DNA of 64,000 nt from an uncultured Mycoplasmatota bacterium (lineage in GTDB: Bacteria > Bacillota_I > Bacilli_A > RF39 > UBA660). The stretch is from positions 3,072-67,071 of the forward strand of contig CANRVY010000003.1 in NCBI GenBank assembly GCA_947643405.1. The letters run 5' to 3'. Shown here one piece after another: positions 1 through 64,000 of the stretch (positions are counted from its first letter, which is position 1; every line of letters starts with the position of its first letter). The notes below the pieces were generated by a model. It made no database searches. It saw only the letters and a list, made by a program, of their open reading frames with translations, and was not told the origin of the DNA. A program made the position numbers and the translations under genes.

Positions 1-386
1 CCATTGTCATTAATTCTTCTTACCGAGATTATGAATGGCAAGACAATTTATACCAGGGATATAAAAAAACAAATGGAAAAAAATTTGCTGATGAATATGC
101 TGCTCATGCAGGTCACTCTGAACATCAAACAGGTTTAGCAATCGATGTTTCCTCTTTTTCTAAACCAATGGCTAATTTTGAAGAAACAGAAGAATTTACT
201 TGGATGAGTAAAAATGCGCATAAATATGGTTTTATTTTACGATATCCAAAAGGAGAAGAAAATGAAGCTATCACAGGCTATAAATATGAATCATGGCATT
301 ATCGTTATGTTGGAATTGATATAGCTACTGAAATTTATGAAAAAGGTATTACATTTGACGAATATTATGATTATTATTTGAAATAG
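1..386 (+). CDS. D-alanyl-D-alanine carboxypeptidase, peptidase M15B (VanY-like); C-terminal part, 5' end cut by the window edge
   Basis: The frame is open from position 3. SEHQTGLAIDV, WM..NAHKYGFILRYPKG and ESWHYRYVG motifs match the two downstream paralogs. Confidence 0.8.
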   Translation, partial: IVINSSYRDYEWQDNLYQGYKKTNGKKFADEYAAHAGHSEHQTGLAIDVSSFSKPMANFEETEEFTWMSKNAHKYGFILRYPKGEENEAITGYKYESWHYRYVGIDIATEIYEKGITFDEYYDYYLK

Positions 387-435
387 GGAATTCCCTATTT
401 TTTTTATTTGGCGTATAATGATAAAAGGTGATAAT

Positions 436-1632
436 ATGAAAAATAAGAAAAATATAGTGATAATCAGTATCGTAGTATTAATCTTAGTATTAGGTTTTAT
501 ATTTCTAACAAAAAAATCGCTTACTTCTAAGTTTAAAAACTTTTCTGAAACAGAAATTAAATGGATACAAACACTTTCAAAGCAAGACCAAGATTATTTT
601 TTAAAAAAGGAAAATCTACATCCTTTAATCAAACAGAAAAGTTTTCAAGCTTCTAAATTCGCTCAATATTTAAATTTTTATAAAACAAATGAAACATTAG
701 ACTTCAACGTTTTAATTATGATTGTAAACCATAATTTGCAAGATGAAAACATTGAAATTACAGAACAAATTATGGATTTTTTTGAAGATAAGAATTTTGA
801 GCCAAGCAGATTAAAAAGATATATTGCTTATAAATCCGAAAATCCTTCTATTGAAATCAGCAAAGTCATTTCTTTTGTCAATCAGGATATTGATACTGTT
901 ACAATGAAATATGATGAATCCATTGAAGAATTTTTTAGCGCTAAATATTTCATAAAAGAAAATTTAAGTCGCTACATGAAATATCAAGAAGAACATAATA
1001 CAAAAGTGAATACAACGATTTCTTATGTGAACAGCAATTTAGATTATGATTATTATACAAATACAAAAAGTGCGGATTTAAAAAAAGATACTTTGATTTT
1101 AGTAAATAAATATTATGCTCTTGATAAAGATTATGAGCCAGATAACATGGTCCAAATTGAAGCAAAATATGGAGTTCAACAATACCTTCAAAAAGAAGCT
1201 TATGACGCATTTAAAAAAATGGCAGATGATGCAAAAAAAGAAGGCTTGACTCTTTATATTACATCTCCATATAGAAGCTATCAAACACAAAATAAATTAT
1301 ACAACAATTATAGTGCCAAAGATGGGAAAGAACTTGCAGATACCTACTCTGCTCGTCCTGGATATTCAGAACATCAAACTGGTCTTGCAGCTGATATTGT
1401 AAGTGGTCCTGGAAAATCACTTGCTTCATTTGAAAACACCAAAGAATTCAAATGGATAAAATCACATGCCCATTTATATGGATTTATTTTAAGATATCCA
1501 AAAGGAAAAGAAAAACTGACAGGATATCAATACGAACCTTGGCATTACCGCTACTTAGGAGTTGATACAGCCTCTAAAATTTACAGTTCAGGATTAACAT
1601 ACGAAGAATATTATGCTTATTATATTAAATAG
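436..1632 (+). CDS. Membrane-anchored D-alanyl-D-alanine carboxypeptidase, peptidase M15B (VanY family)
   Basis: N-terminal TM segment. C-terminal domain has YRSYQTQ, SEHQTGLAADIV and EPWHYRYLG zinc-peptidase motifs. RBS AAAGGTGAT sits before the ATG at 436. Confidence 0.85.
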   Translation: MKNKKNIVIISIVVLILVLGFIFLTKKSLTSKFKNFSETEIKWIQTLSKQDQDYFLKKENLHPLIKQKSFQASKFAQYLNFYKTNETLDFNVLIMIVNHNLQDENIEITEQIMDFFEDKNFEPSRLKRYIAYKSENPSIEISKVISFVNQDIDTVTMKYDESIEEFFSAKYFIKENLSRYMKYQEEHNTKVNTTISYVNSNLDYDYYTNTKSADLKKDTLILVNKYYALDKDYEPDNMVQIEAKYGVQQYLQKEAYDAFKKMADDAKKEGLTLYITSPYRSYQTQNKLYNNYSAKDGKELADTYSARPGYSEHQTGLAADIVSGPGKSLASFENTKEFKWIKSHAHLYGFILRYPKGKEKLTGYQYEPWHYRYLGVDTASKIYSSGLTYEEYYAYYIK

Positions 1633-1682
1633 GACTTGCTCCTATTTTTTTCTTTCTCGCATATAATATATTGGTGATTACT

Positions 1683-2357
1683 ATGAATGAAAAAACATTT
1701 AAATATGCGATTTATATTGTCATTGTGATTTTAATTTTACTATTCTATACCAAAGATATCGATTTGTTTGGAAATAATTTTTATAAAAATATCAAACCAG
1801 TTGACAATCCTGACTCTTTTGTTGTCCTAGTCAATAAAACCTATCAATTAAATGAAAATTATGTTCCCAACGATTTAGAAACCATTTCTAATTTCTATGC
1901 ATATGAAAATAAACAGCTTAGAAAAGATGCAAAAGATGCTTTTGAAGCTTTAAGTAAAGATGCTTCTATTTTAGGATATCGAATTATTGCGACTTCTACT
2001 TATAGAGATTTCCATTATCAGAAAAAACTATTTGAGGAATACACAGCTACCAAAGGAAAAGAATATGCCTTAGAATGTTCTGCAAAGCCTGGACATTCTG
2101 AACATCAAACAGGATTAGCTGTTGATGTAGCAGGTTCAAATGATGATTATGATGATTTCGAAAACTCTTTAGAATTTCCTTGGATGAAAGAAAATGCTCA
2201 TCTATATGGGTTCATTTTAAGATATCCAAAAGGAAAAGAAAAAATTACTGGTTTTAAATATGAACCTTGGCATTATCGTTATGTAGGAACTGAAATCGCA
2301 AAAATCATTTATGAAGAAAATTTAACTTTAGAAGAATACTACGATAAATACTTATAA
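1683..2357 (+). CDS. D-alanyl-D-alanine carboxypeptidase, peptidase M15B (VanY family), third tandem paralog
   Basis: N-terminal TM segment. SEHQTGLAVDV and EPWHYRYVG motifs. GGTGAT RBS. The ATG at 1683 is preferred over the TTG at 1671. Confidence 0.85.
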   Translation: MNEKTFKYAIYIVIVILILLFYTKDIDLFGNNFYKNIKPVDNPDSFVVLVNKTYQLNENYVPNDLETISNFYAYENKQLRKDAKDAFEALSKDASILGYRIIATSTYRDFHYQKKLFEEYTATKGKEYALECSAKPGHSEHQTGLAVDVAGSNDDYDDFENSLEFPWMKENAHLYGFILRYPKGKEKITGFKYEPWHYRYVGTEIAKIIYEENLTLEEYYDKYL

Positions 2358-2358
2358 A

Positions 2359-2385
2359 AAAAATAAGCTTTCGCTTATTTATCTA
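2359..2385. terminator. Bidirectional rho-independent terminator shared by the M15B gene and the convergent Flp-like gene
   Basis: AAATAAGC-tttc-GCTTATTT stem with an A-run before it and a T-run on the minus strand. The stem contains the stop codon of the minus-strand gene. Confidence 0.6.
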
Positions 2386-2575
2386 CACATTGACCTTCTC
2401 CTGGTTTCGCACCTTCCACATAAACTTTATCTAGTAAAGAACATGAGGACTTTGTCATAGAATCTTGCAAATAACCACCAAATAATTTTACAATACTAAT
2501 GACTACAACACTAATGACTGCAATAATCAATAAATATTCAACCAATGCTTGACCTCTTTGATTCAATCCTTTCAT
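2375..2575 (-). CDS. Flp/Fap-family type IVb prepilin-like small protein (66 aa)
   Basis: The N-terminus MKGLNQRGQALVEYLLIIAVISVVVISIV carries the G/xxxxEY prepilin-peptidase motif followed by a hydrophobic helix. GGGAGG RBS. A TTGACA-15-TATAAA promoter lies upstream. Confidence 0.6.
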   Translation of the reverse strand: MKGLNQRGQALVEYLLIIAVISVVVISIVKLFGGYLQDSMTKSSCSLLDKVYVEGAKPGEGQCVDK

Positions 2576-2670
2576 ACTTCTTTACCTCCCATTACTCTAT
2601 ATTAAGTTTATACTTTTTTAAGATATTTGTCAAATATTTTTTTCTATGTTATAGTAAACATGGTGATAAT

Positions 2671-2970
2671 ATGTCAACTAAAAATAATGCGATTATTTAT
2701 TGTACTTCTTTCCATTCTCGCTTTCTAGGTCTTATGTTTCAAAAGACTGTCAAAAAACCACTTTGTTTTCCACATTGTAACAGTATTCATACCTTTTTTA
2801 TGCGAATTCCCATCTTAGTAATTATTACCAATAAAAATCATGAAATTCTACTAAAAAAAGTTGTAAAACCTTGGAGAATTATAAAACCGGTTAAAAATGG
2901 ATATTATACTTATGAATTTGATGCGAATTATCTTCCAAATATCCAAAATAATATTTTTAAATTTTCTTAA
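2671..2970 (+). CDS. DUF192 (COG1430) family protein
   Basis: Sequence pattern of the DUF192 family. TTGTCA-17-TATAGT promoter and GGTGAT RBS lie directly upstream of the ATG at 2671. The longer track ORF starting at 2545 has no RBS and is unlikely to be the real start. Confidence 0.55.
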   Translation: MSTKNNAIIYCTSFHSRFLGLMFQKTVKKPLCFPHCNSIHTFFMRIPILVIITNKNHEILLKKVVKPWRIIKPVKNGYYTYEFDANYLPNIQNNIFKFS

Positions 2971-3976
2971 TATAAGCATATTTAGAATCTTGATAGTTTT
3001 GATAACTAGTTAATAAATCTTGACATGATTTTGAAATCGCGTTTAATCTTACAATATTTCCATGATATTCACATAAAGGGATTACATATCTCTTTTTTGT
3101 TTTAAAGCTTTCTATCATATAAAGAGGATTCTCAGGGATAGTTTCACTCCTTTCAATCTGTGTTAATTGATTAAAAGTATCCCATAAAGAACTCCACTCA
3201 CTTTGTTTAATCACTCTTATAATATCTTCTTCGCTTAAATGATAGAAATCTTCCACATTTATCAATCCATTTTGAACTAAACCCTTTAATACATCAGCAA
3301 TTAATTGCATCATTAATTTATCTTCATTTTGTTGTAATACAATGCTATATGTATAAGCACCTTTATAAAAATACTCCGCTGCTTCTACGGAAGAAAATCC
3401 AATCTCTGTTTTTCCACTTTCATTCATCATAGGTTTCATGTTATCATATACTTTTTTTACATCCGATAATTCCCATGTCTGTAACCAAATTAAATTCGTG
3501 TGCAAAACACCATCTAATCGGTCTACACAAATTCCAGGGCGCTCAATATCAACAACTGAATATTGTGTGATTGGAATCATATCAGTGACAAAAATTCCAT
3601 CCTCTTTTAAACAAGATAATAATGCTCTAGAAGATAGTAAAATATCTTTCAAATCCAATTCAGCACTTTCCTGTTTTTCATAATCACCTTTTACATAGTC
3701 AATACAATGACTAAAAACAGGCATTTCTAAATCATGTAACAAAGCTGCTATTGTTTGTTTTTTAGAATGGGTAAAATGCCACGTCATTAACGCACTCACA
3801 ATAGAATGGTCATATCTTGAATAGCGATATCTAACAGGAAATAATTTTGTATAATCAGCTCCACAAAATTGTCCTCTTGTCTTTAATTTTTGCATAATTC
3901 CCAAAGCCAAATACTTATCAATAAAATATGGATAATCTTCTGATAACAACCTTTGATATTTTTCTAATTCTGTCAT
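2957..3976 (-). CDS. HD-domain phosphohydrolase
   Basis: LLHDLEMPVFSH metal-binding HD motif. 339 aa. Confidence 0.6.
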   Translation of the reverse strand: MTELEKYQRLLSEDYPYFIDKYLALGIMQKLKTRGQFCGADYTKLFPVRYRYSRYDHSIVSALMTWHFTHSKKQTIAALLHDLEMPVFSHCIDYVKGDYEKQESAELDLKDILLSSRALLSCLKEDGIFVTDMIPITQYSVVDIERPGICVDRLDGVLHTNLIWLQTWELSDVKKVYDNMKPMMNESGKTEIGFSSVEAAEYFYKGAYTYSIVLQQNEDKLMMQLIADVLKGLVQNGLINVEDFYHLSEEDIIRVIKQSEWSSLWDTFNQLTQIERSETIPENPLYMIESFKTKKRYVIPLCEYHGNIVRLNAISKSCQDLLTSYQNYQDSKYAYIKKI

Positions 3977-3996
3977 AAAATCCTTTCTACCCTTTT

Positions 3997-5286
3997 TTAT
4001 TCTTTATATTCAAACTCTAAATCCAAAATACGAATGGTATCTCCTTCTAATGCTCCTAATTTTCTAAGTTCTTCATCAATTCCCATTTTACGAAGCTTTG
4101 TCGCAAAACGAAGTGCTGACTCATCTGTATTAAATTTGGTCATACGAAGCAATTTCTCTACTTTTTCTCCTCTTACTATCCAAACTCCATTTCCTGCGTT
4201 TTCAATTGAAAATGGTTTTTCTTCTTTGAATTTATATAAAACATGACTTTCAAATTTATTTTCTTCATAAAGAGGTTGTTTTGGAATTGTTTCTAATAAA
4301 TCAGCTAACGCAATAAGTACACTATCAATGTCCTTGTTCATAAGTGCTGAAATTGGATAAATAGGAACATTTATCTGTTTCATAAAACGTTTTAAATTCT
4401 CTTCTGCTCCTTCTACATCCATTTTATTGGCAATCACAATTCGTGGTTTTTCCATCATTTTTTCATGAAAGCTTTGCAATTCCTTATTAATAATTTGATA
4501 ATCTTCAATTGGGTCTCTACCTTCTACAGAACCCATATCTACAATATGAGCAATAATTCTTGTTCTTTCAATATGCTTTAAAAAACGGTCTCCAAGTCCT
4601 TCTCCTAAAGAGGCCCCTTCAATTAACCCAGGAAGGTCAGCAACGACAAAACTTCTGCCATCCTTCGTTTTTACAACCCCTAGATTTGGTTTTAAAGTCG
4701 TAAAATGATACTCTGCTATTTTAGGACGAGCTGCAGAAATCTTAGAAATAAATGTGGATTTCCCTACACTAGGAAGACCTACTAACCCAACATCTGCAAG
4801 CAATTTTAATTCTACCTTTACTTTTCTTTGTTCTCCTGGTTCTCCATTTTCTGCAAAAGATGGCGCTGGATTAGAGCGAGTCGCAAATGCAATATTTCCT
4901 CTTCCACCACGGCCACCTTTGGCAATAATTGCACGCTCATTTTTCTGAGTCAAATCTGCAACCACAAACCCAGTTTCTAAGTCAGTTACTACAGTTCCTG
5001 GAGGTACTTTAATAACAATATCTGCTGCTCCCGCTCCATGTTTTCCTTTTCCTTCTCCATTCTCACCCTTAGTTCCTTTGATTAATCTTTTATAACGTAA
5101 ATCTAGTAATGTATTTAATCCTTCATCCACTTCAAAAATGATGTCAGAACCTTTTCCACCATTTCCTCCATAAGGGCCTCCCATTTCCACATATTTTTCA
5201 CGGCGAAAAGCCATACAGCCATCTCCACCATTTCCAGCTAATAATTCTAATATGACTTCATCTACAAACATACTTTTCGCCTCCAA
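3997..5286 (-). CDS. obg: GTPase Obg (ObgE/CgtA)
   Basis: Glycine-rich Obg fold at the N-terminus (GGNGGKGSDIIF), GLPSVGKST G1 motif, and a C-terminal OCT domain. Confidence 0.95.
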   Translation of the reverse strand: MEAKSMFVDEVILELLAGNGGDGCMAFRREKYVEMGGPYGGNGGKGSDIIFEVDEGLNTLLDLRYKRLIKGTKGENGEGKGKHGAGAADIVIKVPPGTVVTDLETGFVVADLTQKNERAIIAKGGRGGRGNIAFATRSNPAPSFAENGEPGEQRKVKVELKLLADVGLVGLPSVGKSTFISKISAARPKIAEYHFTTLKPNLGVVKTKDGRSFVVADLPGLIEGASLGEGLGDRFLKHIERTRIIAHIVDMGSVEGRDPIEDYQIINKELQSFHEKMMEKPRIVIANKMDVEGAEENLKRFMKQINVPIYPISALMNKDIDSVLIALADLLETIPKQPLYEENKFESHVLYKFKEEKPFSIENAGNGVWIVRGEKVEKLLRMTKFNTDESALRFATKLRKMGIDEELRKLGALEGDTIRILDLEFEYKE

Positions 5287-5339
5287 TGCTATTATTATAC
5301 ACTAAAAAACATAAAAAAAATAGCTATCAAAATGATAAA

Positions 5340-5528
5340 CTACTTCTTATTTCCTAATAAGGTTATCACAATTAAAACAATAATGACAACCACTAATCCT
5401 ATGATAACATAATTCAAATTTGTCGCATTATTTGCATTTCCCGCAATAGCACCAACCTGCACTGTTAACGACTCTACTTGGCTATCTAATATTTTTAAAG
5501 CCTCTCCTTGAAACATCTCTAACTTCAT
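5340..5528 (-). CDS. Small membrane protein (62 aa) with a C-terminal TM helix
   Basis: GGAGG RBS 9 nt before the ATG at 5528. The C-terminus is hydrophobic (VIIGLVVVIIVLIVITLL). Confidence 0.5.
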   Translation of the reverse strand: MKLEMFQGEALKILDSQVESLTVQVGAIAGNANNATNLNYVIIGLVVVIIVLIVITLLGNKK

Positions 5529-5546
5529 ATGCAAGTTCCTCCTCTA

Positions 5547-6221
5547 CTATAGAAAACTTATAATTGTAACTACCAAATTATATAGCATTTTTGTCCCAAT
5601 TGGTACCATAATATTATCCTTTTTATAATAACTAAACGCTAAAACTGCATTTAAGAATATATAAGGCAAAGTTCCTAACAAAGTCTCCAATGTAATTTTA
5701 GAAAATGCAATATTAAAGTAACCAAAGAAAATAGAACTTACAAAAATAAATATCCAAGGCTTCTCTATTACTTGGCGAATTGTTTTCTGAAATACAATCA
5801 CTTCAACAATTGGATAATAAACAGTTACCATCAGTAAAATCCAAATTGGCGATTTTTCAAACTGTACTAATAAGTCAGCTTCATTTTCTATTACACCAAC
5901 ATCAAATACATATTTCAAAATAGAATTACAAATCAAAACTCCAATAAAAAGAATGGCAGTATATTTTAAAATAGATACTATTTTTTTCTTATCTTTACAA
6001 AATTTTATCCAATTTTCTTTTAGTGGCTTATAATAAATTGCCACCAAAATTCCAACTAAAATAGCATATCCAACTACATTATAAATAAACATTCCAAGTG
6101 TTACTGATGTTCCTCCACCAAATGTTTCCCAAAAAGCTTTTAATACAGTTGGCCAAAAAAAGTAAAGCAAAATAACACTAATACTAATCAAACAGTTTTT
6201 TCCCAAATCTGTTTTATTCAT
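5547..6221 (-). CDS. CPBP-family (CAAX protease-like) intramembrane protein
   Basis: Multi-TM protein with a degenerate EExxxR-like motif (VEVIVFQKTIRQ) and a FxxxN/H motif. GAGGTGA RBS. Confidence 0.5.
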   Translation of the reverse strand: MNKTDLGKNCLISISVILLYFFWPTVLKAFWETFGGGTSVTLGMFIYNVVGYAILVGILVAIYYKPLKENWIKFCKDKKKIVSILKYTAILFIGVLICNSILKYVFDVGVIENEADLLVQFEKSPIWILLMVTVYYPIVEVIVFQKTIRQVIEKPWIFIFVSSIFFGYFNIAFSKITLETLLGTLPYIFLNAVLAFSYYKKDNIMVPIGTKMLYNLVVTIISFL

Positions 6222-6477
6222 ACACTCACCTCACATATGATATTTTTATTATATCAAATAGAATAACAATTCTAAAATGATTCAAAAAATTTTTTTGCTA
6301 TTTGACGTAAAGAAAAAACTCTTAGATAGAAACCACCATCTAAAAGTTTTCCCAATATGATGTATTAACAATAAAGTAAAAACTCAACTACCCCCAGATT
6401 AAAAGACCTCTTAACCATTTCCACATAGGTTTAGCCTCCCTTCATTATTATACAACTAAAGTATATCATTTAAAAAA

Positions 6478-6505
6478 CCAAAAAGCAACGGCTTCTTGGT
6501 TTCTC
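6478..6505 (-). terminator. rpmA terminator
   Basis: AAACCAA...TTGGTTT stem followed by a T-run on the minus strand. Confidence 0.55.
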
Positions 6506-6513
6506 TTTACATC

Positions 6514-6792
6514 CTATCTATTTGGATAAACACTTACTTGCTTTTTACTTCTGCCAACACGTTCAAATTTTACATATCCATCTACTTTTGCATAAACAGT
6601 ATCATCACTACCAATACCTACATTGTTTCCTGGATACACTTTTGTTCCTCTTTGACGATAAAGAATTGAACCACCAGTTACAAATTCTCCATCTGCCGCT
6701 TTTGCGCCTAATCTTTTCGCAATGGAATCACGACCGTTTTTTGTTGAACCTTGACCTTTTTTATGGGCAAATAATTGTATATTTAATTGCAT
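6514..6792 (-). CDS. rpmA: 50S ribosomal protein L27 with the Firmicutes N-terminal propeptide
   Basis: [23 protein letters not shown]... The cleavable N-extension ends in FAHKKG. Confidence 0.95.
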
Positions 6793-6819
6793 TAACTTTT
6801 CCACTCAGAACACCTCCTC

Positions 6820-7107
6820 TTATGAAATTTTTATATATTTAGAGTATTCCTTCTCTAATTCTTTTAATAATTCTACCATATTTAAAATTAAAGTATCAGT
6901 AATGGAAGTATGTTTTATAATATCAATGATAACCATTCCATCTTTCTCTTCATAAGTAATAGAATCTTCATCTATTCTTATTACTGCATTGATTGTTGTT
7001 GTAACAATACTAGATACAGATGCACAAACAATATCTTTTCCTGCTTCTTCATATCCAGCATGACCAAACACTTTAATCTTATCTTTTGCTACCGTTACTT
7101 TTATCAT
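6820..7107 (-). CDS. prp: Ribosomal-processing cysteine protease Prp (YsxB)
   Basis: 95 aa with catalytic His/Cys (FGHAGY...DIVCASVS), located between rplU and rpmA. Confidence 0.9.
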   Translation of the reverse strand: MIKVTVAKDKIKVFGHAGYEEAGKDIVCASVSSIVTTTINAVIRIDEDSITYEEKDGMVIIDIIKHTSITDTLILNMVELLKELEKEYSKYIKIS

Positions 7108-7109
7108 AA

Positions 7110-7412
7110 TTATTTAGATTTAATTGTTTTAATTTCTACCTTTGTATATGGTTGACGGTGACCTTGAGTTTTATGGTAATTTTTCTTTGCATTATATTTA
7201 TACACTTTTATTTTTTTACTTTTACCATGTTTTAAAATTTCACCAGTTACCTCTACATTTGATAAATATGGATGTCCAACAACACCATTTGCCATTAATA
7301 CTTTGTCAAATTTGATTTTTGAACCACTTTCTTCATCAATTTTTTCAATGTAAAGTACAGTTCCTTCTTCAACATAGTATTGTTTTCCACCAGTTTCAAT
7401 TACTGCTTTCAT
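7110..7412 (-). CDS. rplU: 50S ribosomal protein L21
   Basis: MKAVIETGGKQYYVEEG N-terminus. Confidence 0.95.
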   Translation of the reverse strand: MKAVIETGGKQYYVEEGTVLYIEKIDEESGSKIKFDKVLMANGVVGHPYLSNVEVTGEILKHGKSKKIKVYKYNAKKNYHKTQGHRQPYTKVEIKTIKSK

Positions 7413-7505
7413 TTTTAACCTCCTAACATTTTCTAAGACTCGCCTTTAAGGTACACAATGTGTTTAAAACCTATCTCAGTGCGGTTGTAGAGTGAGGCTC
7501 TACAC
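7413..7505 (-). promoter_or_regulatory. Putative L21-leader-type structured 5' UTR of the rplU-prp-rpmA operon
   Basis: A 100-nt untranslated leader containing GTAGAG...CTCTAC and AACACATTGTGT hairpins immediately upstream of the rplU RBS. Confidence 0.4.
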
Positions 7506-7516
7506 ATTTATAGATT

Positions 7517-8170
7517 TTACCACGCTTTCCCTTTAAAGTCAAACATTTTTTGTAAGTAAGTCTCTTCACTTACAAAGTGACCCTTTTGATAAAATAGATG
7601 TTTGGTATCTCGCTTCATTTTTTTGATATTTCCATCATGAATGACTTTACGTTTAGAAAAAATAAATCGATATAATATTCGTTCCAACAGAAATTTTCTA
7701 AAACAAAAATTCCTAGTTTGAAAAAATTCTACCATGTCCATAAATAAAGTTATCAAAATTAAAAGAAATACCAAAGAAAATCCAAATTGGAACAATAAAA
7801 GCGGAAGCATTAAAATGGATATATAAAATAGAAAATAAAAACTTCGCCAATAAGAGAAAAAATATTGATAAAAGAGCATCACTATTTTAGAACCATCCAA
7901 AGGAATAATTGGGAGTAAATTAAAATAGAGCAAACAATAATGAAATTCTTTAAAATGATTCCAATTTAAACCAGAAAAAAGATGATAAAAAAATAGTTGA
8001 AAAATAGGCCCCGCTAATACAATCATCATTTCTTCTTTGATTGGTTTATTTAAATGTTCTTCAAATAATGTAAGTGCTCCAAATGGATAAAGTTTTACTT
8101 TTTCTATATGCCACTTAAAATAAAGTGCCATCAAAATATGTCCCAGTTCATGGAAAAGTAAAATTGCCAT
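7517..8170 (-). CDS. SpoIVFB-like site-2 protease (peptidase M50), short form without a CBS domain
   Basis: HELGH zinc motif in the first TM helix, several more TM helices, and an LxxxDG-like motif (PLDGSKI). Sits in the spoIVFB position upstream of rplU. Confidence 0.7.
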   Translation of the reverse strand: MAILLFHELGHILMALYFKWHIEKVKLYPFGALTLFEEHLNKPIKEEMMIVLAGPIFQLFFYHLFSGLNWNHFKEFHYCLLYFNLLPIIPLDGSKIVMLFYQYFFSYWRSFYFLFYISILMLPLLLFQFGFSLVFLLILITLFMDMVEFFQTRNFCFRKFLLERILYRFIFSKRKVIHDGNIKKMKRDTKHLFYQKGHFVSEETYLQKMFDFKGKAW

Positions 8171-8249
8171 AAAAAGTGTAAAACTTTTAAAATTTCCTGT
8201 AATAAGTGTGAAAAAAGAAACGACATAAAAAAAGGGGTGAACTTCTACC

Positions 8250-8861
8250 CTACATACATTCTTGATAATTAAGAACCTTACCTTCCTTTTTAAATACTAA
8301 AAATAAATTATTTTTTTCTACTTCACCAAGTAGACTTCCTTCTTCTACATAATCATATAATTTTACATTGATTTCTTTTAATCCACCATACCATAAATCG
8401 GTTCCATTCATTTGTTCCACAATGACTGTTTTTCCATATCCTTCTTTTTCTCCAATAAAAACAACTAGACCACTATTTTTAACAGGAACCAAATAATGCT
8501 CATCCACTGTAAGTTTTACCCCATCTTTATAGGCTTCTTCTTTTTTAAACACAAGTTGTTCTTTAAAGGTTGCTTTTACTGGTTCTTTCAAATATTCAGA
8601 AAAAGGAATCGGACTTCCAAATAATTTTTGATAGACATTATTTACATAAGCAAAAGTAAAATTGGTATCATAAACTTGTTCATAAAAAACTTTTTTAAAG
8701 TCTTTAGACTGTTTTAGACCAATCAGAATCCCTAGCGTTAATAAAATTGTAATAAAAAATTTTATTATAATAACTGTTCCAATATTTTTTGATTCTTTTT
8801 TGGGTTCTAAATTTCTACTACGTTTTAATTTCATTTCTTTTTTTATTTCTTCTGGAGTCAT
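8250..8861 (-). CDS. SpoIVFA-like membrane protein with a degenerate LytM/M23 domain
   Basis: One TM helix, then a C-terminal degenerate M23 fold (GLVVFIGEKEGYGKTVIVEQ...GSLLGEV). AGGTGAT RBS before the ATG at 8861. Positioned directly upstream of the M50 gene, as in B. subtilis spoIVFA-spoIVFB. Confidence 0.6.
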   Translation of the reverse strand: MTPEEIKKEMKLKRSRNLEPKKESKNIGTVIIIKFFITILLTLGILIGLKQSKDFKKVFYEQVYDTNFTFAYVNNVYQKLFGSPIPFSEYLKEPVKATFKEQLVFKKEEAYKDGVKLTVDEHYLVPVKNSGLVVFIGEKEGYGKTVIVEQMNGTDLWYGGLKEINVKLYDYVEEGSLLGEVEKNNLFLVFKKEGKVLNYQECM

Positions 8862-8941
8862 GGTATCACCTAAAAAAGTATATGTTTTTTTGCGCATGAT
8901 TAGAATATCTTTTTTAGAGCATATTAGAAATGGTGATTTCT

Positions 8942-9901
8942 ATGAAAATAAGACTTGGATATGTGGCAATTGCGAAAACAATAGATGACATTAGTTATAA
9001 TCACACCATTACTTATACTCATTACTCAAAACTTCAGGAAGAAGAACAATCAGCAAAATTGAAAAACATTATTCATACAAATTTAGACAATCTATTGGAA
9101 GTTTTAAAATACAATCTTCAAAATAAAATTTTCTTTTTTAGATTCAGTCACAATTTAATTCCTTTAGCTACACATAAAGAAGTCCATTTTGACTACATCA
9201 CACCTTTTTTAGAACAATGGCAAAAAATTGGCAATTTTATCAAGAAACATAACATGAGAATAGATTCTCATCCTGACCAATTCTGCGTATTAAATAGTGT
9301 CAATCAGGATATTGTAGAACAAAGTATCAAAATGTTAAAGTTTCAATACGACATTTATCAAGCAATAGGCATTGAAGGACATGTGGTATTACATATTGGA
9401 AGCAGCACTCTTAATAAGGAAAGTGCAATGAAACGGTTTCATGATACTTATAAAATGCTTCCTAAAGAAATTCAAAAAATGATTCTACTTGAAAACGATG
9501 ATAAAACTTTTACAGCCGAAGAAACTTTAAAATTATGTGAATTACTCCACATTCCTATGGTTTTAGATTATCATCATCATCTTTGCAATCATGAAAAAAA
9601 AGATATAAAACCAATTTTAGAACGTATTTTAAATACATGGAAAGATACATCTTTATCTCCTAAAATGCATTTTTCTTCTCCAAAAAGTCAAAAAGAAAAA
9701 AGAGCACACAATATAATTATTGATGCTCACAAATTCATTTCCTTTTTGAAAATCCTTTCCATTTATAATACCAATGTTGATATTATGTTAGAATGTAAAG
9801 GCAAAGATGAATCTTTATTTCGTTTATCTAGACAGCTTCGTTTTTATACAAAGTATAAATTCATAAATCAATCTACTTTTATCATAAATCCAAAATTATA
9901 A
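8942..9901 (+). CDS. uvdE: UV-damage endonuclease UvdE/UvsE
   Basis: Full-length resemblance to UVDE proteins (RLGYV..., FRFSHNLIPLATH, LENDDKTFTAEETL, HFSSPKS). GGTGAT RBS. Confidence 0.9.
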   Translation: MKIRLGYVAIAKTIDDISYNHTITYTHYSKLQEEEQSAKLKNIIHTNLDNLLEVLKYNLQNKIFFFRFSHNLIPLATHKEVHFDYITPFLEQWQKIGNFIKKHNMRIDSHPDQFCVLNSVNQDIVEQSIKMLKFQYDIYQAIGIEGHVVLHIGSSTLNKESAMKRFHDTYKMLPKEIQKMILLENDDKTFTAEETLKLCELLHIPMVLDYHHHLCNHEKKDIKPILERILNTWKDTSLSPKMHFSSPKSQKEKRAHNIIIDAHKFISFLKILSIYNTNVDIMLECKGKDESLFRLSRQLRFYTKYKFINQSTFIINPKL

Positions 9902-9939
9902 ATTTGCGCATACCGAATAAAATGTGTTATAATGTAATT

Positions 9940-10052
9940 ATGAGAGAACTCTCATAAAAAAACGGAGATACTTAATTATGAAATTAAGTACTGTCCTATC
10001 TTTTTTAATAGAACAAGCACGTTGTTTCAAGGTTGGTGCTTGTTTTTGTTTG
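9940..10052 (+). ncRNA. Candidate antitoxin-like small RNA (about 113 nt), copy 1; alternatively the mRNA of a 29-aa peptide MKLSTVLSFLIEQARCFKVGACFCLTKIP (9978-10067)
   Basis: Extended -10 promoter TGtTATAAT (9925-9933). The transcript would start at a perfect palindrome ATGAGAGAACTCTCAT (9940-9955). An intrinsic terminator AACAAGCAC-15 nt-GTGCTTGTT plus TTTGTTTG lies at 10012-10052, inside the short ORF. Confidence 0.4.
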
Positions 10053-10073
10053 ACCAAAATCCCCTGATAATTT

Positions 10074-10172
10074 TTAGTTATTTGTTAAGACAAATAATAC
10101 TAAAATAAATACTAAGACAACTTCTATAAAATTGATTACAATCAATGTTGATATGACATTATCTTTTCTCAT
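10074..10172 (-). CDS. Type I toxin-like small hydrophobic peptide (32 aa: MRKDNVISTLIVINFIEVVLVFILVLFVLTNN), copy 1
   Basis: AGGAGGGG RBS 12 nt upstream of the ATG. Charged N-terminus followed by a single TM helix. Perfect TTTACA-17-TATAAT promoter. Convergent with the sRNA candidate; the stop codons are 6 bp apart. Confidence 0.5.
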   Translation of the reverse strand: MRKDNVISTLIVINFIEVVLVFILVLFVLTNN

Positions 10173-10228
10173 ATTATCAAGCCCCTCCTAGAAGGACAGC
10201 ACAACGCAATTAAGTACTCCAGTTTATT

Positions 10229-10257
10229 ATTATAACTATTAGAATGTAATATGTAAA
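10229..10257 (-). promoter_or_regulatory. Sigma-A promoter of the toxin-like ORF (copy 1)
   Basis: On the minus strand, TTTACA (10252-10257), a 17-nt spacer, then TATAAT (10229-10234). Confidence 0.6.
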
Positions 10258-10444
10258 TATATTTTCATAAACTTTCAAACATTGTATTTTTGACTGATAA
10301 AAACCTATAAAATTATTCAATCATGAAATAGATTCCCTATTTTTCATTGTGTTTTATAACAGAATCTCTATTTCTAAATTCATTATTTTACATTTATTAA
10401 AAAGTCAGTTGTACAATAAACTAGATATATGTTATAATGTAACT

Positions 10445-10557
10445 ATGAGAGAACTCTCATAAAAAAACGGAGATACTTAATTATGAAATTAAGTACTGTC
10501 CTATCTTTTTTAATAGAACAAGCACGTTGTTTCAAGGTTGGTGCTTGTTTTTGTTTG
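10445..10557 (+). ncRNA. Candidate antitoxin-like small RNA, copy 2 (alternative 29-aa ORF at 10483-10572)
   Basis: Same promoter, 5' palindrome and internal terminator as copy 1, shifted by +505 bp. Confidence 0.4.
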
Positions 10558-10578
10558 ACCAAAATCCCCTGATAATTT

Positions 10579-10677
10579 TTAGTTATTTGTTAAGACAAAT
10601 AATACTAAAATAAATACTAAGACAACTTCTATAAAATTGATTACAATCAATGTTGATATGACATTATCTTTTCTCAT
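10579..10677 (-). CDS. Type I toxin-like small hydrophobic peptide (32 aa), copy 2
   Basis: Identical to 10074-10172 and carries its own promoter copy at 10734-10762. Confidence 0.5.
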   Translation of the reverse strand: MRKDNVISTLIVINFIEVVLVFILVLFVLTNN

Positions 10678-10733
10678 ATTATCAAGCCCCTCCTAGAAGG
10701 ACAGCACAACGCAATTAAGTACTCCAGTTTATT

Positions 10734-10762
10734 ATTATAACTATTAGAATGTAATATGTAAA
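10734..10762 (-). promoter_or_regulatory. Sigma-A promoter of the toxin-like ORF (copy 2)
   Basis: Identical TTTACA-17-TATAAT element. Confidence 0.6.
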
Positions 10763-10807
10763 TATATTTTCATAAACTTTCAAACATTGTATTTTTGATA
10801 CAAAAAA

Positions 10808-10840
10808 AGCGCTAATAATCCATTTTTATTAGCACTTTTT
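10808..10840. terminator. Bidirectional terminator between the repeat locus and the convergent DHHW gene
   Basis: GCGCTAAT...ATTAGCAC stem flanked by an A-run and a T-run. Confidence 0.6.
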
Positions 10841-10864
10841 TCTTTTTTATAAATATAATTTTCT

Positions 10865-11944
10865 TTAATCTTTTAACATAACGCTTTGATTAATCACCAT
10901 GGTACTATAAAGAAATAAAACATCTTGGTCTTCAAATGTAATGACTTCATTTAATTTAGAAGCTCCCATATATCGTAAATCAATGAGCGTAATTTTAGAA
11001 TAACTCTCTATTAATAATGGCGTTAAACTACTAGCAAAGGAATCCCTAAATATCACCAGTTCTCTTCCACTTTTATTTTTTTCATTTTGAATTGTTATAA
11101 AAGGTGTCGAACCAGATAAAAATACATTATAAGAATCCATTTTCCCAAGTTCTTTTAGATTATATACTTCATGGAAAGATAAATTTGTTTTATTTTCTAC
11201 AAAGGCTTGACTAATTACTTCATTTGTCAAATATGTTAATGTTTCTCCTTTTCCTCCAATTGCTGCTTGTCCATAGTAAACTCCATAAAAAGGTTTATAC
11301 TCTTGAAATTCATATTGATGATTAGAAACATTCCCAATCATTGTTTCTTCTAATCTACGTGCTACTGGAATAATTTTCTCTTGTTTCCAATGTGTATCTG
11401 TATCATAATAATGTTCTAAAGAAAGTAAGTCGCGCACTTCTATATAAGAAAGTTCTTTCATATTTTCTCTTACCAGTTTATATAAGTTCTCATAATCCAT
11501 TTTAAGATGCTCATCTTCTACATAATAATTTTTATCTGGAATTACCATATAATAAACATTCATTCCTTGCAAATATTTATCATAAATCTGATTTACTTTC
11601 TTTGTAAAAAGTTTTACATTTGTCTCTTTTAATGGATATTCTATTTTAAATATCTTATTATTTTTTATATAAATTCCATTATTGTCTAACTTTTGAAACA
11701 TAGAATATTCTACATTTGCTTTTAAACTTCGGAAGGTATTCCGAAATGGAAATTGGTCTAACGTATATGTTTCTAATTCTTTGAATGCACTTCCATCTAA
11801 TACAGTAGAAATCGTTATCTCTGGAAACTGTTTTAGATGCCTGCGTTCTTCAAACGATAGTTCTTCATCCTTCATGATAAAATTGAAAAGAAAGAATCCA
11901 TAAATGATACTTAAAAATAAAACAATTGTTACTTTTTCTTTCAT
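10865..11944 (-). CDS. DHHW-family protein (DltD/AlgJ-like SGNH acyl-transfer partner of the MBOAT)
   Basis: N-terminal TM anchor. DTHW motif (HYYDTDTHW). Directly downstream of the MBOAT gene. Confidence 0.7.
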   Translation of the reverse strand: MKEKVTIVLFLSIIYGFFLFNFIMKDEELSFEERRHLKQFPEITISTVLDGSAFKELETYTLDQFPFRNTFRSLKANVEYSMFQKLDNNGIYIKNNKIFKIEYPLKETNVKLFTKKVNQIYDKYLQGMNVYYMVIPDKNYYVEDEHLKMDYENLYKLVRENMKELSYIEVRDLLSLEHYYDTDTHWKQEKIIPVARRLEETMIGNVSNHQYEFQEYKPFYGVYYGQAAIGGKGETLTYLTNEVISQAFVENKTNLSFHEVYNLKELGKMDSYNVFLSGSTPFITIQNEKNKSGRELVIFRDSFASSLTPLLIESYSKITLIDLRYMGASKLNEVITFEDQDVLFLYSTMVINQSVMLKD

Positions 11945-11952
11945 ATTTTCAC

Positions 11953-13344
11953 CTAAAATCTAAAATACAAAAATGGATTAAAAGAACTATCTATTAAAAA
12001 GGCAGTCACAATCAGTAAAAGTGCAACATAATAAAATGGTTCTATTCCATTTAAGAATAGATTCAATCCTTTCCTTTGTTTTAATTTATGAAACATATTG
12101 GTTAATATCGGAGTAGAAGCAATGAGTGCAATTACTAGAATTACAATATAACTTCTTATATAATAACCAGTTTCTTCTGTTAAAAGTGGCAAGCCTCCTA
12201 ATCCAAACATGTTTTTAAAAAATGATATCCCATCATTGATTGAATTTACATTAAAAATAACAAAACTAATAAGTATGAAAAATACAGTATAGAAATGACC
12301 AAATATTCTATGTTTTTCTAAAAACTTTCCATATATTTTCTTTTCTAAAACCAAAAGTATCGCAAAATAAATTCCCCATATGATAAAATTCCAAGCTGCT
12401 CCATGCCAGAACCCAGTTAAAAACCACACTACAAGAATATTTCGAATCCACTTTCCATTCGAAACACGATTTCCACCTAATGGAATATAAACATAATCAC
12501 GAAACCAGCTAGATAAAGAAATATGCCAACGTCTCCAAAAATCGGTTACTGATTTGGCTATCAAAGGATAGTTAAAATTTTCTAAGAAATGAAATCCAAA
12601 CATATTTCCTAATCCAATTGCCATATCACTATATCCAGAAAAATCAAAATAAATTTGTAAAGTATAAGAAAGTGCAATGACCCAAAAGCCAACCATACTA
12701 GCTTCATTTGCTTCTAGTAAAATAACACTAAGTTCTCCTATCACATTGGCTAATAATACTTTTTTTGCTAAACCAATTACAAATCTTCGAATACCTCTTT
12801 CAAAATTAGTCATGGTATGTTTTCTAGATTGTAATTCCTCTGCTACATCTTTATATCGAACAATTGGACCTGCTACTAGTTGTGGAAACAAGCATACATA
12901 GGTCGCAAAATCCAAAAAATTTTTATTTGCTTTCACAGTTCCTCTATAAACATCAACTACATAGCTTAATGTTTGAAATGTAAAAAAGCTAATTCCTATT
13001 GGCATTACTACTTTTAATAAACCAAATTCGGTTTGAAATATTGTATTCGTATTGTCAATAAAAAAATCTACATATTTAAAATACCCCAATAATCCTAAGT
13101 TCATAGCTACAGTTATAACTAGAATAACTTTCTTATGATTGCTTTTTTCTACTACAATTCCTAATAGATAATTCATAAAACAAGAAAGTAATAAAACCCA
13201 TATATGTAACTGTTCTCCATAAAAGTAAAAGAATAAACTAGAAATGAGTAATACTATATTTTTCCACTTATTTGGAACTATAAAATAACAAAATAATAAA
13301 AGTGGTAAAAAGTAATATAAAAATAAAATACTTGAAAATAACAT
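11953..13344 (-). CDS. MBOAT-family membrane O-acyltransferase (DltB/AlgI/PatA-like)
   Basis: Multi-TM protein with the conserved MBOAT His region (WRRWHISLSSWFRDYVYIPLGGNR). Confidence 0.9.
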   Translation of the reverse strand: MLFSSILFLYYFLPLLLFCYFIVPNKWKNIVLLISSLFFYFYGEQLHIWVLLLSCFMNYLLGIVVEKSNHKKVILVITVAMNLGLLGYFKYVDFFIDNTNTIFQTEFGLLKVVMPIGISFFTFQTLSYVVDVYRGTVKANKNFLDFATYVCLFPQLVAGPIVRYKDVAEELQSRKHTMTNFERGIRRFVIGLAKKVLLANVIGELSVILLEANEASMVGFWVIALSYTLQIYFDFSGYSDMAIGLGNMFGFHFLENFNYPLIAKSVTDFWRRWHISLSSWFRDYVYIPLGGNRVSNGKWIRNILVVWFLTGFWHGAAWNFIIWGIYFAILLVLEKKIYGKFLEKHRIFGHFYTVFFILISFVIFNVNSINDGISFFKNMFGLGGLPLLTEETGYYIRSYIVILVIALIASTPILTNMFHKLKQRKGLNLFLNGIEPFYYVALLLIVTAFLIDSSFNPFLYFRF

Positions 13345-13383
13345 AAGATACCCCTTTCAAGAAAAGCCTTCTTTTTAGAAGGC

Positions 13384-13872
13384 TTATTTTCCTAGTTCTT
13401 TAAAACTTTCACTTAATTTTTTTGCATAGTCATTATTCATAATTAACACAATGACATCACCAATGTTATCTACAATCACATTTTCATCTTCTACCCCAAC
13501 GCAAATCCATTTTCTTGGGTCTACTTTTTCTTTAATATCTTTTTTCGCTTGTTCTATATCAGCACCTTTATTCATACGAACTAATACAATTGAATGTGCT
13601 GTTGAACCAACCATAGATTCAGATGCCAAAGCTTCTTTATAGTCTAATTCTTTTACCCCTAAATAATAAGATAAATTTTCTTCAGTAACTTCTTTATCTT
13701 CTAAAAACATAAAGTCTTCTTCTTCGTTAATACCAGCACCTTTATATAATTTTCTCATTAATTCTGGTAAGGTTCCTTCTAAATTCTTTTCTTTTTTCTC
13801 TCCACATCCAGTAATAGATAACATCATAACAAATGCCATCATTACTACTACAATTTTAGATAATTTTTTCAT
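13384..13872 (-). CDS. Lipoprotein, DUF4358-like
   Basis: Signal peptide with lipobox (LSITGC). 162 aa. Confidence 0.55.
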   Translation of the reverse strand: MKKLSKIVVVMMAFVMMLSITGCGEKKEKNLEGTLPELMRKLYKGAGINEEEDFMFLEDKEVTEENLSYYLGVKELDYKEALASESMVGSTAHSIVLVRMNKGADIEQAKKDIKEKVDPRKWICVGVEDENVIVDNIGDVIVLIMNNDYAKKLSESFKELGK

Positions 13873-13897
13873 ATTTTCCTCCCAATATTTTATCTTT

Positions 13898-14323
13898 CTA
13901 TTTTTGATACAAGAAGTAAGAGTTTCCTTTTTTTACAATAATCGTATCTTTTTCTTCCCCTTGATAAATGATTACTTTTGTATTGTTATCATATACTGTA
14001 TCTAAATATTTTCCCCCTGCTTTATTCTTCAAAACCCCTATTTCTTTATAACAGATATTCTGATAACAAAACTCATTTGACTCTTCCATTGCAGTTCTTG
14101 GTCCTATAGAAGTCGGATTAATTCCCACATCTTTTTTTTCAAAGCCATTTACAATTAAGAAACAGAAAACAAAACAAAGCGATACCATTCCTACCTTCCA
14201 AACATAATTGATAGAATATTTTGTTTTTGGTTTTCTAGAAAGGATATTTTCTAACATCTTATCTTTTTTATTCTTACTAGGCTCCACCTTATTTAAAGCT
14301 TGAATAAACATTTTATTCTTCAT
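13898..14323 (-). CDS. Putative anti-sigma factor (single-pass membrane protein)
   Basis: Overlaps the 3' end of the ECF sigma gene by 11 bp. Cytoplasmic N-terminus, one TM helix, and a small extracytoplasmic domain. Confidence 0.5.
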   Translation of the reverse strand: MKNKMFIQALNKVEPSKNKKDKMLENILSRKPKTKYSINYVWKVGMVSLCFVFCFLIVNGFEKKDVGINPTSIGPRTAMEESNEFCYQNICYKEIGVLKNKAGGKYLDTVYDNNTKVIIYQGEEKDTIIVKKGNSYFLYQK

Positions 14324-14801
14324 ATTTTTCCCCCTCTAAGAGTTCACGCAAGTAACTTCTCCCCCTATGTAGATAAGACCTTACAGTTGCTTCTTTCATA
14401 TGTAGAATATTTGCTATCTCACTAGTATGATATCCCTCATAATAATAACAATACAAAACAGTTTTATATTTTTTAGGAAGGCTTAGTAAGGTTTCTAAGG
14501 TTTCATCTTTCTTTTCATGAGTAGCAATATCAAATTCACCTACTGTGACTTTTTGTTTCCACCACTGTTTAACATTGTTTTTGCACATATTACTAGCAGT
14601 TACAATCAGCCATGCTTTTCTATGATTTTCATCTTTAAATAGAGGCCACGTAGTAAATAATTTTAGAAAAACATTTTGAACTACATCTTCTGTATCAGAA
14701 TGATTCTTAAAATATAGAAAGCAAATTCGGTAAACCATATCTACATATTTTTGGTAAATTAAAATAAACTCTTCTTCTCTTTGTACCAAAGAGGCATGCA
14801 T
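14313..14801 (-). CDS. ECF-subfamily RNA polymerase sigma-70 factor
   Basis: Sigma-70 region 2 (YICFLYFKNHSDTEDVVQNVFLKLF) and region 4 HTH (YYYEGYHTSEIANILHMKEATVRSYLHRGR). Confidence 0.85.
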   Translation of the reverse strand: MHASLVQREEEFILIYQKYVDMVYRICFLYFKNHSDTEDVVQNVFLKLFTTWPLFKDENHRKAWLIVTASNMCKNNVKQWWKQKVTVGEFDIATHEKKDETLETLLSLPKKYKTVLYCYYYEGYHTSEIANILHMKEATVRSYLHRGRSYLRELLEGEKYEE

Positions 14802-14866
14802 ACATTCACTCCTCTCACATATAAAACAATTGAATATTCAAAAATGTTGCACGAAAAAGAAAAAAA

Positions 14867-15880
14867 TTATTCATTTTTTTCATCTAATACACTTTCATAA
14901 ATTTCAATGAGTTTTTTTCCTATTAATTTTAAATCTCTTTCTTTTGCTACTTCGTATCCTGCTTCTACCAAAGATGGCAGTTTTCCTTCTAATATTCCTC
15001 TTATTTTTTCTTCAAATTCATCAATATCTTTTGCTTTATAAACATTTTTTCCATCTTCTAACCATTCAGAAAATACAGGAATATCCCTGATTAAAGATGG
15101 AATCTTAGCTGCACAAGCTTCAATGATAGGAATACCTTCTGTTTCTTCTAAAGTTGGAAATAGATACAAATCAGCTCCAGATAAAGCATCTCTTATCATC
15201 GTAGATTCTACATATCCTGCAAAGTGCAAATTCGGTAATTGTGTATTGACTGCTTTTCTAATTTTTAATGGACTTGCTGATAAAGGACTATATCCAAACC
15301 AAATAAATTTATATTCAGGAAGTCGTTTGGCTAATTCTACAAAGTCCAAGATTCCTTTTCGCTCTATGTAAAGACCAATACCAACAATTACTTTTTCATG
15401 TTCTTGGTATCCATAAAATTCTCTAAAAGCTTGTCCTTTTTTATTATCATGTTCAAAAAAACTTACATCAATTCCATTCGATAACGCAACAATTGGAGCG
15501 TCTATGGTTCCATAACTTTCTAACAAGCGTTTAGAATAAGGAGTTGGAGTAATAATTTTATCTCCTAAATTATAACATTTGGTAATCCACCATTTAAAAA
15601 TAGGTGCCATTTGATTTGAAAAAAGAAATGAATTTTTAAAATCTTCTTCTGTTGAATGTGCATGATAAACCACTTTTTTCCCAGCATCTTTTGCTTTTTT
15701 GGCAAGCGCAAAAGAGTTCGGACCATAAAAATTAATATGTACAATATCATAAGTATCATTTGAATCTGTTGTATGGTCAATATGGTTTTCTTCTAACGCT
15801 TTTAATTGATGCTTAATTGCTTTTCCTAGTCCAGATTTTTCTATTTGCTTTAACCCCTCTGTATAAAGTAATACTTTCAT
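14867..15880 (-). CDS. GT4-family glycosyltransferase
   Basis: C-terminal EX7E-type motif (ETEGIPIIEACAAKIPSL). AAGGGAGG RBS before the ATG at 15880. Confidence 0.8.
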   Translation of the reverse strand: MKVLLYTEGLKQIEKSGLGKAIKHQLKALEENHIDHTTDSNDTYDIVHINFYGPNSFALAKKAKDAGKKVVYHAHSTEEDFKNSFLFSNQMAPIFKWWITKCYNLGDKIITPTPYSKRLLESYGTIDAPIVALSNGIDVSFFEHDNKKGQAFREFYGYQEHEKVIVGIGLYIERKGILDFVELAKRLPEYKFIWFGYSPLSASPLKIRKAVNTQLPNLHFAGYVESTMIRDALSGADLYLFPTLEETEGIPIIEACAAKIPSLIRDIPVFSEWLEDGKNVYKAKDIDEFEEKIRGILEGKLPSLVEAGYEVAKERDLKLIGKKLIEIYESVLDEKNE

Positions 15881-15940
15881 AGAGACCTCCCTTTTATCTA
15901 AATATAAGGATAACATAAACTTGTTATCGTTGCAAGAAAC

Positions 15941-16984
15941 TTATCGATTCCTTACTTCTTCTTTTAAAAGTTCTAATTGCTTTTTAAATGCGGATGGCAA
16001 AGCATACTGTTTTAACAAAGTAGTTACTGAAATCCAATCATTCTTATCTTCTGCTTCTTCTATATATACAATATAATTGGTCATTTGCCATATTTTATGA
16101 GTAAAAATATGTTTTGATGATTCCATCTCTAAAATTCTTAAAACTGTATATCCTTTTTCTTTTAAATATTTTAAAGCTTCTTCTACATTTAATTTTTGAT
16201 TGACATTTGGAAATTCATATAAAGATGCAAGTAAACCTTTGCTTGGTCTTTTATGAATGGCCACTTTGTTATAGTTTAACAAAATGAACACAGTATATTC
16301 TTCCATTACTTTTTCTTTTTTAGAATCTTTTATAGGCAATTCTAACATAGTTCCTTCTTGAAAGGCTTTACACATTTCTTTCAAAGGACAAATATTACAA
16401 TGTGGTTCTCCATTTGGAACACAGACTGTTGCCCCTAATTCCATCAAAGCTTGATTAAAAATTCCTGAATTTTCTGGCATACTTTCAGATAATTCTTGAA
16501 ACAATTCTTTTTTTGTAGACAACTTACTAATATTTCTTTTGGAATTTTGAATTCTCATGATAACTCTAAAAACATTACCATCAATTGCTGGTACTTTTTC
16601 ACAAAATGCAATAGAAGCAATTGCTCCTGCTGTATATTCTCCTATTCCAGGTAATTGAATGATTTCTTCATAAGTATTTGGCATTTTTCCTTGGTATTCA
16701 TCAATAATCTTAACGGCTGCTTTTTTTAAATTTTTAGCTCTTGTATAATATCCTAAACCTTCCCAAAGCTTTAATAATCTTTCTTCTTCTACATTTGCTA
16801 AAGCATCTATATTTGGAAGTTCTTTCATAAATCGCTCATAATAAACTTTCACTGCTTCTACTCTAGTTTGCTGAAGCATAATTTCTGATATCCAAATATG
16901 ATAAGGCAAAGTATCTTTCCTCCATGGCAAATCTCTTTTGCTTATTTGATACCAGTCACATAATGGTTTTACGATTCTTCGCAT
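15941..16984 (-). CDS. mutY: A/G-specific adenine DNA glycosylase MutY
   Basis: HhH-GPD motif (LPGIGEYTAGAIASIAF), an Fe-S cluster with 4 Cys (CVPNGEPHCNICPLKEMC) and a NUDIX-like C-terminus. Confidence 0.9.
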   Translation of the reverse strand: MRRIVKPLCDWYQISKRDLPWRKDTLPYHIWISEIMLQQTRVEAVKVYYERFMKELPNIDALANVEEERLLKLWEGLGYYTRAKNLKKAAVKIIDEYQGKMPNTYEEIIQLPGIGEYTAGAIASIAFCEKVPAIDGNVFRVIMRIQNSKRNISKLSTKKELFQELSESMPENSGIFNQALMELGATVCVPNGEPHCNICPLKEMCKAFQEGTMLELPIKDSKKEKVMEEYTVFILLNYNKVAIHKRPSKGLLASLYEFPNVNQKLNVEEALKYLKEKGYTVLRILEMESSKHIFTHKIWQMTNYIVYIEEAEDKNDWISVTTLLKQYALPSAFKKQLELLKEEVRNR

Positions 16985-18096
16985 TCTTCTACCTCGATGG
17001 TGCTGCTATTTTTAGTCGCACTCATTTTTTCATACCAAAATAATTTCTTAGTAAATAAGGTAATTAAAAAGTGGAAAAACATAATACATGAAAAAAATAA
17101 AAATCCTGATACAAATATCCAAAATATCATTCTAGCTTTACCTGATAAATGACTGAATAATGAAGTTAGAAAAATAAAGTAATATGGAGCTGGTAATAAA
17201 AACAAATACAAAATTCCATATCGAATAAAATACTGATACCAACACGGAACTTCATCATTTATGGTTACTATTTTAATATTCATCCATTTTTTTCCATAGG
17301 TATATCCATTTCGTATGATTGGTACGATCATAAAAATAACAATAATAGAAAAGAGATACTGCAAGAATAAATTATCTACCCCTAACATTGCAAACAAAAC
17401 TGTCACCAAACTTACTAAAAATAAGTCTATCCAAACTGCCATACCTCTTCTAAAAACGGAAATTCTTTTTCCTTTCATATAAGAAAGGGCATCTAATTTC
17501 TCTCGTTTTGGCAAAAAATGGCTAAAAATTGGTGTTACTCCATAACCAATTATACCTCCTAAGGTATTTAAAAATAAGTCATCAACATCAAATAATCGAT
17601 AAGGTCTAGGATAAATACCATATAGTCCTGATAACTGTGTGAGTTCAAAAAAAAGCGTTAATAAAAAGGTAAAGAAAAATGTTTTCTTAAAAGAACAATT
17701 AAAATAGTATCTTAAATAAATTCCAAATGGAAGTGTTAATAAAATATTATAGAAAGCTTGATAGAAATAAGGCTCTTTTATAACTTCTAAATAGGTACTA
17801 GGATCATTCCATATAAAACTGCTCTGAAGTATAAAATCTCTAATAAAAGCGAATGGTACTAACTGAACCCATTCTGTTGTCATATTTTCTACAACTTCTA
17901 TAGAAGGAAGTGGCAAAATAACTAAAAAATAAATACAAGTTAAATATAAAATAAAGGAATATACAATAGCTACTCTAAGAAATAAAACAGATCCATACTT
18001 ATGATATTGATGAAAAATATAAGGAAGTGTAAAAAGAAATGCAATTAATGGAAATGTAAGCAACGCAAATCGTATGGGTTCTATATAAGCTGACAT
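16969..18096 (-). CDS. VanZ-like/RDD-domain fusion membrane protein
   Basis: VanZ motif (DVDDLFLNTLGGIIGY), then an RDD-like segment (RRGMAVWIDLFLVSL). Confidence 0.6.
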   Translation of the reverse strand: MSAYIEPIRFALLTFPLIAFLFTLPYIFHQYHKYGSVLFLRVAIVYSFILYLTCIYFLVILPLPSIEVVENMTTEWVQLVPFAFIRDFILQSSFIWNDPSTYLEVIKEPYFYQAFYNILLTLPFGIYLRYYFNCSFKKTFFFTFLLTLFFELTQLSGLYGIYPRPYRLFDVDDLFLNTLGGIIGYGVTPIFSHFLPKREKLDALSYMKGKRISVFRRGMAVWIDLFLVSLVTVLFAMLGVDNLFLQYLFSIIVIFMIVPIIRNGYTYGKKWMNIKIVTINDEVPCWYQYFIRYGILYLFLLPAPYYFIFLTSLFSHLSGKARMIFWIFVSGFLFFSCIMFFHFLITLFTKKLFWYEKMSATKNSSTIEVEECEES

Positions 18097-18172
18097 TTTT
18101 ATACCTCCTTCACTTTATTTATTATAACATAGAACAGTATAAAAAAAAGATTTATTACTGATTTGTAAGAAT

Positions 18173-18784
18173 TTAGAAACTATCAAAGTCTAAGAATATA
18201 CGTATGAATAAAAGAAAACAAACAGGTTGTTTTAAGAAAAGTGCAAACAACATCAAAATAATACAGACAATCTTTTCTTGTTCTTTTGAAAACTTATTCA
18301 TTGTAAGTGCTAAAACAAATGAACAGATAGCAAGTGCTATTCCAATTGGAGCTTCAAAAATATTCATACTAATTTGACTAAAATAAGTTGCAAAAGCAAT
18401 TATTCCTATCATGAAATATAACCATCCAGAAAAATTCATTTCACAAATATATTTTTCTTTTTTAGAAAAAAAACTTATGATTACTAATAATAGTAAACAT
18501 ATATAAACCATCCAAAGAGAACATTCATTTCGGTTCCACATAAAAAATAAAATTATAAATTCAAAAAATAATAATATTATATAATACCAATCAGAAATAA
18601 TTTTGTTGTATTTTCTTCGGAAAAATATTTTTGTTGGTTCTACAAATAACCAAAGCACACTAAAAATTGTCCATAATGAGTTCCCCTCTCTATAAGGAAG
18701 TACAAATCCTAATATGGAACTACCAAGCAGAATGAATGCACTTAAAATAATGCCAAACAAATGCATATTAATCACCTTATTCAT
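18173..18784 (-). CDS. Hypothetical polytopic membrane protein
   Basis: 203 aa, several TM helices. No recognizable motif. Confidence 0.45.
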   Translation of the reverse strand: MNKVINMHLFGIILSAFILLGSSILGFVLPYREGNSLWTIFSVLWLFVEPTKIFFRRKYNKIISDWYYIILLFFEFIILFFMWNRNECSLWMVYICLLLLVIISFFSKKEKYICEMNFSGWLYFMIGIIAFATYFSQISMNIFEAPIGIALAICSFVLALTMNKFSKEQEKIVCIILMLFALFLKQPVCFLLFIRIFLDFDSF

Positions 18785-18847
18785 TATATCACACTAGCAA
18801 TTTCCAATAAAATCAGTTATAATAAAATTATATAAGGAGGTCACAAT

Positions 18848-19249
18848 ATGAAAGAACACTTCAAAAAACATGAAATTGCTTATCTCATTATATTTAGTGC
18901 CTGTTGTCTTATTTTATCTACAGTTTTTATTTATTTAGGAACAGAAGCAAAAAAGAAAAATCGTTATACCAAAGAAGAAGCAATTGGAATTATGAAATTA
19001 AAGGCAGACCAACTTACCAGATTAATTGAAATCAGTTCATCAGATGACACTTGTAAAAAAAGTGAAGCTATTACTTTAACAAATAAAGAAATGGAAACAT
19101 ATGGATTTGATAAAAAACTTTATAAAAAAGTAGTTTACACATTAAAGTGTGATGACAAAAAACAAATTGTTTCGATTTCAATTACAGGAAAAGGTAGTCT
19201 CAGTGAATACCAACTCAAAAACTATGTTAGTAATCAAGTAAAAAAATAA
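18848..19249 (+). CDS. Hypothetical membrane-anchored protein
   Basis: RBS AAGGAGG. One N-terminal TM helix. Terminator at 19248-19279. Confidence 0.5.
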   Translation: MKEHFKKHEIAYLIIFSACCLILSTVFIYLGTEAKKKNRYTKEEAIGIMKLKADQLTRLIEISSSDDTCKKSEAITLTNKEMETYGFDKKLYKKVVYTLKCDDKKQIVSISITGKGSLSEYQLKNYVSNQVKK

Positions 19250-19306
19250 AAACTTATCAAAAAAATATAAGTTTTTTTGATATAATAAAAAGCATTAGGT
19301 GATTGT

Positions 19307-20479
19307 ATGCAAAGAATTAAATTAATCATTAAATTTAAAGAAAAATTTCTATGCGAAAAAATACATAATGAAATTGATTTTATTCATGTACCAAATTATT
19401 TTGATCAAAAGTCTTTCTCCAATATCAGCATTTTTATTACACTACTATTTTATGGACTTCTTGATACTAATTTCTATTCTAAAGCTAATTTTAAAAATGC
19501 TGAATGGGATAATTTATTTGAAATGGCTTTTGATCCAGACTCACTTTTTCAAATCGAAGAAAATACATTTTTATATGATATGGATTTTCAATTAAAAGAA
19601 CACTCTCTTCCTATAGAAAGTACATTCAACCATTTGTTAACAAACCTAACCTTTATTTCTGAAACTGAAAATCAAATCCCAAGTTCTTCTGAAAATAATG
19701 ATATAGATGAAGAAACTCCTTATGGTTATCATAGTGCTGTCACATTCATTAATCCAAATGTATTATCATTAATAAAAAAATTAAAAGTTCCTAGAACAGA
19801 TAAAGATGTTTTACTTATGTATTCAGGCGGAAAAGATAGTACATTAGCTGCTGTTAGACTTGTAAAATTAGGATATAAAGTTCATTTTATACATTTCGAT
19901 AATGGCCATATGCGTGACCAAAATAAACCATATATAACTTATCGAAAAACATTATCAAATATTGACGGCTATCATTTTCCATATCAATTTTCTTCCGTTA
20001 ATATTGAAAAAGAATTTCAATCTTTATTTCATACATGGAAATCTACTTTGCAAAATGAAATAGGTCACGGAACAATTGACTCAGAAATACAATGCCTCTC
20101 TTGCAGAAGTGCAATGTATTTAAATGCTATTGCAATTGCACAACATTATGGTTATAAATATATTGCTGAAGGTGCCAGGATGAGTCAAAAGTTTTTAATT
20201 GAACAACCTGTAATGTTACAACGTTTTGAAGAACTTGCAGATAAATATGGAATTAAATTGCTCTTTCCTGTTCTAACGTTAGAAGATGATCAAAAGGAAA
20301 TAGAAGAATTATTAAGTGCTGGTTTATCTGCAAAATCGTGGGAATCAAAATGTTTATTAGGAAAAAAAGCACAAGAAAAAACTTCTAAAGATGAGAGGGA
20401 AATATTAGCATATTATGATACACATATCAAGCCAGCTGCTAAACAAAAAATATATCAAATAACAATAAAAGAGAATTAG
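19307..20479 (+). CDS. PP-loop ATP pyrophosphatase (TtuA/Ncs6-like) with an N-terminal domain of unknown function
   Basis: SGGKDS PP-loop (MYSGGKDSTLAA) and a CxxC pair (CLSCRS) plus a later Cys, consistent with thiolation-type PP-loop enzymes. The first 160 aa are unassigned. Confidence 0.55.
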   Translation: MQRIKLIIKFKEKFLCEKIHNEIDFIHVPNYFDQKSFSNISIFITLLFYGLLDTNFYSKANFKNAEWDNLFEMAFDPDSLFQIEENTFLYDMDFQLKEHSLPIESTFNHLLTNLTFISETENQIPSSSENNDIDEETPYGYHSAVTFINPNVLSLIKKLKVPRTDKDVLLMYSGGKDSTLAAVRLVKLGYKVHFIHFDNGHMRDQNKPYITYRKTLSNIDGYHFPYQFSSVNIEKEFQSLFHTWKSTLQNEIGHGTIDSEIQCLSCRSAMYLNAIAIAQHYGYKYIAEGARMSQKFLIEQPVMLQRFEELADKYGIKLLFPVLTLEDDQKEIEELLSAGLSAKSWESKCLLGKKAQEKTSKDEREILAYYDTHIKPAAKQKIYQITIKEN

Positions 20480-20482
20480 TTT

Positions 20483-21388
20483 TTAATTCTCTTTTATAAA
20501 ACCTTCTTTTTTCAAAAATTCTATTGTTGCTGCTTTACTATTATGACCTTCTTGTTCACTTATATTATCCCCATTTTCAAGTATTAAAGTAAGTGGAGTT
20601 CCAAACGATTCTCGTTCTTTAAAATAAGATAGAGATCCCATTAAGTCATATGTTTCTCGTTTGGTCCAATCTGTTAAATTTACAAAATAAATAGTTAAAT
20701 CATATTCTTTCGCAATTTCATTAATAACTGGTTTAAAAGCTGTACATGCGCCACATCCTGTTTGTCCCAATACAACAATTGCTTTTTCTTTTGAATTATA
20801 AATTTCTTCATATTTATCATAATCAATAAATGTTAAATATTCATAATCATCTGTACTACCAGTAGAATTATTTGATGATGCTTCAGAACTAGATATATAA
20901 ACCTCATTCTCTCCTATAATTCCATTTTTCTGAAGTGTTGAAAATAAACCAGACTCTGATAAATATCCTTGTACTTCTTCATATTTTTCTCCATTTTCTA
21001 TAAATGCCATATATGGAGTTCCAATATTTTCTAAACTTTTCCCTACTTTTTCTAAAACACTTTCTAAAGTATTAGTATTCATAGTTGCCGCATCAATATA
21101 ATAATAAGTAAATCCATAAGCTTCACTTAAGTATTTCATGTATGGAGTAAATTCACTACATACTCCACAACTAGAACTACCAATAAATAAAACTTTCTTC
21201 CCCTCTCCTTCAAAAGCCTTCTCATAATCTGTTGAATATTTTCCAGTATATGTATTTGTGTCTGTATTTCCAACACTATAATCATTTTGTTTACTAGAAT
21301 TTTTTTGTAATACTCCTACTAGTATTAATAATAACAATAATCCTAATATTATTGAAACTGCAATAACAACTTTTTTATTTTCATTCAT
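20483..21388 (-). CDS. Membrane-anchored protein with two thioredoxin-fold domains
   Basis: N-terminal TM helix. Two CxxC motifs (SCGVCSEF and GCGACTAF). Confidence 0.6.
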   Translation of the reverse strand: MNENKKVVIAVSIILGLLLLLILVGVLQKNSSKQNDYSVGNTDTNTYTGKYSTDYEKAFEGEGKKVLFIGSSSCGVCSEFTPYMKYLSEAYGFTYYYIDAATMNTNTLESVLEKVGKSLENIGTPYMAFIENGEKYEEVQGYLSESGLFSTLQKNGIIGENEVYISSSEASSNNSTGSTDDYEYLTFIDYDKYEEIYNSKEKAIVVLGQTGCGACTAFKPVINEIAKEYDLTIYFVNLTDWTKRETYDLMGSLSYFKERESFGTPLTLILENGDNISEQEGHNSKAATIEFLKKEGFIKEN

Positions 21389-21514
21389 TTTTACACCTTC
21401 TCTATTTCATAATGATTATATACTGACTTTGTTTCAGCTGTCAATCCAATTCACAAAAATCTCATTCAAAAAAATATTAAAATATGATATACTATAAAAA
21501 GGAGGTATTTTTAA

Positions 21515-21883
21515 ATGCAAAAATTTTGTGAGAATTGTGGTGCTGAACTAAAAGAAAACAGTGAAGTTTGTTTAGAATGTGGAAAATACGTTTCTAAAAA
21601 AGGAAACAATGGAAATACAAAAAATTATGATGAAAACAATAAATTAGCGCTTGCTGGATTTATCGTTTCTATGGTTTCTTTACTTATTAACTTTGCTGGT
21701 CTTGTAGGTCTAGCAGGCGCAATTCTATCTGGAACTGGACTTGTTCAAGTAAGCAAAGGCAATGGAAAAGGAAAAGGAATGGCTATCGCAGGATTAATTA
21801 TCGGTATCTTTAGTATACTATATGGAATTTATAGTATTATTAATTTGGCCGATACGCTTAGTGAACTTGCAATATTCTTTTAA
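21515..21883 (+). CDS. Zinc-ribbon/DUF4190 membrane protein
   Basis: N-terminal CxxC...CxxC zinc ribbon and Gly-rich TM helices. RBS AAAGGAGGT. Confidence 0.6.
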   Translation: MQKFCENCGAELKENSEVCLECGKYVSKKGNNGNTKNYDENNKLALAGFIVSMVSLLINFAGLVGLAGAILSGTGLVQVSKGNGKGKGMAIAGLIIGIFSILYGIYSIINLADTLSELAIFF

Positions 21884-21885
21884 AA

Positions 21886-21912
21886 AATGATATTTGACTA
21901 TCATTTTTTTCT
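21886..21912. terminator. Bidirectional terminator
   Basis: AATGATA...TATCATT stem with an A-run and a T-run. Confidence 0.55.
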
Positions 21913-21915
21913 TAC

Positions 21916-24423
21916 CTAAAAACTGTTTTCTTTTAATACATCTACAATGTTATCTTTTTTTAAATTTCTAGTTGCGTAAAACATAGAAGCAAATACAACT
22001 ATCATTATAACAATTACTGTAACGATGATATAATTTGTTGGAAATGGCATTTTTGGATTTGGATTATTTGGAATAATATTTTGAATTTTATAAAATAACC
22101 AAATAATAAATAATGAAAACGAAATTCCATATACTAAAGATTTTATCCCAAATAACAAACTTTCAAAGAAAATCATTTTTCGGAATCCTTTTGGTGTCAT
22201 CCCAATGCTTCGTAGCATTGCAAATTCATTTTTTCTAAGTTGCATACTAGTATAAATCGTGTTAAAGACACTTGTAATTGCAATCATTAAAATAAAGCCA
22301 ATTACAAAATAAAGTAAAAATCGATATAGAAATATATGTTGCCTTACTAAATAAATTTCATAAGGCTCATTATAATACTCAATATAAAGGTCAGAATATT
22401 TAGAGACTATCTTTTCCATGTTCTTTTCTATTTTATAATAATTTTTGGTATCTAATTCAATGAAATATATAGGGGAATAATTTTTAAAATCAAATGCCGA
22501 TTCTTTTAAATAAGCTTGATACATATCTGCAGAAATTATGATTTGCACTTTAGAAGAATAAGTTTCATATCCATCTGGTAAAATTTTTGTTTCATAAAAA
22601 TCTGTGATATTGGTAAATGGTATCGTTTTCCTATTTTGCAAACTAAACTCTCGCATATAAATAGATAACTGAAAGTTTAAATCCTTTAAGTTTTCAAATA
22701 TTTTAGAAGATATCTGCTTTGTAATTTCATTTGGATTATCTTCATTTCCATATTCATTCAATACTGCATAATTAATAATAATTGGTTTTTCTTTATGATA
22801 ACCAAGTTTTTTTAAATAAACATGATAATCCTCATTTTCCAATACTACAATGTCAGTTGCTAATCCAAATGGAGTTTCGGTCACTTCATAAGTAGGCGCA
22901 AATTGTGGGGTTACATCGCTCTCATAAAATCCTATTACTGGTTGATAATATTTGCGAGATTTTATTTTACACCCCTTTACTAAATCGTTATAAAAGCTTT
23001 CTATTTGTTCTTTTTTCCCCACTGCTCTCATTTCTATATTACGATGTTTATTTAATTCTTGGTCTCCTGTTGCATCTTTTAAATATGTATTAAAAAAACT
23101 AGAAAATGTAATAAATAATACAATACTAATAAATAAAGATAAAATTGTAATTCGGTATTTTTTCTTGTTTCGCTTGCTATTTTTATAAGCAATTTTAGAT
23201 TCAAATCCAAATATTTTTCCGATTAAGAATCCTCCTTTTAAAGATCTTTTGTTACATTTAATATCTGTTGTTAACTGAATTGCTTCCATTGGTGTCATTT
23301 CAAAGACGCGCATAGCTGGAAAAAATGCTGATAGATAAATTGTTATAATAATAAATACAAGTGGCATTCCCAAAAATAATGGATAAATAGAAAAAGTATA
23401 TTGATAAAAATTAATATCACGCATGACATAGTTAATAAACATAAGCAATAATTGCATCATTCCTAAGCTTAATAGAAAACCAATGGGAATTGCAATAATA
23501 GCAATAATAGTTGCTTCTATCATAACGGATAAAAACAATTGCCATCTAGTAGCTCCAATGCTAGATAAAATTCCTAACATTTTCTTTCTTTCCGTTACAG
23601 AAATAGCAAACGAGTTATAAATAACAATAATAGAAGCTATACCTAATACCGTTAAAAGTAACATCAAGCAGAGTATTAAGATGGCTAATTTTCCATAACT
23701 TCTAACAACACCATTTAATTCTAATAATGCTTCGTTGATGGTTTCGTGTTCATGAACTAATTTTCCACCAACTACATCGGATTTCAAACCAAGTTCATTT
23801 GATAATTCAAAAATATTATCTAAAGAACCACCCAAATTTTTTAATGTAACATAAAAATTTACTGTATCGTCTGCTTTTATGGAACCACTATTTATATACA
23901 CAGTTTCTTTTACTCCATTATTGCTATAATAGTTATCACCATTTATGATTCCAACAATCGTATAATTTTGATTATCTAAAATTAATTTTTCACCAACTTG
24001 TTTTCCCATCATTTGTGATAGGCTATTACTGATTAAAAGTTCAGTTTCTGTTGTTGGGTATTTTCCTTCTAATAGTTCAAAATAATTAAGTGTATAATTA
24101 TTTCGATCAATCAGTTCTATTTCTCTTTCTCGTTTTTCTTTTTTTATTGTTGTATTTACTACTACTTTTTCATATTCTATTGTCTCTACATTATGGTTCT
24201 GTTTTATTTTTTCATAATCTTTAAAAGGAAGTTCATCATATTTCACGTGATAAATTCCTGTTTCAACTTTAATACTATGTTTCATAGATTCTCTTAGCGT
24301 TGAAGCACCAATTCCAAGACTAAACATCAAAATACAAGTTAGAGTAACACCTATAATAGCCACAATAGTTCTATTTTTATTTTGCATCAAATTTTTTTTT
24401 GTAAATTGATAAAGTACTTTCAT
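21916..24423 (-). CDS. ABC transporter permease, FtsX/MacB family (two FtsX domains)
   Basis: 835 aa with two 4-TM FtsX modules and large extracytoplasmic loops. Confidence 0.85.
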   Translation of the reverse strand: MKVLYQFTKKNLMQNKNRTIVAIIGVTLTCILMFSLGIGASTLRESMKHSIKVETGIYHVKYDELPFKDYEKIKQNHNVETIEYEKVVVNTTIKKEKREREIELIDRNNYTLNYFELLEGKYPTTETELLISNSLSQMMGKQVGEKLILDNQNYTIVGIINGDNYYSNNGVKETVYINSGSIKADDTVNFYVTLKNLGGSLDNIFELSNELGLKSDVVGGKLVHEHETINEALLELNGVVRSYGKLAILILCLMLLLTVLGIASIIVIYNSFAISVTERKKMLGILSSIGATRWQLFLSVMIEATIIAIIAIPIGFLLSLGMMQLLLMFINYVMRDINFYQYTFSIYPLFLGMPLVFIIITIYLSAFFPAMRVFEMTPMEAIQLTTDIKCNKRSLKGGFLIGKIFGFESKIAYKNSKRNKKKYRITILSLFISIVLFITFSSFFNTYLKDATGDQELNKHRNIEMRAVGKKEQIESFYNDLVKGCKIKSRKYYQPVIGFYESDVTPQFAPTYEVTETPFGLATDIVVLENEDYHVYLKKLGYHKEKPIIINYAVLNEYGNEDNPNEITKQISSKIFENLKDLNFQLSIYMREFSLQNRKTIPFTNITDFYETKILPDGYETYSSKVQIIISADMYQAYLKESAFDFKNYSPIYFIELDTKNYYKIEKNMEKIVSKYSDLYIEYYNEPYEIYLVRQHIFLYRFLLYFVIGFILMIAITSVFNTIYTSMQLRKNEFAMLRSIGMTPKGFRKMIFFESLLFGIKSLVYGISFSLFIIWLFYKIQNIIPNNPNPKMPFPTNYIIVTVIVIMIVVFASMFYATRNLKKDNIVDVLKENSF

Positions 24424-24426
24424 AGA

Positions 24427-25104
24427 TTATATCCTCTCATCACTTATGATTTTTCCATCGTCAATGGTGATAATTCTATTTGCATTTAAAGCAAGATTAT
24501 AATCATGGGTAATCATAATAATGGTTTGTTTATATTTCCTATTTGACAATTTTAATAATTCAACAATTTCTTTTGAAGCTTTACTATCTAAGTTTCCAGT
24601 TGGTTCATCTGCCAAAAGAAGTGCTGGATGATTCATCAAAGCCCTTCCAATTGATACTCTTTGCTGTTGGCCTCCTGATAATTCATTTGGCAAATGACTA
24701 ATTCGATTTTGTAACCCTAAAGTTTCTATTAATTCATTTAAATAAACTTGGTCTACTTTCCTACTATCTAATAAAATTGGTAATGTGATATTCTCTGTCA
24801 CATTTAAAATTGGAATTAAATTATAAAATTGATAAATAAGTCCGACTTGTCTTCTTCTAAAAATTGCTAAGTTTGTCTCGTTTAATTTATAAACATCTTC
24901 CCCTTCTACATATACTTTTCCACTAGTAGGTCTATCTACCCCACCTAAAATGTGTAAAAGTGTACTTTTTCCACTTCCACTAGCTCCTACAATTGCAACA
25001 AACTCTCCTTTTTCTACTGAGAAACTGACATGGTCCAAAGCTTTTACTAAGGTTTCTCCTTTTCCATATGTTTTACACACATTTTCTACTTTCAATATTT
25101 CCAT
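24427..25104 (-). CDS. ABC transporter ATP-binding protein (MacB/LolD type)
   Basis: Walker A GASGSGKST, signature LSGGQQQR, Walker B LLLADEPT. Confidence 0.95.
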   Translation of the reverse strand: MEILKVENVCKTYGKGETLVKALDHVSFSVEKGEFVAIVGASGSGKSTLLHILGGVDRPTSGKVYVEGEDVYKLNETNLAIFRRRQVGLIYQFYNLIPILNVTENITLPILLDSRKVDQVYLNELIETLGLQNRISHLPNELSGGQQQRVSIGRALMNHPALLLADEPTGNLDSKASKEIVELLKLSNRKYKQTIIMITHDYNLALNANRIITIDDGKIISDERI

Positions 25105-25114
25105 TTTTTTCTCC

Positions 25115-25870
25115 TTATCTTAACATACTTTCATTCGCATCTTCTTTCATGCTCACCACTTCTCCATTTTTTATTTCTAAAAGTAATGGAAGTCGAGTTT
25201 CTTCTTTCATATCTTTTATTGTGGCTACAAACTTGTTATATTCCTCTTCCGTTAAAAAAACACTTGGGCTTAAAAATTTCACATTCAAATTCTTACTATT
25301 TGCTTTTTTTAACATCGCATTTATTTTTGTATCTCCAATTCTTCCAACTACAATTTTTGTTGTTTTCTTTTCTTCTATCAATTTAAAATAGTCATTGCTA
25401 CTGAGTCGCTCAATATTTGGATAAGGATTGATAAATTCTTCTTCTTCCTGAATAAACCCATTCTTTTTAAAGAAATGAAATACACTAATATCATCCATAT
25501 AACCAATATAAGAATCTAGAATTTTATCTTTTTCTGTTATCAATATTCTAGGAGTTGAAAATGTAGAACTTCTAATTTCAAGCTTTTCTAACAATTTGTT
25601 TAACTGTTTTTTTGATAGTTCATCTGTATTAATATAACGATATTCAAAATGATATTTCCTACTTGTATCATCTAAAATAGGCTTTAATAAATTACAAAAT
25701 CCACAAGTAGGTCTACCCAAAAATAAAATTTCTTGATTTTCTTTTAGAATACTATCATATAATTTTTGAAATTTCCATGACTGATAGAAATACTTTATTC
25801 CCATTCCAAATAGTCCCCCAATAATCAAAACAATAACTGCAATTAAAAAAGTTTTATAATTCTTTTTCAT
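25115..25870 (-). CDS. Membrane-anchored thioredoxin-like protein (CGFC), first gene of the ABC exporter operon
   Basis: N-terminal TM helix. CxxC motif (PTCGFCNLL). Paralog-like to 20483-21388. Confidence 0.6.
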   Translation of the reverse strand: MKKNYKTFLIAVIVLIIGGLFGMGIKYFYQSWKFQKLYDSILKENQEILFLGRPTCGFCNLLKPILDDTSRKYHFEYRYINTDELSKKQLNKLLEKLEIRSSTFSTPRILITEKDKILDSYIGYMDDISVFHFFKKNGFIQEEEEFINPYPNIERLSSNDYFKLIEEKKTTKIVVGRIGDTKINAMLKKANSKNLNVKFLSPSVFLTEEEYNKFVATIKDMKEETRLPLLLEIKNGEVVSMKEDANESMLR

Positions 25871-25992
25871 ACACCATCCTACTTTCTAAATTCATTTTAT
25901 AATGACCATTTTATATTGTCAAGAAATAGTAAAATATATTGAATGAAAAATATAAGTTTGTTATAATAAAGAAAATAGAGAGGAAAATATTT

Positions 25993-26913
25993 ATGAATAA
26001 CAAAGTTGTATTAATTGGATGTGGAAATGTTGGAATGAGCTATGCTTATGCTTTACTAAATCAAAAAACATTTGTAAACGAATTAGTTTTAATTGATTTA
26101 GACACAAAAAGAATAGAAGGAGAAGTAATGGATTTAAACCATTGTCTTGCTTTTGCGCCTTCTAAAATTAATATAAAAGTAGGAAGTTATGCAGATTGCA
26201 GAGATGCTTCTATTGTTTGCATTTGTGCTGGAGCAAACCAAAACCCTGGAGAAACAAGAATGGATTTAATTCATAAAAATAGTAAAATTTTTAAATCCAT
26301 TGTTACAGAAGTTATGGAAAATGGATTTGATGGAATTTTTCTAGTAGCAACTAATCCATTAGATGTAATGACTTATATGACTTGGAAATATTCAGGCCTT
26401 GAAACAAACAGAGTAATTGGTTCTGGAACAAGTTTGGACACAGCTAGGCTTCGTTACATGGTTGGTGAAAAATTAGGAGTCAGTCCCAAAAACATACATG
26501 CTTATGTCATTGGAGAACATGGAGATAGTGAGTTTGTTCCATGGAGTAATGCAAATGTTGGACTCCAGAATATTAAAAATTTTTTAACAGAACAAGAATG
26601 TGATGAAATCTGTCATAGTGTAAGAAATGCAGCTTATGAAATCATTAATAGAAAAGGAGCAACTTATTATGGCATTGGAATGTGCTTAGTTAGAATTACG
26701 AATGCTATTTTAGGAGATGAAAATAGCATCATCACTGTATCAGCTTATGATGACGCCAATGATATTTATATTGGGAGTCCTTGCATTTTAAATAAAAATG
26801 GAATTAAAGAAAGAGTTCTCGTTGACTTAAATGAAAAAGAATTGGAACAATTACAAAATTCTATTGATATTTTAAAAAAAGCAATGCATGAAAATACCAG
26901 TCTAGGAAACTAA
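25993..26913 (+). CDS. ldh: L-lactate dehydrogenase
   Basis: NAD-binding N-terminus (KVVLIGCGNVGMSYAYAL) and catalytic region (GEHGDSEFVPWS). Confidence 0.95.
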   Translation: MNNKVVLIGCGNVGMSYAYALLNQKTFVNELVLIDLDTKRIEGEVMDLNHCLAFAPSKINIKVGSYADCRDASIVCICAGANQNPGETRMDLIHKNSKIFKSIVTEVMENGFDGIFLVATNPLDVMTYMTWKYSGLETNRVIGSGTSLDTARLRYMVGEKLGVSPKNIHAYVIGEHGDSEFVPWSNANVGLQNIKNFLTEQECDEICHSVRNAAYEIINRKGATYYGIGMCLVRITNAILGDENSIITVSAYDDANDIYIGSPCILNKNGIKERVLVDLNEKELEQLQNSIDILKKAMHENTSLGN

Positions 26914-28410
26914 ACTGGCTTTTTTTTGTTCATCTACAATTATTGTATGTTCTTTTAAATCAAATAATTTTTGTATTTGTGCTAATAAAATACTTCCTTT
27001 TTCACCTTTTTTATCTTCATCTGATAACCTTGCATATTCTCCTCGGATTTTTTCAAGTGCTATTTTTTCTAAAAATGAAAATGAAGATTCTAAAGAAGGA
27101 CTTTGTATGCAAATTTGTTCTAACACTTTCCCAAAGTCATCTTGTAAAAGCATTTGATATTCATTATTTAGTTTTGATAAAGTCTCTTTTGAATTTTTGA
27201 GAAATTCTTCTTCTCTTTTTTTATCTTCAACTGTTTGTTCTAGTTCTTGTTTTTTTACATTACTATAATTTTCTAAAGTTGCCTCTATCTCAAATTCTTT
27301 CATCATCTTTTGATACTCTTCCTCAGTTATTTCTTTTGTTTTGTACCATTCTTCTATCTCGTTTTTGATTGCTTCACATTCCTTTTGAAATTGTCTTTGA
27401 AGTTTTTCTGGACTGCTAAACAATGCTGTTAATCTTTCTATTTCACTTTGCTTACCTAATATTGATTGTTCTAAATTGGCAATTGTTTGTTCTTCTCTAT
27501 TTATTCCAACAACACCACGGCTTAATAACAAAGCTCTAAAACTATCGATATTTTTAATTACATCTATCAATACTTTTTTTTCTGTATTTTCTTTACAACT
27601 AATAATATAGATAATATGAGCAAAAATCTCATTTACTGGTAATTCTGGAAATCTTTTCTTAAGCTCTTCAAACATATCAAATTCCCTGCTATTATTTGAA
27701 GCGAATTCTTCTAATACATCTACTCCAAATATCAATTCCAAAGTTTGATATAATTTTCCATATAATGGATAAGATTGTTCTGATTCAATTTTGAAAGAGG
27801 AATTTTGATCAGAAATACGTTCAATTTGGTAATAGTCACTACTAGTTTTAATATTAGATTCTCTTGTTACTACATGACCTTCAATGAACATTTTTCGTAA
27901 TTCAAAAGAAAGTGGCACCCGACTTCCTAAATTAAATGGTCGTTCACCTTCACTCAAATGAGTCATTTCATGGTGAATTGTCATTAATTCTTCAAATATA
28001 TTTCCTTCATCAAGAGAATACATTGTTCTATCACAACAATAAGCTAATCCTTTTGTAAGACAAGCATAAGAGCCATTTTGAACTGGGACATATTCTCCAT
28101 TTACATATTCTAAATTTCCCCTTCTGTTCGTTACTTTTTCTATGCTTTCTCGGAAACTATTAATTGGCTCATAATAATCTAAATTTAATTCTTCTAATTT
28201 TATAACAGCATATCCAGCCATATTTTCTAATACTCTAAGATATTCATTGATATATTCTTCTCTTGTTTTCCTAATATATTTGGGCGGATTATAATTATCA
28301 TAAGCAAATAATATAGACTGTAATAGTTTATTTTTAGCTTCTTCTGTAAATTTTTTCTTAGATAGAATTTCTTCTATTTCATGTTGTAAGTTTATTCTTT
28401 CATCAAACAT
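26902..28410 (-). CDS. Hypothetical coiled-coil protein with an HExxH motif (possible zincin-like)
   Basis: HEMTH at about residue 150. The C-terminal half is K/E-rich coiled coil. Confidence 0.45.
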   Translation of the reverse strand: MFDERINLQHEIEEILSKKKFTEEAKNKLLQSILFAYDNYNPPKYIRKTREEYINEYLRVLENMAGYAVIKLEELNLDYYEPINSFRESIEKVTNRRGNLEYVNGEYVPVQNGSYACLTKGLAYCCDRTMYSLDEGNIFEELMTIHHEMTHLSEGERPFNLGSRVPLSFELRKMFIEGHVVTRESNIKTSSDYYQIERISDQNSSFKIESEQSYPLYGKLYQTLELIFGVDVLEEFASNNSREFDMFEELKKRFPELPVNEIFAHIIYIISCKENTEKKVLIDVIKNIDSFRALLLSRGVVGINREEQTIANLEQSILGKQSEIERLTALFSSPEKLQRQFQKECEAIKNEIEEWYKTKEITEEEYQKMMKEFEIEATLENYSNVKKQELEQTVEDKKREEEFLKNSKETLSKLNNEYQMLLQDDFGKVLEQICIQSPSLESSFSFLEKIALEKIRGEYARLSDEDKKGEKGSILLAQIQKLFDLKEHTIIVDEQKKASLVS

Positions 28411-28634
28411 TAAAATACACCATTTTCTATATCTATTTTCATTTTCTGATATAATGTTTCTTCTGTAAACTCCAACACAGAAATTAAATTTAAAAATTCT
28501 TCTTTATGATTTTTTCCACGATTCACAAGTAATAATGTATCAAATTCACTAAAAATAGAATTTATCAATGATAACGTATCATAATCTTTATTTTCAATTA
28601 AATCATAATATTGATTTTTAAGAGCTTGCTCCAT
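28410..28634 (-). CDS. Small hypothetical protein (74 aa), translationally coupled to the HExxH protein
   Basis: Its stop codon overlaps the start codon of the downstream gene. Confidence 0.4.
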   Translation of the reverse strand: MEQALKNQYYDLIENKDYDTLSLINSIFSEFDTLLLVNRGKNHKEEFLNLISVLEFTEETLYQKMKIDIENGVF

Positions 28635-28676
28635 ACTATCACCTTATAGTATTATATCATCAAAAAAAAAGGAATA

Positions 28677-29192
28677 CTAGCTTATGATTCCTTTTAATAC
28701 TCCAAATGACAAAACGAACATAATAATTCCTGCTAAAGTTACTCCTAAAATTGCTGCCAATAATGATTTCTTTTTATTCATCCCAACCATCGAAGCAATT
28801 AAAGAACCTGTCCAAGCTCCTGTTCCTGGAAGTGGTATTCCTACAAATAATAGGAGACCCCAAAATTGATACTTTTCGATTTGTTCTTTTTTAGAATTCG
28901 CTTTTGATTCTATTTTATTTACTAACTTTGATAAATGTTTTGTTTTCTTCAATTTATCAAAGATTGGTGTTATAAACCATAAAATAAATGGTATTGGAAT
29001 TAGATTTCCAATGAAACAAACAATAAAACTAGTAACAGGGTTCATATTTAATAATGATGCTGCAATTAAACCACCACGCAGTTCTAATATCGGCATTAAA
29101 GAAATTACAAAAATGATAATCTCTTTCCCAAAAGGCATATCTATGATACCACTAAAAGCTTGCAAAAATGATTGTACTAAACTTTCTGCCAC
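28677..29192 (-). CDS. COG2426-family small membrane protein (putative small multidrug export protein)
   Basis: LELRGGLIAA motif and 4 TM helices. Confidence 0.65.
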   Translation of the reverse strand: MAESLVQSFLQAFSGIIDMPFGKEIIIFVISLMPILELRGGLIAASLLNMNPVTSFIVCFIGNLIPIPFILWFITPIFDKLKKTKHLSKLVNKIESKANSKKEQIEKYQFWGLLLFVGIPLPGTGAWTGSLIASMVGMNKKKSLLAAILGVTLAGIIMFVLSFGVLKGIIS

Positions 29193-29205
29193 TTTCCTTC
29201 CTCCT

Positions 29206-31356
29206 TTATGGTTCTATCAAAGAAAGTGATACTTTCTTTTTATCTAGTAGAATCTCATCTACATAACAATCTACAATATCTCCTACACTGACTACATCCA
29301 TTGGATCTTTCACATAATGATTGGCTAACTTAGAAATATGAGCAAGTCCATCATTTTTAAGTCCAATATCGATAAATACTCCAAATGGAGCAACATTTCT
29401 TACAGTTCCTTGTAATTTCATACCCACTTTTAAATCTTCTAAATGAAGAATATCACTTTTTAAAATTGGTTTTGGCATTTCATCTCTAGGATCTCTATTT
29501 GGTTTCTTTAAAGAATTTATAATGTCTTCTAAAGTATAAATATCTGTCTTTAATTTTTTAGAAGTATCTTCAATATTAATATTTTCTAATGCGGAAATCA
29601 ATTTTTCTGTTCCAATATCTTCAATCGTGCAACCAACTAGCTTTAATAATTTTAATGTAGTTTCATAACTTTCTGGATGAATTCCTGTTACATCTAAAGG
29701 GTTGATACCATCTACAATTCTTAAAAATCCAATTGCTTGTTCATATGTTTTATCACTTAAAATTTTAGATTTTTTTAATTCTTCTCTAGAATCAATTCTT
29801 CCTTTTGTCTCCCTATAAGCAATAATTTTTTCAATATTTTTCTTTGTAATTCCTGAAACGTATTTTAATAAAAAGGCACTTGCTGTATTAATATTTACTC
29901 CAACTAAGTTTACTGCTTTTTCTACAACAAAATCTAAAACTTCTTTTAAACGTTTATCTGGAACATCATGTTGATATAATCCTACTCCAATACTTTCTGG
30001 ATCGATTTTTACTAATTCTGCCAAAGGGTCTTGTAGTCTTCTACCAATACTAATCGCACTTCTTTCTTCAACATGTAAATCAGGAAATTCTTCAATTGCT
30101 AGTTTAGAAGCTGAATAAACACTAGCTCCTGCTTCACTTACAATAATATATTCTACTTTTCGAGTGCTAGACTTAATAACATCAGCAATAAATGCTTCAC
30201 TTTCTCTACTAGCAGTTCCATTACCAATTGCTATAATATCAATTTTGTATTGATCTATTAATTCTAATACTATTTTTTTACTTTCTTCGTATAAATTTTT
30301 AGGTTCATGTGGATAAATCACTTTAATAGCCACTTTTTTTCCATTTGGCTCTATGACTGCTAATTTACATCCAGTACGATATGCTGGGTCAAATCCTAAT
30401 ACCATTTTATCTTTCATTGGTGGTTGTAATAACAAGTTTTCCAAATTTTTACCAAAATTATCAATTGCAATTTCATTTGCTTTATCTGTTAATTCACTTC
30501 TGATTTCTCTTTCAATAGATGGCGCAATCAGTCTCTTATAACTATCTTTTATTGCATTTTCAACAATAGAAACAACAAAAGATTTGTCATTTTTAATCAT
30601 CTTCTTTTTTAGATATTCTATAAATCTATCTTCATCTACTTCTAAATTTACAGTTATTACTTTTTCGTTTTCAGCACGATTAATTGCTAACGTACGATGT
30701 GCTTTTAATTGTTTTACAGCTTCTTTAAAATCATAATACATGGAATAAATCAGTTCTGGGTCTTCTGCATTTTTCTTCTTTGTTGTTGCAATAATTCCAT
30801 ACAAATAACTATTCGTTCTAATATATTTACGATAACTTGCATTATCACTAATCCACTCTGCAATGATATAGCCTGCACCTTCTATGGCACTATCAACATC
30901 TTTAACTGCATCATTAATATATGGTTTTGCTAAAAGTTCTAGACTACCTTCTAGAGGAAAACTAAGTATTTTTTTAGCAAGCGGTTCTAATCCATTTTTT
31001 ATTGCTTCTGTTGCTTTAGTTTTCTTTTTCTCTTTATAAGGTCTATATAAGTCTTCTACTTCAACTAATTTATTCGCACTCAAAATTTGAGTTTTTAATT
31101 CTTCTGTTAAAAGTCCTTTTTCATCAATTAACCTGATAACATCTTCTTTACGTTTCAATAAGTTTACTTGATAGGTGTAAACTTCTGAAATCTTTCTAAT
31201 TTGTTCTTCATCTAATGCTCCAGTTACTTCTTTTCGGTAACGTGCAATAAAAGGAATGGTATTTCCATCCTCTAATAATTTTAATGTTGCTTCTACTTGT
31301 CCAATTTTTACTTTTAATTCTTCACTTATTTCTTTTATGATTGTTTCGTTCATCAA
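29206..31356 (-). CDS. tex: Transcription accessory protein Tex
   Basis: Tex N-terminus (GNTIPFIARYRKE), YqgF and HhH modules, and a C-terminal S1 domain. Confidence 0.95.
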   Translation of the reverse strand: MMNETIIKEISEELKVKIGQVEATLKLLEDGNTIPFIARYRKEVTGALDEEQIRKISEVYTYQVNLLKRKEDVIRLIDEKGLLTEELKTQILSANKLVEVEDLYRPYKEKKKTKATEAIKNGLEPLAKKILSFPLEGSLELLAKPYINDAVKDVDSAIEGAGYIIAEWISDNASYRKYIRTNSYLYGIIATTKKKNAEDPELIYSMYYDFKEAVKQLKAHRTLAINRAENEKVITVNLEVDEDRFIEYLKKKMIKNDKSFVVSIVENAIKDSYKRLIAPSIEREIRSELTDKANEIAIDNFGKNLENLLLQPPMKDKMVLGFDPAYRTGCKLAVIEPNGKKVAIKVIYPHEPKNLYEESKKIVLELIDQYKIDIIAIGNGTASRESEAFIADVIKSSTRKVEYIIVSEAGASVYSASKLAIEEFPDLHVEERSAISIGRRLQDPLAELVKIDPESIGVGLYQHDVPDKRLKEVLDFVVEKAVNLVGVNINTASAFLLKYVSGITKKNIEKIIAYRETKGRIDSREELKKSKILSDKTYEQAIGFLRIVDGINPLDVTGIHPESYETTLKLLKLVGCTIEDIGTEKLISALENINIEDTSKKLKTDIYTLEDIINSLKKPNRDPRDEMPKPILKSDILHLEDLKVGMKLQGTVRNVAPFGVFIDIGLKNDGLAHISKLANHYVKDPMDVVSVGDIVDCYVDEILLDKKKVSLSLIEP

Positions 31357-31367
31357 GATTCTCCTAA

Positions 31368-31853
31368 CTATATCACATAATCTTTTCCAATTTGACGTTC
31401 TAATAAACTAATTCCCATATCATGATATCTTGTTCCTGCACTACTTCTACACAAACTTTTAATGACATAAACATAATATCCGCGTTCCAATAAATCTAAT
31501 GCAGTTTTATAAACGCTTCTATCTGTATCTAATCCACATAAATAAACATATTTAATTTTATTTTCTCTTAAATAAGAATCTAATTCTTCTGTATACATCG
31601 TATAAGCAGTTCTTTCCATCACTTCATAAGGTTTAGAAAACTGTACCATTAATGTACAATCGGATTTATCGAGACATTTACTATTGCCTAATCTTTTTAT
31701 AAAAATACTATCTAAATGATTAATAAATTTTCCAACTACAATATTATCATAATAAGTAGCTGCGACATAATCTTCTATTTTGCTTGGCAAATCATTTGTA
31801 TATTCATTCATAAATACTTTTTCCAAATCTAATATTAATAATGCTTTTTTCAT
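31368..31853 (-). CDS. Isochorismatase-family cysteine hydrolase
   Basis: ALLILDLE N-terminus and the catalytic Cys region YVYLCGLDTDRSVYKTALDLLERGYYVYVI. Confidence 0.65.
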   Translation of the reverse strand: MKKALLILDLEKVFMNEYTNDLPSKIEDYVAATYYDNIVVGKFINHLDSIFIKRLGNSKCLDKSDCTLMVQFSKPYEVMERTAYTMYTEELDSYLRENKIKYVYLCGLDTDRSVYKTALDLLERGYYVYVIKSLCRSSAGTRYHDMGISLLERQIGKDYVI

Positions 31854-31919
31854 AATACCACCTATTATCATTATATCAATACAGTAAGAATTCTACAAGA
31901 AAATGAAAAAAATTACTTT

Positions 31920-33128
31920 CTATTTTAAATATTTTTTGTCAATCTTTTGTTCTAATAATGACGCTTTTTTTATCACAGAAATCCCAAACTTGCTTTTCAA
32001 TTCATCAACAGTCTGTTCTAATTCACTATGTTCTTCTCTTTCTTTGATATCTTCAAATAATGAAACTTGATGATTGGAAATATCTCCTAATTGGTCTAAC
32101 CGAATTCCAATTAAACGAACGGAATCATATTCCATTTCATTTAAAATACTACATGCCACTTCATAGATCTCAGATGTAATATTGGTTGCATTTTTCAATT
32201 TTTTTTGATGGGAAGTCCTCCTAAAATACTTATCTTTTAAAATAACAGCTATGACATAAGCATATTTCTTTTGCCTCCTAAGACGAAGCGCTACATTTTC
32301 AGAAAGTCCTAACAAACAATTATAAAGCTCCATTCTATTTGATATATCTCTATCTAAAGTAATCTCATTTCCAATGCTTTCAGGTGCCGATACTTCACTC
32401 ACAACTGGACTTTCATCAATTCCAGTTGCCAATTGTATCATATGAATTGCTTGATTTTTAAAATAATATTCTAATTTTTTAGAATCAAAATGAGCTAGAT
32501 CATAAATAGTATGAATTCCCAACTGATGTAATCTAGGTGCTGTTTTCTTTCCAATCCCAAATAATTCATCTACAGGAAGTGACCACATTTTTTCTTTGAT
32601 TTCTTCTTTATAAAGAGTATGGATTTTATTAGGTTTAGAAAAATCTGATGCCATTTTCGCACATAATTTATTATTTGCAATTCCTATATTTACAGTAAAC
32701 CCTAAAGTGTCATATATTTCTTTTTGAATTTTTTTTGCAAATTCATATTCATCTCCATATAAATTCTTTACTTTTCCATAATCCAAATAGCATTCATCAA
32801 TAGATGCTACTTCAATATCTGGAGAATATTTACTTAATAATTCAAATAGTTTTTTTGACATTTCTGCATAAAAAGTATAATTAGAAGGATATACCCGTAA
32901 CGCAGGACACTTTTTTCTGGCACTATATAAAGTATCAGCTGTTTTAATTCCCATTTTTTTAGCTGCATTAGACTTAGCCAAAACAATTCCGTGTCTCGCT
33001 TCTTCATCTCCACCAATCACAGCATAACTATTTCGAATATCATATTTATATCCTTTATTTAATAAATCAATGGCGGACCAAGATAAAAAGGCATTGTTTA
33101 CATCAATATGAAAAATAATCCTCTCCAT
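31920..33128 (-). CDS. Y-family DNA polymerase (DinB/UmuC-like)
   Basis: N-terminal catalytic motifs (HIDVNNAFLS, SIDECYLD) and a little-finger domain. Confidence 0.85.
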   Translation of the reverse strand: MERIIFHIDVNNAFLSWSAIDLLNKGYKYDIRNSYAVIGGDEEARHGIVLAKSNAAKKMGIKTADTLYSARKKCPALRVYPSNYTFYAEMSKKLFELLSKYSPDIEVASIDECYLDYGKVKNLYGDEYEFAKKIQKEIYDTLGFTVNIGIANNKLCAKMASDFSKPNKIHTLYKEEIKEKMWSLPVDELFGIGKKTAPRLHQLGIHTIYDLAHFDSKKLEYYFKNQAIHMIQLATGIDESPVVSEVSAPESIGNEITLDRDISNRMELYNCLLGLSENVALRLRRQKKYAYVIAVILKDKYFRRTSHQKKLKNATNITSEIYEVACSILNEMEYDSVRLIGIRLDQLGDISNHQVSLFEDIKEREEHSELEQTVDELKSKFGISVIKKASLLEQKIDKKYLK

Positions 33129-33209
33129 GATATCACCATATTTATTATAGCAATCTATATTCTATTTGTAAATCAAATTACGAACGTTTTTTCGTACAAA
33201 AAAGAAGCT

Positions 33210-35711
33210 TTATTTTCGCTTCCTATCATTATAAATCATAATGCCACATAATATCACCGAAATAATACTAACAATAACTCCGATATCTTTCCAAGGCGCT
33301 CTATATGTAATTTCTATTTTATGTTTTCCTTTTTCTAATGGAAAGCCAATAAATACATCATTAACTTTAGAAAATTCCTGCTTTTTTCCATCTATTTTGA
33401 TTTGAAATGCTTCATCATATGGAATAGATAAAACAAAATGGCCACTTTCGGATACATCAATTCCCCCAGAAATCTTATCCCCTTTCGTTTTCTTCAAATC
33501 TATAATCATTGAATCTACTGCTTTTGAATTATTTTTGAAGGTTTGATAATCCAATATATAAGTTTCTATATCAGCAATTTCAAAAGTACCTTTGCTCATA
33601 TAAATAGAAAGATGATCTATTTCTTTTCCTGAAATAGCATATTCAAAATCATAATTTTCATTATGATACATCCATTGTTTGCAAGTAAGTTTATTTGATA
33701 TTTGATTAATTGAAATGGATAAATCTCCTTTTTTACAACTTTGAGACTTATCAACCCTAAATTTAATCATTAAAATTTGATTATCTTTTACTATTTCTTT
33801 TAAAGGAATATCAAAAGTTATATTTTTCTTAACTGTTACGGTGTATCCATTATCTGTTTTCATTACTTCTAATCCATCAATAGCAGAAGGATATTCTATT
33901 TCATACTTCTCTATATTACTTGAAAAAGAATTCTCACCTTGGTTTTCTACAACTGCCCCATCCATTAATAATTCCATATTATATGGATATTTTAATGTAT
34001 CATAAAATGATTTCTGATAAATATTAGTAGTTACATATCCTAGTGGATAAACATTATTATTTTTATAAATTCCGTATTCACCATTTTGTTCTACCAATTC
34101 ATATCCAACTGGCTGCTCTCCAATTTTCGCAAACACATATTTTACATTCATTAAATTTTGAAAGAAAATATTATTAGAAGAAGATGTTACCAATCGATTT
34201 CGATAGGTATCAGCATTTCCCATTTTATTGTAAAAAAAGTCTTTATAAGGTTGATGAAAGGTTGATGAATATAAAGATGTGGAGTAATAATAAGGATGAT
34301 AAACTTTATTAGAAGTAAGTAATGTATCTGTCAAATCATTAAAACGATAAAAATCTTTATCTTTTTCAATAATATTTTTAATAGTATCCATTTTTTGGCT
34401 ATTGAAAACTCTATTATAATTATCTTTCAATTCATAATTTTCTCCATGGTTTGCAACAATTACCATTCCTATCGATAAAATTCCAATAGGAAGCATATAC
34501 AGAAACTTTTTTTGCCATCTATAATAAGCATATAAAAATAGAAAAGTAAAACCTAAATCAATAAAAAACCAGTTTTGATGATAACCTCTCCATGCCCAGA
34601 AAAAAGCAAATAAAGTAAGAACGACAATTTCCAATTTAATGTTTGATCTTTTTTGTTCCAAATCACACAATAGAAAGCTAATTAATAAAACAAAAAGAGG
34701 TAAAAAAGGAATCAATACTTTTGCTCTTACATATAACATTCCATTTAAGGCATACATAATAAATGGGATTGATAAAATTGTAAATAAAGAAATTCCTAAA
34801 AAGATTTTTTCTTTTTTCTTTGTTAAAAAAGTATGAAATAAAGCAAATATCGAAATGGCTGATAATCCAATAGAATAAGAACTATATACAAGTGCATTAA
34901 TATCAAAATGAGGAATGAATAATTTTGTTAATGCAATTGGCTCTTTTCCTCCACTTCTTCCATTTAAAATAACATAAGCTGTTGGGATCAATAATATTGC
35001 AGATAATCCAATTCCTAAAACAATTGGATATAGGAATTTCATGCCATCTAATAAAAACTTTTTTATCATAACATGATCTTCTTTCTTTAAATATATGTAG
35101 ACTCCATAAATTACAAGTACCAAAATGCCCCCAATACTATAATAGTAGCTTGTTAAAATCATTCCTAATACGCCACAAGTTATAAGACTTCGCTTATTTT
35201 TTTCAAAATACTTATCTACCCCAATTAAACCAAGCAATAAAAACGGCATATAATTTATAAACATAATATGTCTATGAGCATGAAAAATAAGAGGAGTTGC
35301 GCAAGTAAAAATAAGTGTTGAAATAAATGTAATAGAGCGAGAAAAGCCTTTTTTTGTAAGCCAATAATAACATAAATAAACACTACATAATATTTCTCCA
35401 ATAGAAGCAATTGTCATAAAGTCTACCATTTTTATAAATGGAAATAAATAAGAAAGTAATACAACTGGATTCAAAAAACCATAATAGGAAATATTATAAA
35501 TATTTTGTCCTGCACCTAAATGCATCATAAAATCAGGAAAAATGTCACCAGTTTGATAAAAAAGTGTTCTAAAATATTCTGGTAGCATCGTATGTTGACT
35601 TCCCCAATCTGTTACAGAACCAAATAACTTATCTGGATAAATAGAAAAGAAAATCACTCCGAATACTAAAATGGTTAAGAAAAACAGATTCAAAAAATCT
35701 TTCTTCTTCAT
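33210..35711 (-). CDS. YfhO-family membrane glycosyltransferase
   Basis: 833 aa polytopic protein with a YfhO-like N-terminus and a large extracytoplasmic C-domain. Confidence 0.8.
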   Translation of the reverse strand: MKKKDFLNLFFLTILVFGVIFFSIYPDKLFGSVTDWGSQHTMLPEYFRTLFYQTGDIFPDFMMHLGAGQNIYNISYYGFLNPVVLLSYLFPFIKMVDFMTIASIGEILCSVYLCYYWLTKKGFSRSITFISTLIFTCATPLIFHAHRHIMFINYMPFLLLGLIGVDKYFEKNKRSLITCGVLGMILTSYYYSIGGILVLVIYGVYIYLKKEDHVMIKKFLLDGMKFLYPIVLGIGLSAILLIPTAYVILNGRSGGKEPIALTKLFIPHFDINALVYSSYSIGLSAISIFALFHTFLTKKKEKIFLGISLFTILSIPFIMYALNGMLYVRAKVLIPFLPLFVLLISFLLCDLEQKRSNIKLEIVVLTLFAFFWAWRGYHQNWFFIDLGFTFLFLYAYYRWQKKFLYMLPIGILSIGMVIVANHGENYELKDNYNRVFNSQKMDTIKNIIEKDKDFYRFNDLTDTLLTSNKVYHPYYYSTSLYSSTFHQPYKDFFYNKMGNADTYRNRLVTSSSNNIFFQNLMNVKYVFAKIGEQPVGYELVEQNGEYGIYKNNNVYPLGYVTTNIYQKSFYDTLKYPYNMELLMDGAVVENQGENSFSSNIEKYEIEYPSAIDGLEVMKTDNGYTVTVKKNITFDIPLKEIVKDNQILMIKFRVDKSQSCKKGDLSISINQISNKLTCKQWMYHNENYDFEYAISGKEIDHLSIYMSKGTFEIADIETYILDYQTFKNNSKAVDSMIIDLKKTKGDKISGGIDVSESGHFVLSIPYDEAFQIKIDGKKQEFSKVNDVFIGFPLEKGKHKIEITYRAPWKDIGVIVSIISVILCGIMIYNDRKRK

Positions 35712-35794
35712 ATCAAGTCACCTCTTTATCCATTATAGACTAAATTTTTATTATCTGCAATTTCATTTTTATAATATGACAAATTTAAAAAAAA

Positions 35795-35811
35795 AGAGTG
35801 ATCATCACTCT
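35795..35811 (-). terminator. yihY terminator
   Basis: Perfect palindrome AGAGTGAT-C-ATCACTCT flanked by A9 on the plus strand (T9 on the minus strand). Confidence 0.6.
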
Positions 35812-35904
35812 TCCCATAGTATTTTATTGTTCGATAACTATTACTATGTAGTCTGTAATGGTACATATCAGCAAAAATATGTATCCATTTCTATTTTGTC
35901 CTAA

Positions 35905-36729
35905 CTATACTATTTTATTCACATCTTTTTTGTAACCTTCTGTATTAATTGCAATTCCAACTACTAAAATATAAGAAAGAATATAGATCCACATCATTAA
36001 TACAATAATATTAGATAAGCTTCCATAAAAAATGTCATAATTTGTAAAATTTGCTACATAATAAGAATAAATTGCTGTAACAAGTGACCATGCTAAAGTT
36101 GTAAAAATAGCTCCGTTATTTACATAACGACTTGGAATTCGCTCGTCTGGTGCTATTGTATAAATCATTTTCACCAAAAAGAAAATAAAGAAAAATGCAA
36201 TTGGCCACTTCAAAAATACAAACAAATAATAGACAGATTTACTAACTTGCTTCATAAATTCTAAATCCAAAATAAACTTAACAATAATATTTCCAAAAGC
36301 TAAAAATACAACCACAAAGAAAAATAAACTAACCATAAGAATTGTTAAAAATAAAGCCTTTATTCTTCTTTTTAAAAATTCAGAATGCGGAATATCATAC
36401 AGAATATTTGAAGTTAAAATAAGAGAGTGAGCACCATTTGATGCTACAATAGATCCTGTAATCATATAAAAGACAATATTTCCATCAATCCCCTTTCCTT
36501 CAATAAAGGGGAGTAATACTTTTGTAACTTCCCTTGGAAGGGTTGATAATAGAAAATCGACCAATGACTCAATAGAAATAGAAAAATAAGAAGCTATAAA
36601 ACCGATTAATGTAATAATAGGAACAATAGATAGAACAAAAAAGAAGGCTAAATTGCCTGGTAAAACTCTCATTTCTGGCTTCATTGTTACCTGATATAGG
36701 TTCTTTATAAGAGTTTTTATCTGCTTCAT
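35905..36729 (-). CDS. YihY/BrkB-family membrane protein
   Basis: YihY N-terminus (GNLAFFFVLSIVPIITLIG) and 6 TM helices. Confidence 0.8.
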   Translation of the reverse strand: MKQIKTLIKNLYQVTMKPEMRVLPGNLAFFFVLSIVPIITLIGFIASYFSISIESLVDFLLSTLPREVTKVLLPFIEGKGIDGNIVFYMITGSIVASNGAHSLILTSNILYDIPHSEFLKRRIKALFLTILMVSLFFFVVVFLAFGNIIVKFILDLEFMKQVSKSVYYLFVFLKWPIAFFFIFFLVKMIYTIAPDERIPSRYVNNGAIFTTLAWSLVTAIYSYYVANFTNYDIFYGSLSNIIVLMMWIYILSYILVVGIAINTEGYKKDVNKIV

Positions 36730-36738
36730 TGTAACCTC

Positions 36739-38772
36739 CTAATTATTAAGTTCTTCTTTATTGTTTCGCATATCTAGTGTTGCTTCATTTACAGCGTCAT
36801 CAATGGTTTTAATTGCATCATTAATCATACTATAACCGCTCGCTGCACCAAATCCATGTGAAAGTTCTTTCAATTCCTTATTTAATTTTCGATTATAAGC
36901 AACTACTTGTTTTTCATCATAACCCACTAAATAAATTAAGAATTCGTTTCCATTTGTTCTAATAATATCACTATTTTCTATTTGACCACGAATTAAAATA
37001 TTGGCAGCTTCTTTAATAACATTGTCACCTTCTTGATGACCATAATTATCATTAATATAAGCAACATTATTTAAATCAACAATAATAATAGCTTGTGGAT
37101 ATACTTCTGAATTATCCCATTTTTCAATATTGTCATTTAAATATACACGATTTTTTAAAGATGTTAAAGAATCAATATAGCGTAATTTATCTTCTTTAGA
37201 AATCTTTTTATTTTTTGTCTTACCTTTTCCTAATTTTAAATAACCAATAATTGCAATTACAAAAATTCCAAAGGTTGTAAAGAATAGTAATAAGCGATTC
37301 CCATTAATTGATTTCTTATCTTCTTTTGATAACTCATAAAAACTATCAGTTAATACATTTTTCTCATTTACAAAAGATAAATAGAAATTAAATAATTCTC
37401 CAAAGACTTTATTATCTTTAATATCTCGAATAACAAATCCATAATCATCCACTAAAGATTCCATGTAATCAATTTTATATTTTTTTAATTTATTATCTTT
37501 ATAATATTTATAGTTCTCATAATCGAGCGCTATTATACTATCCTTTTTCACTTTTTTCATTAATTGGTCCAAAGAATCATACTCCACAACTTTTACATTA
37601 CTTACTTTTAAGTAATAAGACGTAACCGTATTTTTTACAGTTATCACATTTTTTCCTTCCAAAGAAGCAAATGAATTTATTGTTAATGGTTGACTATTGT
37701 GAGACAATATTACAACTCTTTCATCATAAGTAGAAACTGTATTTGTAACATCTAAGCTATATTTCATAGGCTCATAGTTATCAAACATTAAGTCAATCTT
37801 ATTTGCATTAAAGTCTTTTATCATACTAGAAATACTATTGTATTCCTGAAATGATATCTCAATATCCGCTAAAAGAGATAATTCTTTTAGAAAGCTACTA
37901 TTATAACCACGTAATTTAGAACCTACCATAATATCATATGGAGCATCACTTACAAAGCCATATACATATCGCTTACCTTTAAATTTCGCTTTTTCTTTAT
38001 CATCAATATTTTTAAAATTAAAATAAGTTGAAGATAAATAAGTATTATAGGATAATTCATAATTTTCATTGTACCATTTTTTATAATATTTTTTTAAAAT
38101 GGTATTCAATCGTTCTGTCTTTCCCAACCTTAAAACATAATAAATTGGATATTCTGTAATATTATAAGAAATTGTTAAATTATTTTTAATAATTGTTTCT
38201 AAATAAGTTGTTTTAGGTAGTACAATTGCATCTACATCTGCTCCAATACTTGCAACTAAGTCTTCCACCTTATCATATGTCTTTAATGTAATAACACTTC
38301 CTTGTAAATATTTATTAACACGATCCAAATCAGAATCCATTACTCCTAAAGTAATTCCTTTTATATCATATAATGTATTATATTTTACATTTTCCTTTGT
38401 AATAATTGCATAACAATCTTCATAAAATAATAAATCATTTTTCATTAATTGATTTGTTGCCATAATAGAATACTCTGTTTTTGGCGTATCTGTTGTTGCT
38501 ATTGAAACTTTATTAAAAGAAAGTCCTGTATCTTTTTCTAAAGAATCTAAAAAATCAAATATTAATCCATTACCATTATAATTTAATATGGGAACTTGAT
38601 TTACAATTGATAAATCAATCAACTTATTTTTATTGCTTTCTATCCAACGGTTCTCTAATATTGTTAAAGTTGTATCCTTATCAGATCTATTTAAAACATA
38701 ATAGCCAATTCCAAAAATAGAAAGCGCTAAAACAGCAAGAACACTTATAATGATAATATTTTTTTTCTTCAT
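36739..38772 (-). CDS. Membrane sensor protein with two periplasmic solute-binding-like domains and a degenerate GGDEF domain
   Basis: YGHQEGD precedes NGNEF, where GG(D/E)EF would be expected. GGAGGT RBS. Confidence 0.7.
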   Translation of the reverse strand: MKKKNIIIISVLAVLALSIFGIGYYVLNRSDKDTTLTILENRWIESNKNKLIDLSIVNQVPILNYNGNGLIFDFLDSLEKDTGLSFNKVSIATTDTPKTEYSIMATNQLMKNDLLFYEDCYAIITKENVKYNTLYDIKGITLGVMDSDLDRVNKYLQGSVITLKTYDKVEDLVASIGADVDAIVLPKTTYLETIIKNNLTISYNITEYPIYYVLRLGKTERLNTILKKYYKKWYNENYELSYNTYLSSTYFNFKNIDDKEKAKFKGKRYVYGFVSDAPYDIMVGSKLRGYNSSFLKELSLLADIEISFQEYNSISSMIKDFNANKIDLMFDNYEPMKYSLDVTNTVSTYDERVVILSHNSQPLTINSFASLEGKNVITVKNTVTSYYLKVSNVKVVEYDSLDQLMKKVKKDSIIALDYENYKYYKDNKLKKYKIDYMESLVDDYGFVIRDIKDNKVFGELFNFYLSFVNEKNVLTDSFYELSKEDKKSINGNRLLLFFTTFGIFVIAIIGYLKLGKGKTKNKKISKEDKLRYIDSLTSLKNRVYLNDNIEKWDNSEVYPQAIIIVDLNNVAYINDNYGHQEGDNVIKEAANILIRGQIENSDIIRTNGNEFLIYLVGYDEKQVVAYNRKLNKELKELSHGFGAASGYSMINDAIKTIDDAVNEATLDMRNNKEELNN

Positions 38773-38809
38773 AAAAACCTCCACTTAGCTTCCCTGACTT
38801 TTCTAGTCC

Positions 38810-39268
38810 TTACCACACAAATTCAGAACTCGTTCTATGTTTATATCCATTTATCGGATATCCTTCGCTTTCTGTCTCATTACATGTTACAAAAATTTGA
38901 ATATCATAAAAAGCTTTTTCTTCTTCATTTAATGTTACCAAAAATGGTTCTGCCACTTTTTTAGAATTCTCTATAGTCGTATTTTGTGCTACCTCAACTG
39001 TGAAATTAATAGTTCTTCCTTCGATACGATGAGTTACTTTTTTGACAAATTCATTTTTCTTAATTTCAGTACTTATCTTATCTAATGTTTCATTTTTAAG
39101 CCCTACTTTTTCAATTCCATCTAATCTATTTCCATAGATTGTTCCTTCATTTCCTGAGCCTAATATCTGACGAGCAAAAAGAAAGGCTGCAATTCCCATT
39201 ATTAATAAAATTATAACTATAATGACTGCTATAATATGACGTTTTAAAAACTTCAAAATAGATGCCAT
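38810..39268 (-). CDS. Hypothetical membrane-anchored protein
   Basis: N-terminal TM helix. 152 aa. Confidence 0.45.
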   Translation of the reverse strand: MASILKFLKRHIIAVIIVIILLIMGIAAFLFARQILGSGNEGTIYGNRLDGIEKVGLKNETLDKISTEIKKNEFVKKVTHRIEGRTINFTVEVAQNTTIENSKKVAEPFLVTLNEEEKAFYDIQIFVTCNETESEGYPINGYKHRTSSEFVW

Positions 39269-39321
39269 TTTATCACCCCATTTGTATTCTTATTATACTA
39301 TATTTCTTTTTTTCTAGCAAA

Positions 39322-40737
39322 TTATAAATTTTCTAGAACTTCCATTAATAATTTGCTAACCAAGGCTGGATTTGCTTGTCCTTTAGAAGCTTTCATAATT
39401 TGTCCCATTAAATATTTTATAGCCCTATCTTTTCCTGCTTTAAAATCATCTATTGATTCTGGATTTTCATTTATGACTTTAGAAATTAATTCTAATAAAG
39501 AATCTTTATCACTAATTTGCTTTATTCCAAGCTTATCTGTAAGTGTAGCATAGTCTCCACCTTCCATAATTAAGATTGGTAAAATTTCTTTTCCCTGTTT
39601 TGATGAAATTTCATTTTTTTCTAAAGCTTCTACAAAGTCTTTCAAATTGGATTTGTTTAATTTAATTTGTTCAAATTCTAAGTCGTTTTTCTTCATCGTT
39701 CCAATAATATCTCCAGTTAATAAATTAGAAAGTACAACTGGATTCATATGTTCTTTCATTGCTTCATAGAAATCACACATTTTTTTATTAGCTACAATAG
39801 CATTAATATTTTTTTCATTTATGCCCAAATTTTGATATTCCACTCTTAATACTTCAGGCATAATTGGCATTTTAGATTCTACCTCTTTTATCCATTCTTC
39901 ACTTACATGAATATAAGGTAAATCTGGTTCTGGAAAATAACGATAGTCATTTCCAGTCTCTTTTGTTCGCATAGCGATTGTTGTCATTGTTTTATCATCA
40001 AAACGTCTTGTTTCTTCCACTATTTTTACATTATTTTCTAACATTTCAGTTTGCCTTTTTATTTCATAATTAATAGCTACTCCTACATTACTAATAGAAC
40101 CAATGTTTTTAATTTCTACTTTTGTCCCAAGTGGCGCTCCTTCTTCATGTAATGAAACATTGACATCACAGCGCATACTTCCTTCTTCTATTTTAACATC
40201 ACTAATTCCTAAATATAATAAGGTTTCTCTCAATTTTTCAACATACAAAACAGCTTCTTCTGCACTTGCAATATCAGGACGGCTTACAATTTCAATAAGA
40301 GGAACCCCAGCTCTATTAAAATTCAATAAAGTTGCATGTTCTGTATGAATACTTTTACAAGTATCTTCTTCAATATGTAATCGTTCTATGCGAATTTGTT
40401 TTTTTATTTCATTTTGTTCTATTTCTATATATCCATTACTTCCAATTGGCGTTTTTTGCTGTGTAATCTGATATCCTTTAGGAAGGTCTGGATAAAAATA
40501 ATTTTTTCTATCAAAATGCATTTCTCTAGCAATTTCTGCATGAAATGCTAAAGAAGCCGCAATTCCCATATTAACAACTTCTTTATTAAGTTGTGGTAGT
40601 GTTCCTGGATAACCCAAGTCGAGAACAGTTACGTTTGTATTAGGATGTGTGTTAAATTCATTTTTTCCCTTTGAAAATACTTTTCCCTTACTTTTTAATT
40701 CTACATGAATTTCTATTCCAACTGTTGGTACTAGCAT
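39322..40737 (-). CDS. gatB: Asp/Glu-tRNA amidotransferase subunit B
   Basis: GatB N-terminus (VGIEIHVEL) and a full-length match to the family. Confidence 0.95.
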   Translation of the reverse strand: MLVPTVGIEIHVELKSKGKVFSKGKNEFNTHPNTNVTVLDLGYPGTLPQLNKEVVNMGIAASLAFHAEIAREMHFDRKNYFYPDLPKGYQITQQKTPIGSNGYIEIEQNEIKKQIRIERLHIEEDTCKSIHTEHATLLNFNRAGVPLIEIVSRPDIASAEEAVLYVEKLRETLLYLGISDVKIEEGSMRCDVNVSLHEEGAPLGTKVEIKNIGSISNVGVAINYEIKRQTEMLENNVKIVEETRRFDDKTMTTIAMRTKETGNDYRYFPEPDLPYIHVSEEWIKEVESKMPIMPEVLRVEYQNLGINEKNINAIVANKKMCDFYEAMKEHMNPVVLSNLLTGDIIGTMKKNDLEFEQIKLNKSNLKDFVEALEKNEISSKQGKEILPILIMEGGDYATLTDKLGIKQISDKDSLLELISKVINENPESIDDFKAGKDRAIKYLMGQIMKASKGQANPALVSKLLMEVLENL

Positions 40738-42182
40738 TTTTTACCACTCTCCAAATCTAAATTTAAAGTTTTTTCCAATGCAGATGCCAAAGCATAAATT
40801 GTCTCTTCTTGAAAATAATTTCCAATAATCTGCATTCCAATTGGCATGTGATCATGATTGAACCCAACTGGAAGGGATAATGCTGGTAATCCTGCCATAT
40901 TCAAAGGAATCGTTAATAAATCATCATAAAAGCTTTTTAAAGCGTCATCTTGCTTTGTTCCCAATAAATAAGCTACATCAGTATTTGTAGGACCAATTAA
41001 CAAATCATATTTGGTGAATGCTTGCTTAAAACTATCTACCATTTTTCTCCTTATTTTTAAGGCTTTTTCATAATAAATATTGGCATTCTTTCCACTTAAA
41101 ACATAAGACCCTATCATAAGTCTTCTTTTAACTTCATCTCCAAACCCTTCACTACGAGTTTTTTTATAAAATTCTTCTAAAGATTGATAAGAGTTTGTAG
41201 CATGTCCAAATTTAATCCCATCATAGCGAGCCAAATTGCTACTCGCTTCAGCCAAAGCGATTACTTGATAAAGTGGAATTGCATATTCTAAATAATCTAT
41301 ATCAATAAAATCAATTTTGCATCCTAAGTTTTCTAATAACATAATGATTTCTTTCATTTTATTTCGAACTTCTTCATTAATAACATCACTCATATAATAA
41401 TTTGGAACTCCAATTTTTAGTCCTTTTATTTCTTGATTTAAATAATCTATATAATGTGGAACTACTCTATTAGAAGAAGTTAAATCATTAGTATCCTCAC
41501 CACTTATGGCTTCTAAAAGTACAGCATTTTCGTATACAGTTCTTGTGATTGGACCAATATGGTCTAAAGAGGACGCAAATGCAATAAGACCATATCTAGA
41601 AACTCTTCCATATGTAGGCTTCATTCCAACAACACCACAGAAGCTAGATGGTTGTCTAATGCTTCCACCAGTATCGGAACCAAGTGCAAATGGAGTAATT
41701 CCTGCGCTTACTGCTGCAGCACTTCCACTGCTACTACCACCTGGCACTTTTGTCAAATCCCAAGGATTTAAAATATTTCCAAAATAACTTGTTTCACCTG
41801 TTGATCCCATAGCAAATTCATCCATATTGGTCTTTCCTATGATAATCATATGATTGACTTTTATTTTTTCAACTACTGTTGCATCATAAATTGGATCAAA
41901 GTTTTCTAGCATATGAGAAGCACAAGTTGTTCTTAAATTTTTAGTAACAATATTATCTTTTATTGCAATTGGCATTCCAAATAAAAGACCCTTTACTTCT
42001 TCTTGTTCTAATCTTTTAGCTTCTTCTATTGCACTTTCTTTATTAAGTGTTATAAATGAATTTAATTTTTCATTTTTTTCAATTTTATCGAATGCTTCTA
42101 ATACCAAATCAAGTGGCTTTATTTCTTTATTTACTAATTTTGAATGAATTTCATTCAAAGATAATGATAAATAATTAGTCAT
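40731..42182 (-). CDS. gatA: Glutamyl-tRNA(Gln) amidotransferase subunit A
   Basis: Amidase signature (GGSSSGSAAAV, GSDTGGSIRQP). Confidence 0.95.
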   Translation of the reverse strand: MTNYLSLSLNEIHSKLVNKEIKPLDLVLEAFDKIEKNEKLNSFITLNKESAIEEAKRLEQEEVKGLLFGMPIAIKDNIVTKNLRTTCASHMLENFDPIYDATVVEKIKVNHMIIIGKTNMDEFAMGSTGETSYFGNILNPWDLTKVPGGSSSGSAAAVSAGITPFALGSDTGGSIRQPSSFCGVVGMKPTYGRVSRYGLIAFASSLDHIGPITRTVYENAVLLEAISGEDTNDLTSSNRVVPHYIDYLNQEIKGLKIGVPNYYMSDVINEEVRNKMKEIIMLLENLGCKIDFIDIDYLEYAIPLYQVIALAEASSNLARYDGIKFGHATNSYQSLEEFYKKTRSEGFGDEVKRRLMIGSYVLSGKNANIYYEKALKIRRKMVDSFKQAFTKYDLLIGPTNTDVAYLLGTKQDDALKSFYDDLLTIPLNMAGLPALSLPVGFNHDHMPIGMQIIGNYFQEETIYALASALEKTLNLDLESGKKC

Positions 42183-42471
42183 CTAAAGCCTTTGGTACTG
42201 AAATATAATCTCCACTTGTTTTGTTTGCATTCTTTTCTATTTCTTCATTTTTTAAGCTTTCTACAGTTTCATCATCATGATACAAATCATGATTTTCTGT
42301 TGGAGCAATTAAAATTTTATTTTCATCTTCTATGTCAGCAGCGCCAATTTTTTCAATATCTGCTAATATATCACTCAATTGACGAGAGAATTTTTGTTTT
42401 TCTTCTTCAGTTAAAACAAGATTCGCCAAATCTGCTACATGTTCAACTTCATCACGCGTTAATCCTTGCAT
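42175..42471 (-). CDS. gatC: Glu-tRNA(Gln) amidotransferase subunit C
   Basis: 98 aa, position in the operon, and a GatC-like sequence. Confidence 0.85.
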   Translation of the reverse strand: MQGLTRDEVEHVADLANLVLTEEEKQKFSRQLSDILADIEKIGAADIEDENKILIAPTENHDLYHDDETVESLKNEEIEKNANKTSGDYISVPKALDD

Positions 42472-42630
42472 AATTCTCCTCCTTTATTTCACAGATTCTA
42501 TTATACCATTTTTTATAATTATTTACAAAATATTTACAAGACATTCTATGATTCATTATGAGATTTAGAAATTTTTGCCAAAAAATAAAGCGCAAAAATT
42601 TTATTTAGCACTTTATTTCTATTCTAAATA

Positions 42631-43029
42631 TTATATTTTACTATCTGCAGATACTTTTAATTGTTCAAGTTTATCTACTAATATTTTAGGAATTGGAAGT
42701 TTCATTGCAACTGCATTCTCTAGTATGGAAAGACACTCATTAATCACAAAATAATAAATAACAAAAGTCCGAATTACATCACCACTTTTACAAAGTTGAT
42801 CTACAATTACTGCCACTGCTACTATAGATAAGTAACTAATTTTCTTTATTAATCCTTTCATCCCTTTACTAGCACTCAAGTTTCCTATGATATAGGCTTT
42901 GGCAAGCCCAGATATTAAATCTACTCCTATTACTACTAATAAGGTAATCAGTGCCATATCCATTTTTCCAAATATATAGGTAAAAAAAGTAACTGCAAAA
43001 CTTGCGAACATTTGAAATACTTGTTTCAT
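42631..43029 (-). CDS. Holin, toxin-secretion/phage-lysis family (TcdE-like)
   Basis: 3 TM helices and the family core (DLISGLAKA...KKISYLSIVAVAVIVD). AAAGGAGAA RBS. Confidence 0.8.
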   Translation of the reverse strand: MKQVFQMFASFAVTFFTYIFGKMDMALITLLVVIGVDLISGLAKAYIIGNLSASKGMKGLIKKISYLSIVAVAVIVDQLCKSGDVIRTFVIYYFVINECLSILENAVAMKLPIPKILVDKLEQLKVSADSKI

Positions 43030-43144
43030 AGCAATTCTCCTTTCTCTTTATTACATGTATCACAATAAAAAATGCAAAGGATAAAAGCCAAACCCATATA
43101 AGTATCAAAAAAAGCGTTAAATCTTTAACACTTTCCTCTGCGAT

Positions 43145-43691
43145 CTAAAGAGAATAGACAGTTTCTGTTAATTCTATATCTTCAGATACAAAAACATTTG
43201 TAATCTTTTCTACTGCCCCAGAATAATAAACTTCAGACTGCCTCATCATAGTTCCATCTAACATAGAAGAAGAAATATATGATGCTGAAAATAATGGTTT
43301 AAAATCTACCTTTTCACAAACTTTCAAAGTCTTTCCAGCAGCTAAAGCGATTGCCAAAGCTCGTTCCTTTACTTCTTTATAAGCCTCTTTCAATATATTT
43401 CGTTTTATATTTTTTTCATCTTTTACGCCAAAAGATAACTGACTCATTGGAGCATTTTCCATTTTTGATAAATTAGCTATTAGATTTGCCATAATATCTT
43501 TATTATAATCAAACCATATCATCTTTATTAAAATGATTTTGAATCAACAACGCTATAAAACTTTATATATTTTCAATTCCCTTTTCTAATACTTCTTCAT
43601 AAGTGATTCCTTTCATTGCAAAATTTAAATGTAACATAATCAAATCAGGAGTAACTAACCGTTTTCCCTTTCCTTCCACTACTATTTTCAT
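43145..43691 (-). pseudogene. SIMPL-domain (DUF541) gene split by a frameshift
   Basis: The N-terminal 42 codons (MKIVVEGKGKRLVTPDLIMLHLNF...) run 43691-43563 behind a GGAGG RBS, but the C-terminal 125 codons (43522-43145) are in another frame. Confidence 0.5.
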
Positions 43692-43730
43692 ATTTTCCTC
43701 CTATATTAAAAAATAGAACTTTTAAAAGCT

Positions 43731-44141
43731 CTATTTTTCATTTTTTTCTAATTTTGCTAGAACATCTTTTGTTACTTCAATTGCTTTTTCCCTAATCGCA
43801 TTTGCAGCATTTTCTAAAACTGGTGTTCCTTTTTCTACTGCATAGTCAACCAATTCTTCTGCCATTTCACCTATTTGTTTTGCTTTTTTTTTGGCAACTT
43901 TTAAAACTTTCTCTTTATCTAAATCAGCCATTGCTTCTTTAATTTCAAAAATTTTATTTTCTATTGTCTCTTTTACATCTTCTGCATCTATATCTTTTAA
44001 TTTACGAATCATATCATCAAACTTTTGCTTCAATTCTTTTCTTGTTTCACTTCCACTTTTAGGAGCAAACAAAATTCCAAGCCCCGCTCCTATTCCTGCT
44101 CCTAATAAAAACTTTCCTAATCCACTTTTTTTCTTACTCAT
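43731..44141 (-). CDS. YtxH-like membrane-anchored general stress protein
   Basis: GAGIGAGLGILFAP motif, then K/E-rich helices. Confidence 0.7.
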   Translation of the reverse strand: MSKKKSGLGKFLLGAGIGAGLGILFAPKSGSETRKELKQKFDDMIRKLKDIDAEDVKETIENKIFEIKEAMADLDKEKVLKVAKKKAKQIGEMAEELVDYAVEKGTPVLENAANAIREKAIEVTKDVLAKLEKNEK

Positions 44142-44421
44142 AAGTATCCTCACCTTTCTTTTTTCTCTTTCTAAATATAGTGTTTATTGTTCCTACAATT
44201 CCACTTATTACTCTATCACTTACTACATTTAATGTATCTGCAGTTCTATCTACAATTTCAAATAAGCCATTTAACTTTTTTACTTTTCTATCAACATCAT
44301 CGACTACTCTATCTACTTTGCCAACAATCTTAATCAGGCGTACTAGAAATACGATAGCTACTACTACTAATATAATCAAAAGAATATATAATATGATTGG
44401 TAATAATTCCATTGCTTCCAC
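44134..44421 (-). CDS. DUF948-family membrane protein
   Basis: N-terminal TM helix, then VD..D.KVKKL repeats. Confidence 0.65.
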   Translation of the reverse strand: MEAMELLPIILYILLIILVVVAIVFLVRLIKIVGKVDRVVDDVDRKVKKLNGLFEIVDRTADTLNVVSDRVISGIVGTINTIFRKRKKKGEDTYE

Positions 44422-45377
44422 TATTCTTCACCTTCCTTCTTTTCATACATAGAATCAATTAAATTAAATAAGTCACTCTCTGTTAAATTTGTATCATTTT
44501 CGAGTTCCTCACTTGGTTCACTACAAATCTTATCCATTTCGTCTTCAATCATATTTTGATTTGTATTTTCTATAAAGGTTTCTTCTTGAACAGTCTCTTC
44601 TTGCCCTGGTCTTTCATTAATTACCATTTCTTCTAAACCATCTACTTCTTCTATTAGTTCTAATTCTTTATTACGCTCTAGCCTGGAAGGTATGATATTA
44701 TTTTCTATTTCACTTGGTACTTCCTCATTTACTTCCAATTCATCAAACAAATCTAATTCCATATCTGTTTCTACATCTAAATCTTCAGTAATTGGAGGCA
44801 TATTCCCAAACAGTGTTGTTTCTAGCTCATCTTCTAAAGTCCCAAATGCTTTATTCCGAATATCATCTACAGTAAGTTCCTTTGGTCCATTACTTTGGGC
44901 CACCCTTTTTTTAGGAGCAATATCATCTTTCCTATAATTTTTATCTAATACTCCATATACAGGAGAGATAATTGGAGTTGGTTTAAACATTTTCTTTTCT
45001 TCTTTAAAAGTAGAAGCTGTATAAGCTGGTTTTTTACCTCCATATGCTTCTTTTCGAACAGGTTCTGCAGAGGACTTTTGAGCTGGCGTTTTTACAGGCT
45101 CTACTTTTTCCTCTTTTTTTTCTACATTAGAAGCTGTTGGTAATTTATCAAAATCTTTATCATCAAAAAATACTGGTGCTTTTGGCTTTTCCTCTGGTTT
45201 AACAATTTCAGTTTTAGTAACAGTTTCAGCATTCGAAGTACTTGAATCTTCTTTTTTAATAGGTGCTGAAACAGGAATTTCTACTTTTTGGATTTCTGTC
45301 TTAACAGGTGTTATTTCTTCTTCTACTTCTTCTGTAAACATATTTTTTACTTTTTCTAGAAATTTCATTATATTCAC
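44421..45377 (-). CDS. Acidic low-complexity protein (E/K/P-rich)
   Basis: 318 aa with a highly acidic, repetitive C-terminal half. Confidence 0.5.
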   Translation of the reverse strand: MNIMKFLEKVKNMFTEEVEEEITPVKTEIQKVEIPVSAPIKKEDSSTSNAETVTKTEIVKPEEKPKAPVFFDDKDFDKLPTASNVEKKEEKVEPVKTPAQKSSAEPVRKEAYGGKKPAYTASTFKEEKKMFKPTPIISPVYGVLDKNYRKDDIAPKKRVAQSNGPKELTVDDIRNKAFGTLEDELETTLFGNMPPITEDLDVETDMELDLFDELEVNEEVPSEIENNIIPSRLERNKELELIEEVDGLEEMVINERPGQEETVQEETFIENTNQNMIEDEMDKICSEPSEELENDTNLTESDLFNLIDSMYEKKEGEE

Positions 45378-45383
45378 CTCTAC

Positions 45384-46001
45384 TTAATTATCACTTTCTG
45401 CTTCTACTACTTTCTTATCATTAAAGTCACTACCTGTAGAATTAAACAGATCATAACTTTCTTCTTTATTGGTAAAGTATTCATCATCTAACATTAATTT
45501 AATCACATTATGATTAAATTTTACAGTTGACAAAATATAAGAAGCATTTAAAATGACATTATTAATATCTTTCTTATCAACAAGTGTTTCTATTCTTGCA
45601 TAGTTATATGCAAAGCGAACCAAATACTTTTTATCTTGTTCTATAATTTCTACATAGCCATCTTTGTTTTTTGTATGAATAATTTTTGAATAGAAAGCTT
45701 GTTCATTTTTTTGATAAGTTACTTTCTTCTGATAATAATAACTAATAGCATCAATATATAAATAGTAATAATTTCCATTGGAATATAATTTATCGTTGAA
45801 TTCATCAGTATCAATATAGATAACACCTCTAGGAATATAATATTTATATCCCTTTCCAACTCTGTTATAAAGCTTATTTTCTTTGGATAAGATTACATTT
45901 ATAGTATTGTCAATACTACTAGTATCTATTCGTACCATTGTACAACCTGTTACTAAAAATACACAAGTTAATAAAGCTAATAATAAGATTACTTTTTTCA
46001 T
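45384..46001 (-). CDS. Lipoprotein
   Basis: Signal peptide with lipobox (LVTGC). Confidence 0.65.
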   Translation of the reverse strand: MKKVILLLALLTCVFLVTGCTMVRIDTSSIDNTINVILSKENKLYNRVGKGYKYYIPRGVIYIDTDEFNDKLYSNGNYYYLYIDAISYYYQKKVTYQKNEQAFYSKIIHTKNKDGYVEIIEQDKKYLVRFAYNYARIETLVDKKDINNVILNASYILSTVKFNHNVIKLMLDDEYFTNKEESYDLFNSTGSDFNDKKVVEAESDN

Positions 46002-46080
46002 CTTTCCACCTGCTTACTATGATTATATCAAAAATTTAAGAAATACAAAAGAAAAAAGAAAAGAGATGTGTAAAAATGTG

Positions 46081-46716
46081 TTAAATTTCTTTTGTAACAT
46101 GAATTTTATAAATTGGAAATCCCATAGACGAAAATTTTTTTTCATATTCTGTTTCAACATTATCTTCTATATCATCCTGATGTAAATTAAGAGAAATATC
46201 ATCAAATTTAAATCCAAACTCATTAAATGAAATTAGTGAATATTCAAATAAATGACGATTATCTGTTTTCATTTCTAGTTTCATAGGGCCTTTAAAAATT
46301 GCTTCATAGCGTTTCAAAAAAATTGGACTAGTTAATCTCCTATGAGTATGTCTTTTTTTTGGCCAAGGATCTGAAAAGTTTAAATACAATAAATCGATCT
46401 CATGATCAAATATTTTTTCGATTTCAGTTGCGTCCATTCTAATCAGTAATAAATTAGGTAATTTTTCTTGTTCTATTTTTTCTACGACTTTCACCATAAC
46501 ACTATCAAATTTTTCAATTCCAATAAAATTAATATTTGGATTTCTTTTGGCCTTCTCTACAATAAAATTCCCTTTCCCAGTACCTATTTCAATATAAATT
46601 GGATTGGCATTATGAAATAAATTTTGATAATTTCCTCTTTCTTTTTCTGGATTATGAATAATATAATTAGAAGCCTCTATTCTTTCATGAGCTCCTTTTA
46701 CGTGCTTTAATCTCAT
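46081..46716 (-). CDS. trmB: tRNA (guanine46-N7)-methyltransferase
   Basis: SAM motif (IEIGTGKGNF) and NFSDPWPKKRH. Confidence 0.95.
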   Translation of the reverse strand: MRLKHVKGAHERIEASNYIIHNPEKERGNYQNLFHNANPIYIEIGTGKGNFIVEKAKRNPNINFIGIEKFDSVMVKVVEKIEQEKLPNLLLIRMDATEIEKIFDHEIDLLYLNFSDPWPKKRHTHRRLTSPIFLKRYEAIFKGPMKLEMKTDNRHLFEYSLISFNEFGFKFDDISLNLHQDDIEDNVETEYEKKFSSMGFPIYKIHVTKEI

Positions 46717-46799
46717 GTAATCACCATAATTATTATATCATGTCACGAAATGAAAATAAACTCATATAATGAATTAGAACAAATAAAGGAGTGTGTAAA

Positions 46800-47123
46800 A
46801 TGAAAAAAGATAGAAACTGTGGAAGTGGCGCTAATGTTGCTTATAATCCAGTTTATCCTACTTACCCAATGATGGGAGGCCCTGCTATGCCAGGTATCAT
46901 GCCAGGAATTCCTAATATGATGCCAATGCCTACAATGCCAAATTATAATTATACAACAAGCACAGGAAATAACGATTACAGTAATATAGAAGGACAAATT
47001 AATAATTTAAATAGTCAAATTAATAATTTAGAACGTCGAATCACAAGATTAGAAAATATGGTTAATAATAGTTCAACTTCTTACAATACAAAGTATAATG
47101 CATCAAATTATCAAATGATGTAA
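46800..47123 (+). CDS. Small P/M/Y/N-rich low-complexity protein with a C-terminal coiled coil (possible spore-coat-like protein)
   Basis: AAAGGAGTG RBS 7 nt before the ATG. PMMGGPAMPGIMPGIPNMMPMPTMPNYNY repeats. Confidence 0.55.
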   Translation: MKKDRNCGSGANVAYNPVYPTYPMMGGPAMPGIMPGIPNMMPMPTMPNYNYTTSTGNNDYSNIEGQINNLNSQINNLERRITRLENMVNNSSTSYNTKYNASNYQMM

Positions 47124-47186
47124 ATTTAGTTAAAATATCAATAGTATGTTCAAATGGAATATACTATTTTTTATACTATTAAAAGA

Positions 47187-47222
47187 GTTATAAAAAAATC
47201 ATCAAGAAATATTCTTCATGAT
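47187..47222. terminator. Bidirectional terminator between convergent genes
   Basis: ATCATCAAGAA...TTCTTCATGAT stem flanked by A and T runs. Confidence 0.5.
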
Positions 47223-47230
47223 TTTACATT

Positions 47231-48265
47231 TTACTTTTTCACAAACAATTTAGGCTTGGCTAATTCTTTATTTCCAATTTCAAAAGATTTTAGATACTGT
47301 CTTAGAAAATATACCTTATCAAAATTATTTGTAAAAATCATATCACACAATTCTAAAGATTGCTGCAAATATATTTCACCATAAAAATTCAAGCTTGAAT
47401 AACGATCTTTATTTATCCTTCTTCTTTTCTGAACCATATCATCATCATATCCTGTACTTTTAGAATATTGTAATAAATGAACAAATAAATTAACATTGTT
47501 TTGCCAAATGACAGGTTCTAAAGTTCCATTAGGACATCTAAATTCAATTGTATTTTTTGTTTGAAAACAATCAAAATTACTCACATTATTAAAATTTACA
47601 GCTTGATATCTTTGATGAGAAACTTTTCTAAGAATATCATTTAAAGTTAATGAATCACATTCCAACATACCTTGATAATCTTTCCAAAAGTTTTTTGCCA
47701 TTGGTTCTGCATACTTTTCCATACTAGGTCTTGCACTTAAATAATCTCCATATACAAACCGATAAATAATATTTTCATACACAGACCATAACTTGATAAA
47801 ATTCTTCCAAGATTCCGTTTTATTTCCTAAAACTTGGGTTCCTACATGAATATGCCCTCCTGAATGTTTATCGATTGATGCATGTTTATAAACAATTTGA
47901 CAAACTTTTTTGAGTTGACTCCAAGAATCAGATACATCTTTTAATATAGGAGAATTAATCTCTGCTCCATTATGTAAAGAACCATCTCCTCTTAATTGCC
48001 AAGCCTCATCTAAGCGATATTCTTCCAGTTTCTGTTCAATTCGCTTTCTAACCGCATTTTCAAATTCTAATTCCAATCCAAAAGTAACTTTATCATCAAA
48101 TCCTAAGTGACTTCTTAATTCTAAATAACAATTTTCTACATAATATAATAAATCTTGTAATTCTATTCCACTCATACTAGATAAAGAATCATTTGCTCCA
48201 GGCTTTATAAAATTAAAAATTGATGCATCTACAATTTCATTTGGTTTTTTAATATTTCCTAGCAT
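47231..48265 (-). CDS. Amidoligase_2-family enzyme (glutamine synthetase-like amidoligase)
   Basis: Family motifs TFGLELEFE, EINSPIL and GGHIHVG. Confidence 0.7.
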   Translation of the reverse strand: MLGNIKKPNEIVDASIFNFIKPGANDSLSSMSGIELQDLLYYVENCYLELRSHLGFDDKVTFGLELEFENAVRKRIEQKLEEYRLDEAWQLRGDGSLHNGAEINSPILKDVSDSWSQLKKVCQIVYKHASIDKHSGGHIHVGTQVLGNKTESWKNFIKLWSVYENIIYRFVYGDYLSARPSMEKYAEPMAKNFWKDYQGMLECDSLTLNDILRKVSHQRYQAVNFNNVSNFDCFQTKNTIEFRCPNGTLEPVIWQNNVNLFVHLLQYSKSTGYDDDMVQKRRRINKDRYSSLNFYGEIYLQQSLELCDMIFTNNFDKVYFLRQYLKSFEIGNKELAKPKLFVKK

Positions 48266-48270
48266 ATCAA

Positions 48271-49107
48271 TTACCTCATTAACCTATCATAGTTTTCTCT
48301 TTTGATTTCTAGTTTTTTTGTTAAAACTGGAATATCAATTGGTTGATATCTTTCTTTAATTCTCGATACACAATTTTCAAAATCAAAACTTGAACATTCA
48401 GTTCTAATATAAAATGGCAATAATTCTCCTAGACCAGTTACACAAATATATAATATAGTTATTAAAATATTATCAGAAGAAGATTCTCTCACAAAAATAT
48501 AGTCCTCTTTATCTTCATGGTAAATAATGGCTTGGAAATAATTTTCTTTTTCAATATCCTCCTCAGAAACATTATTATTAGATTCTTGAATGGAAGAAAA
48601 AGGTGCACCTAATATATCTTGTAAAGTCATTTTCTCTTTTTCAAATAATCCTCTTATTTCTTCTTCTGTTAATCCTTTTAATTTATACTTTTCCACAGTT
48701 CTAGTGTAAAAACCATCATTTGATTTTTCCCATTTTCCGTAAAAGTATAACATATCTGAATCTCCAGAAAATTCATTATATTGTTCTTCATATCTGATGT
48801 TTCCTAAACTATCAAATTCTTTCATAATGTTTAAATTCTGTTGTTGTATATCACGATAGAATGGACAACTTCCAAGAAGTTTAAATCCACCTGCGATTAA
48901 CCCTGCTGTCAATACATAAGGTGCAACTAACTGCATAGCACGTAATGATATTTTTAAATTTCTTATAGTTCTAATTTGTAAATTTGAAAATTTTGAAAAT
49001 TTTATTTTATTTTCCAAATTTTCTATATCTTTTTTCATTTGTTGTAAAAATTTTTTTTGTTCTAATCTCTTTCTAGCATTTTCATCACAAATTTTTCCAC
49101 TGCTCAT
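48271..49107 (-). CDS. Hypothetical protein with one TM helix (island cargo)
   Basis: GGAAGGGG RBS before the ATG at 49107. No recognizable domain. Confidence 0.5.
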   Translation of the reverse strand: MSSGKICDENARKRLEQKKFLQQMKKDIENLENKIKFSKFSNLQIRTIRNLKISLRAMQLVAPYVLTAGLIAGGFKLLGSCPFYRDIQQQNLNIMKEFDSLGNIRYEEQYNEFSGDSDMLYFYGKWEKSNDGFYTRTVEKYKLKGLTEEEIRGLFEKEKMTLQDILGAPFSSIQESNNNVSEEDIEKENYFQAIIYHEDKEDYIFVRESSSDNILITILYICVTGLGELLPFYIRTECSSFDFENCVSRIKERYQPIDIPVLTKKLEIKRENYDRLMR

Positions 49108-49349
49108 AATTCTAACCCCTTCCATTTCTCAAAGTAAAATACTTTAGGAATTTTTTCATTAAAAGCAGCATATAAAATAACTATTGCTAACTTTGACTTC
49201 TAAGTTTCCAATTAATGGTAAAATTTGACAAACAAAAAAAAAGTGGTATTATAAAAACCACTCAGAGGAAAATCCTAAAGTATTTTACTATAAGAAAAAC
49301 ATTTTATAAAAAGCTCACAAAGTATACTGCTTTGTGAACTTTTTTAATA

Positions 49350-50495
49350 CTATTTATTTTTTGATGATAATACCAATACAGCAGGATTTACAACTTCTTT
49401 TTCTTCTTCTGTAATACCAAATTTTTTATTCCAATATTGTCTGAATTCTATTCCCCTTACACTAAAATGAGCAATCATACTAGAAACAGCACCTGCCATG
49501 TATCCTGTCAATCCCATTTCTATATATATTTTTTCTACCTCTTCACAAGTTGCACCTTCTTGTAATTTTTTCAAACATAATAAGGCTGTTTCTACAATAC
49601 AACAAGAATATGCATCATTTGTATTACAATCCACACATTGCATCCATTCTTCTGCATCTTCTTTTTTCACGAAAGCCAAACCATCTTTCATAATTGTGTA
49701 TTTCTTTTTCTTAGCTTCTAAATCAGCATGTTCTTTCTCTTGATTTCTAATGGTTTCCGCTTTTATCCTACGATCCCTTTGTTTATCCACAATGGTATCC
49801 CCAAACATTTTTCTTCTTGCTTCTTCTATTTTTTCGGGATCTCTTCTATCATATCCATATTCAATATATGGATTAGAATATAATTCTTCTCCTGTTTCTT
49901 CTAGTCTAATAGATGAAATAGCAGAACCATATCCAATAAATGGTATTCCATAACATCCTATTTCTACATTTGTAAAAAAATTTACATTTCTTAATACATC
50001 AGTTTCTTCTTGCGCTGCTCCATACCACCATCCTTGATAAGAAACTCTCTCTCCTACATGTTGTTTTAATGCTTGAAACATTTTAAAAGCATTAGCTTCT
50101 TTATTATGTTCTGCTACATACTCTTCTAATGTGACATCATCTTCTTCCATTGGCATAAAATTACCATATTCAGTCATACATACTGATGATATTTGATTAC
50201 ATTTCATATTGCTGATTAATATTTCATACTTTGGCATATTTCCAAAACGACTTTGAACTTCTTCAATAGTTAATCTTTTTCCAATATAGAACCAATTTGT
50301 TCTATTATGAATTTTACCCTCAAATTGTTCCCCATCTATGTCTATAAAATCCTTTTCATAGAATCGAAAACCAATTGCGCGTTTCTTCAATTCTACTTTC
50401 ATAGGATCGCTATGTCCAATTTCTACACTGCTAGTTTCTGTCATCAATAAGCCTGGGTATAAATACTCCACATATTTTTTTGTAGTCTTTTCCAT
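49350..50495 (-). CDS. Hypothetical Cys-rich protein (island cargo)
   Basis: AAGGGGGA RBS. 381 aa. CVDC...SCC cluster near the C-terminus. Confidence 0.5.
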   Translation of the reverse strand: MEKTTKKYVEYLYPGLLMTETSSVEIGHSDPMKVELKKRAIGFRFYEKDFIDIDGEQFEGKIHNRTNWFYIGKRLTIEEVQSRFGNMPKYEILISNMKCNQISSVCMTEYGNFMPMEEDDVTLEEYVAEHNKEANAFKMFQALKQHVGERVSYQGWWYGAAQEETDVLRNVNFFTNVEIGCYGIPFIGYGSAISSIRLEETGEELYSNPYIEYGYDRRDPEKIEEARRKMFGDTIVDKQRDRRIKAETIRNQEKEHADLEAKKKKYTIMKDGLAFVKKEDAEEWMQCVDCNTNDAYSCCIVETALLCLKKLQEGATCEEVEKIYIEMGLTGYMAGAVSSMIAHFSVRGIEFRQYWNKKFGITEEEKEVVNPAVLVLSSKNK

Positions 50496-50700
50496 TCATA
50501 ATTCCCCCTTAACTTTCTTAAAGTTTTTCACTTTGAGAATTTTTTATAAACAGTCAAGATTATAAATATTAAAAAAGATATGACTACAATATATAAATGG
50601 TGAAATTTGACAAATCATTTTTTTTGTTATAGAATAACGTCTAAGTTGTGAACGCAACAAGTCTTTTAATCTCAAAGTGAAAAACTTTGGGATTTTATTT

Positions 50701-51780
50701 TTACCTAAAATTGCACATAGGATTTAAGCTATTCATCAATCTTACTTTGTTATCAAAACTTGGATGTACATATCGATCTAATGTAATTTTCACATTCGAA
50801 TGACCTAAAATTTCGCTTAACGTTTTTGGATCACAACCACTTTCTATACATCTCGTTGCAAAGGTATGTCTTAATGCATGAAAATTATATTCATTAATAT
50901 TAATTGACTTCATAATACTTTTATAATGATTTGTATAACTTCTTGGTTCAATAAAGTCTTCTGTTCCTGTTAGAAAAAAGCACAATTCTCCCTTTTTTAA
51001 TTTTTCTAATTTTGAAATTAAAAAGTTTGGAATGGGAATATTTCTAATAGATGATATAGATTTAGGCTCATCTAATATTACAATTGTTTTATTTTTTATA
51101 TTTTTATTATCATTTTTTACACGTATCAAAGTCTTCTCAACCCGAATAACATTATTTTCTAAATCAATATGTTCCCATTTTAAACCACATAACTCACCAA
51201 TTCTAAGACCTGTATATAAACATAACAGAATTCCCATACTTTCTTCTGTTGTTGAACAGCTTAATTTTTGTTCTAATAATAATTGATGCTCTTTGGTAAG
51301 TATCTGAATTTCTTTTTTCGGAATCTTAGGCATCGAAATACTGATATCTACATTATGATATTTTAATATTTGTTGTAACATAATAAGTATGTCTTTTACT
51401 GTTTTTGGCGCTAGTCCTTGACTTAACAATTTCTCAGTAAATTCATTAACAATATTCTTATTAATTTGTTTTCGTTTATATTTTCCAAATGCTGGTATAA
51501 GATGTGCATAAGCCATATATTCATAGTTGGAATAAGATGATTTTTTACAAGATATTTTAACACTTCTAAGCCAATTATAGATATCTCCACTAAATAAAGT
51601 TTTATCAATAGGAATTTCTATTTTTAATATTTCTCTATATTTTCTCAATACCTCTTCTTCTGTTTTTGCATAAATAAATCCATAATCTGTTTTACCATCC
51701 TCTTTTATTCCTTTTTTATATTTTATAAAATATCTCCCATCCTTTCTCAAATAAATTTTTTCTTGCTTCTTATTTTCCAT
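50701..51780 (-). CDS. int: Tyrosine recombinase/phage-type integrase
   Basis: C-terminal catalytic region HALRHTFATR...LGHSNVKITLDRYVH with the R..H..R..Y signature. Confidence 0.9.
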   Translation of the reverse strand: MENKKQEKIYLRKDGRYFIKYKKGIKEDGKTDYGFIYAKTEEEVLRKYREILKIEIPIDKTLFSGDIYNWLRSVKISCKKSSYSNYEYMAYAHLIPAFGKYKRKQINKNIVNEFTEKLLSQGLAPKTVKDILIMLQQILKYHNVDISISMPKIPKKEIQILTKEHQLLLEQKLSCSTTEESMGILLCLYTGLRIGELCGLKWEHIDLENNVIRVEKTLIRVKNDNKNIKNKTIVILDEPKSISSIRNIPIPNFLISKLEKLKKGELCFFLTGTEDFIEPRSYTNHYKSIMKSININEYNFHALRHTFATRCIESGCDPKTLSEILGHSNVKITLDRYVHPSFDNKVRLMNSLNPMCNFR

Positions 51781-51963
51781 AAATATTTCTCCTTTCGAGT
51801 AAATATCATACAGAAAATAAATATAATTACTAAAAAAAGTGCTAATTTAATAACACTTTTATCCATCTATGACCACATCACCAACTTGAAATCCTTTATA
51901 TACTTCTTCTGTAATAATGATTGTCATTTCCTCAAACAAATATTCTTACCCATATTCTGCTTT

Positions 51964-53859
51964 TTAAAAGCGTCCGCCTCCTGAGCCTCCACCAAACGAT
52001 CCTCCTCCTCCAGAGAAGCCTCCACCAAATCCGCCTCCTGAGGAATTAGAAGAATTTGCAATTGATTGTGCTGAATAAGCATTATTCATTGCTGTTGTTA
52101 CAGTAGAAGACATAATTCGATTAAATACCATCATATCTCTCATCGTTCTCATACTATAATGAATATCAATTAAATCTGCATCATTAAATTCATTAATTCT
52201 AAGCTGCATTGTCTTAGAAAGTTTATCTGCACATCCAAGACTTACTGCATAAACTAAATATTTTTCCCATAAAACAATCTCTGGTAAGTCTTTTTTGTCC
52301 ATTGTACCAAAATCTTCCATAAATTTCTTTAAAGCTTTCCACTTTAGATAATGTTCATTTCCCTTTTGGGTCTTTTTGGTAAATGATAAAAAGTAAATTA
52401 ATGATACAAGAGCTAATACAAATAAAATAATACCAAATACCAAAATATAATTGAATGCTAGCACAGCAAGTGTTAATCCAAGTACTGAATAAAGACTAGA
52501 TTTTAATTTAATTCCTGTTTTATTTTCATAAAAATCTTCATTCTTTGCCTCTATCATTGCCATATTTTTCCACTTATTAAAATTATTGATAAAAGAAGAA
52601 TAACCAGATTTTGCTTTTTTCTTAAGCTCTTTTAAAGTAATTTCATTTTCTTTAAAAATCAACTTAATTAATTGTCTATCTGAATCCGTCATCTCAGTAT
52701 CATTTTCATGATATACAAGTTTATAATCTTTTTTATCTAATGGTTCAAAAGTCACTACTTTTTTATAAATTAAATTTAATAAACAAGCTGACAAATCATC
52801 ATTTCTAATATTTTGATGAAATAAATATCCGACTGTTGAAGGATTATAGTCTGCTGGGAAATCTCTAAAATATTGAGTTTTAAAAGTTGATTCATATTCT
52901 TTATCATGCTTTTTATAAACATAGTACACTAAAAATCCGAATCCAATTATCCAAGCTACTCCTAAAACTCCAGAAACAACTGTCATAAACAATGTTATTT
53001 TTTTATCTCTCGCTACCTGTTTTCTTGCTTCTTCTCTTTTTTGATTGGCAATTTCTGCTTTTTCAGTTTCCACTTCTACAATTGTATCAAGAGCTTCTAC
53101 ATGAGAAAACTTAGTAGAACCTTTCACTGCTTCTTTATCAAATACAAAACGAGTATCTATTGCTGTATTCGCATACAAGTCATCAACAGTAATAATAATG
53201 TGATCGGTTCCATCTAATTCTATATTTCCAACTAATGGTCCATGAGCATATCCTTTTAATAAATTTTGATTATTTGGAATATAAATATCTGCTTTAAAAT
53301 GATGTATGCTTTCTCTAAAGTTATCATTAAATATATTCCAACCTACTTCTGCGACATCTTCATGAACAACTGCCATATTTTTAATAATGTATTCTAAATA
53401 GAAAAAATGCTTTTTTGAAGAGGGATTATAAATACGATAACTAACTCCTGAACTTGTTTTATTTTCTGTATAAACTCCAAAGTCTCCTGCTTCTGCATGA
53501 TAAGTTTTTGTAAATTTTGTTCCACTAGTTTCCATATTGTTCCAAGAAATAGAATCTGTATAAGGAATGGCTCTTATTTGAATAAGCTTTATGTCAGTCC
53601 CATTATAAATAGCACTTCCATTAAAAGACTCTTTATCCCCAGTGAAATTGGACGCTAAAATGTTCTCAAAATCAATATCGCGATCCATTCCATTAAATGT
53701 GCCATTCATTAAAAAGGCCTCTCTTACATATAAATCTCCATTGTCTAATACTGTGACATGCATATTAAAATTTTCAATTCCATAGTCACTTGCTTTTACT
53801 CCCACAGGAATAAGAATGCAAGTAATGAAAAAGATAAAGACTCCAAATATTTTCTTCAT
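51964..53859 (-). CDS. DUF2207-family membrane protein with a C-terminal Gly-rich tail
   Basis: Signal peptide, TM helices, and the terminal SGGGFGGGFSGGGGSFGGGSGGGRF. Confidence 0.7.
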   Translation of the reverse strand: MKKIFGVFIFFITCILIPVGVKASDYGIENFNMHVTVLDNGDLYVREAFLMNGTFNGMDRDIDFENILASNFTGDKESFNGSAIYNGTDIKLIQIRAIPYTDSISWNNMETSGTKFTKTYHAEAGDFGVYTENKTSSGVSYRIYNPSSKKHFFYLEYIIKNMAVVHEDVAEVGWNIFNDNFRESIHHFKADIYIPNNQNLLKGYAHGPLVGNIELDGTDHIIITVDDLYANTAIDTRFVFDKEAVKGSTKFSHVEALDTIVEVETEKAEIANQKREEARKQVARDKKITLFMTVVSGVLGVAWIIGFGFLVYYVYKKHDKEYESTFKTQYFRDFPADYNPSTVGYLFHQNIRNDDLSACLLNLIYKKVVTFEPLDKKDYKLVYHENDTEMTDSDRQLIKLIFKENEITLKELKKKAKSGYSSFINNFNKWKNMAMIEAKNEDFYENKTGIKLKSSLYSVLGLTLAVLAFNYILVFGIILFVLALVSLIYFLSFTKKTQKGNEHYLKWKALKKFMEDFGTMDKKDLPEIVLWEKYLVYAVSLGCADKLSKTMQLRINEFNDADLIDIHYSMRTMRDMMVFNRIMSSTVTTAMNNAYSAQSIANSSNSSGGGFGGGFSGGGGSFGGGSGGGRF

Positions 53860-53929
53860 ACAATCACCCTTACATTCATTATATCATGTTTTAATTTTTA
53901 TAATACAAAAAAATTAGAAAATATAAATT

Positions 53930-54280
53930 CTAATCTTTTGGCTTAAATATAAGAGAAAGAAAGAAGGAAAAGATAATTGCAGATGTAATTCCAGAAGCTG
54001 TTAAATTAAACATGCCCATAAAAAGAGCCATTAATCCCTGATCATAAGCCATATCCATAGCTCCATGGGAAAGCAAATGCCCAAAACTTGTAATTGGAAC
54101 TAAAGCTCCACCACCTGCCCATAAAATAATTTTATCATAAATGCTAAAGGTATCTAAGAATGCTCCTACAATGACAAAAATTGTAGTAACATGTCCAGGT
54201 GTTAATTTTGTATTATCTAATATCATTTGTCCAAGCAGACAAACGAATCCACAAAATAGAAATGAATTAACAAAAATCAT
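53930..54280 (-). CDS. spoVAE: Stage V sporulation protein AE (SpoVAEB)
   Basis: 116 aa, SpoVAC/SpoVAEB-family membrane protein. Confidence 0.8.
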   Translation of the reverse strand: MIFVNSFLFCGFVCLLGQMILDNTKLTPGHVTTIFVIVGAFLDTFSIYDKIILWAGGGALVPITSFGHLLSHGAMDMAYDQGLMALFMGMFNLTASGITSAIIFSFFLSLIFKPKD

Positions 54281-55266
54281 TCTACCACCTCCAAACTAAT
54301 AGCATGGGCAATTGCTGGTATAGATAACTTTTGATTTACCATAGTAGGAGAATGTAGTGCTCCTGTTGCTACCAACAAAATTCTATGATATTCTTTCTTT
54401 TTCATCTTGTTTAAAATATAACTATAAGTAACAAGTGGTGCACAAGCTGGACCACTTCCTCCTGCATAAACTGGCTGTTTTTCTCTATCATAAATCATAC
54501 AAGCAGTATCATTATAATTTTTTAGTTCTATTCCATATTCAGTTTTCATATATTCTTTTAGAATATCTCTACCATAAACTCCCAAATCCCCCGTTAATAT
54601 TAAATCATAGTAGCCAATTTCTCTTTTGGTATCTCTTAAATGTTTAAAGATAGTATCTGCTGCTGCTGGTGCCATCACTGCTCCCATATGATAAACATCT
54701 TTTATCCCTAGATCTACTACACTTCCAACAGTAGAACTATCTACCTTAATTTGTTCTTTATTACTAGATAAATAAGCACTTGCACTTCCAGTAGTTGTAA
54801 AAGTTGCCGTTTTAGGTTTTGGTCCACCATATTCAACTGGATAACGGAATTGTTTCTCTGCTGCATTATTATGAGAGCTTACTGCACAAATACAATTCTT
54901 GATTTGCTTATTTTCTACCATATTAGCCCCGATTATAAGTCCCTCTACGCTTGTTGCGCAAGCATTATAAACCCCCATAAAAGGAATGCCTAATCTACTA
55001 GCTGCATAACTAGAAGAAGCAATCTGATTCAATAAATCTCCAGATAAAAATAGATCAATATCAAATTTTGTCTTTCCTATTTTAGAAAGTAGAATATCAA
55101 CACTATCTTCTATCATTTTGCTTTCTGCTTGTTCAAACGTATCCATATTGATATAAAAATCATCATAAGTTGCATCATAATAATTTTTCAGAGGTCCTTT
55201 TTGTTCATATGGCCCTGCTACTGTACTTGTCGCATTGATATAAACATTATTATATCTAAATGTCAT
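54277..55266 (-). CDS. spoVAD: Stage V sporulation protein AD
   Basis: Thiolase-like fold and a SpoVAD-like sequence. Confidence 0.85.
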   Translation of the reverse strand: MTFRYNNVYINATSTVAGPYEQKGPLKNYYDATYDDFYINMDTFEQAESKMIEDSVDILLSKIGKTKFDIDLFLSGDLLNQIASSSYAASRLGIPFMGVYNACATSVEGLIIGANMVENKQIKNCICAVSSHNNAAEKQFRYPVEYGGPKPKTATFTTTGSASAYLSSNKEQIKVDSSTVGSVVDLGIKDVYHMGAVMAPAAADTIFKHLRDTKREIGYYDLILTGDLGVYGRDILKEYMKTEYGIELKNYNDTACMIYDREKQPVYAGGSGPACAPLVTYSYILNKMKKKEYHRILLVATGALHSPTMVNQKLSIPAIAHAISLEVVE

Positions 55267-55706
55267 GCTATCCCTCCTAGCAATAAACGAATAAGTCCAA
55301 ATGTATAAGCACTCACTACTCCAAATATAATTACTGAGCCAGCTAGTTTAAACATATTAGCTCCAATACCAGTTACCATTCCTTCTTTACGATATTCTAA
55401 AGCCGCACTCATCATGGCATGTGCAAATCCAGTAATTGGAATAATAAGTCCACATTTCGCAAAGTTTACCCATTTATCAAAAAATCCAAAACAAGTAAAC
55501 AAACATCCAATAAATATTAATGTGATAATCATGAACATAGTTGCTTCTGATGTTGGAATATCAAAAAAATATGCATAAAGTTGTCTTAATAATTCTCCCA
55601 AAGCCCCCATGAATCCTCCAATAATAAAAGCTATCATTCCATTATATAATCTATTTTCTTTTGGAGTATGTTTATTTACCAAATCTTTATATTTTGTTTT
55701 TTCCAT
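55263..55706 (-). CDS. spoVAC: Stage V sporulation protein AC
   Basis: SpoVAC membrane protein (GGFMGALGELL). An internal ATG was chosen as the start. Confidence 0.8.
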   Translation of the reverse strand: MEKTKYKDLVNKHTPKENRLYNGMIAFIIGGFMGALGELLRQLYAYFFDIPTSEATMFMIITLIFIGCLFTCFGFFDKWVNFAKCGLIIPITGFAHAMMSAALEYRKEGMVTGIGANMFKLAGSVIIFGVVSAYTFGLIRLLLGGIA

Positions 55707-55869
55707 GTTTTCCCTCCTAACTTTATTATGAAAAATTTTACTTTTTTTATACAAAAGGAAAAAACTACCAAAAATAATAAATTCCTTTTTATAAAATGAA
55801 TTTTAAAATAAAACTAAGAAAAACAATAACTTTTAAAAAAAATATGATATGATAATTTTGGTGAGACAA

Positions 55870-57018
55870 ATGAAAGCAGTTGGTATTATTTGTGAATATA
55901 ATCCATTTCATAACGGACACTTATATCACATAAAAAAAATAAAAGAAATGTATCCAAATCATATTATTGTTTTAGTTATGAGTGGACCTTTCACAGAGCG
56001 TGCTGATATTAGCATTTTAACAAAATGGGAAAAAACTGAAATAGCTCTTTTCTATGGAATAGATTTAGTTGTAGAATTACCATTTATTTTTGCAACTGGA
56101 AGTGCCGATCTTTTTGCACAAGGCGCTATTACTATCTTAAAAGATTTACAAGTAGAATACTTAGTTTTCGGAAGTGAAGAAAATGACATTCAGAAATTAA
56201 CCACATTAGCAATTCTTCAATCAAATAAATTGCATAATGAAAATGTTAAAAATTTTCTAAAAGAAGGTTTCAATTATCCTACTGCACTTTCAAAATCTTT
56301 AAAAGAATTATCTGGAATAACAATAACTTCTCCAAATGATTTACTTGGAATCTCTTATATTAAAGAAATTCAAAAACAAAATGCATCTATTATACCAATT
56401 ACAATTCAAAGGACAAATGATTATCATAGTGAAAATTTAGAACAAATAGGAAGTGCTAGTAGCATTCGAAAAGCACTAAAAGAAAAGAAAAATATTGATG
56501 CTTCTATTCCATCCTTGACTAGCAAATATATTCACCAAAACATTGATATTGAAAATTTATTTCCGTTTTTAAAATACAAAATAATCTCTGAAAAAGAAAA
56601 TTTAATTCACTACCATGAAGTAAATGAAAAATTAATACCAAGAATAAAAAAAGCTATCAATGGTTCAAACTCTTTAGATGAATTTATTAAAATAGTCAAA
56701 ACAAAAAGTGAAACTTATAGTAAAATAAAAAGAATTTGTTTATACATTCTTTGCGGTTTGACAAAAAAAGAAGCAAAATTCTATAAAAAACACCCTTATA
56801 TCCGAGTTTTAGGATTCACAAAAAAAGGAAGACAATATTTAAATCAAATAAAAAAGGAATTTACTCTTCCCTATATTTCGAATTATTCTAATGACCACAA
56901 TCATCTATTAAAATTAGATTTTAGAATTCACCAAATCTATACATTGATATTTCCAACAAATTTACAAAAACAATTATTAGAAGAAGAATTTAAAACTCCA
57001 CCAAAAAAAGGCAATTAA
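55870..57018 (+). CDS. tmcAL: tRNA(Met) cytidine acetate ligase TmcAL (YlbM/UPF0348)
   Basis: GIICEYNPFHNGH nucleotidyltransferase motif. GGTGAG RBS. Confidence 0.85.
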   Translation: MKAVGIICEYNPFHNGHLYHIKKIKEMYPNHIIVLVMSGPFTERADISILTKWEKTEIALFYGIDLVVELPFIFATGSADLFAQGAITILKDLQVEYLVFGSEENDIQKLTTLAILQSNKLHNENVKNFLKEGFNYPTALSKSLKELSGITITSPNDLLGISYIKEIQKQNASIIPITIQRTNDYHSENLEQIGSASSIRKALKEKKNIDASIPSLTSKYIHQNIDIENLFPFLKYKIISEKENLIHYHEVNEKLIPRIKKAINGSNSLDEFIKIVKTKSETYSKIKRICLYILCGLTKKEAKFYKKHPYIRVLGFTKKGRQYLNQIKKEFTLPYISNYSNDHNHLLKLDFRIHQIYTLIFPTNLQKQLLEEEFKTPPKKGN

Positions 57019-57029
57019 ATGCCTTTTTC

Positions 57030-57620
57030 TTATAAATAACAATCCATGCCATTCCATAATATTTCTGGATAAGTCGTTCTTACTTCAATATAATCTGTGA
57101 TATTAATTTCTTTCAAAAAATTTCTTATCATATCAATCCCATTCTTTAAGTCATCAAGTTTTCCTTGATATTCAATTTCTACAACCATCCCTAAAACATC
57201 AATTAAATCAACATCAAATTCAAAATTTTCAGCATGATAAACTTTTCTGATTTTATGGTAATGACAACTAGTAACGAATCCAAGAGACTCTAATATTTTA
57301 ATCATTTGTTCTCCTGAAGTTAATTTTTCTTCTATCTCATTAGAATATAAAAATTGTTCTTTTTCTCCAAATACTTTTTCTTTAAAATTAATGGTATCTC
57401 CACTACTACTTTTGCGAACTCGAAGTCTTTTTTTTGTGTTTTTGAGTCCTTTTTCATCTATATACAAAAAAGGATAATCTGGATTTTCAAAATAAGTATC
57501 TTCTATCGTTTCCGCTTTTATGAAAATTGCTTGTTCCTCTAAATATCTTTTAAAAGCCTCCTCATCTTGAACCAATATTTTTAATTTTATCTCTACATTT
57601 TCTTTTATTGTATCAATCAT
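57030..57620 (-). CDS. CYTH-domain protein (CyaB-like class IV adenylate cyclase/triphosphatase fold)
   Basis: N-terminal ExExK (VEIKLKIL) and 196 aa. Confidence 0.65.
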   Translation of the reverse strand: MIDTIKENVEIKLKILVQDEEAFKRYLEEQAIFIKAETIEDTYFENPDYPFLYIDEKGLKNTKKRLRVRKSSSGDTINFKEKVFGEKEQFLYSNEIEEKLTSGEQMIKILESLGFVTSCHYHKIRKVYHAENFEFDVDLIDVLGMVVEIEYQGKLDDLKNGIDMIRNFLKEINITDYIEVRTTYPEILWNGMDCYL

Positions 57621-57629
57621 TCATCATAC

Positions 57630-57866
57630 CTACTTCCTAAATATACTTTTCACTTTCTGTTTTGGACTCGTTGGGAAACGCTTTTCCGCTTCTTCATCAA
57701 TTGATACAGTTTCACCTGCACGAATTATCATAGAAGACAAACCACTTCCAATCAATACTTTTTCTCCTTTTTTTACGCTAACAAACGTTGAACTACTTCC
57801 TGAACCAATCATGACTTTTACATATTCTTCTTTAGGCCTTGACTTCTTTTTAAACACACATATCAC
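57630..57866 (-). CDS. Small hypothetical protein (78 aa) with G/S-rich beta-strand repeats
   Basis: VMIGSGSSSTFVSV...VLIGSGLSSMIIRAG repeats, reminiscent of a MinC-C/bactofilin beta-helix. Confidence 0.35.
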   Translation of the reverse strand: MICVFKKKSRPKEEYVKVMIGSGSSSTFVSVKKGEKVLIGSGLSSMIIRAGETVSIDEEAEKRFPTSPKQKVKSIFRK

Positions 57867-57891
57867 CTATGTTCAGTATATCATACTTTTT

Positions 57892-59064
57892 TTAATATGT
57901 ATTCAATTTTAATGTGGTTTTTCCAACATTTGACTTTAAACTATCTGGTATTGTAATCATATTAGGATTTCCATCTGAAATAAATTTACTTTTAGAAAGT
58001 ATATGAAAATTCATTTCAATATCAAAATCTTCTCCATCATTATCATATGCACGAATTCTTTTTAAAAATGTAGAATCAAATTGATCAGAGAAAGGAGAAG
58101 GACTGGCTTCCCACCCCACTCTTAAAGTTGCAATCGTATCATAATTTTTTCCATTATAACTACTATTTAAAATATGCGAAAAATTAATATGTTCTTTGCT
58201 ATAAGGAGAGCCAAATGGTAAAGCTACAATAGGAACATATTTTTGTGGAATTATTGCATCTAAAATAGAATACATTTTTCCAATTTGTTTGGAGGCTTCT
58301 TCAGAATTTACTTTAGTAAAATCAACATGATCAGCACTATGATTTCCAATATCATACCCATGTTCTATTAACCACTTTATGATTTCTTCATTATATTCAC
58401 TTTCAAATAAACTAGAATTTAAAAAAAATGTTGCTGTTACTTTAAAATCAGGATACTTCTTTTTAAATTCTTCTAATATACCAACAGCTGAATGAGAGTC
58501 AATTATAAGCTCTCCGTGTTCATTTTTTGAAGCAGAAATATTATGTTTTCCATCATCAAAAGTTAAAATAATAGGACTTTTTCCTAATTCTACATCAATT
58601 TTTCCATTAACAAAATCAGATAAGCGTATCATACGATATCCTTCCTTATAATAAAATTCTAAATCTCTTCTAAAGGCTTCACTCGTTCTTTGATAACCAT
58701 AATGATCAACATTTCCGTTCTTATCGTCTGTGTCATTATTTTGCATATCCCAAATTCCATGATACATCATAATAGGTATATCTCCTAATTCATTTATTTT
58801 TAAAGCTTCATAATCAATTCCTTTTGAAACTACAATTTTAATCTTTTCATTTTTTCTTATTTTCCCACTTTTAGGATATTGTTCTAAAATCGTTCCAACT
58901 TGTTTTTCACTATATACTTCTTCTACTTCTATTTCTAAATGATAATCACTAACAAAATCTTCTAATTCTTTTTTATCTTTCCCTTCAAAATTTATCATCG
59001 TTGGAACATGCATACAACCAATCATACACCAACAAAAAAAGAAAAGAGCTATCCATTTTTTCAT
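57892..59064 (-). CDS. Polysaccharide deacetylase (NodB-domain) lipoprotein
   Basis: Lipobox (MIGC) and NodB motifs (ILTFDDG and an H-H region). Confidence 0.8.
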   Translation of the reverse strand: MKKWIALFFFCWCMIGCMHVPTMINFEGKDKKELEDFVSDYHLEIEVEEVYSEKQVGTILEQYPKSGKIRKNEKIKIVVSKGIDYEALKINELGDIPIMMYHGIWDMQNNDTDDKNGNVDHYGYQRTSEAFRRDLEFYYKEGYRMIRLSDFVNGKIDVELGKSPIILTFDDGKHNISASKNEHGELIIDSHSAVGILEEFKKKYPDFKVTATFFLNSSLFESEYNEEIIKWLIEHGYDIGNHSADHVDFTKVNSEEASKQIGKMYSILDAIIPQKYVPIVALPFGSPYSKEHINFSHILNSSYNGKNYDTIATLRVGWEASPSPFSDQFDSTFLKRIRAYDNDGEDFDIEMNFHILSKSKFISDGNPNMITIPDSLKSNVGKTTLKLNTY

Positions 59065-59102
59065 AAAAATCACCATATTTAGTATCTCTACTATAAAGTG
59101 AT

Positions 59103-59828
59103 TTATACTGGTAAATTCCTTTCTATTAATGGAATGTCTTTTTCTAAAATTCTATTTACATTTTGCTTTAAAAGAGGAGTCACTTTACTCATATAAACTG
59201 TTAAAGAAGCATTTGATTCCTTTAACTCTATCGTTTCACTTAACACTTTTCCCATATCAATAGTAGGAACTAACAAGATTCTTTCTATTTCTTCTTTTAA
59301 TAATGGATAATGAGTACAACCTAAAACAGCTGCTTCATATTCATTATTTTGAAGTGATTTTAGTTCTTTTTCTATGTCTAGTTGTTCTGATAAACCTTCT
59401 AAATAAGGTACAAAATTTGGACAACTTAAAGGATAAACTTCAATTCCTTCTTGTTTTAACTTTCTTTCAAAGATACCATTTTTTATAGTTGCTGGCGTTG
59501 CAAGTAAAACAACTTTTTGATAATACTTTTTTACATATTCTACGGTAGGATCAATCACATTATCAATTGGAATTTTTGTATATTTTTGATATTCATCCAC
59601 TAAGCTACTGCATGTACCACACGCGATCACAATTCTATCAACGTGATTTTCTTCAAAAAAGCGGATAATTCTAACTCCTAGTTTTATCAATTCTTCTTTA
59701 CTCTTTTCCCCATATGGCAAATAAAATGTATCCCCATAATAAAGATATTCTAATTTAGGATATTGATTGATCAATTCTTTTAAAACATTTAATCCACCTA
59801 TTCCTGAATCAAATACACCAATTTTCAT
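59103..59828 (-). CDS. murI: Glutamate racemase
   Basis: IGVFDSGIGGL and ACGTCS catalytic Cys motifs. Confidence 0.95.
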   Translation of the reverse strand: MKIGVFDSGIGGLNVLKELINQYPKLEYLYYGDTFYLPYGEKSKEELIKLGVRIIRFFEENHVDRIVIACGTCSSLVDEYQKYTKIPIDNVIDPTVEYVKKYYQKVVLLATPATIKNGIFERKLKQEGIEVYPLSCPNFVPYLEGLSEQLDIEKELKSLQNNEYEAAVLGCTHYPLLKEEIERILLVPTIDMGKVLSETIELKESNASLTVYMSKVTPLLKQNVNRILEKDIPLIERNLPV

Positions 59829-60760
59829 ATTTCACTCTCCTCTTTGAACAATTTTTGAATATTCTTTTTTGGAACCAACATTTCAATTTCTTTTTGAACA
59901 TGAAAATGAAAAACTCTTTCCGTTGTAGCATATTCTTCTCCATCTAGACACCAAGATTCGTCTATCCTATGCTTCAATTTTATGGTTAATTTATTCGTCC
60001 GATAATATATAATATTAGGAACCCTTTTTACTACAGGAGTTAATAATGCAGGTATCATTTTAATTAATTCTCTTTTTGTTCTCGCTTTACAAAATGCAAC
60101 TTCAAACATATTATCATTCAATTTCACATTTTTATAAAGATGTTCTAAGCCTGCTATACGATTACTATTTGTGATAAACAGAAAGGAAAAATCACCTTCT
60201 TTTTTTTGACCATCTATTTCATATTCGATAGAATATTGTTTTAATTTACTACATATTCTTTTCATTCCATACAATATATAGGCAAATTTTCCAAATCTTT
60301 CTTTTAGTTTTCTAGGAGTTGCATAAGAAACATCTACATAATTTCCAAGACATGCAACATAAACAAAAGGTTTCAAGTTTAAAGAACAAGTATCAATTTT
60401 TTTTATTGTTCCATTTAAAAGCAATTCTAAATCCTTTTTGTAATTTTTTGTATATCCATACATAGATCCAACATCATTGGTAGTTCCTATAGGAAGACTT
60501 GCTAACAAAAGTTTTTTTTCGCGCATTAAATTCCCTGTTATTCCCTCATTTAAAGTCCCATCTCCTCCTGCAATAATAACCAAAGAATAGTCATCATCCA
60601 AGTTAAATACTATAGTAGTAGCATCTCCTTGCTTTGATGTTTTAAAAAAGATAACTTCATAGCAGTAACTATTTAAAGTCTTTTCTATGACCTTTAAGAA
60701 ATCTTTCTTATTTTTTCGTTTTCCACTTTTTGGATTATAAATTACCGCACATTTTTTCAT
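59825..60760 (-). CDS. Diacylglycerol/lipid kinase (DagK/YegS family)
   Basis: IIAGGDGTLNEG motif. Confidence 0.85.
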   Translation of the reverse strand: MKKCAVIYNPKSGKRKNKKDFLKVIEKTLNSYCYEVIFFKTSKQGDATTIVFNLDDDYSLVIIAGGDGTLNEGITGNLMREKKLLLASLPIGTTNDVGSMYGYTKNYKKDLELLLNGTIKKIDTCSLNLKPFVYVACLGNYVDVSYATPRKLKERFGKFAYILYGMKRICSKLKQYSIEYEIDGQKKEGDFSFLFITNSNRIAGLEHLYKNVKLNDNMFEVAFCKARTKRELIKMIPALLTPVVKRVPNIIYYRTNKLTIKLKHRIDESWCLDGEEYATTERVFHFHVQKEIEMLVPKKNIQKLFKEESEI

Positions 60761-60786
60761 ACTATCACCCTTAAAAAAAAGAAGAT

Positions 60787-61299
60787 TTACTCCTTTTCAG
60801 CAAATTTCATATCTAAAATACAATCCAATTTGTCTATGACAGGGAATCCTTTGTCTTTACTTAAATCTGTAGAGAATTGAACTCCTATTCCGCCTTCTTT
60901 TTCCCACTCTATTAAATTTCCTGAATAGTCATCAATTAAAATAGAATCTTTAGTAGAACACATTTTTGTTTTAGAAAGTTCTCTTGGTACAGGAATAATT
61001 GTTACATCTTTCATATATTTTCGAATGAAATTAATTTTCGCAATTGCTTCATCTACAGAATTTACATGTGTTAAAATGGCAAGGTTACACTTTCCTGATG
61101 CATAAAGTTTTTTCATACACCCAAATGCATCATTAATAATTGGTGTTAAAGTAAGTATCTTTTTCCAATTCAAATTAGAATAAAACTCACTCATTTTTTC
61201 ACTGTCACTTTTATCTACTTCTAATCGATCTAACATATCATATGTAACACGATTAGTATCCATGATTACTCCATCAAAATCAATATAAATATTTTTCAT
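60787..61299 (-). CDS. HAD-superfamily 5'(3')-deoxyribonucleotidase-like phosphatase
   Basis: IYIDFDGV motif I. AAGGAGG RBS before the ATG at 61299. Confidence 0.7.
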   Translation of the reverse strand: MKNIYIDFDGVIMDTNRVTYDMLDRLEVDKSDSEKMSEFYSNLNWKKILTLTPIINDAFGCMKKLYASGKCNLAILTHVNSVDEAIAKINFIRKYMKDVTIIPVPRELSKTKMCSTKDSILIDDYSGNLIEWEKEGGIGVQFSTDLSKDKGFPVIDKLDCILDMKFAEKE

Positions 61300-62032
61300 G
61301 TTTTCCTCCTTTTGTATGTTCTTCATTTTTCATATAAAATTCATTTAATTCATGTGCTGCCATTAATAATTTTTTTGAATAAGGAATTCTTAAATAAATT
61401 GGATTTAAACAAGAAATGGTATCCTCCATATAAGTAATTCTAATTCTATCCAAGGCATCTGCATCTTTTAAAATGGAAAATAAAGTATAAAAAGTTTTTT
61501 TGTCTGTAATTCCATATTTTCTCATGATACGATCTGCATCAGTATCTTCTAATGAATGAATTTCTACAATACTTTGTAACAATTTTACAAAGTTTTGATT
61601 TTCATAGATTGGATCATTTACAAGTTCTATGATTGCTTCAGCACTTCTTTCCCCATGACTAGGATCTACACAATCATTCACCCTTCCAATATCATGATAC
61701 TTAGAAGCATCTAAAACAATTCTTACACAGATTTCATCAATTCCACATTGCAATGATAAAATATAAGCCCAAAACAAAACTCTTTCATTATGATTAATTC
61801 CATGAATAAAACTAGTATAAAGTTCCTCTTCATCAATTGTATCTAATTCTTGTTTTAATCGATCAATATTTCCTTCTCTCATCAATTGTTTCAAAATTTC
61901 TATTAAAGATGATTGTTTTGGATTAGAATGAATCGTTTCTATATATTGTTCATTATTTTGCTTTTTCATAAAATCTTCATTCAAAGTTTGATTTAAATTT
62001 CCACCTAAAAATAATTCTAATAAATAATGCAT
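61280..62032 (-). CDS. HD-domain protein
   Basis: HNERV...KYHDIGR motifs. Confidence 0.7.
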   Translation of the reverse strand: MHYLLELFLGGNLNQTLNEDFMKKQNNEQYIETIHSNPKQSSLIEILKQLMREGNIDRLKQELDTIDEEELYTSFIHGINHNERVLFWAYILSLQCGIDEICVRIVLDASKYHDIGRVNDCVDPSHGERSAEAIIELVNDPIYENQNFVKLLQSIVEIHSLEDTDADRIMRKYGITDKKTFYTLFSILKDADALDRIRITYMEDTISCLNPIYLRIPYSKKLLMAAHELNEFYMKNEEHTKGGKHEKYLY

Positions 62033-62094
62033 GTTAAAAACCTTCTTCTTCTACATTATATCATATAAAAAACATGACTCGCAAATTTATGAAA

Positions 62095-63303
62095 TTAATG
62101 TTCCTTTCTATACTGTAAAACCTTAGCTCTATGGTTTAATAATTTCTGATAACTAATCTGTTTTAAATCTTCTCCTGACCATAAACCTTTTTGTGGATTT
62201 TGCTCTGGTCCAAACATAATATGATTTTCTATATCATTCAATATTTCGTTTGGTAAAAGTCTTAATAGGTTACTTGCATCACAACACGGTTTACCATCTC
62301 TGATTTTCCCTCGAATAAAAGCTTCTAATAAAGGATAAACAAACTCTGGACTTTTTAGTTTTTCTTCTGGAGATTTCGCTAACCACTCTGAAACCACAAG
62401 ATCTCCCCCATAATAAAGTATCAAACTTAAAATTTCAGGATCAGTTCTATAACATTCTGGAAGAGCATTTAATTTTGTAGTATTCATTGGATTAAATTCA
62501 CCACATTCAGCAAATACTTGTAATAATCCTATAATAAAATTTTTATCTTTTAGGATTTCTGAAGAAGCATAACAAAGACAACTTAAGTCTCCGTTTTCTA
62601 CGATTAAAGTCATTACTTTTTTAGAAGAAATAGATATCGGAGATTCAAATAGTAATCCATGTATGGATAAGAAAAGCTTTGCTTTTCCTTCTTCTGAAAA
62701 ACGCTCAAAGTCTACTACTAGATCTCTACTTTCAATCTTTGAACTAACAATTGTCTTATATATTCTTTCTAATGAAAAATTATAATTATACATTTTATAT
62801 AAGAAAAGCAATTCCTCTTCTGTATATTCTACTTTAGATTGTAATTCTAAAATATGTTGATGATTATAATATCTGCTTTCTAATTCCTCTATGTAAAATT
62901 GATTTTTTTCTGAATCTATTTCTTTCAATTTTCTAATTACTTCTGGAAGATATTGAACTGCAATCTCTATAATCGAGTTATAGTAATCTGAATTTCCATT
63001 ATATTCAATATAATGCATCAGTTCATTATCATCATAAACCTGTACTATTTTAAAATATAAAATCGGAATCAATTTTTCTTTTTCTAAAACATAGTAAACA
63101 TAAATATCTCCAGCCTCTAGCACTCTACCAGTCGTTCTTAAATCTACACCACAAAGTTGAGCTTTACATTCATCAAGACTTTGGGCAATTTCCCAACTCC
63201 TTCTACTATCTTTTAAGTCTTCATATAAATCATGATAAGATGCTCTTTCTCCCTCTGGTTTACAAACTGTTTTTTCATACTTTTTCCAAATTCCTTGTTC
63301 CAT
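62095..63303 (-). CDS. Hypothetical protein (402 aa)
   Basis: Long ORF with coding-like composition. No motif recognized. Confidence 0.5.
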   Translation of the reverse strand: MEQGIWKKYEKTVCKPEGERASYHDLYEDLKDSRRSWEIAQSLDECKAQLCGVDLRTTGRVLEAGDIYVYYVLEKEKLIPILYFKIVQVYDDNELMHYIEYNGNSDYYNSIIEIAVQYLPEVIRKLKEIDSEKNQFYIEELESRYYNHQHILELQSKVEYTEEELLFLYKMYNYNFSLERIYKTIVSSKIESRDLVVDFERFSEEGKAKLFLSIHGLLFESPISISSKKVMTLIVENGDLSCLCYASSEILKDKNFIIGLLQVFAECGEFNPMNTTKLNALPECYRTDPEILSLILYYGGDLVVSEWLAKSPEEKLKSPEFVYPLLEAFIRGKIRDGKPCCDASNLLRLLPNEILNDIENHIMFGPEQNPQKGLWSGEDLKQISYQKLLNHRAKVLQYRKEH

Positions 63304-63421
63304 CTTTACAACCTCCTGAAAACTATTTAATATATTATATCAGACCAAAATGCACAAAGTCTACAAAAATTTTATAAGGTTAGTTTCTTTAAAGTATACA
63401 AAAAAATAGATTTTAAAAAAC

Positions 63422-63973
63422 CTATTTTAAAGCATCTACTAATTCTGCTTTTTTCATTGTAGAATATCCTTCTACACCTTTTGCTTTTGCCATTTCACGA
63501 AGTTCTGCTACTGTAAGCTTTGATAAATCTGTACTTTCTTTCTTTTCTGCTTTTGGAGCTTCTTTTTTAGCTTCTTTTTTCACTTCGATTTTTACTTCAT
63601 TTTTAGCAGAAACTTTTCCATTTAATGCATCTTTTGCAATTGTTACTAAATCTGTGAAAGATGCAGGATTATCAATTGCTATTTCAGCTAACATTTTTCT
63701 ATTGATTGTTACTCCAGCTTTATTTAATCCGTTAATAAATTTAGAATAACTAATTTCATTTTCACGACAAGCTGCGTTAATTCTAATAATCCATAATTTT
63801 CTAAATTCTCTTTTATTTTGTCTTCTATCTCTATATGCATATTTTCCAGAATGCATTACTTGTTCTTTGGCAGTTTTATATAATCTATGTTTACTTCCAA
63901 AATATCCTTTTGCTTGTTTCATCACTTTCTTGTGACGAGCACGTGTTACTGTTCCAGTCTTTACTCTTGGCAT
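63422..63973 (-). CDS. rplT: 50S ribosomal protein L20 with a C-terminal K/E-rich extension ending in a Rho_N/SAP-like helix-hairpin motif
   Basis: The first 118 aa are canonical L20 (MPRVKTG...[24 protein letters not shown]). They are followed by about 65 extra residues (…[34 protein letters not shown]). Confidence 0.9.
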
Positions 63974-64000
63974 TTTAAATTCCTCCTTTAATACTAAATA

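Follow-up and report, generated by a model that had tools for sequence, protein, structure and literature searches.

Two tandem copies of a short unit are carried by the window, the whole 64,000-nucleotide stretch of DNA analysed here, and each copy is probably an autonomous two-gene type I toxin–antitoxin module. One strand encodes a predicted hydrophobic membrane peptide, and the other a convergent antisense RNA complementary to the 3' untranslated region (UTR) of the predicted toxin mRNA. Relatives drawn from six further lineages and strains (designated by L numbers) were compared, and this revealed coding constraint on the peptide gene, conserved promoters and terminators, and covarying helices. 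The module probably represents a new type I toxin–antitoxin family, in which the mRNA follows a logic like that of par and hok. Transcription, nuclease involvement and toxicity are what we infer from this pattern, and 'toxin' and 'antitoxin' are used as labels. The type I class comprises a small hydrophobic peptide (<60 aa) encoded on a short mRNA, here 32 aa on a predicted mRNA of ~267 nt, together with the gene of an antisense RNA complementary to that mRNA, for which the plus-strand unit is the candidate.

A duplicated pair of convergent units

Alignment of positions 9925-10293 with 10430-10798 revealed a 369-nt unit present twice at an offset of 505 nt, as a sequence-only reading of the window had described, with a single mismatch (9938, T/C), sharp edges to both copies and a unique spacer between them. 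No third copy was found within the window. The duplicated module is set between two ordinary genes, with an MBOAT-DHHW operon upstream, and falls in the window's longest stretch without an ORF of at least 90 aa (9902-10864). Since L001 and L008, further assemblies from this species, carry the duplication too, it is no artefact of the window. The coordinates of the module's elements are collected in Table 1.

Table 1 Elements of the two module copies. Hairpins are designated H1 to H3 and mRNA helices A to D; SD, Shine-Dalgarno sequence.
Element	Copy 1	Copy 2	Strand	Remarks
Extended -10 TGTTATAAT of the antisense RNA	9925-9933	10430-10438	plus	TGnTATAAT
Predicted non-coding antisense (antitoxin-like) RNA, ~113 nt	9940-10052	10445-10557	plus	promoter and terminator conserved; copies identical
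H1, antisense 5'-terminal hairpin ATGAGAG-AA-CTCTCAT	9940-9955		plus	7+2+7 inverted repeat
H2, bidirectional terminator hairpin	9964-9996		.	A7 (9956-9962) on one side, U-rich tract on the other
H3, plus-strand intrinsic terminator	10012-10052		plus	9-11 bp stem, 15-nt loop, TTTGTTTG tail
32-codon ORF MRKDNVISTLIVINFIEVVLVFILVLFVLTNN, toxin candidate	10074-10172	10579-10677	minus	coding constraint
Toxin promoter TTTACA-17-TATAAT	10257-10229	10762-10734	minus	hexamers invariant
Predicted toxin mRNA, ~267 nt	9956-10222	10461-10727	minus	copies identical
Helix A, 5' strand (mRNA nt 2-16)	10207-10221		minus	pairs with 9963-9978
Helix A, 3' strand (3' arm of H2, next to U-tract)	9963-9978		minus
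Helix B, 5' strand GUGCUGUCCU	10193-10202		minus	includes anti-SD GUCC; pairs with 9988-9997
Helix B, 3' strand (5' arm of H2)	9988-9997		minus
Helix C, SD-sequestering hairpin GUCCUUC-UAG-GAGGGGC	10181-10197		minus
Helix D, 5' strand (between SD and AUG)	10173-10180		minus	pairs with 10064-10071
Helix D, 3' strand (just past stop codon)	10064-10071		minus
Spacer between copies	10294-10429		.	holds -35-like TGTACA (10410-10415) of the copy-2 antisense promoter

The units converge, with stop codons 6 bp apart as first read, and both promoters are conserved across lineages. The toxin promoter had been called a perfect TTTACA-17-TATAAT; the promoter is there, but not the perfection, since its -35 matches at 5/6 and the whole scores 11/12. 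Across five lineages the TTTACA-N17/18-TATAAT hexamers are unchanged and the spacers variable. The extended -10 of the antisense promoter, earlier given as TGtTATAAT, likewise holds, with TG and TATAAT invariant in six lineages and T, C, A or G as the middle base.

Coding constraint and distribution of the peptide gene

The substitution pattern of the 32-codon minus-strand ORF marks it as a genuine coding gene. The ORF is preceded by the SD sequence AGGAGGGG at 10182-10189, and has the same length in every lineage, with zero indels. Differences at codon positions 1/2/3 number 5/0/8 between the window and L019, 3/0/9 between L018 and L019, and 12/1/9 between the window and L006. The residue class is kept in all replacements (simulation p=0.001 and <5e-5 over the whole ORF; p=0.06 and 0.02 over the unbiased codons 23-32). 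L018 and L019 were located by synteny and are therefore free of pattern bias; L006 and L007 were both located with the peptide pattern, so that their first 22 codons are biased. The coding sequences of L007 and L019 are identical and their UTRs different. The hydrophobic 32-codon gene proposed from the sequence alone is thereby upheld by constraint across lineages. Two further candidates, an overlapping 39-aa ORF on the minus strand and a 28-aa ORF on the plus strand, were rejected as genes because they are unconserved. Most gene callers skipped the 32-codon gene.

The product is predicted to be a single-pass membrane peptide of 32 residues, with a GRAVY (mean Kyte-Doolittle hydropathy) of 1.55, a GRAVY of 2.95 in the transmembrane (TM) core and a net charge of 0. 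The five peptide variants contain no W, G or P, hence no PXXXG, and end in TNN, TNY or THY, without a charged C-terminal tail. Such a tail is common among Gram-positive type I toxins. Searches of Pfam and NCBIfam yielded no family at E up to 10, PADLOC gave no match, and PHROGs gave a single meaningless one (E=0.18). An exhaustive HMMER search of 1.84 billion representative proteins retrieved the identical sequence only, and the peptide's cluster in that set has one member; a 64-aa concatenate of two peptide variants used as the query found no match. The sequence-only reading had named several toxin families and proposed HMM searches against type I families. The peptide belongs to none of those named, with Pfam and NCBIfam blank and the Fst/Ldr signature missing, and the HMM search produced no family match. 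By homology, nothing found in these searches would link the peptide to a proven toxin. A literature search found no type I toxin–antitoxin system reported from Tenericutes or Mollicutes.

The module is known from a few uncultured gut-type Bacilli only, and its presence among close relatives is patchy. In L006 it stands in a different context, beside radical-SAM and Fic genes, and the L006 metagenome-assembled genome (MAG) retains the uvdE synteny with the module missing there. L013 has the MBOAT-DHHW operon without a module, and L010 holds a decayed module, in which the antisense unit is kept and the toxin half replaced. The contigs L002, L004, L005 and L009 carry a single copy, which may reflect real deletion or collapse of the repeat in assembly. 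Natural variants with one copy, two copies or a toxin-less copy come ready as experimental material.

This distribution bears on a reading that we consider unlikely, in which the gene encodes a genuine small membrane protein other than a toxin, for instance one that modulates a membrane enzyme or transporter, with the antisense RNA and the mRNA fold tuning its expression. Coding constraint is silent on toxicity, and such a protein would fit the missing homology to a proven toxin, the zero net charge without a charged tail, and the position downstream of the MBOAT-DHHW operon in the window. The gene nevertheless has no fixed neighbour, as L006 and L013 illustrate. Its patchy presence, its tandem duplication, the loss of the peptide half while the antisense half is kept, and the multi-layer locking of translation described below point instead to toxin–antitoxin-like behaviour, unlike that of housekeeping small proteins.

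Predicted antisense RNA hairpins and closed fold of the toxin mRNA

The predicted antisense RNA contains three hairpins. H1 had been described as a perfect 16-nt palindrome; the inverted repeat is present, but its real form is 7+2+7. Its seventh pair is G.C, G.U or A.U among the window, L010 and L018, and the hairpin is absent in L006. H2 folds with -10.7 kcal/mol on the plus strand and -12.7 kcal/mol on the minus strand, where a U-tract follows it in all lineages. One H2 pair runs from A.U through G.U to G.C; only on the plus strand can the G.U intermediates form pairs. H3, the plus-strand terminator proposed earlier and recovered here, consists of the stem arms AACAAGCAC/GTGCTTGTT followed by TTTGTTTG (fold -13.3 kcal/mol), with no U-tract on the minus strand. 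The 28 nt of its stem plus flanks do not change across 11/11 sequences, the loop being variable; as the stem never varies, H3 provides no covariation evidence. A simple terminator scan missed H3 because of the 15-nt loop. In L006, H3 is kept though no plus-strand gene lies upstream. A structure count over the antisense RNA found 96.5% of cells paired, compared with 38-48% when the partners were slid. Rfam covering the window gave nothing at gathering score in the module, the only hit being the L21 leader elsewhere in the window; permissive matches in the module region were chance (E of at least 3), the best being the unrelated GibS at 20.8 bits versus 115.

The plus strand also contains a 29-codon ORF, whose ATG does sit in a hairpin loop, as had been read directly from the sequence. 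L001 and L008_c2 carry truncated versions of this ORF, L007 lacks its ATG, and in L006 it lies in a different frame. It was rejected as a peptide gene because it is unconserved in relatives, and the plus unit is therefore read as a non-coding RNA, the role favoured from the outset.

Transcript ends are predictions from consensus elements, the toxin start being placed 7 nt past the -10 and the mRNA end at the U7 tract. In this model, the most likely end point for the toxin mRNA is the bidirectional terminator H2. From that predicted end it follows that the overlap with the antisense RNA comprises ~96 nt of 3' UTR and excludes the ORF. Over the last ~96 nt of the predicted mRNA the antisense RNA is perfectly complementary, in agreement with the earlier proposal that it pairs with the toxin 3' region. 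Its tail ends at 10052, 21 nt short of the toxin stop codon, which starts at 10074, and in the other direction it reaches past the predicted mRNA end. The antisense RNA may also have a shorter form that stops near 10006, after H2.

On comparative evidence, intramolecular 5'-3' pairing of the toxin mRNA is the dominant conserved RNA feature, one missed by the sequence-only reading. In full-length MFE folds of five lineages the closure involves 15-26 pairs with a mean pair probability of 0.80-0.98 (shuffle p=0.03, 0.009, 0.0185, 0.0025 and 0.0075). Helix A occurs in the MFE fold of 5/5 lineages; taken alone, helix A of L019 is not significant (p=0.22). A cross-lineage matrix of 5' ends against 3' UTRs gave the cognate combination as the strongest pair in 4/5 rows, always at the extreme 3' end. 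In alignment A4, 98.4% of cells are paired, compared with 33-46% when partners were slid. Helices A, B and D each contain one pair changed on both sides, and this total of three is reached by 1/500 shuffles; these covariation counts are small because there are only about five diverged lineages, several of them closely related.

The A4 count of compensatory changes in helix A is too low, as MAFFT leaves the L006 ends out of structural register, and a fuller list was obtained by inspection of RNAduplex output. On this list, G.C becomes A.U and A.U becomes G.C from the window to L007, and L006 has no fewer than six double changes. In L008 copy 2 the helix gains 2 bp, through C1 to G at the 5' end together with G to A at the 3' end. 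Helix B has -16 to -20.7 kcal/mol across all lineages, with C.G replaced by U.A in L006, and helix D is found in all lineages, with U.A replaced by C.G in L006. In helix C, G-to-A changes on the SD strand convert U.G pairs to U.A. When the 3' UTR was masked in modelling, the exposure of mRNA nt 1-6 rose in 4/5 lineages. Modelled antisense binding produced no consistent change in SD accessibility, and a translational switch acting through SD accessibility is therefore unsupported.

Direct action on the start region, in the manner of par or SprA1/SprA1as, would be a different use of the same type I module: H1, a 5' domain of the antisense RNA lying outside the overlap, would pair with the toxin start region and block the ribosome, and the 3' overlap would serve as first contact. 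We regard this as quite improbable. In the window, L007, L018 and L019, H1 has a 3' half, (U)UCUCAUA, that complements the start UAUGAGA(A), and in the window species 11 nt of the plus RNA form a perfect complement to the toxin 5' UTR. The architecture is also that of par, with its convergent promoters and bidirectional terminator and with both a 5' stem-loop and a 5' upstream helix (PMC7472228). Against this, complementarity to the initiation region rises above dinucleotide shuffles in 1/3 lineages (p=0.049, 0.18 and 0.42), the longest complementary word drops in length across lineages (11, 8 and 6 nt), and L006 is without H1 altogether. Between the toxin 5' end and the plus RNA, pairing weakens from -14.0 to -8.1 kcal/mol in L007 and -6.6 kcal/mol in L006, while pairing with the mRNA's own 3' end is kept. 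Par-type DR pairing was rejected as a conserved interaction on this lineage decay and on the shuffle p values.

Comparison with known systems and a proposed mechanism

The module mixes features of par, of hok/aapA1 and of the Bacillus subtilis 3'-overlap systems. With par of pAD1 (Fst/RNA II) and SprA1/SprA1as it has in common the convergent promoters. As in par, the antisense RNA overlaps the 3' UTR only and spares the ORF, and complementary stem-loops common to both RNAs are formed by a bidirectional terminator, predicted here to be H2; the par toxin is similarly hydrophobic, with ~33 residues against 32 (PMC7472228, PMC8594479). In par, RNA I folds into a 5' stem-loop (5'-SL) that sequesters the SD and an upstream helix (5'-UH) that hides the 5' end (PMC7472228), and these roles are filled in the module by helix C and helices A/B, with compensatory changes. 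Unlike Fst/Ldr, the peptide has no Trp, Gly, Pro, PXXXG or charged C-terminus and no profile match. The start-region complementarity of par, DRa/DRb, is unconserved in the module. The ~96-nt overlap contains a second terminator, the plus-strand-only H3, unlike par, and the mRNA 5' end pairs with the terminator's own arms, whereas in par it pairs with a segment upstream of the terminator.

As in txpA/RatA, bsrG/SR4, bsrE/SR5 and yonT/SR6, a convergent cis antisense RNA of at least ~100 nt faces the 3' part of the toxin mRNA (PMC3834814, PMC3531473, PMC8594479). These Bacillus subtilis systems and the module also have the SD in a local helix, and duplex-triggered decay, with a possible effect on the SD, would be expected in both (PMC3834814, PMC3531473, PMC8594479). 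In bsrG/SR4 the antitoxin overlaps the toxin 3' end (PMC3834814), and the TxpA/RatA and BsrG/SR4 families have an antisense RNA that reaches over the ORF 3' end (PMC8594479), which the module's does not. The module also differs in its shorter peptide, the missing charged tail and the lack of an Rfam antitoxin match, and its modelling gave no consistent sign of an SR4-like tightening of the SD helix.

With hok/Sok and aapA1/IsoA1 the module shares a full-length toxin mRNA closed 5'-3' by pairing that covariation shows to be conserved (PMC5416894). The full-length aapA1 mRNA is translationally inert (PMC5416894), and hok mRNA, as cited in that paper, is likewise locked 5'-3', stable and inert. 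Those systems are Gram-negative, with an antisense RNA aimed at the 5' region or leader and activation by 3' trimming. Unlike in hok/Sok and AapA/IsoA, the antisense RNA of the module lies at the 3' end and is aimed at the 3' partner of the closing helix, so that its binding should open the fold, not await its opening.

In the mechanism that we propose for the toxin–antitoxin module, a strong sigma-A-type promoter would drive a ~267-nt minus-strand mRNA ending at H2 and its U7 tract. With transcription complete, the first ~30 nt would pair with both arms of H2 (helices A and B) and the SD-AUG segment with sequence past the stop codon (helix D), the SD being lockable in helix C as well, and the closed mRNA would be poorly translatable, with protected ends. 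From the extended -10 promoter, the plus strand would supply the ~113-nt non-coding RNA with H1, H2 and H3, whose binding to the 3' UTR would open the closed fold, expose the mRNA 5' end and form a long duplex. Duplex and exposed end would then lead to decay by RNase III and 5'-end-dependent nucleases, and no peptide would be made. If the antisense RNA fell, the stable mRNA would be translated and the peptide would damage the membrane.

More specifically, and only tentatively, the module may be an undescribed family of a small clade of uncultured Tenericutes-labelled Bacilli whose antitoxin acts by prying open a lock between 5' UTR and terminator, not by masking the ribosome-binding site. The 5' end so exposed would be open to 5'-dependent nucleases, the duplex would be an RNase III substrate, and the invariant 28-nt H3 could be a specific recognition or processing site. 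The locus offers a testable model of a 3'-bound antisense RNA controlling an mRNA whose 5' end hides there.

It is very improbable that there is no gene module here and that the repeats are duplicated terminators, structured spacer DNA or part of an IS, a prophage or a plasmid, an origin of the mobile kind having been raised by the sequence-only reading itself: H2 and H3 could terminate uvdE read-through and the repeat boundaries are sharp, but differences in the ORF follow a codon-position periodicity and its replacements stay within residue class, the two promoters are kept while their spacers vary, H3 persists in L006 where no plus-strand gene precedes it, blastn against 72,556 plasmids and 50,697 phages and two viral-contig scans returned no match, and neither terminal inverted repeats nor a transposase was found at the module. 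The locus could seed a covariance model for annotating the family. A relaxed peptide pattern run against metagenomes had no match, and the H3 pattern returned just one extra contig, from the same species.

Locus, repeat and distribution of the module

The longest stretch without an ORF of at least 90 aa in the AT-rich window (G+C 28%) is the 963-nt gap between a UvdE gene and a DHHW-family gene. A 369-nt unit occurs twice in this gap, 505 nt apart and with a unique spacer, and the copies differ by a single mismatch (9938); the window contains no third copy. A sequence-only reading had proposed a tandem type I toxin-antitoxin-like module, each copy carrying a 32-codon minus-strand ORF (the toxin candidate) and a convergent plus-strand antisense RNA. 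Direct sequence checks confirmed the repeat and located every listed element, with some corrections. The minus-strand −35 TTTACA, described as part of a perfect promoter, matches 5/6 of the consensus; the "16-nt palindrome" at the antisense RNA start is a 7+2+7 inverted repeat; and the plus-strand terminator is present, having escaped a simple terminator scan because its loop is 15 nt. As far as sequence analysis reaches, the type I reading is supported, and the unit is probably a functional toxin-antitoxin module. The leading rival reading is a small, non-toxic membrane protein subject to the same RNA control.

Positions of the module, its elements and neighbouring features (window positions unless a relative's locus is named)
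Feature	Position	Strand	Remark
UvdE gene	8930-9901	plus	left flank
DHHW-family gene	10865-11944	minus	right flank
Module copies 1 and 2	9925-10293; 10430-10798
Antisense hairpins H1, H2, H3 (copy 1)	9940-9955; 9964-9996; 10012-10052	plus
Complementarity to toxin 3' UTR	9957-10052
H3 invariant blocks	10009-10020; 10036-10051	plus	copy 2: +505
H1 3' half	9949-9956	plus	(U)UCUCAUA
Toxin start region	10166-10173	minus	UAUGAGA(A)
Peptide residue 30	10083-10085	minus	L008 copies: 813-908, 1318-1413
Allele-type region	9996-10040		L001:7066-7115; L008:934-1063, 1439-1567
Same-species single-copy loci	L002:5430-5888; L004:4814-5271; L005:4814-5271; L009:3290-3727
Decayed module	L010:2452-2715
Putative insulating terminator	10804-10842		between copy 2 and DHHW gene
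L21 leader	7426-7496	minus	upstream of L21-Prp-L27 genes
62-aa ORF	5340-5528	minus

An exhaustive HMMER search with the 32-aa peptide returned the identical sequence only. Relatives were therefore found with a degenerate codon pattern on species-representative genomes, followed by synteny via UvdE homologues. Within the species (97-98% identity), loci L001 and L008 carry two copies, and L002, L004, L005 and L009 one. In other lineages the module is at the same uvdE-proximal site in L007 (flanks ~85% identical to the window), L018 and L019, and in decayed form in L010. The more distant L006 has a ~76% identical module in another context, adjoining radical-SAM and Fic genes; in L012, from the same MAG, the L27-Prp-L21-M50-M23-UvdE synteny is kept and the module is absent after uvdE. 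It is also absent from the uvdE site in L014-L017 (UvdE 83% identical), L011 (76%) and L013 (68%), and plasmids, phages and viral contigs gave no match. Module-bearing MAGs are labelled 'uncultured Tenericutes bacterium' or 'uncultured Bacilli bacterium' in their source records. The MAG of L006 and L012 (contigs CAYYCR010000121.1 and CAYYCR010000098.1) is labelled 'uncultured Muribaculaceae'; the label is probably wrong, or the bin mixed, because L006 has ~26.5% G+C and L012 the Bacilli-type synteny of the window.

To the right of copy 2, an A-tract, hairpin and T-tract (AAAAAGCGCTAATAA...TTATTAGCACTTTTTT) look like a separate bidirectional terminator insulating the module from the MBOAT-DHHW operon.

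The peptide gene and the predicted antisense RNA

Its pattern of substitution marks the minus-strand ORF as a genuine gene, in agreement with the sequence-only reading. It has exactly 32 codons with zero indels in every lineage, while the flanking UTRs have several. Differences at codon positions 1/2/3 number 5/0/8 between the window and L019, 3/0/9 between L018 and L019, and 12/1/9 between the window and L006; L018 and L019, found by synteny, are free of codon-pattern bias, which L006 and L007 carry. Every amino-acid replacement between the lineages compared keeps the residue class, an outcome rarely reached when the same number of substitutions was placed at random (p=0.001 and <5e-5 for the whole ORF; restricted to codons 23-32, which are unbiased, p=0.06 and 0.02). 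The coding sequences of L007 and L019 are identical, their UTRs different. The peptide consists of MRKDN, a 24-residue hydrophobic stretch with conserved Asn and Glu inside, and TNN, with net charge 0 and a GRAVY (mean Kyte-Doolittle hydropathy) of 1.55. Residue 30, on the C-terminal border of the hydrophobic stretch, is the sole non-conservative variable position: the window has Thr there, one L008 copy Lys and the other Ile.

The plus-strand unit is, on conservation grounds, a non-coding RNA, as had been favoured; its promoter, terminator and hairpins are conserved and its 29-codon ORF is not. A peptide gene in that ORF is rejected: only 10 of its codons are left in L001 and L008 copy 2, it lacks a start codon in L007 and it lies in a different frame in L006. 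The extended −10 promoter keeps TG and TATAAT unchanged, with all four bases occurring between them. H1 and H2 are conserved, with 96.5% of cells paired on the antisense RNA alignment (A6) vs 38-48% with slid partners. One H2 pair passes from A.U through G.U to G.C, the G.U intermediates being paired in the plus-strand RNA alone. The H3 terminator has a variable loop and 28 unchanged nt of stem and flanks (TAGAACAAGCAC + GTGCTTGTTTTTGTTT), invariant in 11/11 sequences, including L006 at ~76% overall identity. This conservation exceeds what a terminator stem needs, and the 28 nt may be a recognition or processing site.

Predicted self-closure of the toxin mRNA and antisense pairing

On the minus strand, a U7 tract directly follows H2 and no U-tract is present at H3, so H2 is likely a bidirectional terminator forming the 3' end of a ~267-nt toxin mRNA. 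In the minimum-free-energy fold of this predicted mRNA, helix A joins nt 2-16 to the 3' arm of H2 and helix B joins nt 21-30, containing the anti-SD (Shine-Dalgarno) GUCC, to the 5' arm of H2 in most lineages. Helices A and B comprise 15-26 pairs with mean probability 0.80-0.98 in 5/5 lineages. Helix C is a local hairpin sequestering the SD, and helix D pairs the SD-to-AUG spacer with the sequence directly after the stop codon. In 4/5 lineages the best pairing partner of the 5' end is that lineage's own 3' UTR, always at the extreme 3' end. Against shuffles, p is 0.0025-0.03 for four lineages and L008 copy 2, and 0.22 for L019.

The toxin mRNA is thus predicted to close on itself. On its alignment (A4), 98.4% of cells are paired vs 33-46% with slid partners, and helices A, B and D each contain one pair altered on both sides, a total of three that 1/500 shuffles reached. 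This count is too low for helix A because MAFFT misplaces the ends of L006. Read directly from the duplexes, helix A shows G.C to A.U and A.U to G.C changes between the window and L007, and at least 6 pairs with changes on both sides in L006, where H2 by itself is weak (−4.9 kcal/mol), unlike the strong helices A and B at about −20 each. Helix A gains two pairs in L008 copy 2 through C-to-G at the 5' end and G-to-A at the 3' end, changes lying 260 nt apart. SD-strand G-to-A changes in L002, L008 copy 2 and the L007/L018/L019 group turn U.G into U.A pairs.

The antisense RNA can pair without mismatch with ~96 nt of the toxin 3' UTR, a segment that includes the 3' strands of helices A and B, and stops short of the ORF; the proposed pairing with the 3' region of the toxin mRNA thus stands for the predicted transcript. 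Outside the window's species, pairing with the toxin 5' UTR or start region, the mechanism of par, does not exceed shuffles; within that species it is good. In the window, L007, L018 and L019, the 3' half of H1 complements the sequence over the toxin start codon, a match not significant against shuffles; L006 has no H1. When the 3' UTR was masked, modelling showed no consistent change in SD accessibility and predicted exposure of the mRNA 5' end in 4/5 lineages. We therefore favour a mechanism in which antisense binding would lead, through duplex formation and 5'-end exposure, to decay of the toxin mRNA.

Behaviour of the copies and relation to known systems

The antisense unit has two allele types; what separates them is a 1-nt deletion, AA changed to GG, and 2 nt inserted in a loop. 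Both window copies are of one type and both L001 copies of the other, identical to each other in each case, and L008 has one of each; this distribution indicates gene conversion between module copies (concerted evolution). The single copy of L009 is a chimera, its left half like L008 copy 1 and its right half like L008 copy 2. This and the other single-copy forms would reflect either unequal crossover/recombination or assembly collapse. In L010, from a relative with UvdE 81% identical, the antisense unit is intact and the toxin ORF is a start-less remnant (…TLILCNFVIVILSLFNL and stop); a plus-strand DUF1016_N gene (DUF1016; Pfam E=1.1e-33) occupies the place of the ORF's 5' half, its SD and its promoter.

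In architecture the closest system is par (Fst/RNA II): like the module, it has promoters that converge, a terminator working in both directions, a 5'-SL, a 5'-UH and an antisense RNA without ORF overlap (PMC7472228, PMC8594479). Unlike par, it lacks the DRa/DRb feature, and unlike Fst/Ldr, the peptide has no Trp, PXXXG or charged tail; it matched none of the profile models. The geometry resembles the B. subtilis 3'-overlap systems (PMC3834814), except that the ORF is not overlapped. The 5'-3' lock resembles hok and aapA1 (PMC5416894), in which, however, the antisense RNA lies at the opposite end. The most fitting place for the module is a new family of the type I class.

Rfam gave no match for the module's RNAs; the sole family in the window at or above gathering score is the ribosomal protein L21 leader (RF00559, 45.1 bits). 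Bearing no relation to the module, a 62-aa ORF has a good SD and a transmembrane stretch at its C-terminus; it was annotated as a gene, of 62 aa, on the relatives' contigs L001, L013 and L014.

What the first reader, a model, noticed from the sequence alone, without database searches (positions are those of the whole stretch)
10865..14801. ECF sigma/anti-sigma pair in one operon with a DUF4358 lipoprotein and an MBOAT-DHHW acyltransferase pair
Five same-strand genes run sigma (ECF), overlapping membrane anti-sigma, lipoprotein (DUF4358-like), MBOAT (DltB/AlgI/PatA-like) and DHHW (DltD/AlgJ-like). The MBOAT-DHHW pair transfers acyl or alanyl groups onto extracytoplasmic polymers such as peptidoglycan, teichoic acid or polysaccharide. 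Direct linkage to an ECF sigma/anti-sigma pair mirrors the SigV-RsiV control of oatA/dlt in B. subtilis. It suggests an envelope-stress-inducible surface-acylation module, possibly for lysozyme or cationic-peptide resistance. The substrate is not predictable from the sequence.
Basis: inference. Interest (0 to 1): 0.55.

Follow-up and report, generated by a model that had tools for sequence, protein, structure and literature searches.

The report
Sigma-controlled cell-surface acetylation operon
In an uncultured gut Bacilli bacterium, a stress-type sigma factor and its presumed membrane anti-sigma factor sit in one operon with a lipoprotein, a membrane acyltransferase and a surface acetyltransferase that most likely add acetyl groups to a cell-wall polymer; the parts are known kinds, but this combination has not been described.

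Summary
Five tightly packed minus-strand genes (10865-14801) encode an ECF sigma factor, an overlapping single-pass membrane protein, a DUF4358-like lipoprotein, an MBOAT and a DHHW/PatB1-like SGNH protein.

The operon has a phylogenetically conserved ECF-type promoter (TGCAAC-N17-TGTTTTAT, 14851-14821). A terminator lies at 10802-10842.

The chemistry can be narrowed to O-acetylation rather than D-alanylation. The MBOAT ends in the fused FXYXXF acyl-shuttle motif (FLYFRF, in 80/80 relatives). It scores below the DltB cutoff, and no dltA/C/X genes are present. The DHHW protein keeps the Asp-His-Ser triad and the D-x-R block.

The real conserved unit is a triad, lipoprotein-MBOAT-DHHW. The lipoprotein gene lies directly upstream of the MBOAT in 63/68 species loci. 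An ECF sigma/anti-sigma pair is attached in only 11/64 loci, but this is far more than chance, and two different sigma types are involved.

The sigma factor is not SigV and the anti-sigma is not RsiV, so the B. subtilis comparison is a functional analogy only.

A conserved hairpin plus U-tract between the lipoprotein and MBOAT genes probably attenuates read-through.

The substrate and the inducing signal remain unknown.

Verdict: a new variant of a known kind, of moderate interest.

The parts
14852..14866 (-). T-rich tract (TTTTTTTCTTTTTCG) between the stop codon of the upstream glycosyltransferase gene and the -35 element; possibly UP-element-like
   Evidence: Sequence read. Comparable A/T tracts precede the -35 element in 11 related sigma loci. 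Its function is inferred.
14821..14851 (-). ECF-type promoter: -35 TGCAAC (14851-14846), 17-nt spacer, -10 TGTTTTAT (14828-14821)
   Evidence: TGCAAC-N14-AATTGT is exactly conserved in the window, L087, L088, L089, L007 and L008 while the spacer bases vary. It is the only exact match in the 64-kb window. The wider sigma family has (C/G)(A/G)AC-N17-(C/T)GTAT upstream of its sigma genes in 22/71 loci, against a 1.06% background (p 3e-26).
14313..14801 (-). ECF (group 4) sigma-70 factor, 162 aa
   Evidence: Pfam Sigma70_r2 and r4_2 hits; TIGR02937 scores 78 bits, above its cutoff. The best PDB hits are ECF SigW/SigH/SigE. It is below every equivalog cutoff, including SigV.
13898..14323 (-). Presumed anti-sigma factor, 141 aa: about 39 cytoplasmic residues with two short helices, one transmembrane helix (about residues 40-61), a linker, and an extracytoplasmic beta domain of about 60 aa
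   Evidence: It overlaps sigma by 11 nt and has one hydrophobic segment. The AF2 model has pLDDT 78-88 for residues 84-140 and low confidence elsewhere. No Pfam, NCBIfam, PDB or fold match was found. The family has only 28 cluster representatives among 1.84 billion proteins. A single-pass protein occupies the same position after sigma in all sigma-linked loci examined.
13384..13872 (-). DUF4358-like lipoprotein, 162 aa (lipobox ITG-C23)
   Evidence: Pfam DUF4358 scores 26.1 bits against a cutoff of 25. C23 is nearly invariant; E85, S94, R99, K110, P119, K121, W122 and C124 are invariant. The AF2 model has pLDDT 88 with no significant PDB fold match. The gene lies directly upstream of the MBOAT in 63/68 loci. 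The variant family A4 is homologous, with hhalign probability 98.3%. In the reverse check, 4/4 lipoprotein homologues sit directly upstream of an MBOAT gene and a following gene, called DHHW by Pfam in 3 of the 4.
13364..13385 (-). Hairpin AAGCCTTCT-aaaa-AGAAGGCTT followed by TTTCTT, lying between the lipoprotein stop codon and the MBOAT ribosome-binding site; a probable leaky terminator or attenuator
   Evidence: Found by the terminator scan and by folding. An equivalent hairpin plus U-tract with different stem sequences is present in 16/54 loci, mostly the Bacilli-MAG clade. L017 has a 12-bp all-GC terminator at this position.
11953..13344 (-). MBOAT acyltransferase of PatA/AlgI type, 463 aa, with the conserved MBOAT His314 (WHG) and the C-terminal acyl-shuttle motif FLYFRF (Tyr460)
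   Evidence: Pfam MBOAT scores 100 bits. It matches DltB structures at E 1e-31 over the core only. The NCBIfam DltB score of 176 is below the 375 cutoff. F-x-Y-x-x-F is at the extreme C-terminus in 80/80 homologues. The motif's role is taken from PMC12148441.
10865..11944 (-). DHHW-family SGNH O-acetyltransferase (PatB1-like), 359 aa, with an N-terminal membrane anchor
   Evidence: Pfam DHHW scores 54 bits. PDB matches are 5v8d (B. cereus PatB1) at E 3e-10 and 4nzk at E 4e-9. D183-x-H185, S302 and D322-x-R324-Y325 are invariant in 25 sequences. There is a hydrophobic segment at residues 5-23.
10802..10842 (-). Intrinsic terminator after DHHW (GUGCUAAUAA ... UUAUUAGCGC stem followed by a run of seven U)
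   Evidence: Sequence read; RNAfold gives -17.1 kcal/mol.

Best explanation
This is an autoregulated ECF sigma / anti-sigma operon. Its output is a three-protein, extracytoplasmic O-acetylation machine for a cell-envelope glycopolymer.

Proposed sequence of events:
1. At rest, the single-pass membrane protein holds the sigma factor at the membrane. This is inferred from position, translational coupling and topology.
2. An unidentified envelope signal inactivates that protein, probably through its small extracytoplasmic beta domain and probably by regulated proteolysis. Both points rest on analogy with SigV/SigW.
3. The freed sigma factor directs RNA polymerase to TGCAAC-N17-TGTTTTAT at 14851-14821. 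The motif is shown by conservation; its use by this sigma is inferred.
4. Transcription runs through the sigma, anti-sigma and lipoprotein genes. It is partly stopped at the hairpin at 13364-13385, and the read-through fraction expresses the MBOAT and DHHW genes before terminating at 10802-10842.
5. The MBOAT takes acetyl from cytoplasmic acetyl-CoA. Using His314, it loads Tyr460 of its own C-terminal FLYFRF peptide on the outer face.
6. The membrane-anchored DHHW enzyme picks the acetyl up on Ser302 (triad Asp183/His185) and transfers it to a sugar hydroxyl of peptidoglycan or a wall-linked polysaccharide.
7. The DUF4358 lipoprotein is a constant third partner. It probably presents the acceptor or stabilises the complex. 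This last point is speculation.
For: Operon structure:
- The gaps between the genes are -11, 25, 39 and 8 nt.
- The scan found no sigma-70-like promoter in the short gaps or inside the lipoprotein gene.
- A terminator follows DHHW.

Promoter:
- TGCAAC-N14-AATTGT is exactly conserved 28-35 nt upstream of the ribosome-binding site in six loci whose DHHW proteins are only 50-86% identical.
- It is unique in the window.
- It fits the consensus seen upstream of 22/71 sigma homologues, against a 1% background.

Linkage:
- 11/64 species loci carry an ECF sigma in the upstream slot, and 11 of the 13 sigma-like ORFs in 1.02 Mb lie there.
- Two sigma types, A and B, are involved.
- Five of 48 sigma-less cassettes carry GAAC-N16-17-CGTCTA directly upstream, against 1.5% background (p 7e-4).
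- L008 and L013 share tRNA-Glu/tRNA-Leu flanks, one with and one without the sigma module.

Chemistry:
- FLYFRF sits at the C-terminus in 80/80 MBOATs.
- The published mechanism for MBOAT-SGNH pairs applies (PMC12148441).
- The DHHW catalytic residues are invariant, and the protein is homologous to the secondary-cell-wall-polysaccharide O-acetyltransferase PatB1.

Triad: the lipoprotein is adjacent in 63/68 loci and in 4/4 reverse look-ups.

Precedent: B. subtilis SigV transcribes oatA (PMC4183432).
Against: - There are no expression data.
- A conserved hairpin plus U-tract lies between the lipoprotein and MBOAT genes. L017 has a strong terminator and a 164-nt gap at that position. The sigma factor may therefore mainly drive itself, the anti-sigma and the lipoprotein.
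- Most cassettes (53/64) have no linked sigma factor, and many sit behind sigma-70-like promoter matches.
- The sigma family is generic. Only 1 of 40 of its closest metagenomic homologues with enough downstream sequence is followed by the cassette.
- The anti-sigma role has no homology support.
- No terminator separates the upstream glycosyltransferase gene from sigma, so read-through from upstream is possible.
- The acceptor polymer is unknown.
Confidence: 0.7

Rival explanations
1. The sigma factor controls only itself, the anti-sigma and the lipoprotein. The hairpin at 13364-13385 is an efficient terminator, and the MBOAT and DHHW genes are expressed independently, for example from a promoter inside the lipoprotein gene. 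On this view the lipoprotein belongs as much to the signalling module as to the enzyme.
For: The hairpin plus U-tract is conserved by structure, with compensatory stem changes, in 16/54 loci. L017 has a 12-bp GC terminator and a 164-nt gap there.
Against: - The hairpin stem has only 9 bp with 4 G-C pairs, and its U-tract is interrupted (TTTCTT).
- Only about 20 nt, carrying the ribosome-binding site, separate the hairpin from the MBOAT start codon.
- The scan found no promoter-like site in the lipoprotein gene.
- The same hairpin occurs in sigma-less cassettes (L010, L013), where the lipoprotein and the enzymes must share one promoter.
- The lipoprotein travels with MBOAT-DHHW in 63/68 loci whether or not sigma is present.
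Confidence: 0.15
2. The module is a Dlt-like D-alanylation system for teichoic acids: the MBOAT acts as DltB and the DHHW protein as DltD.
For: The best NCBIfam and PDB hits of the MBOAT are to DltB.
Against: - The DltB score of 176 bits is far below the 375-bit cutoff.
- The PDB match covers only the MBOAT core, residues 111-334.
- The protein carries the extra C-terminal helices and the fused FXYXXF motif that DltB lacks and that mark acetyl-CoA-using MBOATs.
- No DltA, DltC or DltX gene lies in the operon or within 10 kb.
- The partner enzyme is DHHW/PatB1-like, not DltD.
Confidence: 0.03
3. The cassette acetylates a secreted exopolysaccharide (cellulose-, alginate- or Pel-like), as proposed for C. 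difficile CcsH/CcsI. It is therefore a biofilm-matrix function rather than a wall-protection function.
For: MBOAT/DHHW pairs have been proposed to acetylate clostridial cellulose (PMC7710045). AlgI/J/F/X and WssH/I are similar systems.
Against: - No polysaccharide synthase, GT2/PilZ protein or glycoside hydrolase lies within 10 kb in the window clade.
- The flanks of more than 60 related cassettes are heterogeneous housekeeping genes. This argues for a polymer that every host already makes.
Confidence: 0.1
4. The sigma/anti-sigma pair and the cassette are chance neighbours in this lineage, with no regulatory link.
For: The sigma family is generic: only 1/40 close homologues have the cassette. 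Most cassettes lack a linked sigma factor.
Against: - 11 of the 13 sigma-like ORFs in 1.02 Mb lie in the one upstream slot.
- Two sigma types were recruited.
- The arrangement is kept from 86% down to about 50% protein identity.
- There is no promoter space between the anti-sigma and lipoprotein genes (25 nt).
Confidence: 0.02

Closest known systems
B. subtilis sigV-rsiV-oatA(-yrhK) operon (lysozyme-induced peptidoglycan O-acetylation)
   Same: An ECF sigma factor and a single-pass anti-sigma factor are encoded with, and drive, an extracytoplasmic envelope O-acetyltransferase (PMC4183432). The regulatory logic is the same.
   Different: - OatA is an AT3-SGNH fusion, not an MBOAT plus DHHW plus lipoprotein.
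- The sigma factor here scores 58 bits against the 190-bit SigV cutoff.
- The anti-sigma here is 141 aa and has no RsiV-type lysozyme-binding domain or any known domain.
- The inducer is unknown.
[quoted passage not shown]
   Same: The two enzyme families are the same. PatB1 is the closest solved structure (E 3e-10), and the catalytic Ser, Asp-x-His and D-x-R residues are conserved.
   Different: - The relationship is distant; the alignment shows low identity.
- No ECF control or DUF4358 partner is mentioned for PatA1/PatB1 in the papers read.
- The Block V motif is DTHW here rather than DHHW.
- The acceptor here is unknown.
Gram-negative PatA-PatB peptidoglycan O-acetylation (mechanistic paradigm for MBOAT-SGNH pairs)
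   Same: The MBOAT has the conserved His and a C-terminal FXYXXF Tyr shuttle that hands acetyl to an SGNH serine (PMC12148441). The motif is present here as FLYFRF.
   Different: - The SGNH partner there is of the PatB/DUF459 type, not DHHW.
- No lipoprotein partner is described.
- No sigma linkage is described.
DltABCD(X) D-alanylation of teichoic acids
   Same: It also uses an MBOAT plus SGNH-type transferase and an acyl-Tyr shuttle.
   Different: The shuttle there is on the separate microprotein DltX, and the donor is DltC-D-Ala made by DltA. None of these genes is present here, and the DltB cutoff is not met.
Alginate AlgI-AlgJ-AlgF-AlgX and clostridial CcsH-CcsI
   Same: These are MBOAT plus SGNH-like O-acetylation systems. 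AlgF shows that an extra extracytoplasmic protein of unclear role can be part of such machines (own knowledge for AlgF; for Ccs).
   Different: Those systems are embedded in polysaccharide-synthesis operons, whereas this cassette stands alone. DUF4358 shows no detected similarity to any solved structure.

Membership tests
ECF (group 4) sigma-70 factors | Only the sigma-2 and sigma-4 domains, small size, and a score above the ECF superfamily cutoff | tested here: met
   The protein is 162 aa with Pfam r2 (residues 15-79) and r4_2 (residues 101-149) hits. TIGR02937 scores 78.4 bits against a cutoff of 42.9. PDB hits are all ECF sigma factors.
SigV (lysozyme-responsive ECF sigma) | Score above the NCBIfam SigV equivalog cutoff | tested here: not met
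   NF053879 scores 58.5 bits against a cutoff of 190.
RsiV-type anti-sigma factor | DUF4179-type N-terminal region plus a C-terminal lysozyme-binding domain | tested here: not met
   No Pfam or NCBIfam family was found at E <= 0.01. The profile found no PDB sequence at E <= 10. The protein has only 141 aa.
Anti-sigma factor (generic) | Encoded next to and co-translated with the sigma gene; a cytoplasmic sigma-binding N-terminus; a membrane span | tested here: inconclusive
   There is an 11-nt overlap with sigma, one transmembrane segment and two predicted N-terminal helices at low confidence. A single-pass protein occupies this position in all sigma-linked loci examined. No homology to a known anti-sigma domain was found, and binding was not testable.
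ECF autoregulated operon | A cognate ECF-type promoter (AAC-like -35, CGT/TGT-like -10) directly upstream of the sigma gene | tested here: met
   TGCAAC-N17-TGTTTTAT lies at 14851-14821. It is conserved in six loci and unique in the window. The sigma family consensus is enriched at p 3e-26. Use of the promoter by this sigma factor is not testable here.
MBOAT (bacterial, PatA/AlgI type) | Pfam MBOAT hit, the invariant catalytic His, and the C-terminal FXYXXF acyl-shuttle motif | tested here: met
   Pfam scores 100 bits. W-H314-G aligns with the DltB WHG. FLYFRF is at residues 458-463 and is present in 80/80 relatives. The motif definition comes from PMC12148441.
DltB | Score above the TIGR04091 cutoff; no fused shuttle motif; dltA/dltC/dltD/dltX neighbours | tested here: not met
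   The score is 175.9 bits against a cutoff of 375. A fused FXYXXF motif is present. No dlt genes lie in the neighbourhood.
DHHW family (PatB1-like SGNH O-acetyltransferase) | Pfam DHHW hit; nucleophilic Ser; Block II D-x-R-Y; Block V D-H-H-W with catalytic Asp and His | tested here: met
   Pfam scores 54.3 bits against a cutoff of 25. S302, D322-L-R324-Y325 and D183-T-H185-W are invariant and align with PatB1. The middle His of the DHHW motif is Thr in this clade. The features are as described in PMC9487903.
DUF4358 | Score above the Pfam gathering cutoff | tested here: met
   The score is 26.1 bits against a cutoff of 25, so marginal. Several homologues carry a precomputed PF14270 hit, and NCBI names a 99%-identical protein as DUF4358.
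Bacterial lipoprotein | Signal peptide followed by a lipobox ending in Cys | tested here: met
   Hydrophobic residues 4-22 are followed by I-T-G-C23. The Cys is at least 90% conserved in 35 sequences. Lipidation itself is not testable.
Peptidoglycan O-acetylation system | Acetyl transfer to MurNAc O6 | not testable with these tools
   The acceptor cannot be read from the sequence. Only the stand-alone, widely distributed context hints at a ubiquitous polymer.

The most novel reading that the evidence does not exclude
The DUF4358 lipoprotein is an obligatory, so far unrecognised third subunit of Gram-positive MBOAT-DHHW O-acetyltransferases, which are currently described as 'pairs'. It would bind or present the acceptor polymer, or gate the acetyl-Tyr shuttle. 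In about one lineage in six, the whole machine has been placed under a private ECF sigma/anti-sigma switch. The 60-residue extracytoplasmic beta domain of that anti-sigma would be a new kind of sensor of wall damage or wall acetylation state.
Probability: 0.3. Interest if true: 0.6.

Novelty: new variant of a known kind. Interest (0 to 1): 0.4.

Why it matters
MBOAT-SGNH systems decorate bacterial surfaces and affect lysozyme resistance, autolysis, S-layer anchoring and phage or immune recognition. For Gram-positive bacteria, only the Bacillus cereus-group PatA1/PatB1 pair has been studied.

This locus belongs to a large, uncharacterised clade in gut Firmicutes: 6842 DHHW homologues reached E <= 1e-5 among the 8000 scored. 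Members include Roseburia, Faecalibacterium, Agathobacter, Lachnospiraceae, Oscillospiraceae and uncultured Bacilli.

Three testable points come out of the analysis:
1. A conserved third protein (DUF4358) is missing from the current two-protein model.
2. In a minority of lineages the machine is wired to an ECF stress switch with an identifiable promoter. That gives a handle for finding the inducing signal.
3. A built-in attenuator probably sets the ratio of lipoprotein to enzymes.

None of this overturns current understanding. It extends a known theme, stress-induced wall O-acetylation, to a different enzyme system.

Tried and rejected
- D-alanylation reading: rejected (DltB cutoff not met, fused FXYXXF motif, no dlt genes).
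- SigV/RsiV membership: rejected.
- Fold assignment for the lipoprotein: the AF2 model is confident (pLDDT 88), but Foldseek against the PDB gave nothing below E 0.05. The best hit had probability 0.85 and TM-score 0.40, to T. pallidum TP0453. A weak Pfam SUKH-1 hit (21 bits, below cutoff) was not supported.
- Fold assignment for the anti-sigma: only the C-terminal beta domain is confident, and no match was found.
- Glycolipid/lipoteichoic-acid substrate idea from the adjacent IagA/BgsA glycosyltransferase (484 bits against a cutoff of 460): not supported. That neighbour is kept only in the window's immediate clade. L007 and L008 have ABC-2 transporters and a tRNA there instead.
- 'Dedicated sigma family' idea: rejected. 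Only 1/40 close sigma homologues carry the cassette.
- Other regulon promoters in the window: none at the strict motif. The loose motif is uninformative in this AT-rich DNA.
- Rfam scan: no RNA family in the operon.
- Literature: no paper links ECF sigma factors with MBOAT/DHHW, and only one paper mentions DUF4358, as a bile-responsive Turicibacter protein.
- Whether B. cereus patA1-patB1 has a DUF4358 neighbour could not be checked.

Full report
**1. Observation**

The five ORFs exist exactly as described, all on the minus strand:
- sigma, 14801-14313
- a 141-aa ORF, 14323-13898, overlapping sigma by 11 nt
- a 162-aa ORF, 13872-13384
- a 463-aa ORF, 13344-11953
- a 359-aa ORF, 11944-10865

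The gaps after the overlap are 25, 39 and 8 nt.

Pfam and NCBIfam confirm most of the family calls:
- The sigma is an ECF sigma. Sigma70_r2 and r4_2 both hit, and TIGR02937 scores 78 bits against a cutoff of 42.9.
- The MBOAT scores 100 bits.
- The DHHW protein scores 54 bits.
- The DUF4358 call is marginal, at 26.1 bits against a cutoff of 25.
- The 141-aa protein matches no family.

The best solved relatives are ECF SigW/SigH/SigE for sigma, DltB for the MBOAT core and B. cereus PatB1 (5v8d, E 3e-10) for the DHHW protein.

The same five genes in the same order occur on 19 metagenomic contigs carrying the identical DHHW protein. They also occur in relatives at 86% and 64% DHHW identity. The source is an uncultured, low-GC (about 28%) Bacilli bacterium.

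**2. What the enzymes are**

The MBOAT is not DltB.
- It scores 176 bits against a cutoff of 375 for the DltB equivalog.
- Its PDB match covers only the core, residues 111-334.
- It ends in FLYFRF. This is the FXYXXF acyl-shuttle hexapeptide. In PatA it is auto-acetylated on Tyr from acetyl-CoA and then donates acetyl to the SGNH partner. DltB lacks the motif and uses the separate microprotein DltX together with DltA and DltC (PMC12148441).
- All 80 MBOAT homologues collected here end in F-L-Y-F-R/G-F.
- No dlt genes are nearby.

The DHHW protein keeps its catalytic residues. Asp183-x-His185, Ser302 and Asp322-x-Arg324-Tyr325 are invariant across 25 sequences down to 46% identity. They align with the catalytic residues of PatB1. 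The protein has an N-terminal membrane anchor.

The chemistry is therefore O-acetylation by the route acetyl-CoA, then MBOAT His314, then Tyr460, then DHHW Ser302, then a polymer hydroxyl. This route follows from conserved residues plus a published mechanism. It was not demonstrated here.

**3. The conserved unit is a triad**

A genome scan anchored on the DHHW protein returned 80 species loci. In 63 of the 68 loci with enough upstream sequence, a DUF4358-like lipoprotein gene lies directly upstream of the MBOAT.

A second lipoprotein type occupies that position in 11 loci. It is homologous to the first, with hhalign probability 98.3% and E 2e-14.

I also checked the association from the lipoprotein side. 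Four of four lipoprotein homologues sit directly upstream of an MBOAT gene and a following gene, which Pfam calls DHHW in three of the four.

The lipoprotein has these features:
- a lipobox (ITG-C23)
- invariant E85, S94, R99, K110, P119, K121, W122 and C124
- a confident AF2 model, pLDDT 88
- no significant PDB fold match and no PDB sequence match

Its role is unknown. The papers read here describe these systems as MBOAT-SGNH or MBOAT/DHHW 'pairs', and none of them mentions a DUF4358 partner.

The flanks of the triad are otherwise heterogeneous housekeeping genes. No polysaccharide synthase is linked. This weakly favours a polymer that every host makes, such as peptidoglycan or a wall polysaccharide.

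**4. The sigma linkage**

An ECF sigma gene lies within 2.2 kb upstream on the same strand in 11 of 64 loci. Only 13 sigma-like ORFs occur in the whole 1.02 Mb of loci, so the enrichment in that slot is about 30-fold.

Two sigma types are involved:
- Type A: the window, L007, L008, L017, L062, L069 and L081
- Type B: L054, L067, L084 and L085

In every sigma-linked locus examined, the sigma gene is followed by a single-pass membrane protein with a short N-terminus and a variable outer domain.

L008 and L013 share the same tRNA-Glu and tRNA-Leu flanks, one with and one without the sigma/anti-sigma module. The module therefore behaves as an add-on.

Five of 48 sigma-less cassettes carry GAAC-N16-17-CGTCTA directly upstream of the lipoprotein gene, against 1.5% of background windows (p 7e-4). 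ECF control may thus extend beyond physical linkage. Many of the other cassettes have sigma-70-like matches instead.

The sigma family itself is generic. Among the 80 closest homologues in metagenome contigs, only 1 of the 40 with at least 3 kb of downstream sequence carries the cassette.

**5. Promoter and transcript architecture**

TGCAAC-N17-TGTTTTAT lies at 14851-14821, directly after a T-rich tract. A ribosome-binding site (GAGAGGAG) and the ATG at 14801 follow it.

- The core TGCAAC-N14-AATTGT is identical in six loci whose spacer bases differ.
- It is the only exact match in the window.
- Other type-A loci have TGTGAC-N17-CGT(G/T)T. Among type-B loci, L085 and L054 have TGCAAC-N17-GTGTAT and L084 has TGTAAC-N17-TGTCTT.
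- Across the wider sigma family, (C/G/T)(A/G)AC-N17-(C/T)GT(A/T/G)T is found upstream of 22 of 71 sigma genes, against 1.06% of background windows (p 3e-26).

No terminator separates the upstream IagA/BgsA-type glycosyltransferase gene from sigma. Basal read-through from upstream is therefore possible.

A strong terminator follows the DHHW gene at 10802-10842.

Between the lipoprotein stop codon and the MBOAT ribosome-binding site there is a 9-bp hairpin followed by TTTCTT, at 13364-13385. Equivalent hairpins with different stem sequences occur in 16 of 54 loci, mostly in the Bacilli-MAG clade and also in sigma-less cassettes. L017 has a 12-bp all-GC terminator at this position. I read the hairpin as a leaky terminator that sets a higher lipoprotein-to-enzyme ratio. 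It is the main caveat to simple co-transcription.

**6. The anti-sigma**

The assignment rests on translational coupling, topology and positional conservation.
- The family is tiny, with 6 close clusters and 28 representatives among 1.84 billion proteins.
- AF2 gives two short N-terminal helices at low confidence, a transmembrane helix, a disordered linker and a six-stranded beta domain at residues 84-140 with pLDDT 78-88.
- There is no structural match and no PDB sequence match.
- It is not RsiV-like, and the signal it senses is unknown.

**7. Comparison and verdict**

The regulatory logic matches B. subtilis sigV-rsiV-oatA, in which SigV transcribes oatA. However, the sigma factor is below the SigV cutoff (58 bits against 190). 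The anti-sigma is unrelated to RsiV, and the enzyme system is an MBOAT plus DHHW plus lipoprotein rather than an AT3-SGNH fusion.

The enzymes are distant members of the PatA1/PatB1 kind. For that pair, the papers read here describe neither ECF control nor a DUF4358 partner.

I therefore class the locus as a new variant of a known kind. It is real, coherent and of moderate interest.

Most useful outcomes:
- the recognition of the triad
- the defined ECF promoter
- the exclusion of D-alanylation

Main unknowns:
- the acceptor polymer
- the inducing signal
- the role of the lipoprotein

Noticed in passing
window 9922-10726 (between the DHHW stop codon at 10865 and uvdE at 9901): There is a tandem duplication with a 505-nt period (300 nt at 99% identity). 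Each copy has a near-consensus promoter (TTTACA-17-TATAAT), a 32-aa hydrophobic ORF (MRKDNVISTLIVINFIEVVLVFILVLFVLTNN) and hairpin terminators. It looks like a duplicated type I toxin-like small membrane peptide locus. No NCBIfam hit was found. Judging by gap length, relative L087 has room for about one copy and L089 for none.
   Followed up: partly
window 14867-15916 (-): The gene immediately upstream of the sigma promoter passes the NCBIfam equivalog cutoff for the IagA/BgsA glycosyltransferase, which makes the lipoteichoic acid glycolipid anchor (484 bits against a cutoff of 460). This neighbour is kept only in the window's immediate clade, so it gives no reliable clue to the substrate.
   Followed up: yes
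window 16969-18096 (-) and 15941-16984 (-): A VanZ-RDD fusion protein gene overlaps the start of a MutY-like gene by 16 nt. Together with the glycosyltransferase gene they form a same-strand run that leads into the sigma operon without a terminator.
   Followed up: no
window 7426-7496 (-), 7517-8170 (-), 8250-8897 (-): A ribosomal L21 leader RNA is present (Rfam, 45 bits). It is preceded by genes for an M50 and an M23 peptidase. From memory, this order recalls spoIVFA-spoIVFB-rplU-ysxB-rpmA of Bacillus. NCBIfam gave no equivalog.
   Followed up: partly
L008 5012-5088 and 9138-9222; L013 5975-6051 and 9128-9212; L007 5026-5102: In related Bacilli MAGs the cassette sits between tRNA-Glu(CTC) and tRNA-Leu(CAG). 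L008 has sigma and anti-sigma inserted between the tRNA and the lipoprotein gene, whereas L013 does not. This is a natural with/without pair.
   Followed up: partly
L016, L023, L034, L044, L047 (45-80 nt upstream of the lipoprotein gene): These sigma-less cassettes carry a canonical ECF-type GAAC/CAAC-N16-17-CGTCTA motif directly upstream. That is 5/48 against a 1.5% background (p 7e-4). It suggests control by an unlinked ECF sigma factor.
   Followed up: partly
L110, L111, L119, L120, L123-L125, L133-L135, L146, L156, L162 (upstream of sigma homologues): Many metagenomic homologues of this sigma factor are preceded by coding sequence that appears to end in a Gly/His/Cys-rich tail (my reading of the DNA printed, not formally translated). 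This looks like a different operon type for the same sigma family.
   Followed up: no
L007 3333-4892 (-): A collagen-repeat protein with a BclA C-terminal domain (exosporium-like) lies next to the sigma operon in a related Bacilli MAG.
   Followed up: no
L056 10054-10545; L073 9125-9748: Extra DUF4358-like lipoprotein paralogues lie downstream of the DHHW gene in some loci. L056 has no lipoprotein gene upstream of its MBOAT.
   Followed up: no

Follow-up and report, generated by a model that had tools for sequence, protein, structure and literature searches.

The fimS switch of Escherichia coli is a 314-bp segment bounded by 9-bp repeats and served by two small recombinases, FimB and FimE. In the Cre/loxP system, the spacer comprises 8 bp, and heterospecific spacers are known, e.g., those of lox511 and lox2272. 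RecV-dependent elements measure roughly 150 to 200 bp; the RecV gene lies apart from most of the elements it acts on, and the repeats of these elements are unlike one another. In Clostridioides difficile, RecV-dependent switches include those of cwpV, flgB, cmrRST, and pdcB (PMC5903667, PMC9286219, PMC7446863). Promoter invertons of gut Bacteroidales have been described in PhaseFinder-type surveys (PMC8748976, PMC11892184, PMC11602134).

We analyzed a window of 64,000 nucleotides from an uncultured Mycoplasmatota bacterium (GenBank assembly GCA_947643405.1, contig CANRVY010000003.1). An integrase gene and the repeats beside it in this window most probably form a phase-variation locus of the fimS/RecV type, composed of a tyrosine recombinase and two promoter invertons (estimated probability, about 85%).

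As at fimS, a short inverted-repeat-bounded segment follows immediately after the recombinase gene, carries the putative promoter of the downstream operon, and has an ON and an OFF orientation. Unlike fimS, the segments are 115 to 131 bp long, with 19- to 29-nt arms built on a palindromic AAAGT-N5-ACTTT core, a single 359-aa Tn1549-Int-like recombinase is present, two to four switches occur in tandem, and the cargo is unrelated. By its arrangement, the locus also resembles the RecV switches: both occur in Firmicutes, one tyrosine recombinase would serve several short invertible elements upstream of genes, and one orientation predominates in assemblies. It differs from them in that the recombinase gene is adjacent and all cores follow one consensus with pair-specific spacers. 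With the Bacteroidales invertons it shares invertible promoters in gut commensals and alternative orientations detectable in metagenomes; those invertons, however, belong to another phylum and another promoter type, many of their recombinases are globally acting enzymes of the serine or Tsr-type tyrosine class, and their cargo consists mostly of capsule and surface genes. Palindromic half-sites around an asymmetric spacer that sets orientation and limits recombination to sites with matching spacers are reminiscent of Cre/loxP, but here the variable spacer is 5 nt (possibly with a 7-bp overlap region) instead of 8 bp, and the spacers form a natural set used for inversion.

Anatomy of the two switches

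All four genes of the locus were found on the minus strand, at the positions given by an earlier sequence-only reading of the window. The features, listed from the recombinase gene onward, are as follows; public contigs and loci used for comparison are cited by labels (L001, etc.).

50701-51780, minus strand: tyrosine recombinase (Pfam), 359 aa, predicted invertase for both switches
50670-50691: switch A distal core, on the recombinase side; plus strand, CAAAGT-GAAAA-ACTTTG (repeat arm I20, core table)
50539-50669: switch A invertible segment, 131 bp, found flipped in L037
50607-50635, plus strand: putative switch A promoter, TTGACA-17-TAGAAT, 11/12 consensus positions
50520-50538: switch A proximal core, 24 to 42 nt upstream of the p381 start codon (I20)
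49350-50495, minus strand: p381, 381 aa
49315-49337: hairpin with A/T runs on both sides, separating the p381 stop codon from switch B (plus-strand terminator scan)
49269-49297: switch B distal arm (I3, pair table)
49154-49268: switch B invertible segment, 115 bp; homologous ON junction in L045
49225-49252, plus strand: putative switch B promoter, TTGACA-16-TATTAT with extended TG, 11/12 consensus positions
49125-49153: switch B proximal arm, 18 to 46 nt upstream of the p278 start codon (I3, core table)
48271-49107, minus strand: p278, 278 aa, membrane protein
47231-48265, minus strand: Amidoligase_2 enzyme, 344 aa; start codon 5 nt after the p278 stop codon

The three copies of a hairpin that had been reported from sequence were recovered (49127-49156, 50516-50545, and 50670-50699; repeat family D1), as was a motif shared by 49211-49232 and 50593-50614 (22 nt, 91% identity; repeat family D17). 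A fourth copy of the hairpin, at 49269-49297, had been overlooked. The repeat scan placed the four lox-like AAAGT-N5-ACTTT cores in two inverted pairs, each core consisting of palindromic half-sites, (C/T)(C/A)AAAGT ... ACTTT(G/A)(G/A), around an asymmetric 5-nt spacer. The arms of pair A (50520-50538 and 50670-50688; I20) are 19 nt long, 100% complementary, and 131 nt apart, while those of pair B (49125-49153 and 49269-49297; I3) are 29 nt long, 90% complementary, and 115 nt apart. When each intergenic region was shuffled 500 times with dinucleotide composition preserved, inverted repeats of the observed lengths never arose. The repeats are real, but they are better explained as recombination cores flanking invertible promoters than as the 5'-UTR hairpins for which they had been taken. 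In every B-type switch examined, the outer half-site of the distal arm is degenerate, with ATAGT in place of AAAGT.

The switch A and switch B promoter-like sites are the two best in 5.4 kb, and each lies inside an invertible segment. The earlier reading had their direction right but considered them antisense promoters of the cargo genes, whereas they appear to belong to switches caught OFF. Both sites face away from their genes in the window (the spacer includes a T8 run in switch A and an A9 run in switch B) and face them in the flipped forms. Terminator-like hairpins are found just downstream of both OFF-state promoters. The distal core of switch A and its T-rich tail also score as a plus-strand terminator (50668-50694), and the hairpin at 49315-49337 resembles a terminator on the plus strand and, as judged by eye, also on the minus strand (AAAAAGTTCACAAAGCAGTATACTTTGTGAGCTTTTT). 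Switch A contains an additional, gene-facing site on the minus strand, TAGTCA-16-TATAAT at 50586-50559, matching the consensus at 10/12 positions.

Together, these elements suggest the following mechanism. The recombinase would bind the four lox-like cores, and strand exchange inside the spacers would flip the segment within each pair, i.e., 131 bp in A and 115 bp in B. Each segment carries what is predicted to be a strong sigma-70-type promoter, and both promoters presumably fire. In the orientation of the window, both would read away from their genes, straight into a hairpin and T-run, and on this basis both switches are considered OFF. Inversion would turn the promoter so that it reads across the proximal core and the ribosome-binding site; in switch A it would then drive p381, and in switch B the p278-amidoligase operon.

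The pairing of cores is upheld by their spacers, which are always reverse complementary between partners. The 22 core pairs selected for reverse-complementary spacers were all 139 to 155 nt apart, start to start, and an unfiltered core scan yielded the same pairing, except for terminator hairpins and a few lone cores. At least 13 distinct spacer pairs were found, and these differed between switches. Homologous switches displayed compensatory spacer changes, such as AAAGC-TTTTC with GAAAA-GCTTT in L009 and TATTC with GAATA in L010.

Orientation of the switches in public assemblies

Both orientations exist in relatives of the window's strain, with breakpoints at the repeats. In L037, switch A is inverted exactly at its 19-nt arms, without a single mismatch over 144 nt to the in silico inversion of L032, and the putative promoter is directed into the p381 gene. 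In L045, a close relative, the first 40 nt match the ON junction predicted for switch B and do not occur in the OFF form, although only two bases distinguish the two forms there. Upstream of p278-amidoligase, the 128-bp interiors of L010 and L039 match at 128/128 positions when one is reverse complemented and at 28/128 when they are compared directly, with collinear flanks. In a species whose recombinase (homolog P0192) shares 56% identity, four of the six assemblies are ON (L066, L067, L068, and L070) and two are OFF (L065 and L069); the interiors of L065 and L066 agree at 136/136 positions flipped, as opposed to 58/136 direct.

In seven contigs, which come from different samples, one end coincides exactly with a predicted branch point. 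L007, L043, and L044 begin at the inner edge of the switch A proximal core, L042 begins at the switch B branch point, and the distal branch point is where both L063 and L064 stop. The seventh, L001, comes from the exact strain of the window; its final base is 49273, immediately before the point at which the arms of switch B diverge.

Two kinds of element unrelated to the integrase, MITEs or palindromic repressor binding sites, could present a similar picture, given two copies of about 175 bp that are bounded by inverted repeats and have palindromic cores. This interpretation is extremely improbable. In different species, the elements are placed alike with respect to orthologous genes. Spacers are specific to each pair, and the DNA between the arms is inverted in place with unchanged flanks. 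No core pairs occur outside the locus in the 64-kb window, and the recombinase is the only regulator gene in the locus.

Another alternative is a decayed or locked switch of inverton ancestry, which no longer flips in this strain and leaves the genes permanently silent or on weaker fixed promoters. The exact-strain contigs L001 to L006 were all OFF wherever they covered the switches, with no ON form among them, and assemblies of closer relatives were almost all OFF, a near-uniformity also to be expected of a switch that is seldom used or in decay. The gene-facing 10/12 site inside switch A could serve as such a weaker promoter, the distal arm of switch B contains the degenerate half-site, and in L008 the interior of switch B is interrupted by a sequence unrelated to the window. 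A close match to this sequence, in reverse complement, was found upstream of a gene in L022, and we read it as the end of an IS element. Nevertheless, we regard a locked switch as improbable. The arms of switch A are perfect (19/19), the recombinase gene is uninterrupted with its motifs kept, and the degeneracy of the switch B half-site recurs in other species, i.e., it is not a fresh lesion. In addition, the ON form was seen in a strain with identical arms. Since the exact-strain contigs are all OFF, our view that the window's own strain probably still switches derives from this 94%-identical relative and from the one contig break at the switch B branch point.

The recombinase and its genomic context

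The integrase call was borne out by Pfam (Phage_integrase, 95.4 bits; Phage_int_SAM_3, 34 bits). The closest solved structure is that of Tn1549 Int (6EN0; E = 1.3e-19), while NCBIfam invertase models matched weakly, at 23 to 25 bits against a cutoff of about 221. The uninterrupted reading frame contains motifs characteristic of tyrosine recombinases, namely, TGLRIGE (R193), KSISSIR (K240), HALRHT (H301 and R304), LGHSN (H327), and DRYVH (Y337), whose indicated residues we take to be catalytic. A homolog of this recombinase adjoins the same kind of switch in 10 locus types (L008, L009, L011, L013, L028, L038, L040, L046, L065, and L071). Where p381 or p278 is preceded by a fixed forward promoter and repeats are lacking (L012, L014 to L025, and L053 to L059), no recombinase homolog was found. 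In two switch-bearing loci, L010 and L039, the flanking sequence that was available contained no recombinase gene. As had been proposed, the integrase and the duplicated cassettes belong together, and the enzyme encoded at 50701-51780 would be the catalyst of both inversions.

The proposal had gone further, describing a small mobile or phage-derived islet in which the hairpins are shared 5'-UTR elements and the TTGACA sites are antisense promoters that co-regulate a three-gene cargo. Several observations agree with it: the integrase is of the Tn1549/phage type, the proximal cores do fall in the would-be 5'-UTRs, and the recombinase-plus-cargo module occurs in other contexts in distant taxa (L011, L038, and L046). 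Moreover, the p381 homologs of L014 and L020 are located among ORFs whose translations were read as a relaxase, serine recombinases, and proteins similar to XRE and Bro. However, in relatives whose proteins are 77 to 87% identical (L009, L013, and L040), this set of genes has the same DUF2207...trmB surroundings, an outcome that the proposal itself had named as refuting, and such synteny across diverged relatives indicates that the locus is not a recently inserted islet. In the search for an empty site, every relative recovered with the DUF2207/trmB context had the locus (L009, L013, L040, and L007 plus L008). The linkage to spoVA holds down to 56% recombinase identity, a species in which the recombinase gene is still beside spoVA and ahead of a p278-like/amidoligase operon. 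No tRNA gene was found in 44000-55000, and no direct repeats flanking 47150-51830 were found among the largest 20 of 55 direct-repeat families. An Rfam search returned no family match. The supposed hairpins are inverted pairs with complementary spacers, and their intervening DNA is flipped in nature. A mobile islet is therefore very unlikely, and a resident phase-variation locus accounts better for these data.

Genes downstream of the switches

The p381 protein is predicted to be cytoplasmic, with a beta-rich N-terminal region (residues 1 to 215), a long helix, and a C-terminal helical domain. Its description as Cys-rich holds only weakly (9 Cys in 381 aa). On its own, p381 scored 23.8 bits against Tad4 (PF25186), below the Pfam gathering cutoff of 25, but 29 of 30 family members matched Tad4 at an E value of ≤0.001 (best, 4.6e-21). 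As a result, homology of the C-terminal domain to Tad4 is likely, as judged from these profile matches, and the domain may be a protein-binding one. Tad4 is encoded by phages and inhibits ThsB, the TIR protein of Thoeris (PMC13402655; bioRxiv 10.1101/2025.06.06.658234). In the p381 family, the last ~100 residues can be aligned over the entire Tad4 profile; in contrast to this small phage protein (profile, 113 positions), p381 has 381 aa with a large extra N-terminal region, is chromosomal, and appears to be phase variable. Searches of INPHARED and BFVD with p381 returned no phage homologs, and neither p381 nor p278 had phage matches, which argues against the possibility, raised earlier, that the cargo represents prophage structural remnants.

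The second cargo gene, previously given as encoding 284 aa, is real, but its start is more likely at 49107, after the GGAAGGGG ribosome-binding site, leaving 278 aa. Public gene calls record the 278-aa product; the 284-aa form is not on record. Instead of the single transmembrane segment previously assigned, p278 has two hydrophobic helices. Its predicted order from the N terminus is a basic coiled coil, a first transmembrane helix (about residues 60 to 78), a beta domain of roughly 120 aa, a second transmembrane helix (about residues 213 to 234), and C-terminal helices.

The assignment of the third gene to Amidoligase_2 was supported by Pfam (PF12224, 54.2 bits; cutoff, 22) and by matches to PHROG amidoligase families; the protein contains TFGLELEFE at residue 61 and GGHIHVG at residue 136, the two motifs reported earlier. 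In those passages of PMC11318856 that cite Iyer et al. 2009, Amidoligase_2 proteins are glutamine-synthetase-like amidoligases of phages and mobile elements. The amidoligase of L065 resembles the prophage amidoligases of the same passages in its association with a gamma-glutamyl cyclotransferase-like gene (GGACT). Unlike its phage and mobile-element counterparts, the gene studied here is on the chromosome, where it invariably comes after one for a p278-like membrane protein and is located under an invertible promoter. PADLOC gave no significant match for any of the four proteins, with only two sub-threshold fragments, both in p278.

In genomic neighborhoods, the recurrent partner of the amidoligase is p278, which is always paired with Amidoligase_2. 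The link to p381 is not obligatory: p381 occurs alone behind a fixed promoter in L012 and L014 to L025, and the p278-amidoligase pair occurs without p381 in L046, L071, and L065. One tentative possibility is that this pair constitutes a membrane-associated module for ATP-dependent amide-bond (gamma-glutamyl-type) modification that may alter the cell envelope.

The switch locus is a resident one, in which two short flippable promoter segments lie beside one recombinase gene; the mechanism is of a well-known kind, and the genes under its control are uncharacterized. Of the co-regulation envisaged earlier, what stands is that one recombinase probably serves both switches. Because the spacers differ (GAAAA in A and ATTTT in B), the two are expected to flip independently, with no recombination between A and B. 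Independent flipping of the two switches would produce four expression states within a clonal population.

Two invertible promoter segments beside a tyrosine recombinase

The locus combines four minus-strand genes with two pairs of inverted repeats. We read it as a phase-variation locus of the fimS/RecV type, in which a recombinase serves two independent promoter invertons, both OFF here, and we put the probability of this reading at roughly 85%. It takes the place of the integrase islet proposed in the sequence-only reading, because natural inversion at the repeat cores was found in relatives.

Features of the locus
47231-48265, minus: Amidoligase_2 (PF12224) enzyme; 54.2 bits against a cut-off of 22
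48271-49107, minus: p278, membrane protein; 278-aa product in public gene calls, start 49107, after a GGAAGGGG ribosome-binding site
49350-50495, minus: p381; no family above cut-off
50701-51780, minus: tyrosine recombinase; Phage_integrase, 95.4 bits
49125-49153 and 49269-49297: inverted pair of switch B; 29 nt, 90% complementary, 115 nt apart
50520-50538 and 50670-50688: inverted pair of switch A; 19 nt, perfectly complementary, 131 nt apart

The recombinase retains characteristic tyrosine-recombinase motifs, assigned here to R193, K240, H301, R304, H327 and Y337, and its closest relative among solved structures is Tn1549 Int. For p278, a 284-aa product starting at 49125 had been proposed; that start is not on record in the public gene calls.

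The hairpin copies, the motif shared by the cargo intergenic regions and the plus-strand TTGACA promoters described from the sequence alone were all recovered, the first two as repeat families D1 and D17, the promoters as the two best promoter-like sites in 5.4 kb, each with 11 of 12 positions matched. That description was largely correct but incomplete, as it missed a fourth copy (49269-49297) and the inverted pairing of the copies. The observed repeat lengths were reached by 0 of 500 dinucleotide shuffles. All four copies are palindromic AAAGT-N5-ACTTT cores around an asymmetric spacer of 5 nt, and the spacers are reverse-complementary within each pair (TTTTC/GAAAA in switch A, AAAAT/ATTTT in switch B). 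Such an arrangement matches lox- or FRT-type tyrosine-recombinase sites inverted around a promoter, and thus a promoter inverton. Switch A lies upstream of p381 and switch B upstream of the p278-amidoligase pair, each with a proximal arm on the gene side and a distal arm on the far side. In the window, both promoters are directed away from their genes.

In the proposed mechanism, the adjacent recombinase would bind the half-sites, synapse one pair and swap strands in the spacer. Because the spacers of the two switches differ, recombination between A and B should be prevented, leaving four expression states. In the OFF state, promoter A would run into the hairpin of the distal core and its T-run (50668-50694), and promoter B into a hairpin at 49315-49337; both hairpins score as terminators. 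In the ON state, transcripts would cross the proximal core, which has no T-run, and reach the ribosome-binding site; the leaders are predicted to be about 75 nt long.

The distal core of switch B (49277-49291) has the outer half-site ATAGT rather than AAAGT, as it does in four related loci (L009, L013, L028 and L040), and this conserved asymmetry might skew which way the switch flips, or how often. Both switches carry a homopolymer between the -35 and -10 elements, T8 at 50616-50623 in promoter A and A9 at 49234-49242 in promoter B. The switch B run varies by strain (T9 in the window and L008, T8 in L007), and two Logan contigs (L029 and L034) end inside it. Such runs could form a second, slipped-strand layer of phase variation by altering promoter spacing.

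Switch A also holds, at 50641-50662, a small conserved element, AAGTTG-N6-CAAC(A/G)AGTCTTTT, which lies between its -10 element and its distal core and recurs in nine homologous A-type switches. This element could act as an attenuator, or an accessory protein could bind there. RNAalifold gave its GTTG...CAAC hairpin five pairs, with compensatory changes at 0 pairs, and no RNA structure is claimed for it. Rfam gave no family across the region, evidence against a known riboswitch or leader. Inside the OFF-orientation switch A, a weaker promoter-like site faces the gene (50559-50586, minus strand, TAGTCA-16-TATAAT, 10 of 12 positions) and may provide basal p381 expression; its GTAGTCA part is kept in relatives, its -10 element is not.

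Flipped segments in relatives

The search for flipped segments covered 71 related loci from public genomes and metagenomes. The interior of switch A is inverted in L037, a mouse-gut contig with a 94% identical p381 and arms identical to those of the window. Its first 144 nt show 0 mismatches to an in-silico inversion of the OFF contig L032, and TTGACA-17-TAGAAT reads into p381. For switch B, the first 40 nt of L045, from a strain with a 74% identical p278, equal the predicted ON junction and are absent from the OFF form, the two forms being told apart by 2 bases. This junction places the crossover within AAAGTATTTTAC, inside the central 12 nt.

The long contigs L010 and L039, of one lineage, differ solely by inversion of a 128-bp interior upstream of p278-amidoligase, which is identical at 128/128 positions when flipped versus 28/128 when read directly; the flanks are collinear. 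Six independent assemblies of a more distant human-gut species, whose recombinase P0192 is 56% identical to that of the window, comprise four ON and two OFF forms; between two of them, L065 and L066, the interiors are identical at 136/136 positions when flipped.

De Bruijn assemblers break contigs at mixed orientations, and this is the pattern seen in seven contigs from different samples, which start or end exactly at predicted branch points. The breaks fall at the proximal arm of switch A (L007, L043, L044), the distal arm of switch B (L063, L064 and L001, the window's own strain, which ends at 49273) and the proximal arm of switch B (L042, whose first base is the point from which the ON and OFF forms agree). 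The start of L006 (49187) and several contig ends inside homopolymer runs lie off the branch points and do not fit inversion; SNPs between strains or variation in run length are the likelier causes.

Four contigs of one study (L048, L050-L052; first 30 nt), all starting at the same base, were rejected as a flip relative to L046, since they diverge mid switch interior into unrelated sequence, AAAATTCCGGTTTCTACTTGAAATTTGGCA. They look like another kind of rearrangement or like an insertion. At about 5207-5256 of L008, sequence unrelated to the window (...GGATAGTGTAAAATGGTTTGGGGA...) breaks the switch B interior, and closely similar sequence lies in reverse complement just upstream of the p381 homolog of L022 (about 330-395). 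The interrupting sequence looks like the end of an insertion sequence.

Spacers, recombinase linkage and genomic context

An unfiltered scan found the cores of switch-bearing loci partnered by reverse-complementary spacers, bar terminator hairpins, partial contigs and a few lone cores. A filtered scan gave 22 such pairs, with 139-155 nt between the starts of the two cores. No fewer than 13 distinct spacer pairs exist, where a 5-mer would be complementary by chance in 1 of 1024 cases per pair, and compensatory spacer changes are seen in homologous switches (e.g., in L009 and in L010). Three well-formed cores have no partner within about 200 nt: TGAAT at 5136 in L071, TTTAA at 8559 in L065/L066 and ATTCA at 5716 in L038. 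The L038 core is at the contig end and may begin another switch. In L071, a one-mismatch ATTCA core 2.1 kb from the lone TGAAT core lies within the amidoligase gene and may be there by chance.

There are three switches in L011 and four in L038. The extra ones face ORFs read from their translations as a nitroreductase and a sigma factor (L011) and a CrtO-family gene assigned by Pfam (L038). Thus, the switch is a portable module. A recombinase homolog adjoins the switch in 10 switch-bearing locus types; loci with a fixed forward promoter before p381 (L012, L014-L025) or p278 (L053-L059) are without both repeats and recombinase.

The gene order DUF2207-recombinase-p381-p278-amidoligase-p110-trmB is conserved in relatives, where flanking housekeeping proteins are as diverged as those of the supposed islet (77-87% identity), and the P0192 locus still adjoins spoVAC/AD/AEB. 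The sequence-only reading had itself named an unchanged context in related strains as evidence against a mobile islet. The same genes in the same context in diverged relatives therefore refute that proposal, and the locus is not a recent islet. No tRNA was found at the locus, nor were flanking direct repeats among the largest 20 of 55 direct-repeat families in the repeat scan. Over long evolutionary distances, the module occurs in other contexts (L011, L038, L046). A conserved 110-aa protein (46791-47123, plus strand), encoded convergently to the amidoligase gene, has a high Pro, Met and Asn content and a coiled coil at its C terminus; its identity in relatives is 91-94%. No family matched it significantly, and it seems not to belong to the switch locus.

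Cargo proteins and significance

Wherever a locus extends far enough, p278 is followed by an Amidoligase_2 gene, either immediately or past a p278 paralog. The amidoligase thus has a recurrent partner, a point that the earlier reading had put forward for checking, and p278-amidoligase is a conserved pair. The P0192 locus has two p278 paralogs, the amidoligase and a GGACT gene for a gamma-glutamyl cyclotransferase-like protein; an amidoligase-GGCT association is reported from prophages as well (PMC11318856). The p278 model consists of a basic N-terminal coiled coil, two hydrophobic helices around a beta domain of about 120 aa, and C-terminal helices. By the positive-inside rule, the modeled beta domain would lie outside the cell.

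The C-terminal domain of p381 is probably homologous to Tad4 (PF25186), judged at the family level, with 29 of 30 members matching (best E, 4.6e-21). Phages encode Tad4, which binds ThsB, the TIR protein of Thoeris (PMC13402655). p381 is predicted to be cytoplasmic, and its fold is well predicted in the model. It is optional, being missing from L046, L071 and L065 and present alone in L012 and L014-L025. L014 and L020 are Clostridium sp. CAG:762-like, and the related L012, L023 and L024 are Acholeplasma sp. CAG:878-like. The L014 and L020 homologs are 56% identical to p381 and have a fixed TTGACA-17-TATTAT promoter; neighboring ORFs were read from translations as large serine recombinases, a MobV-like relaxase, and XRE and Bro-N-like proteins. 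These mobile-element-like neighbors suggest that integrative mobilizable elements, too, carry the Tad4-domain protein.

Other searches gave little. Against 50,697 phage records (tblastn), p278 and p381 matched nothing and the amidoligase only two sequences at about 24% identity. No structural relatives of p278 emerged from a fold search, and the p381 fold had no match, Foldseek against BFVD giving nothing at E <= 0.001. PDB sequence searches with the amidoligase and with the p381 profile gave no informative match, NCBIfam had no match to the cargo proteins, and PADLOC reported just two sub-threshold fragments, both p278. Viral contigs, scanned for the exact pattern of proximal arm and ribosome-binding site together, yielded 0 matches. 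We infer that the p278-amidoligase pair may be a membrane-associated, amide-ligating module for envelope modification and p381 a protein-binding modulator.

A much broader scenario seems unlikely as a whole. One resident recombinase would toggle, independently and stochastically, the Tad4-domain p381, possibly switching TIR/Thoeris-type immunity of the host cell itself, or how far that cell tolerates mobile elements, and p278/amidoligase (with GGACT in some relatives), reversibly adding a gamma-glutamyl-type modification to an envelope component and so altering phage or host recognition; the at least 13 lox-like sites would be mutually orthogonal and read by one enzyme.

The locus is of note for its uncharacterized cargo and for a natural collection of heterospecific lox-like sites. 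The strict core consensus and many pair-specific spacers amount to a compact natural recombinase/site toolkit that could serve orthogonal genetic switches in Firmicutes. An apparent integrase islet is re-annotated as a phase-variation locus in uncultured gut Bacilli, a group in which, to our knowledge, invertons are far less studied than in Bacteroidales or C. difficile. The ON/OFF ratio of each switch is measurable in existing metagenomes and can be related to phage load, host state or diet. Finally, the analysis singles out p381 and, independently of it, the p278/Amidoligase_2 pair as functions costly or risky enough for bet-hedging, a pointer for two protein families without a known role.
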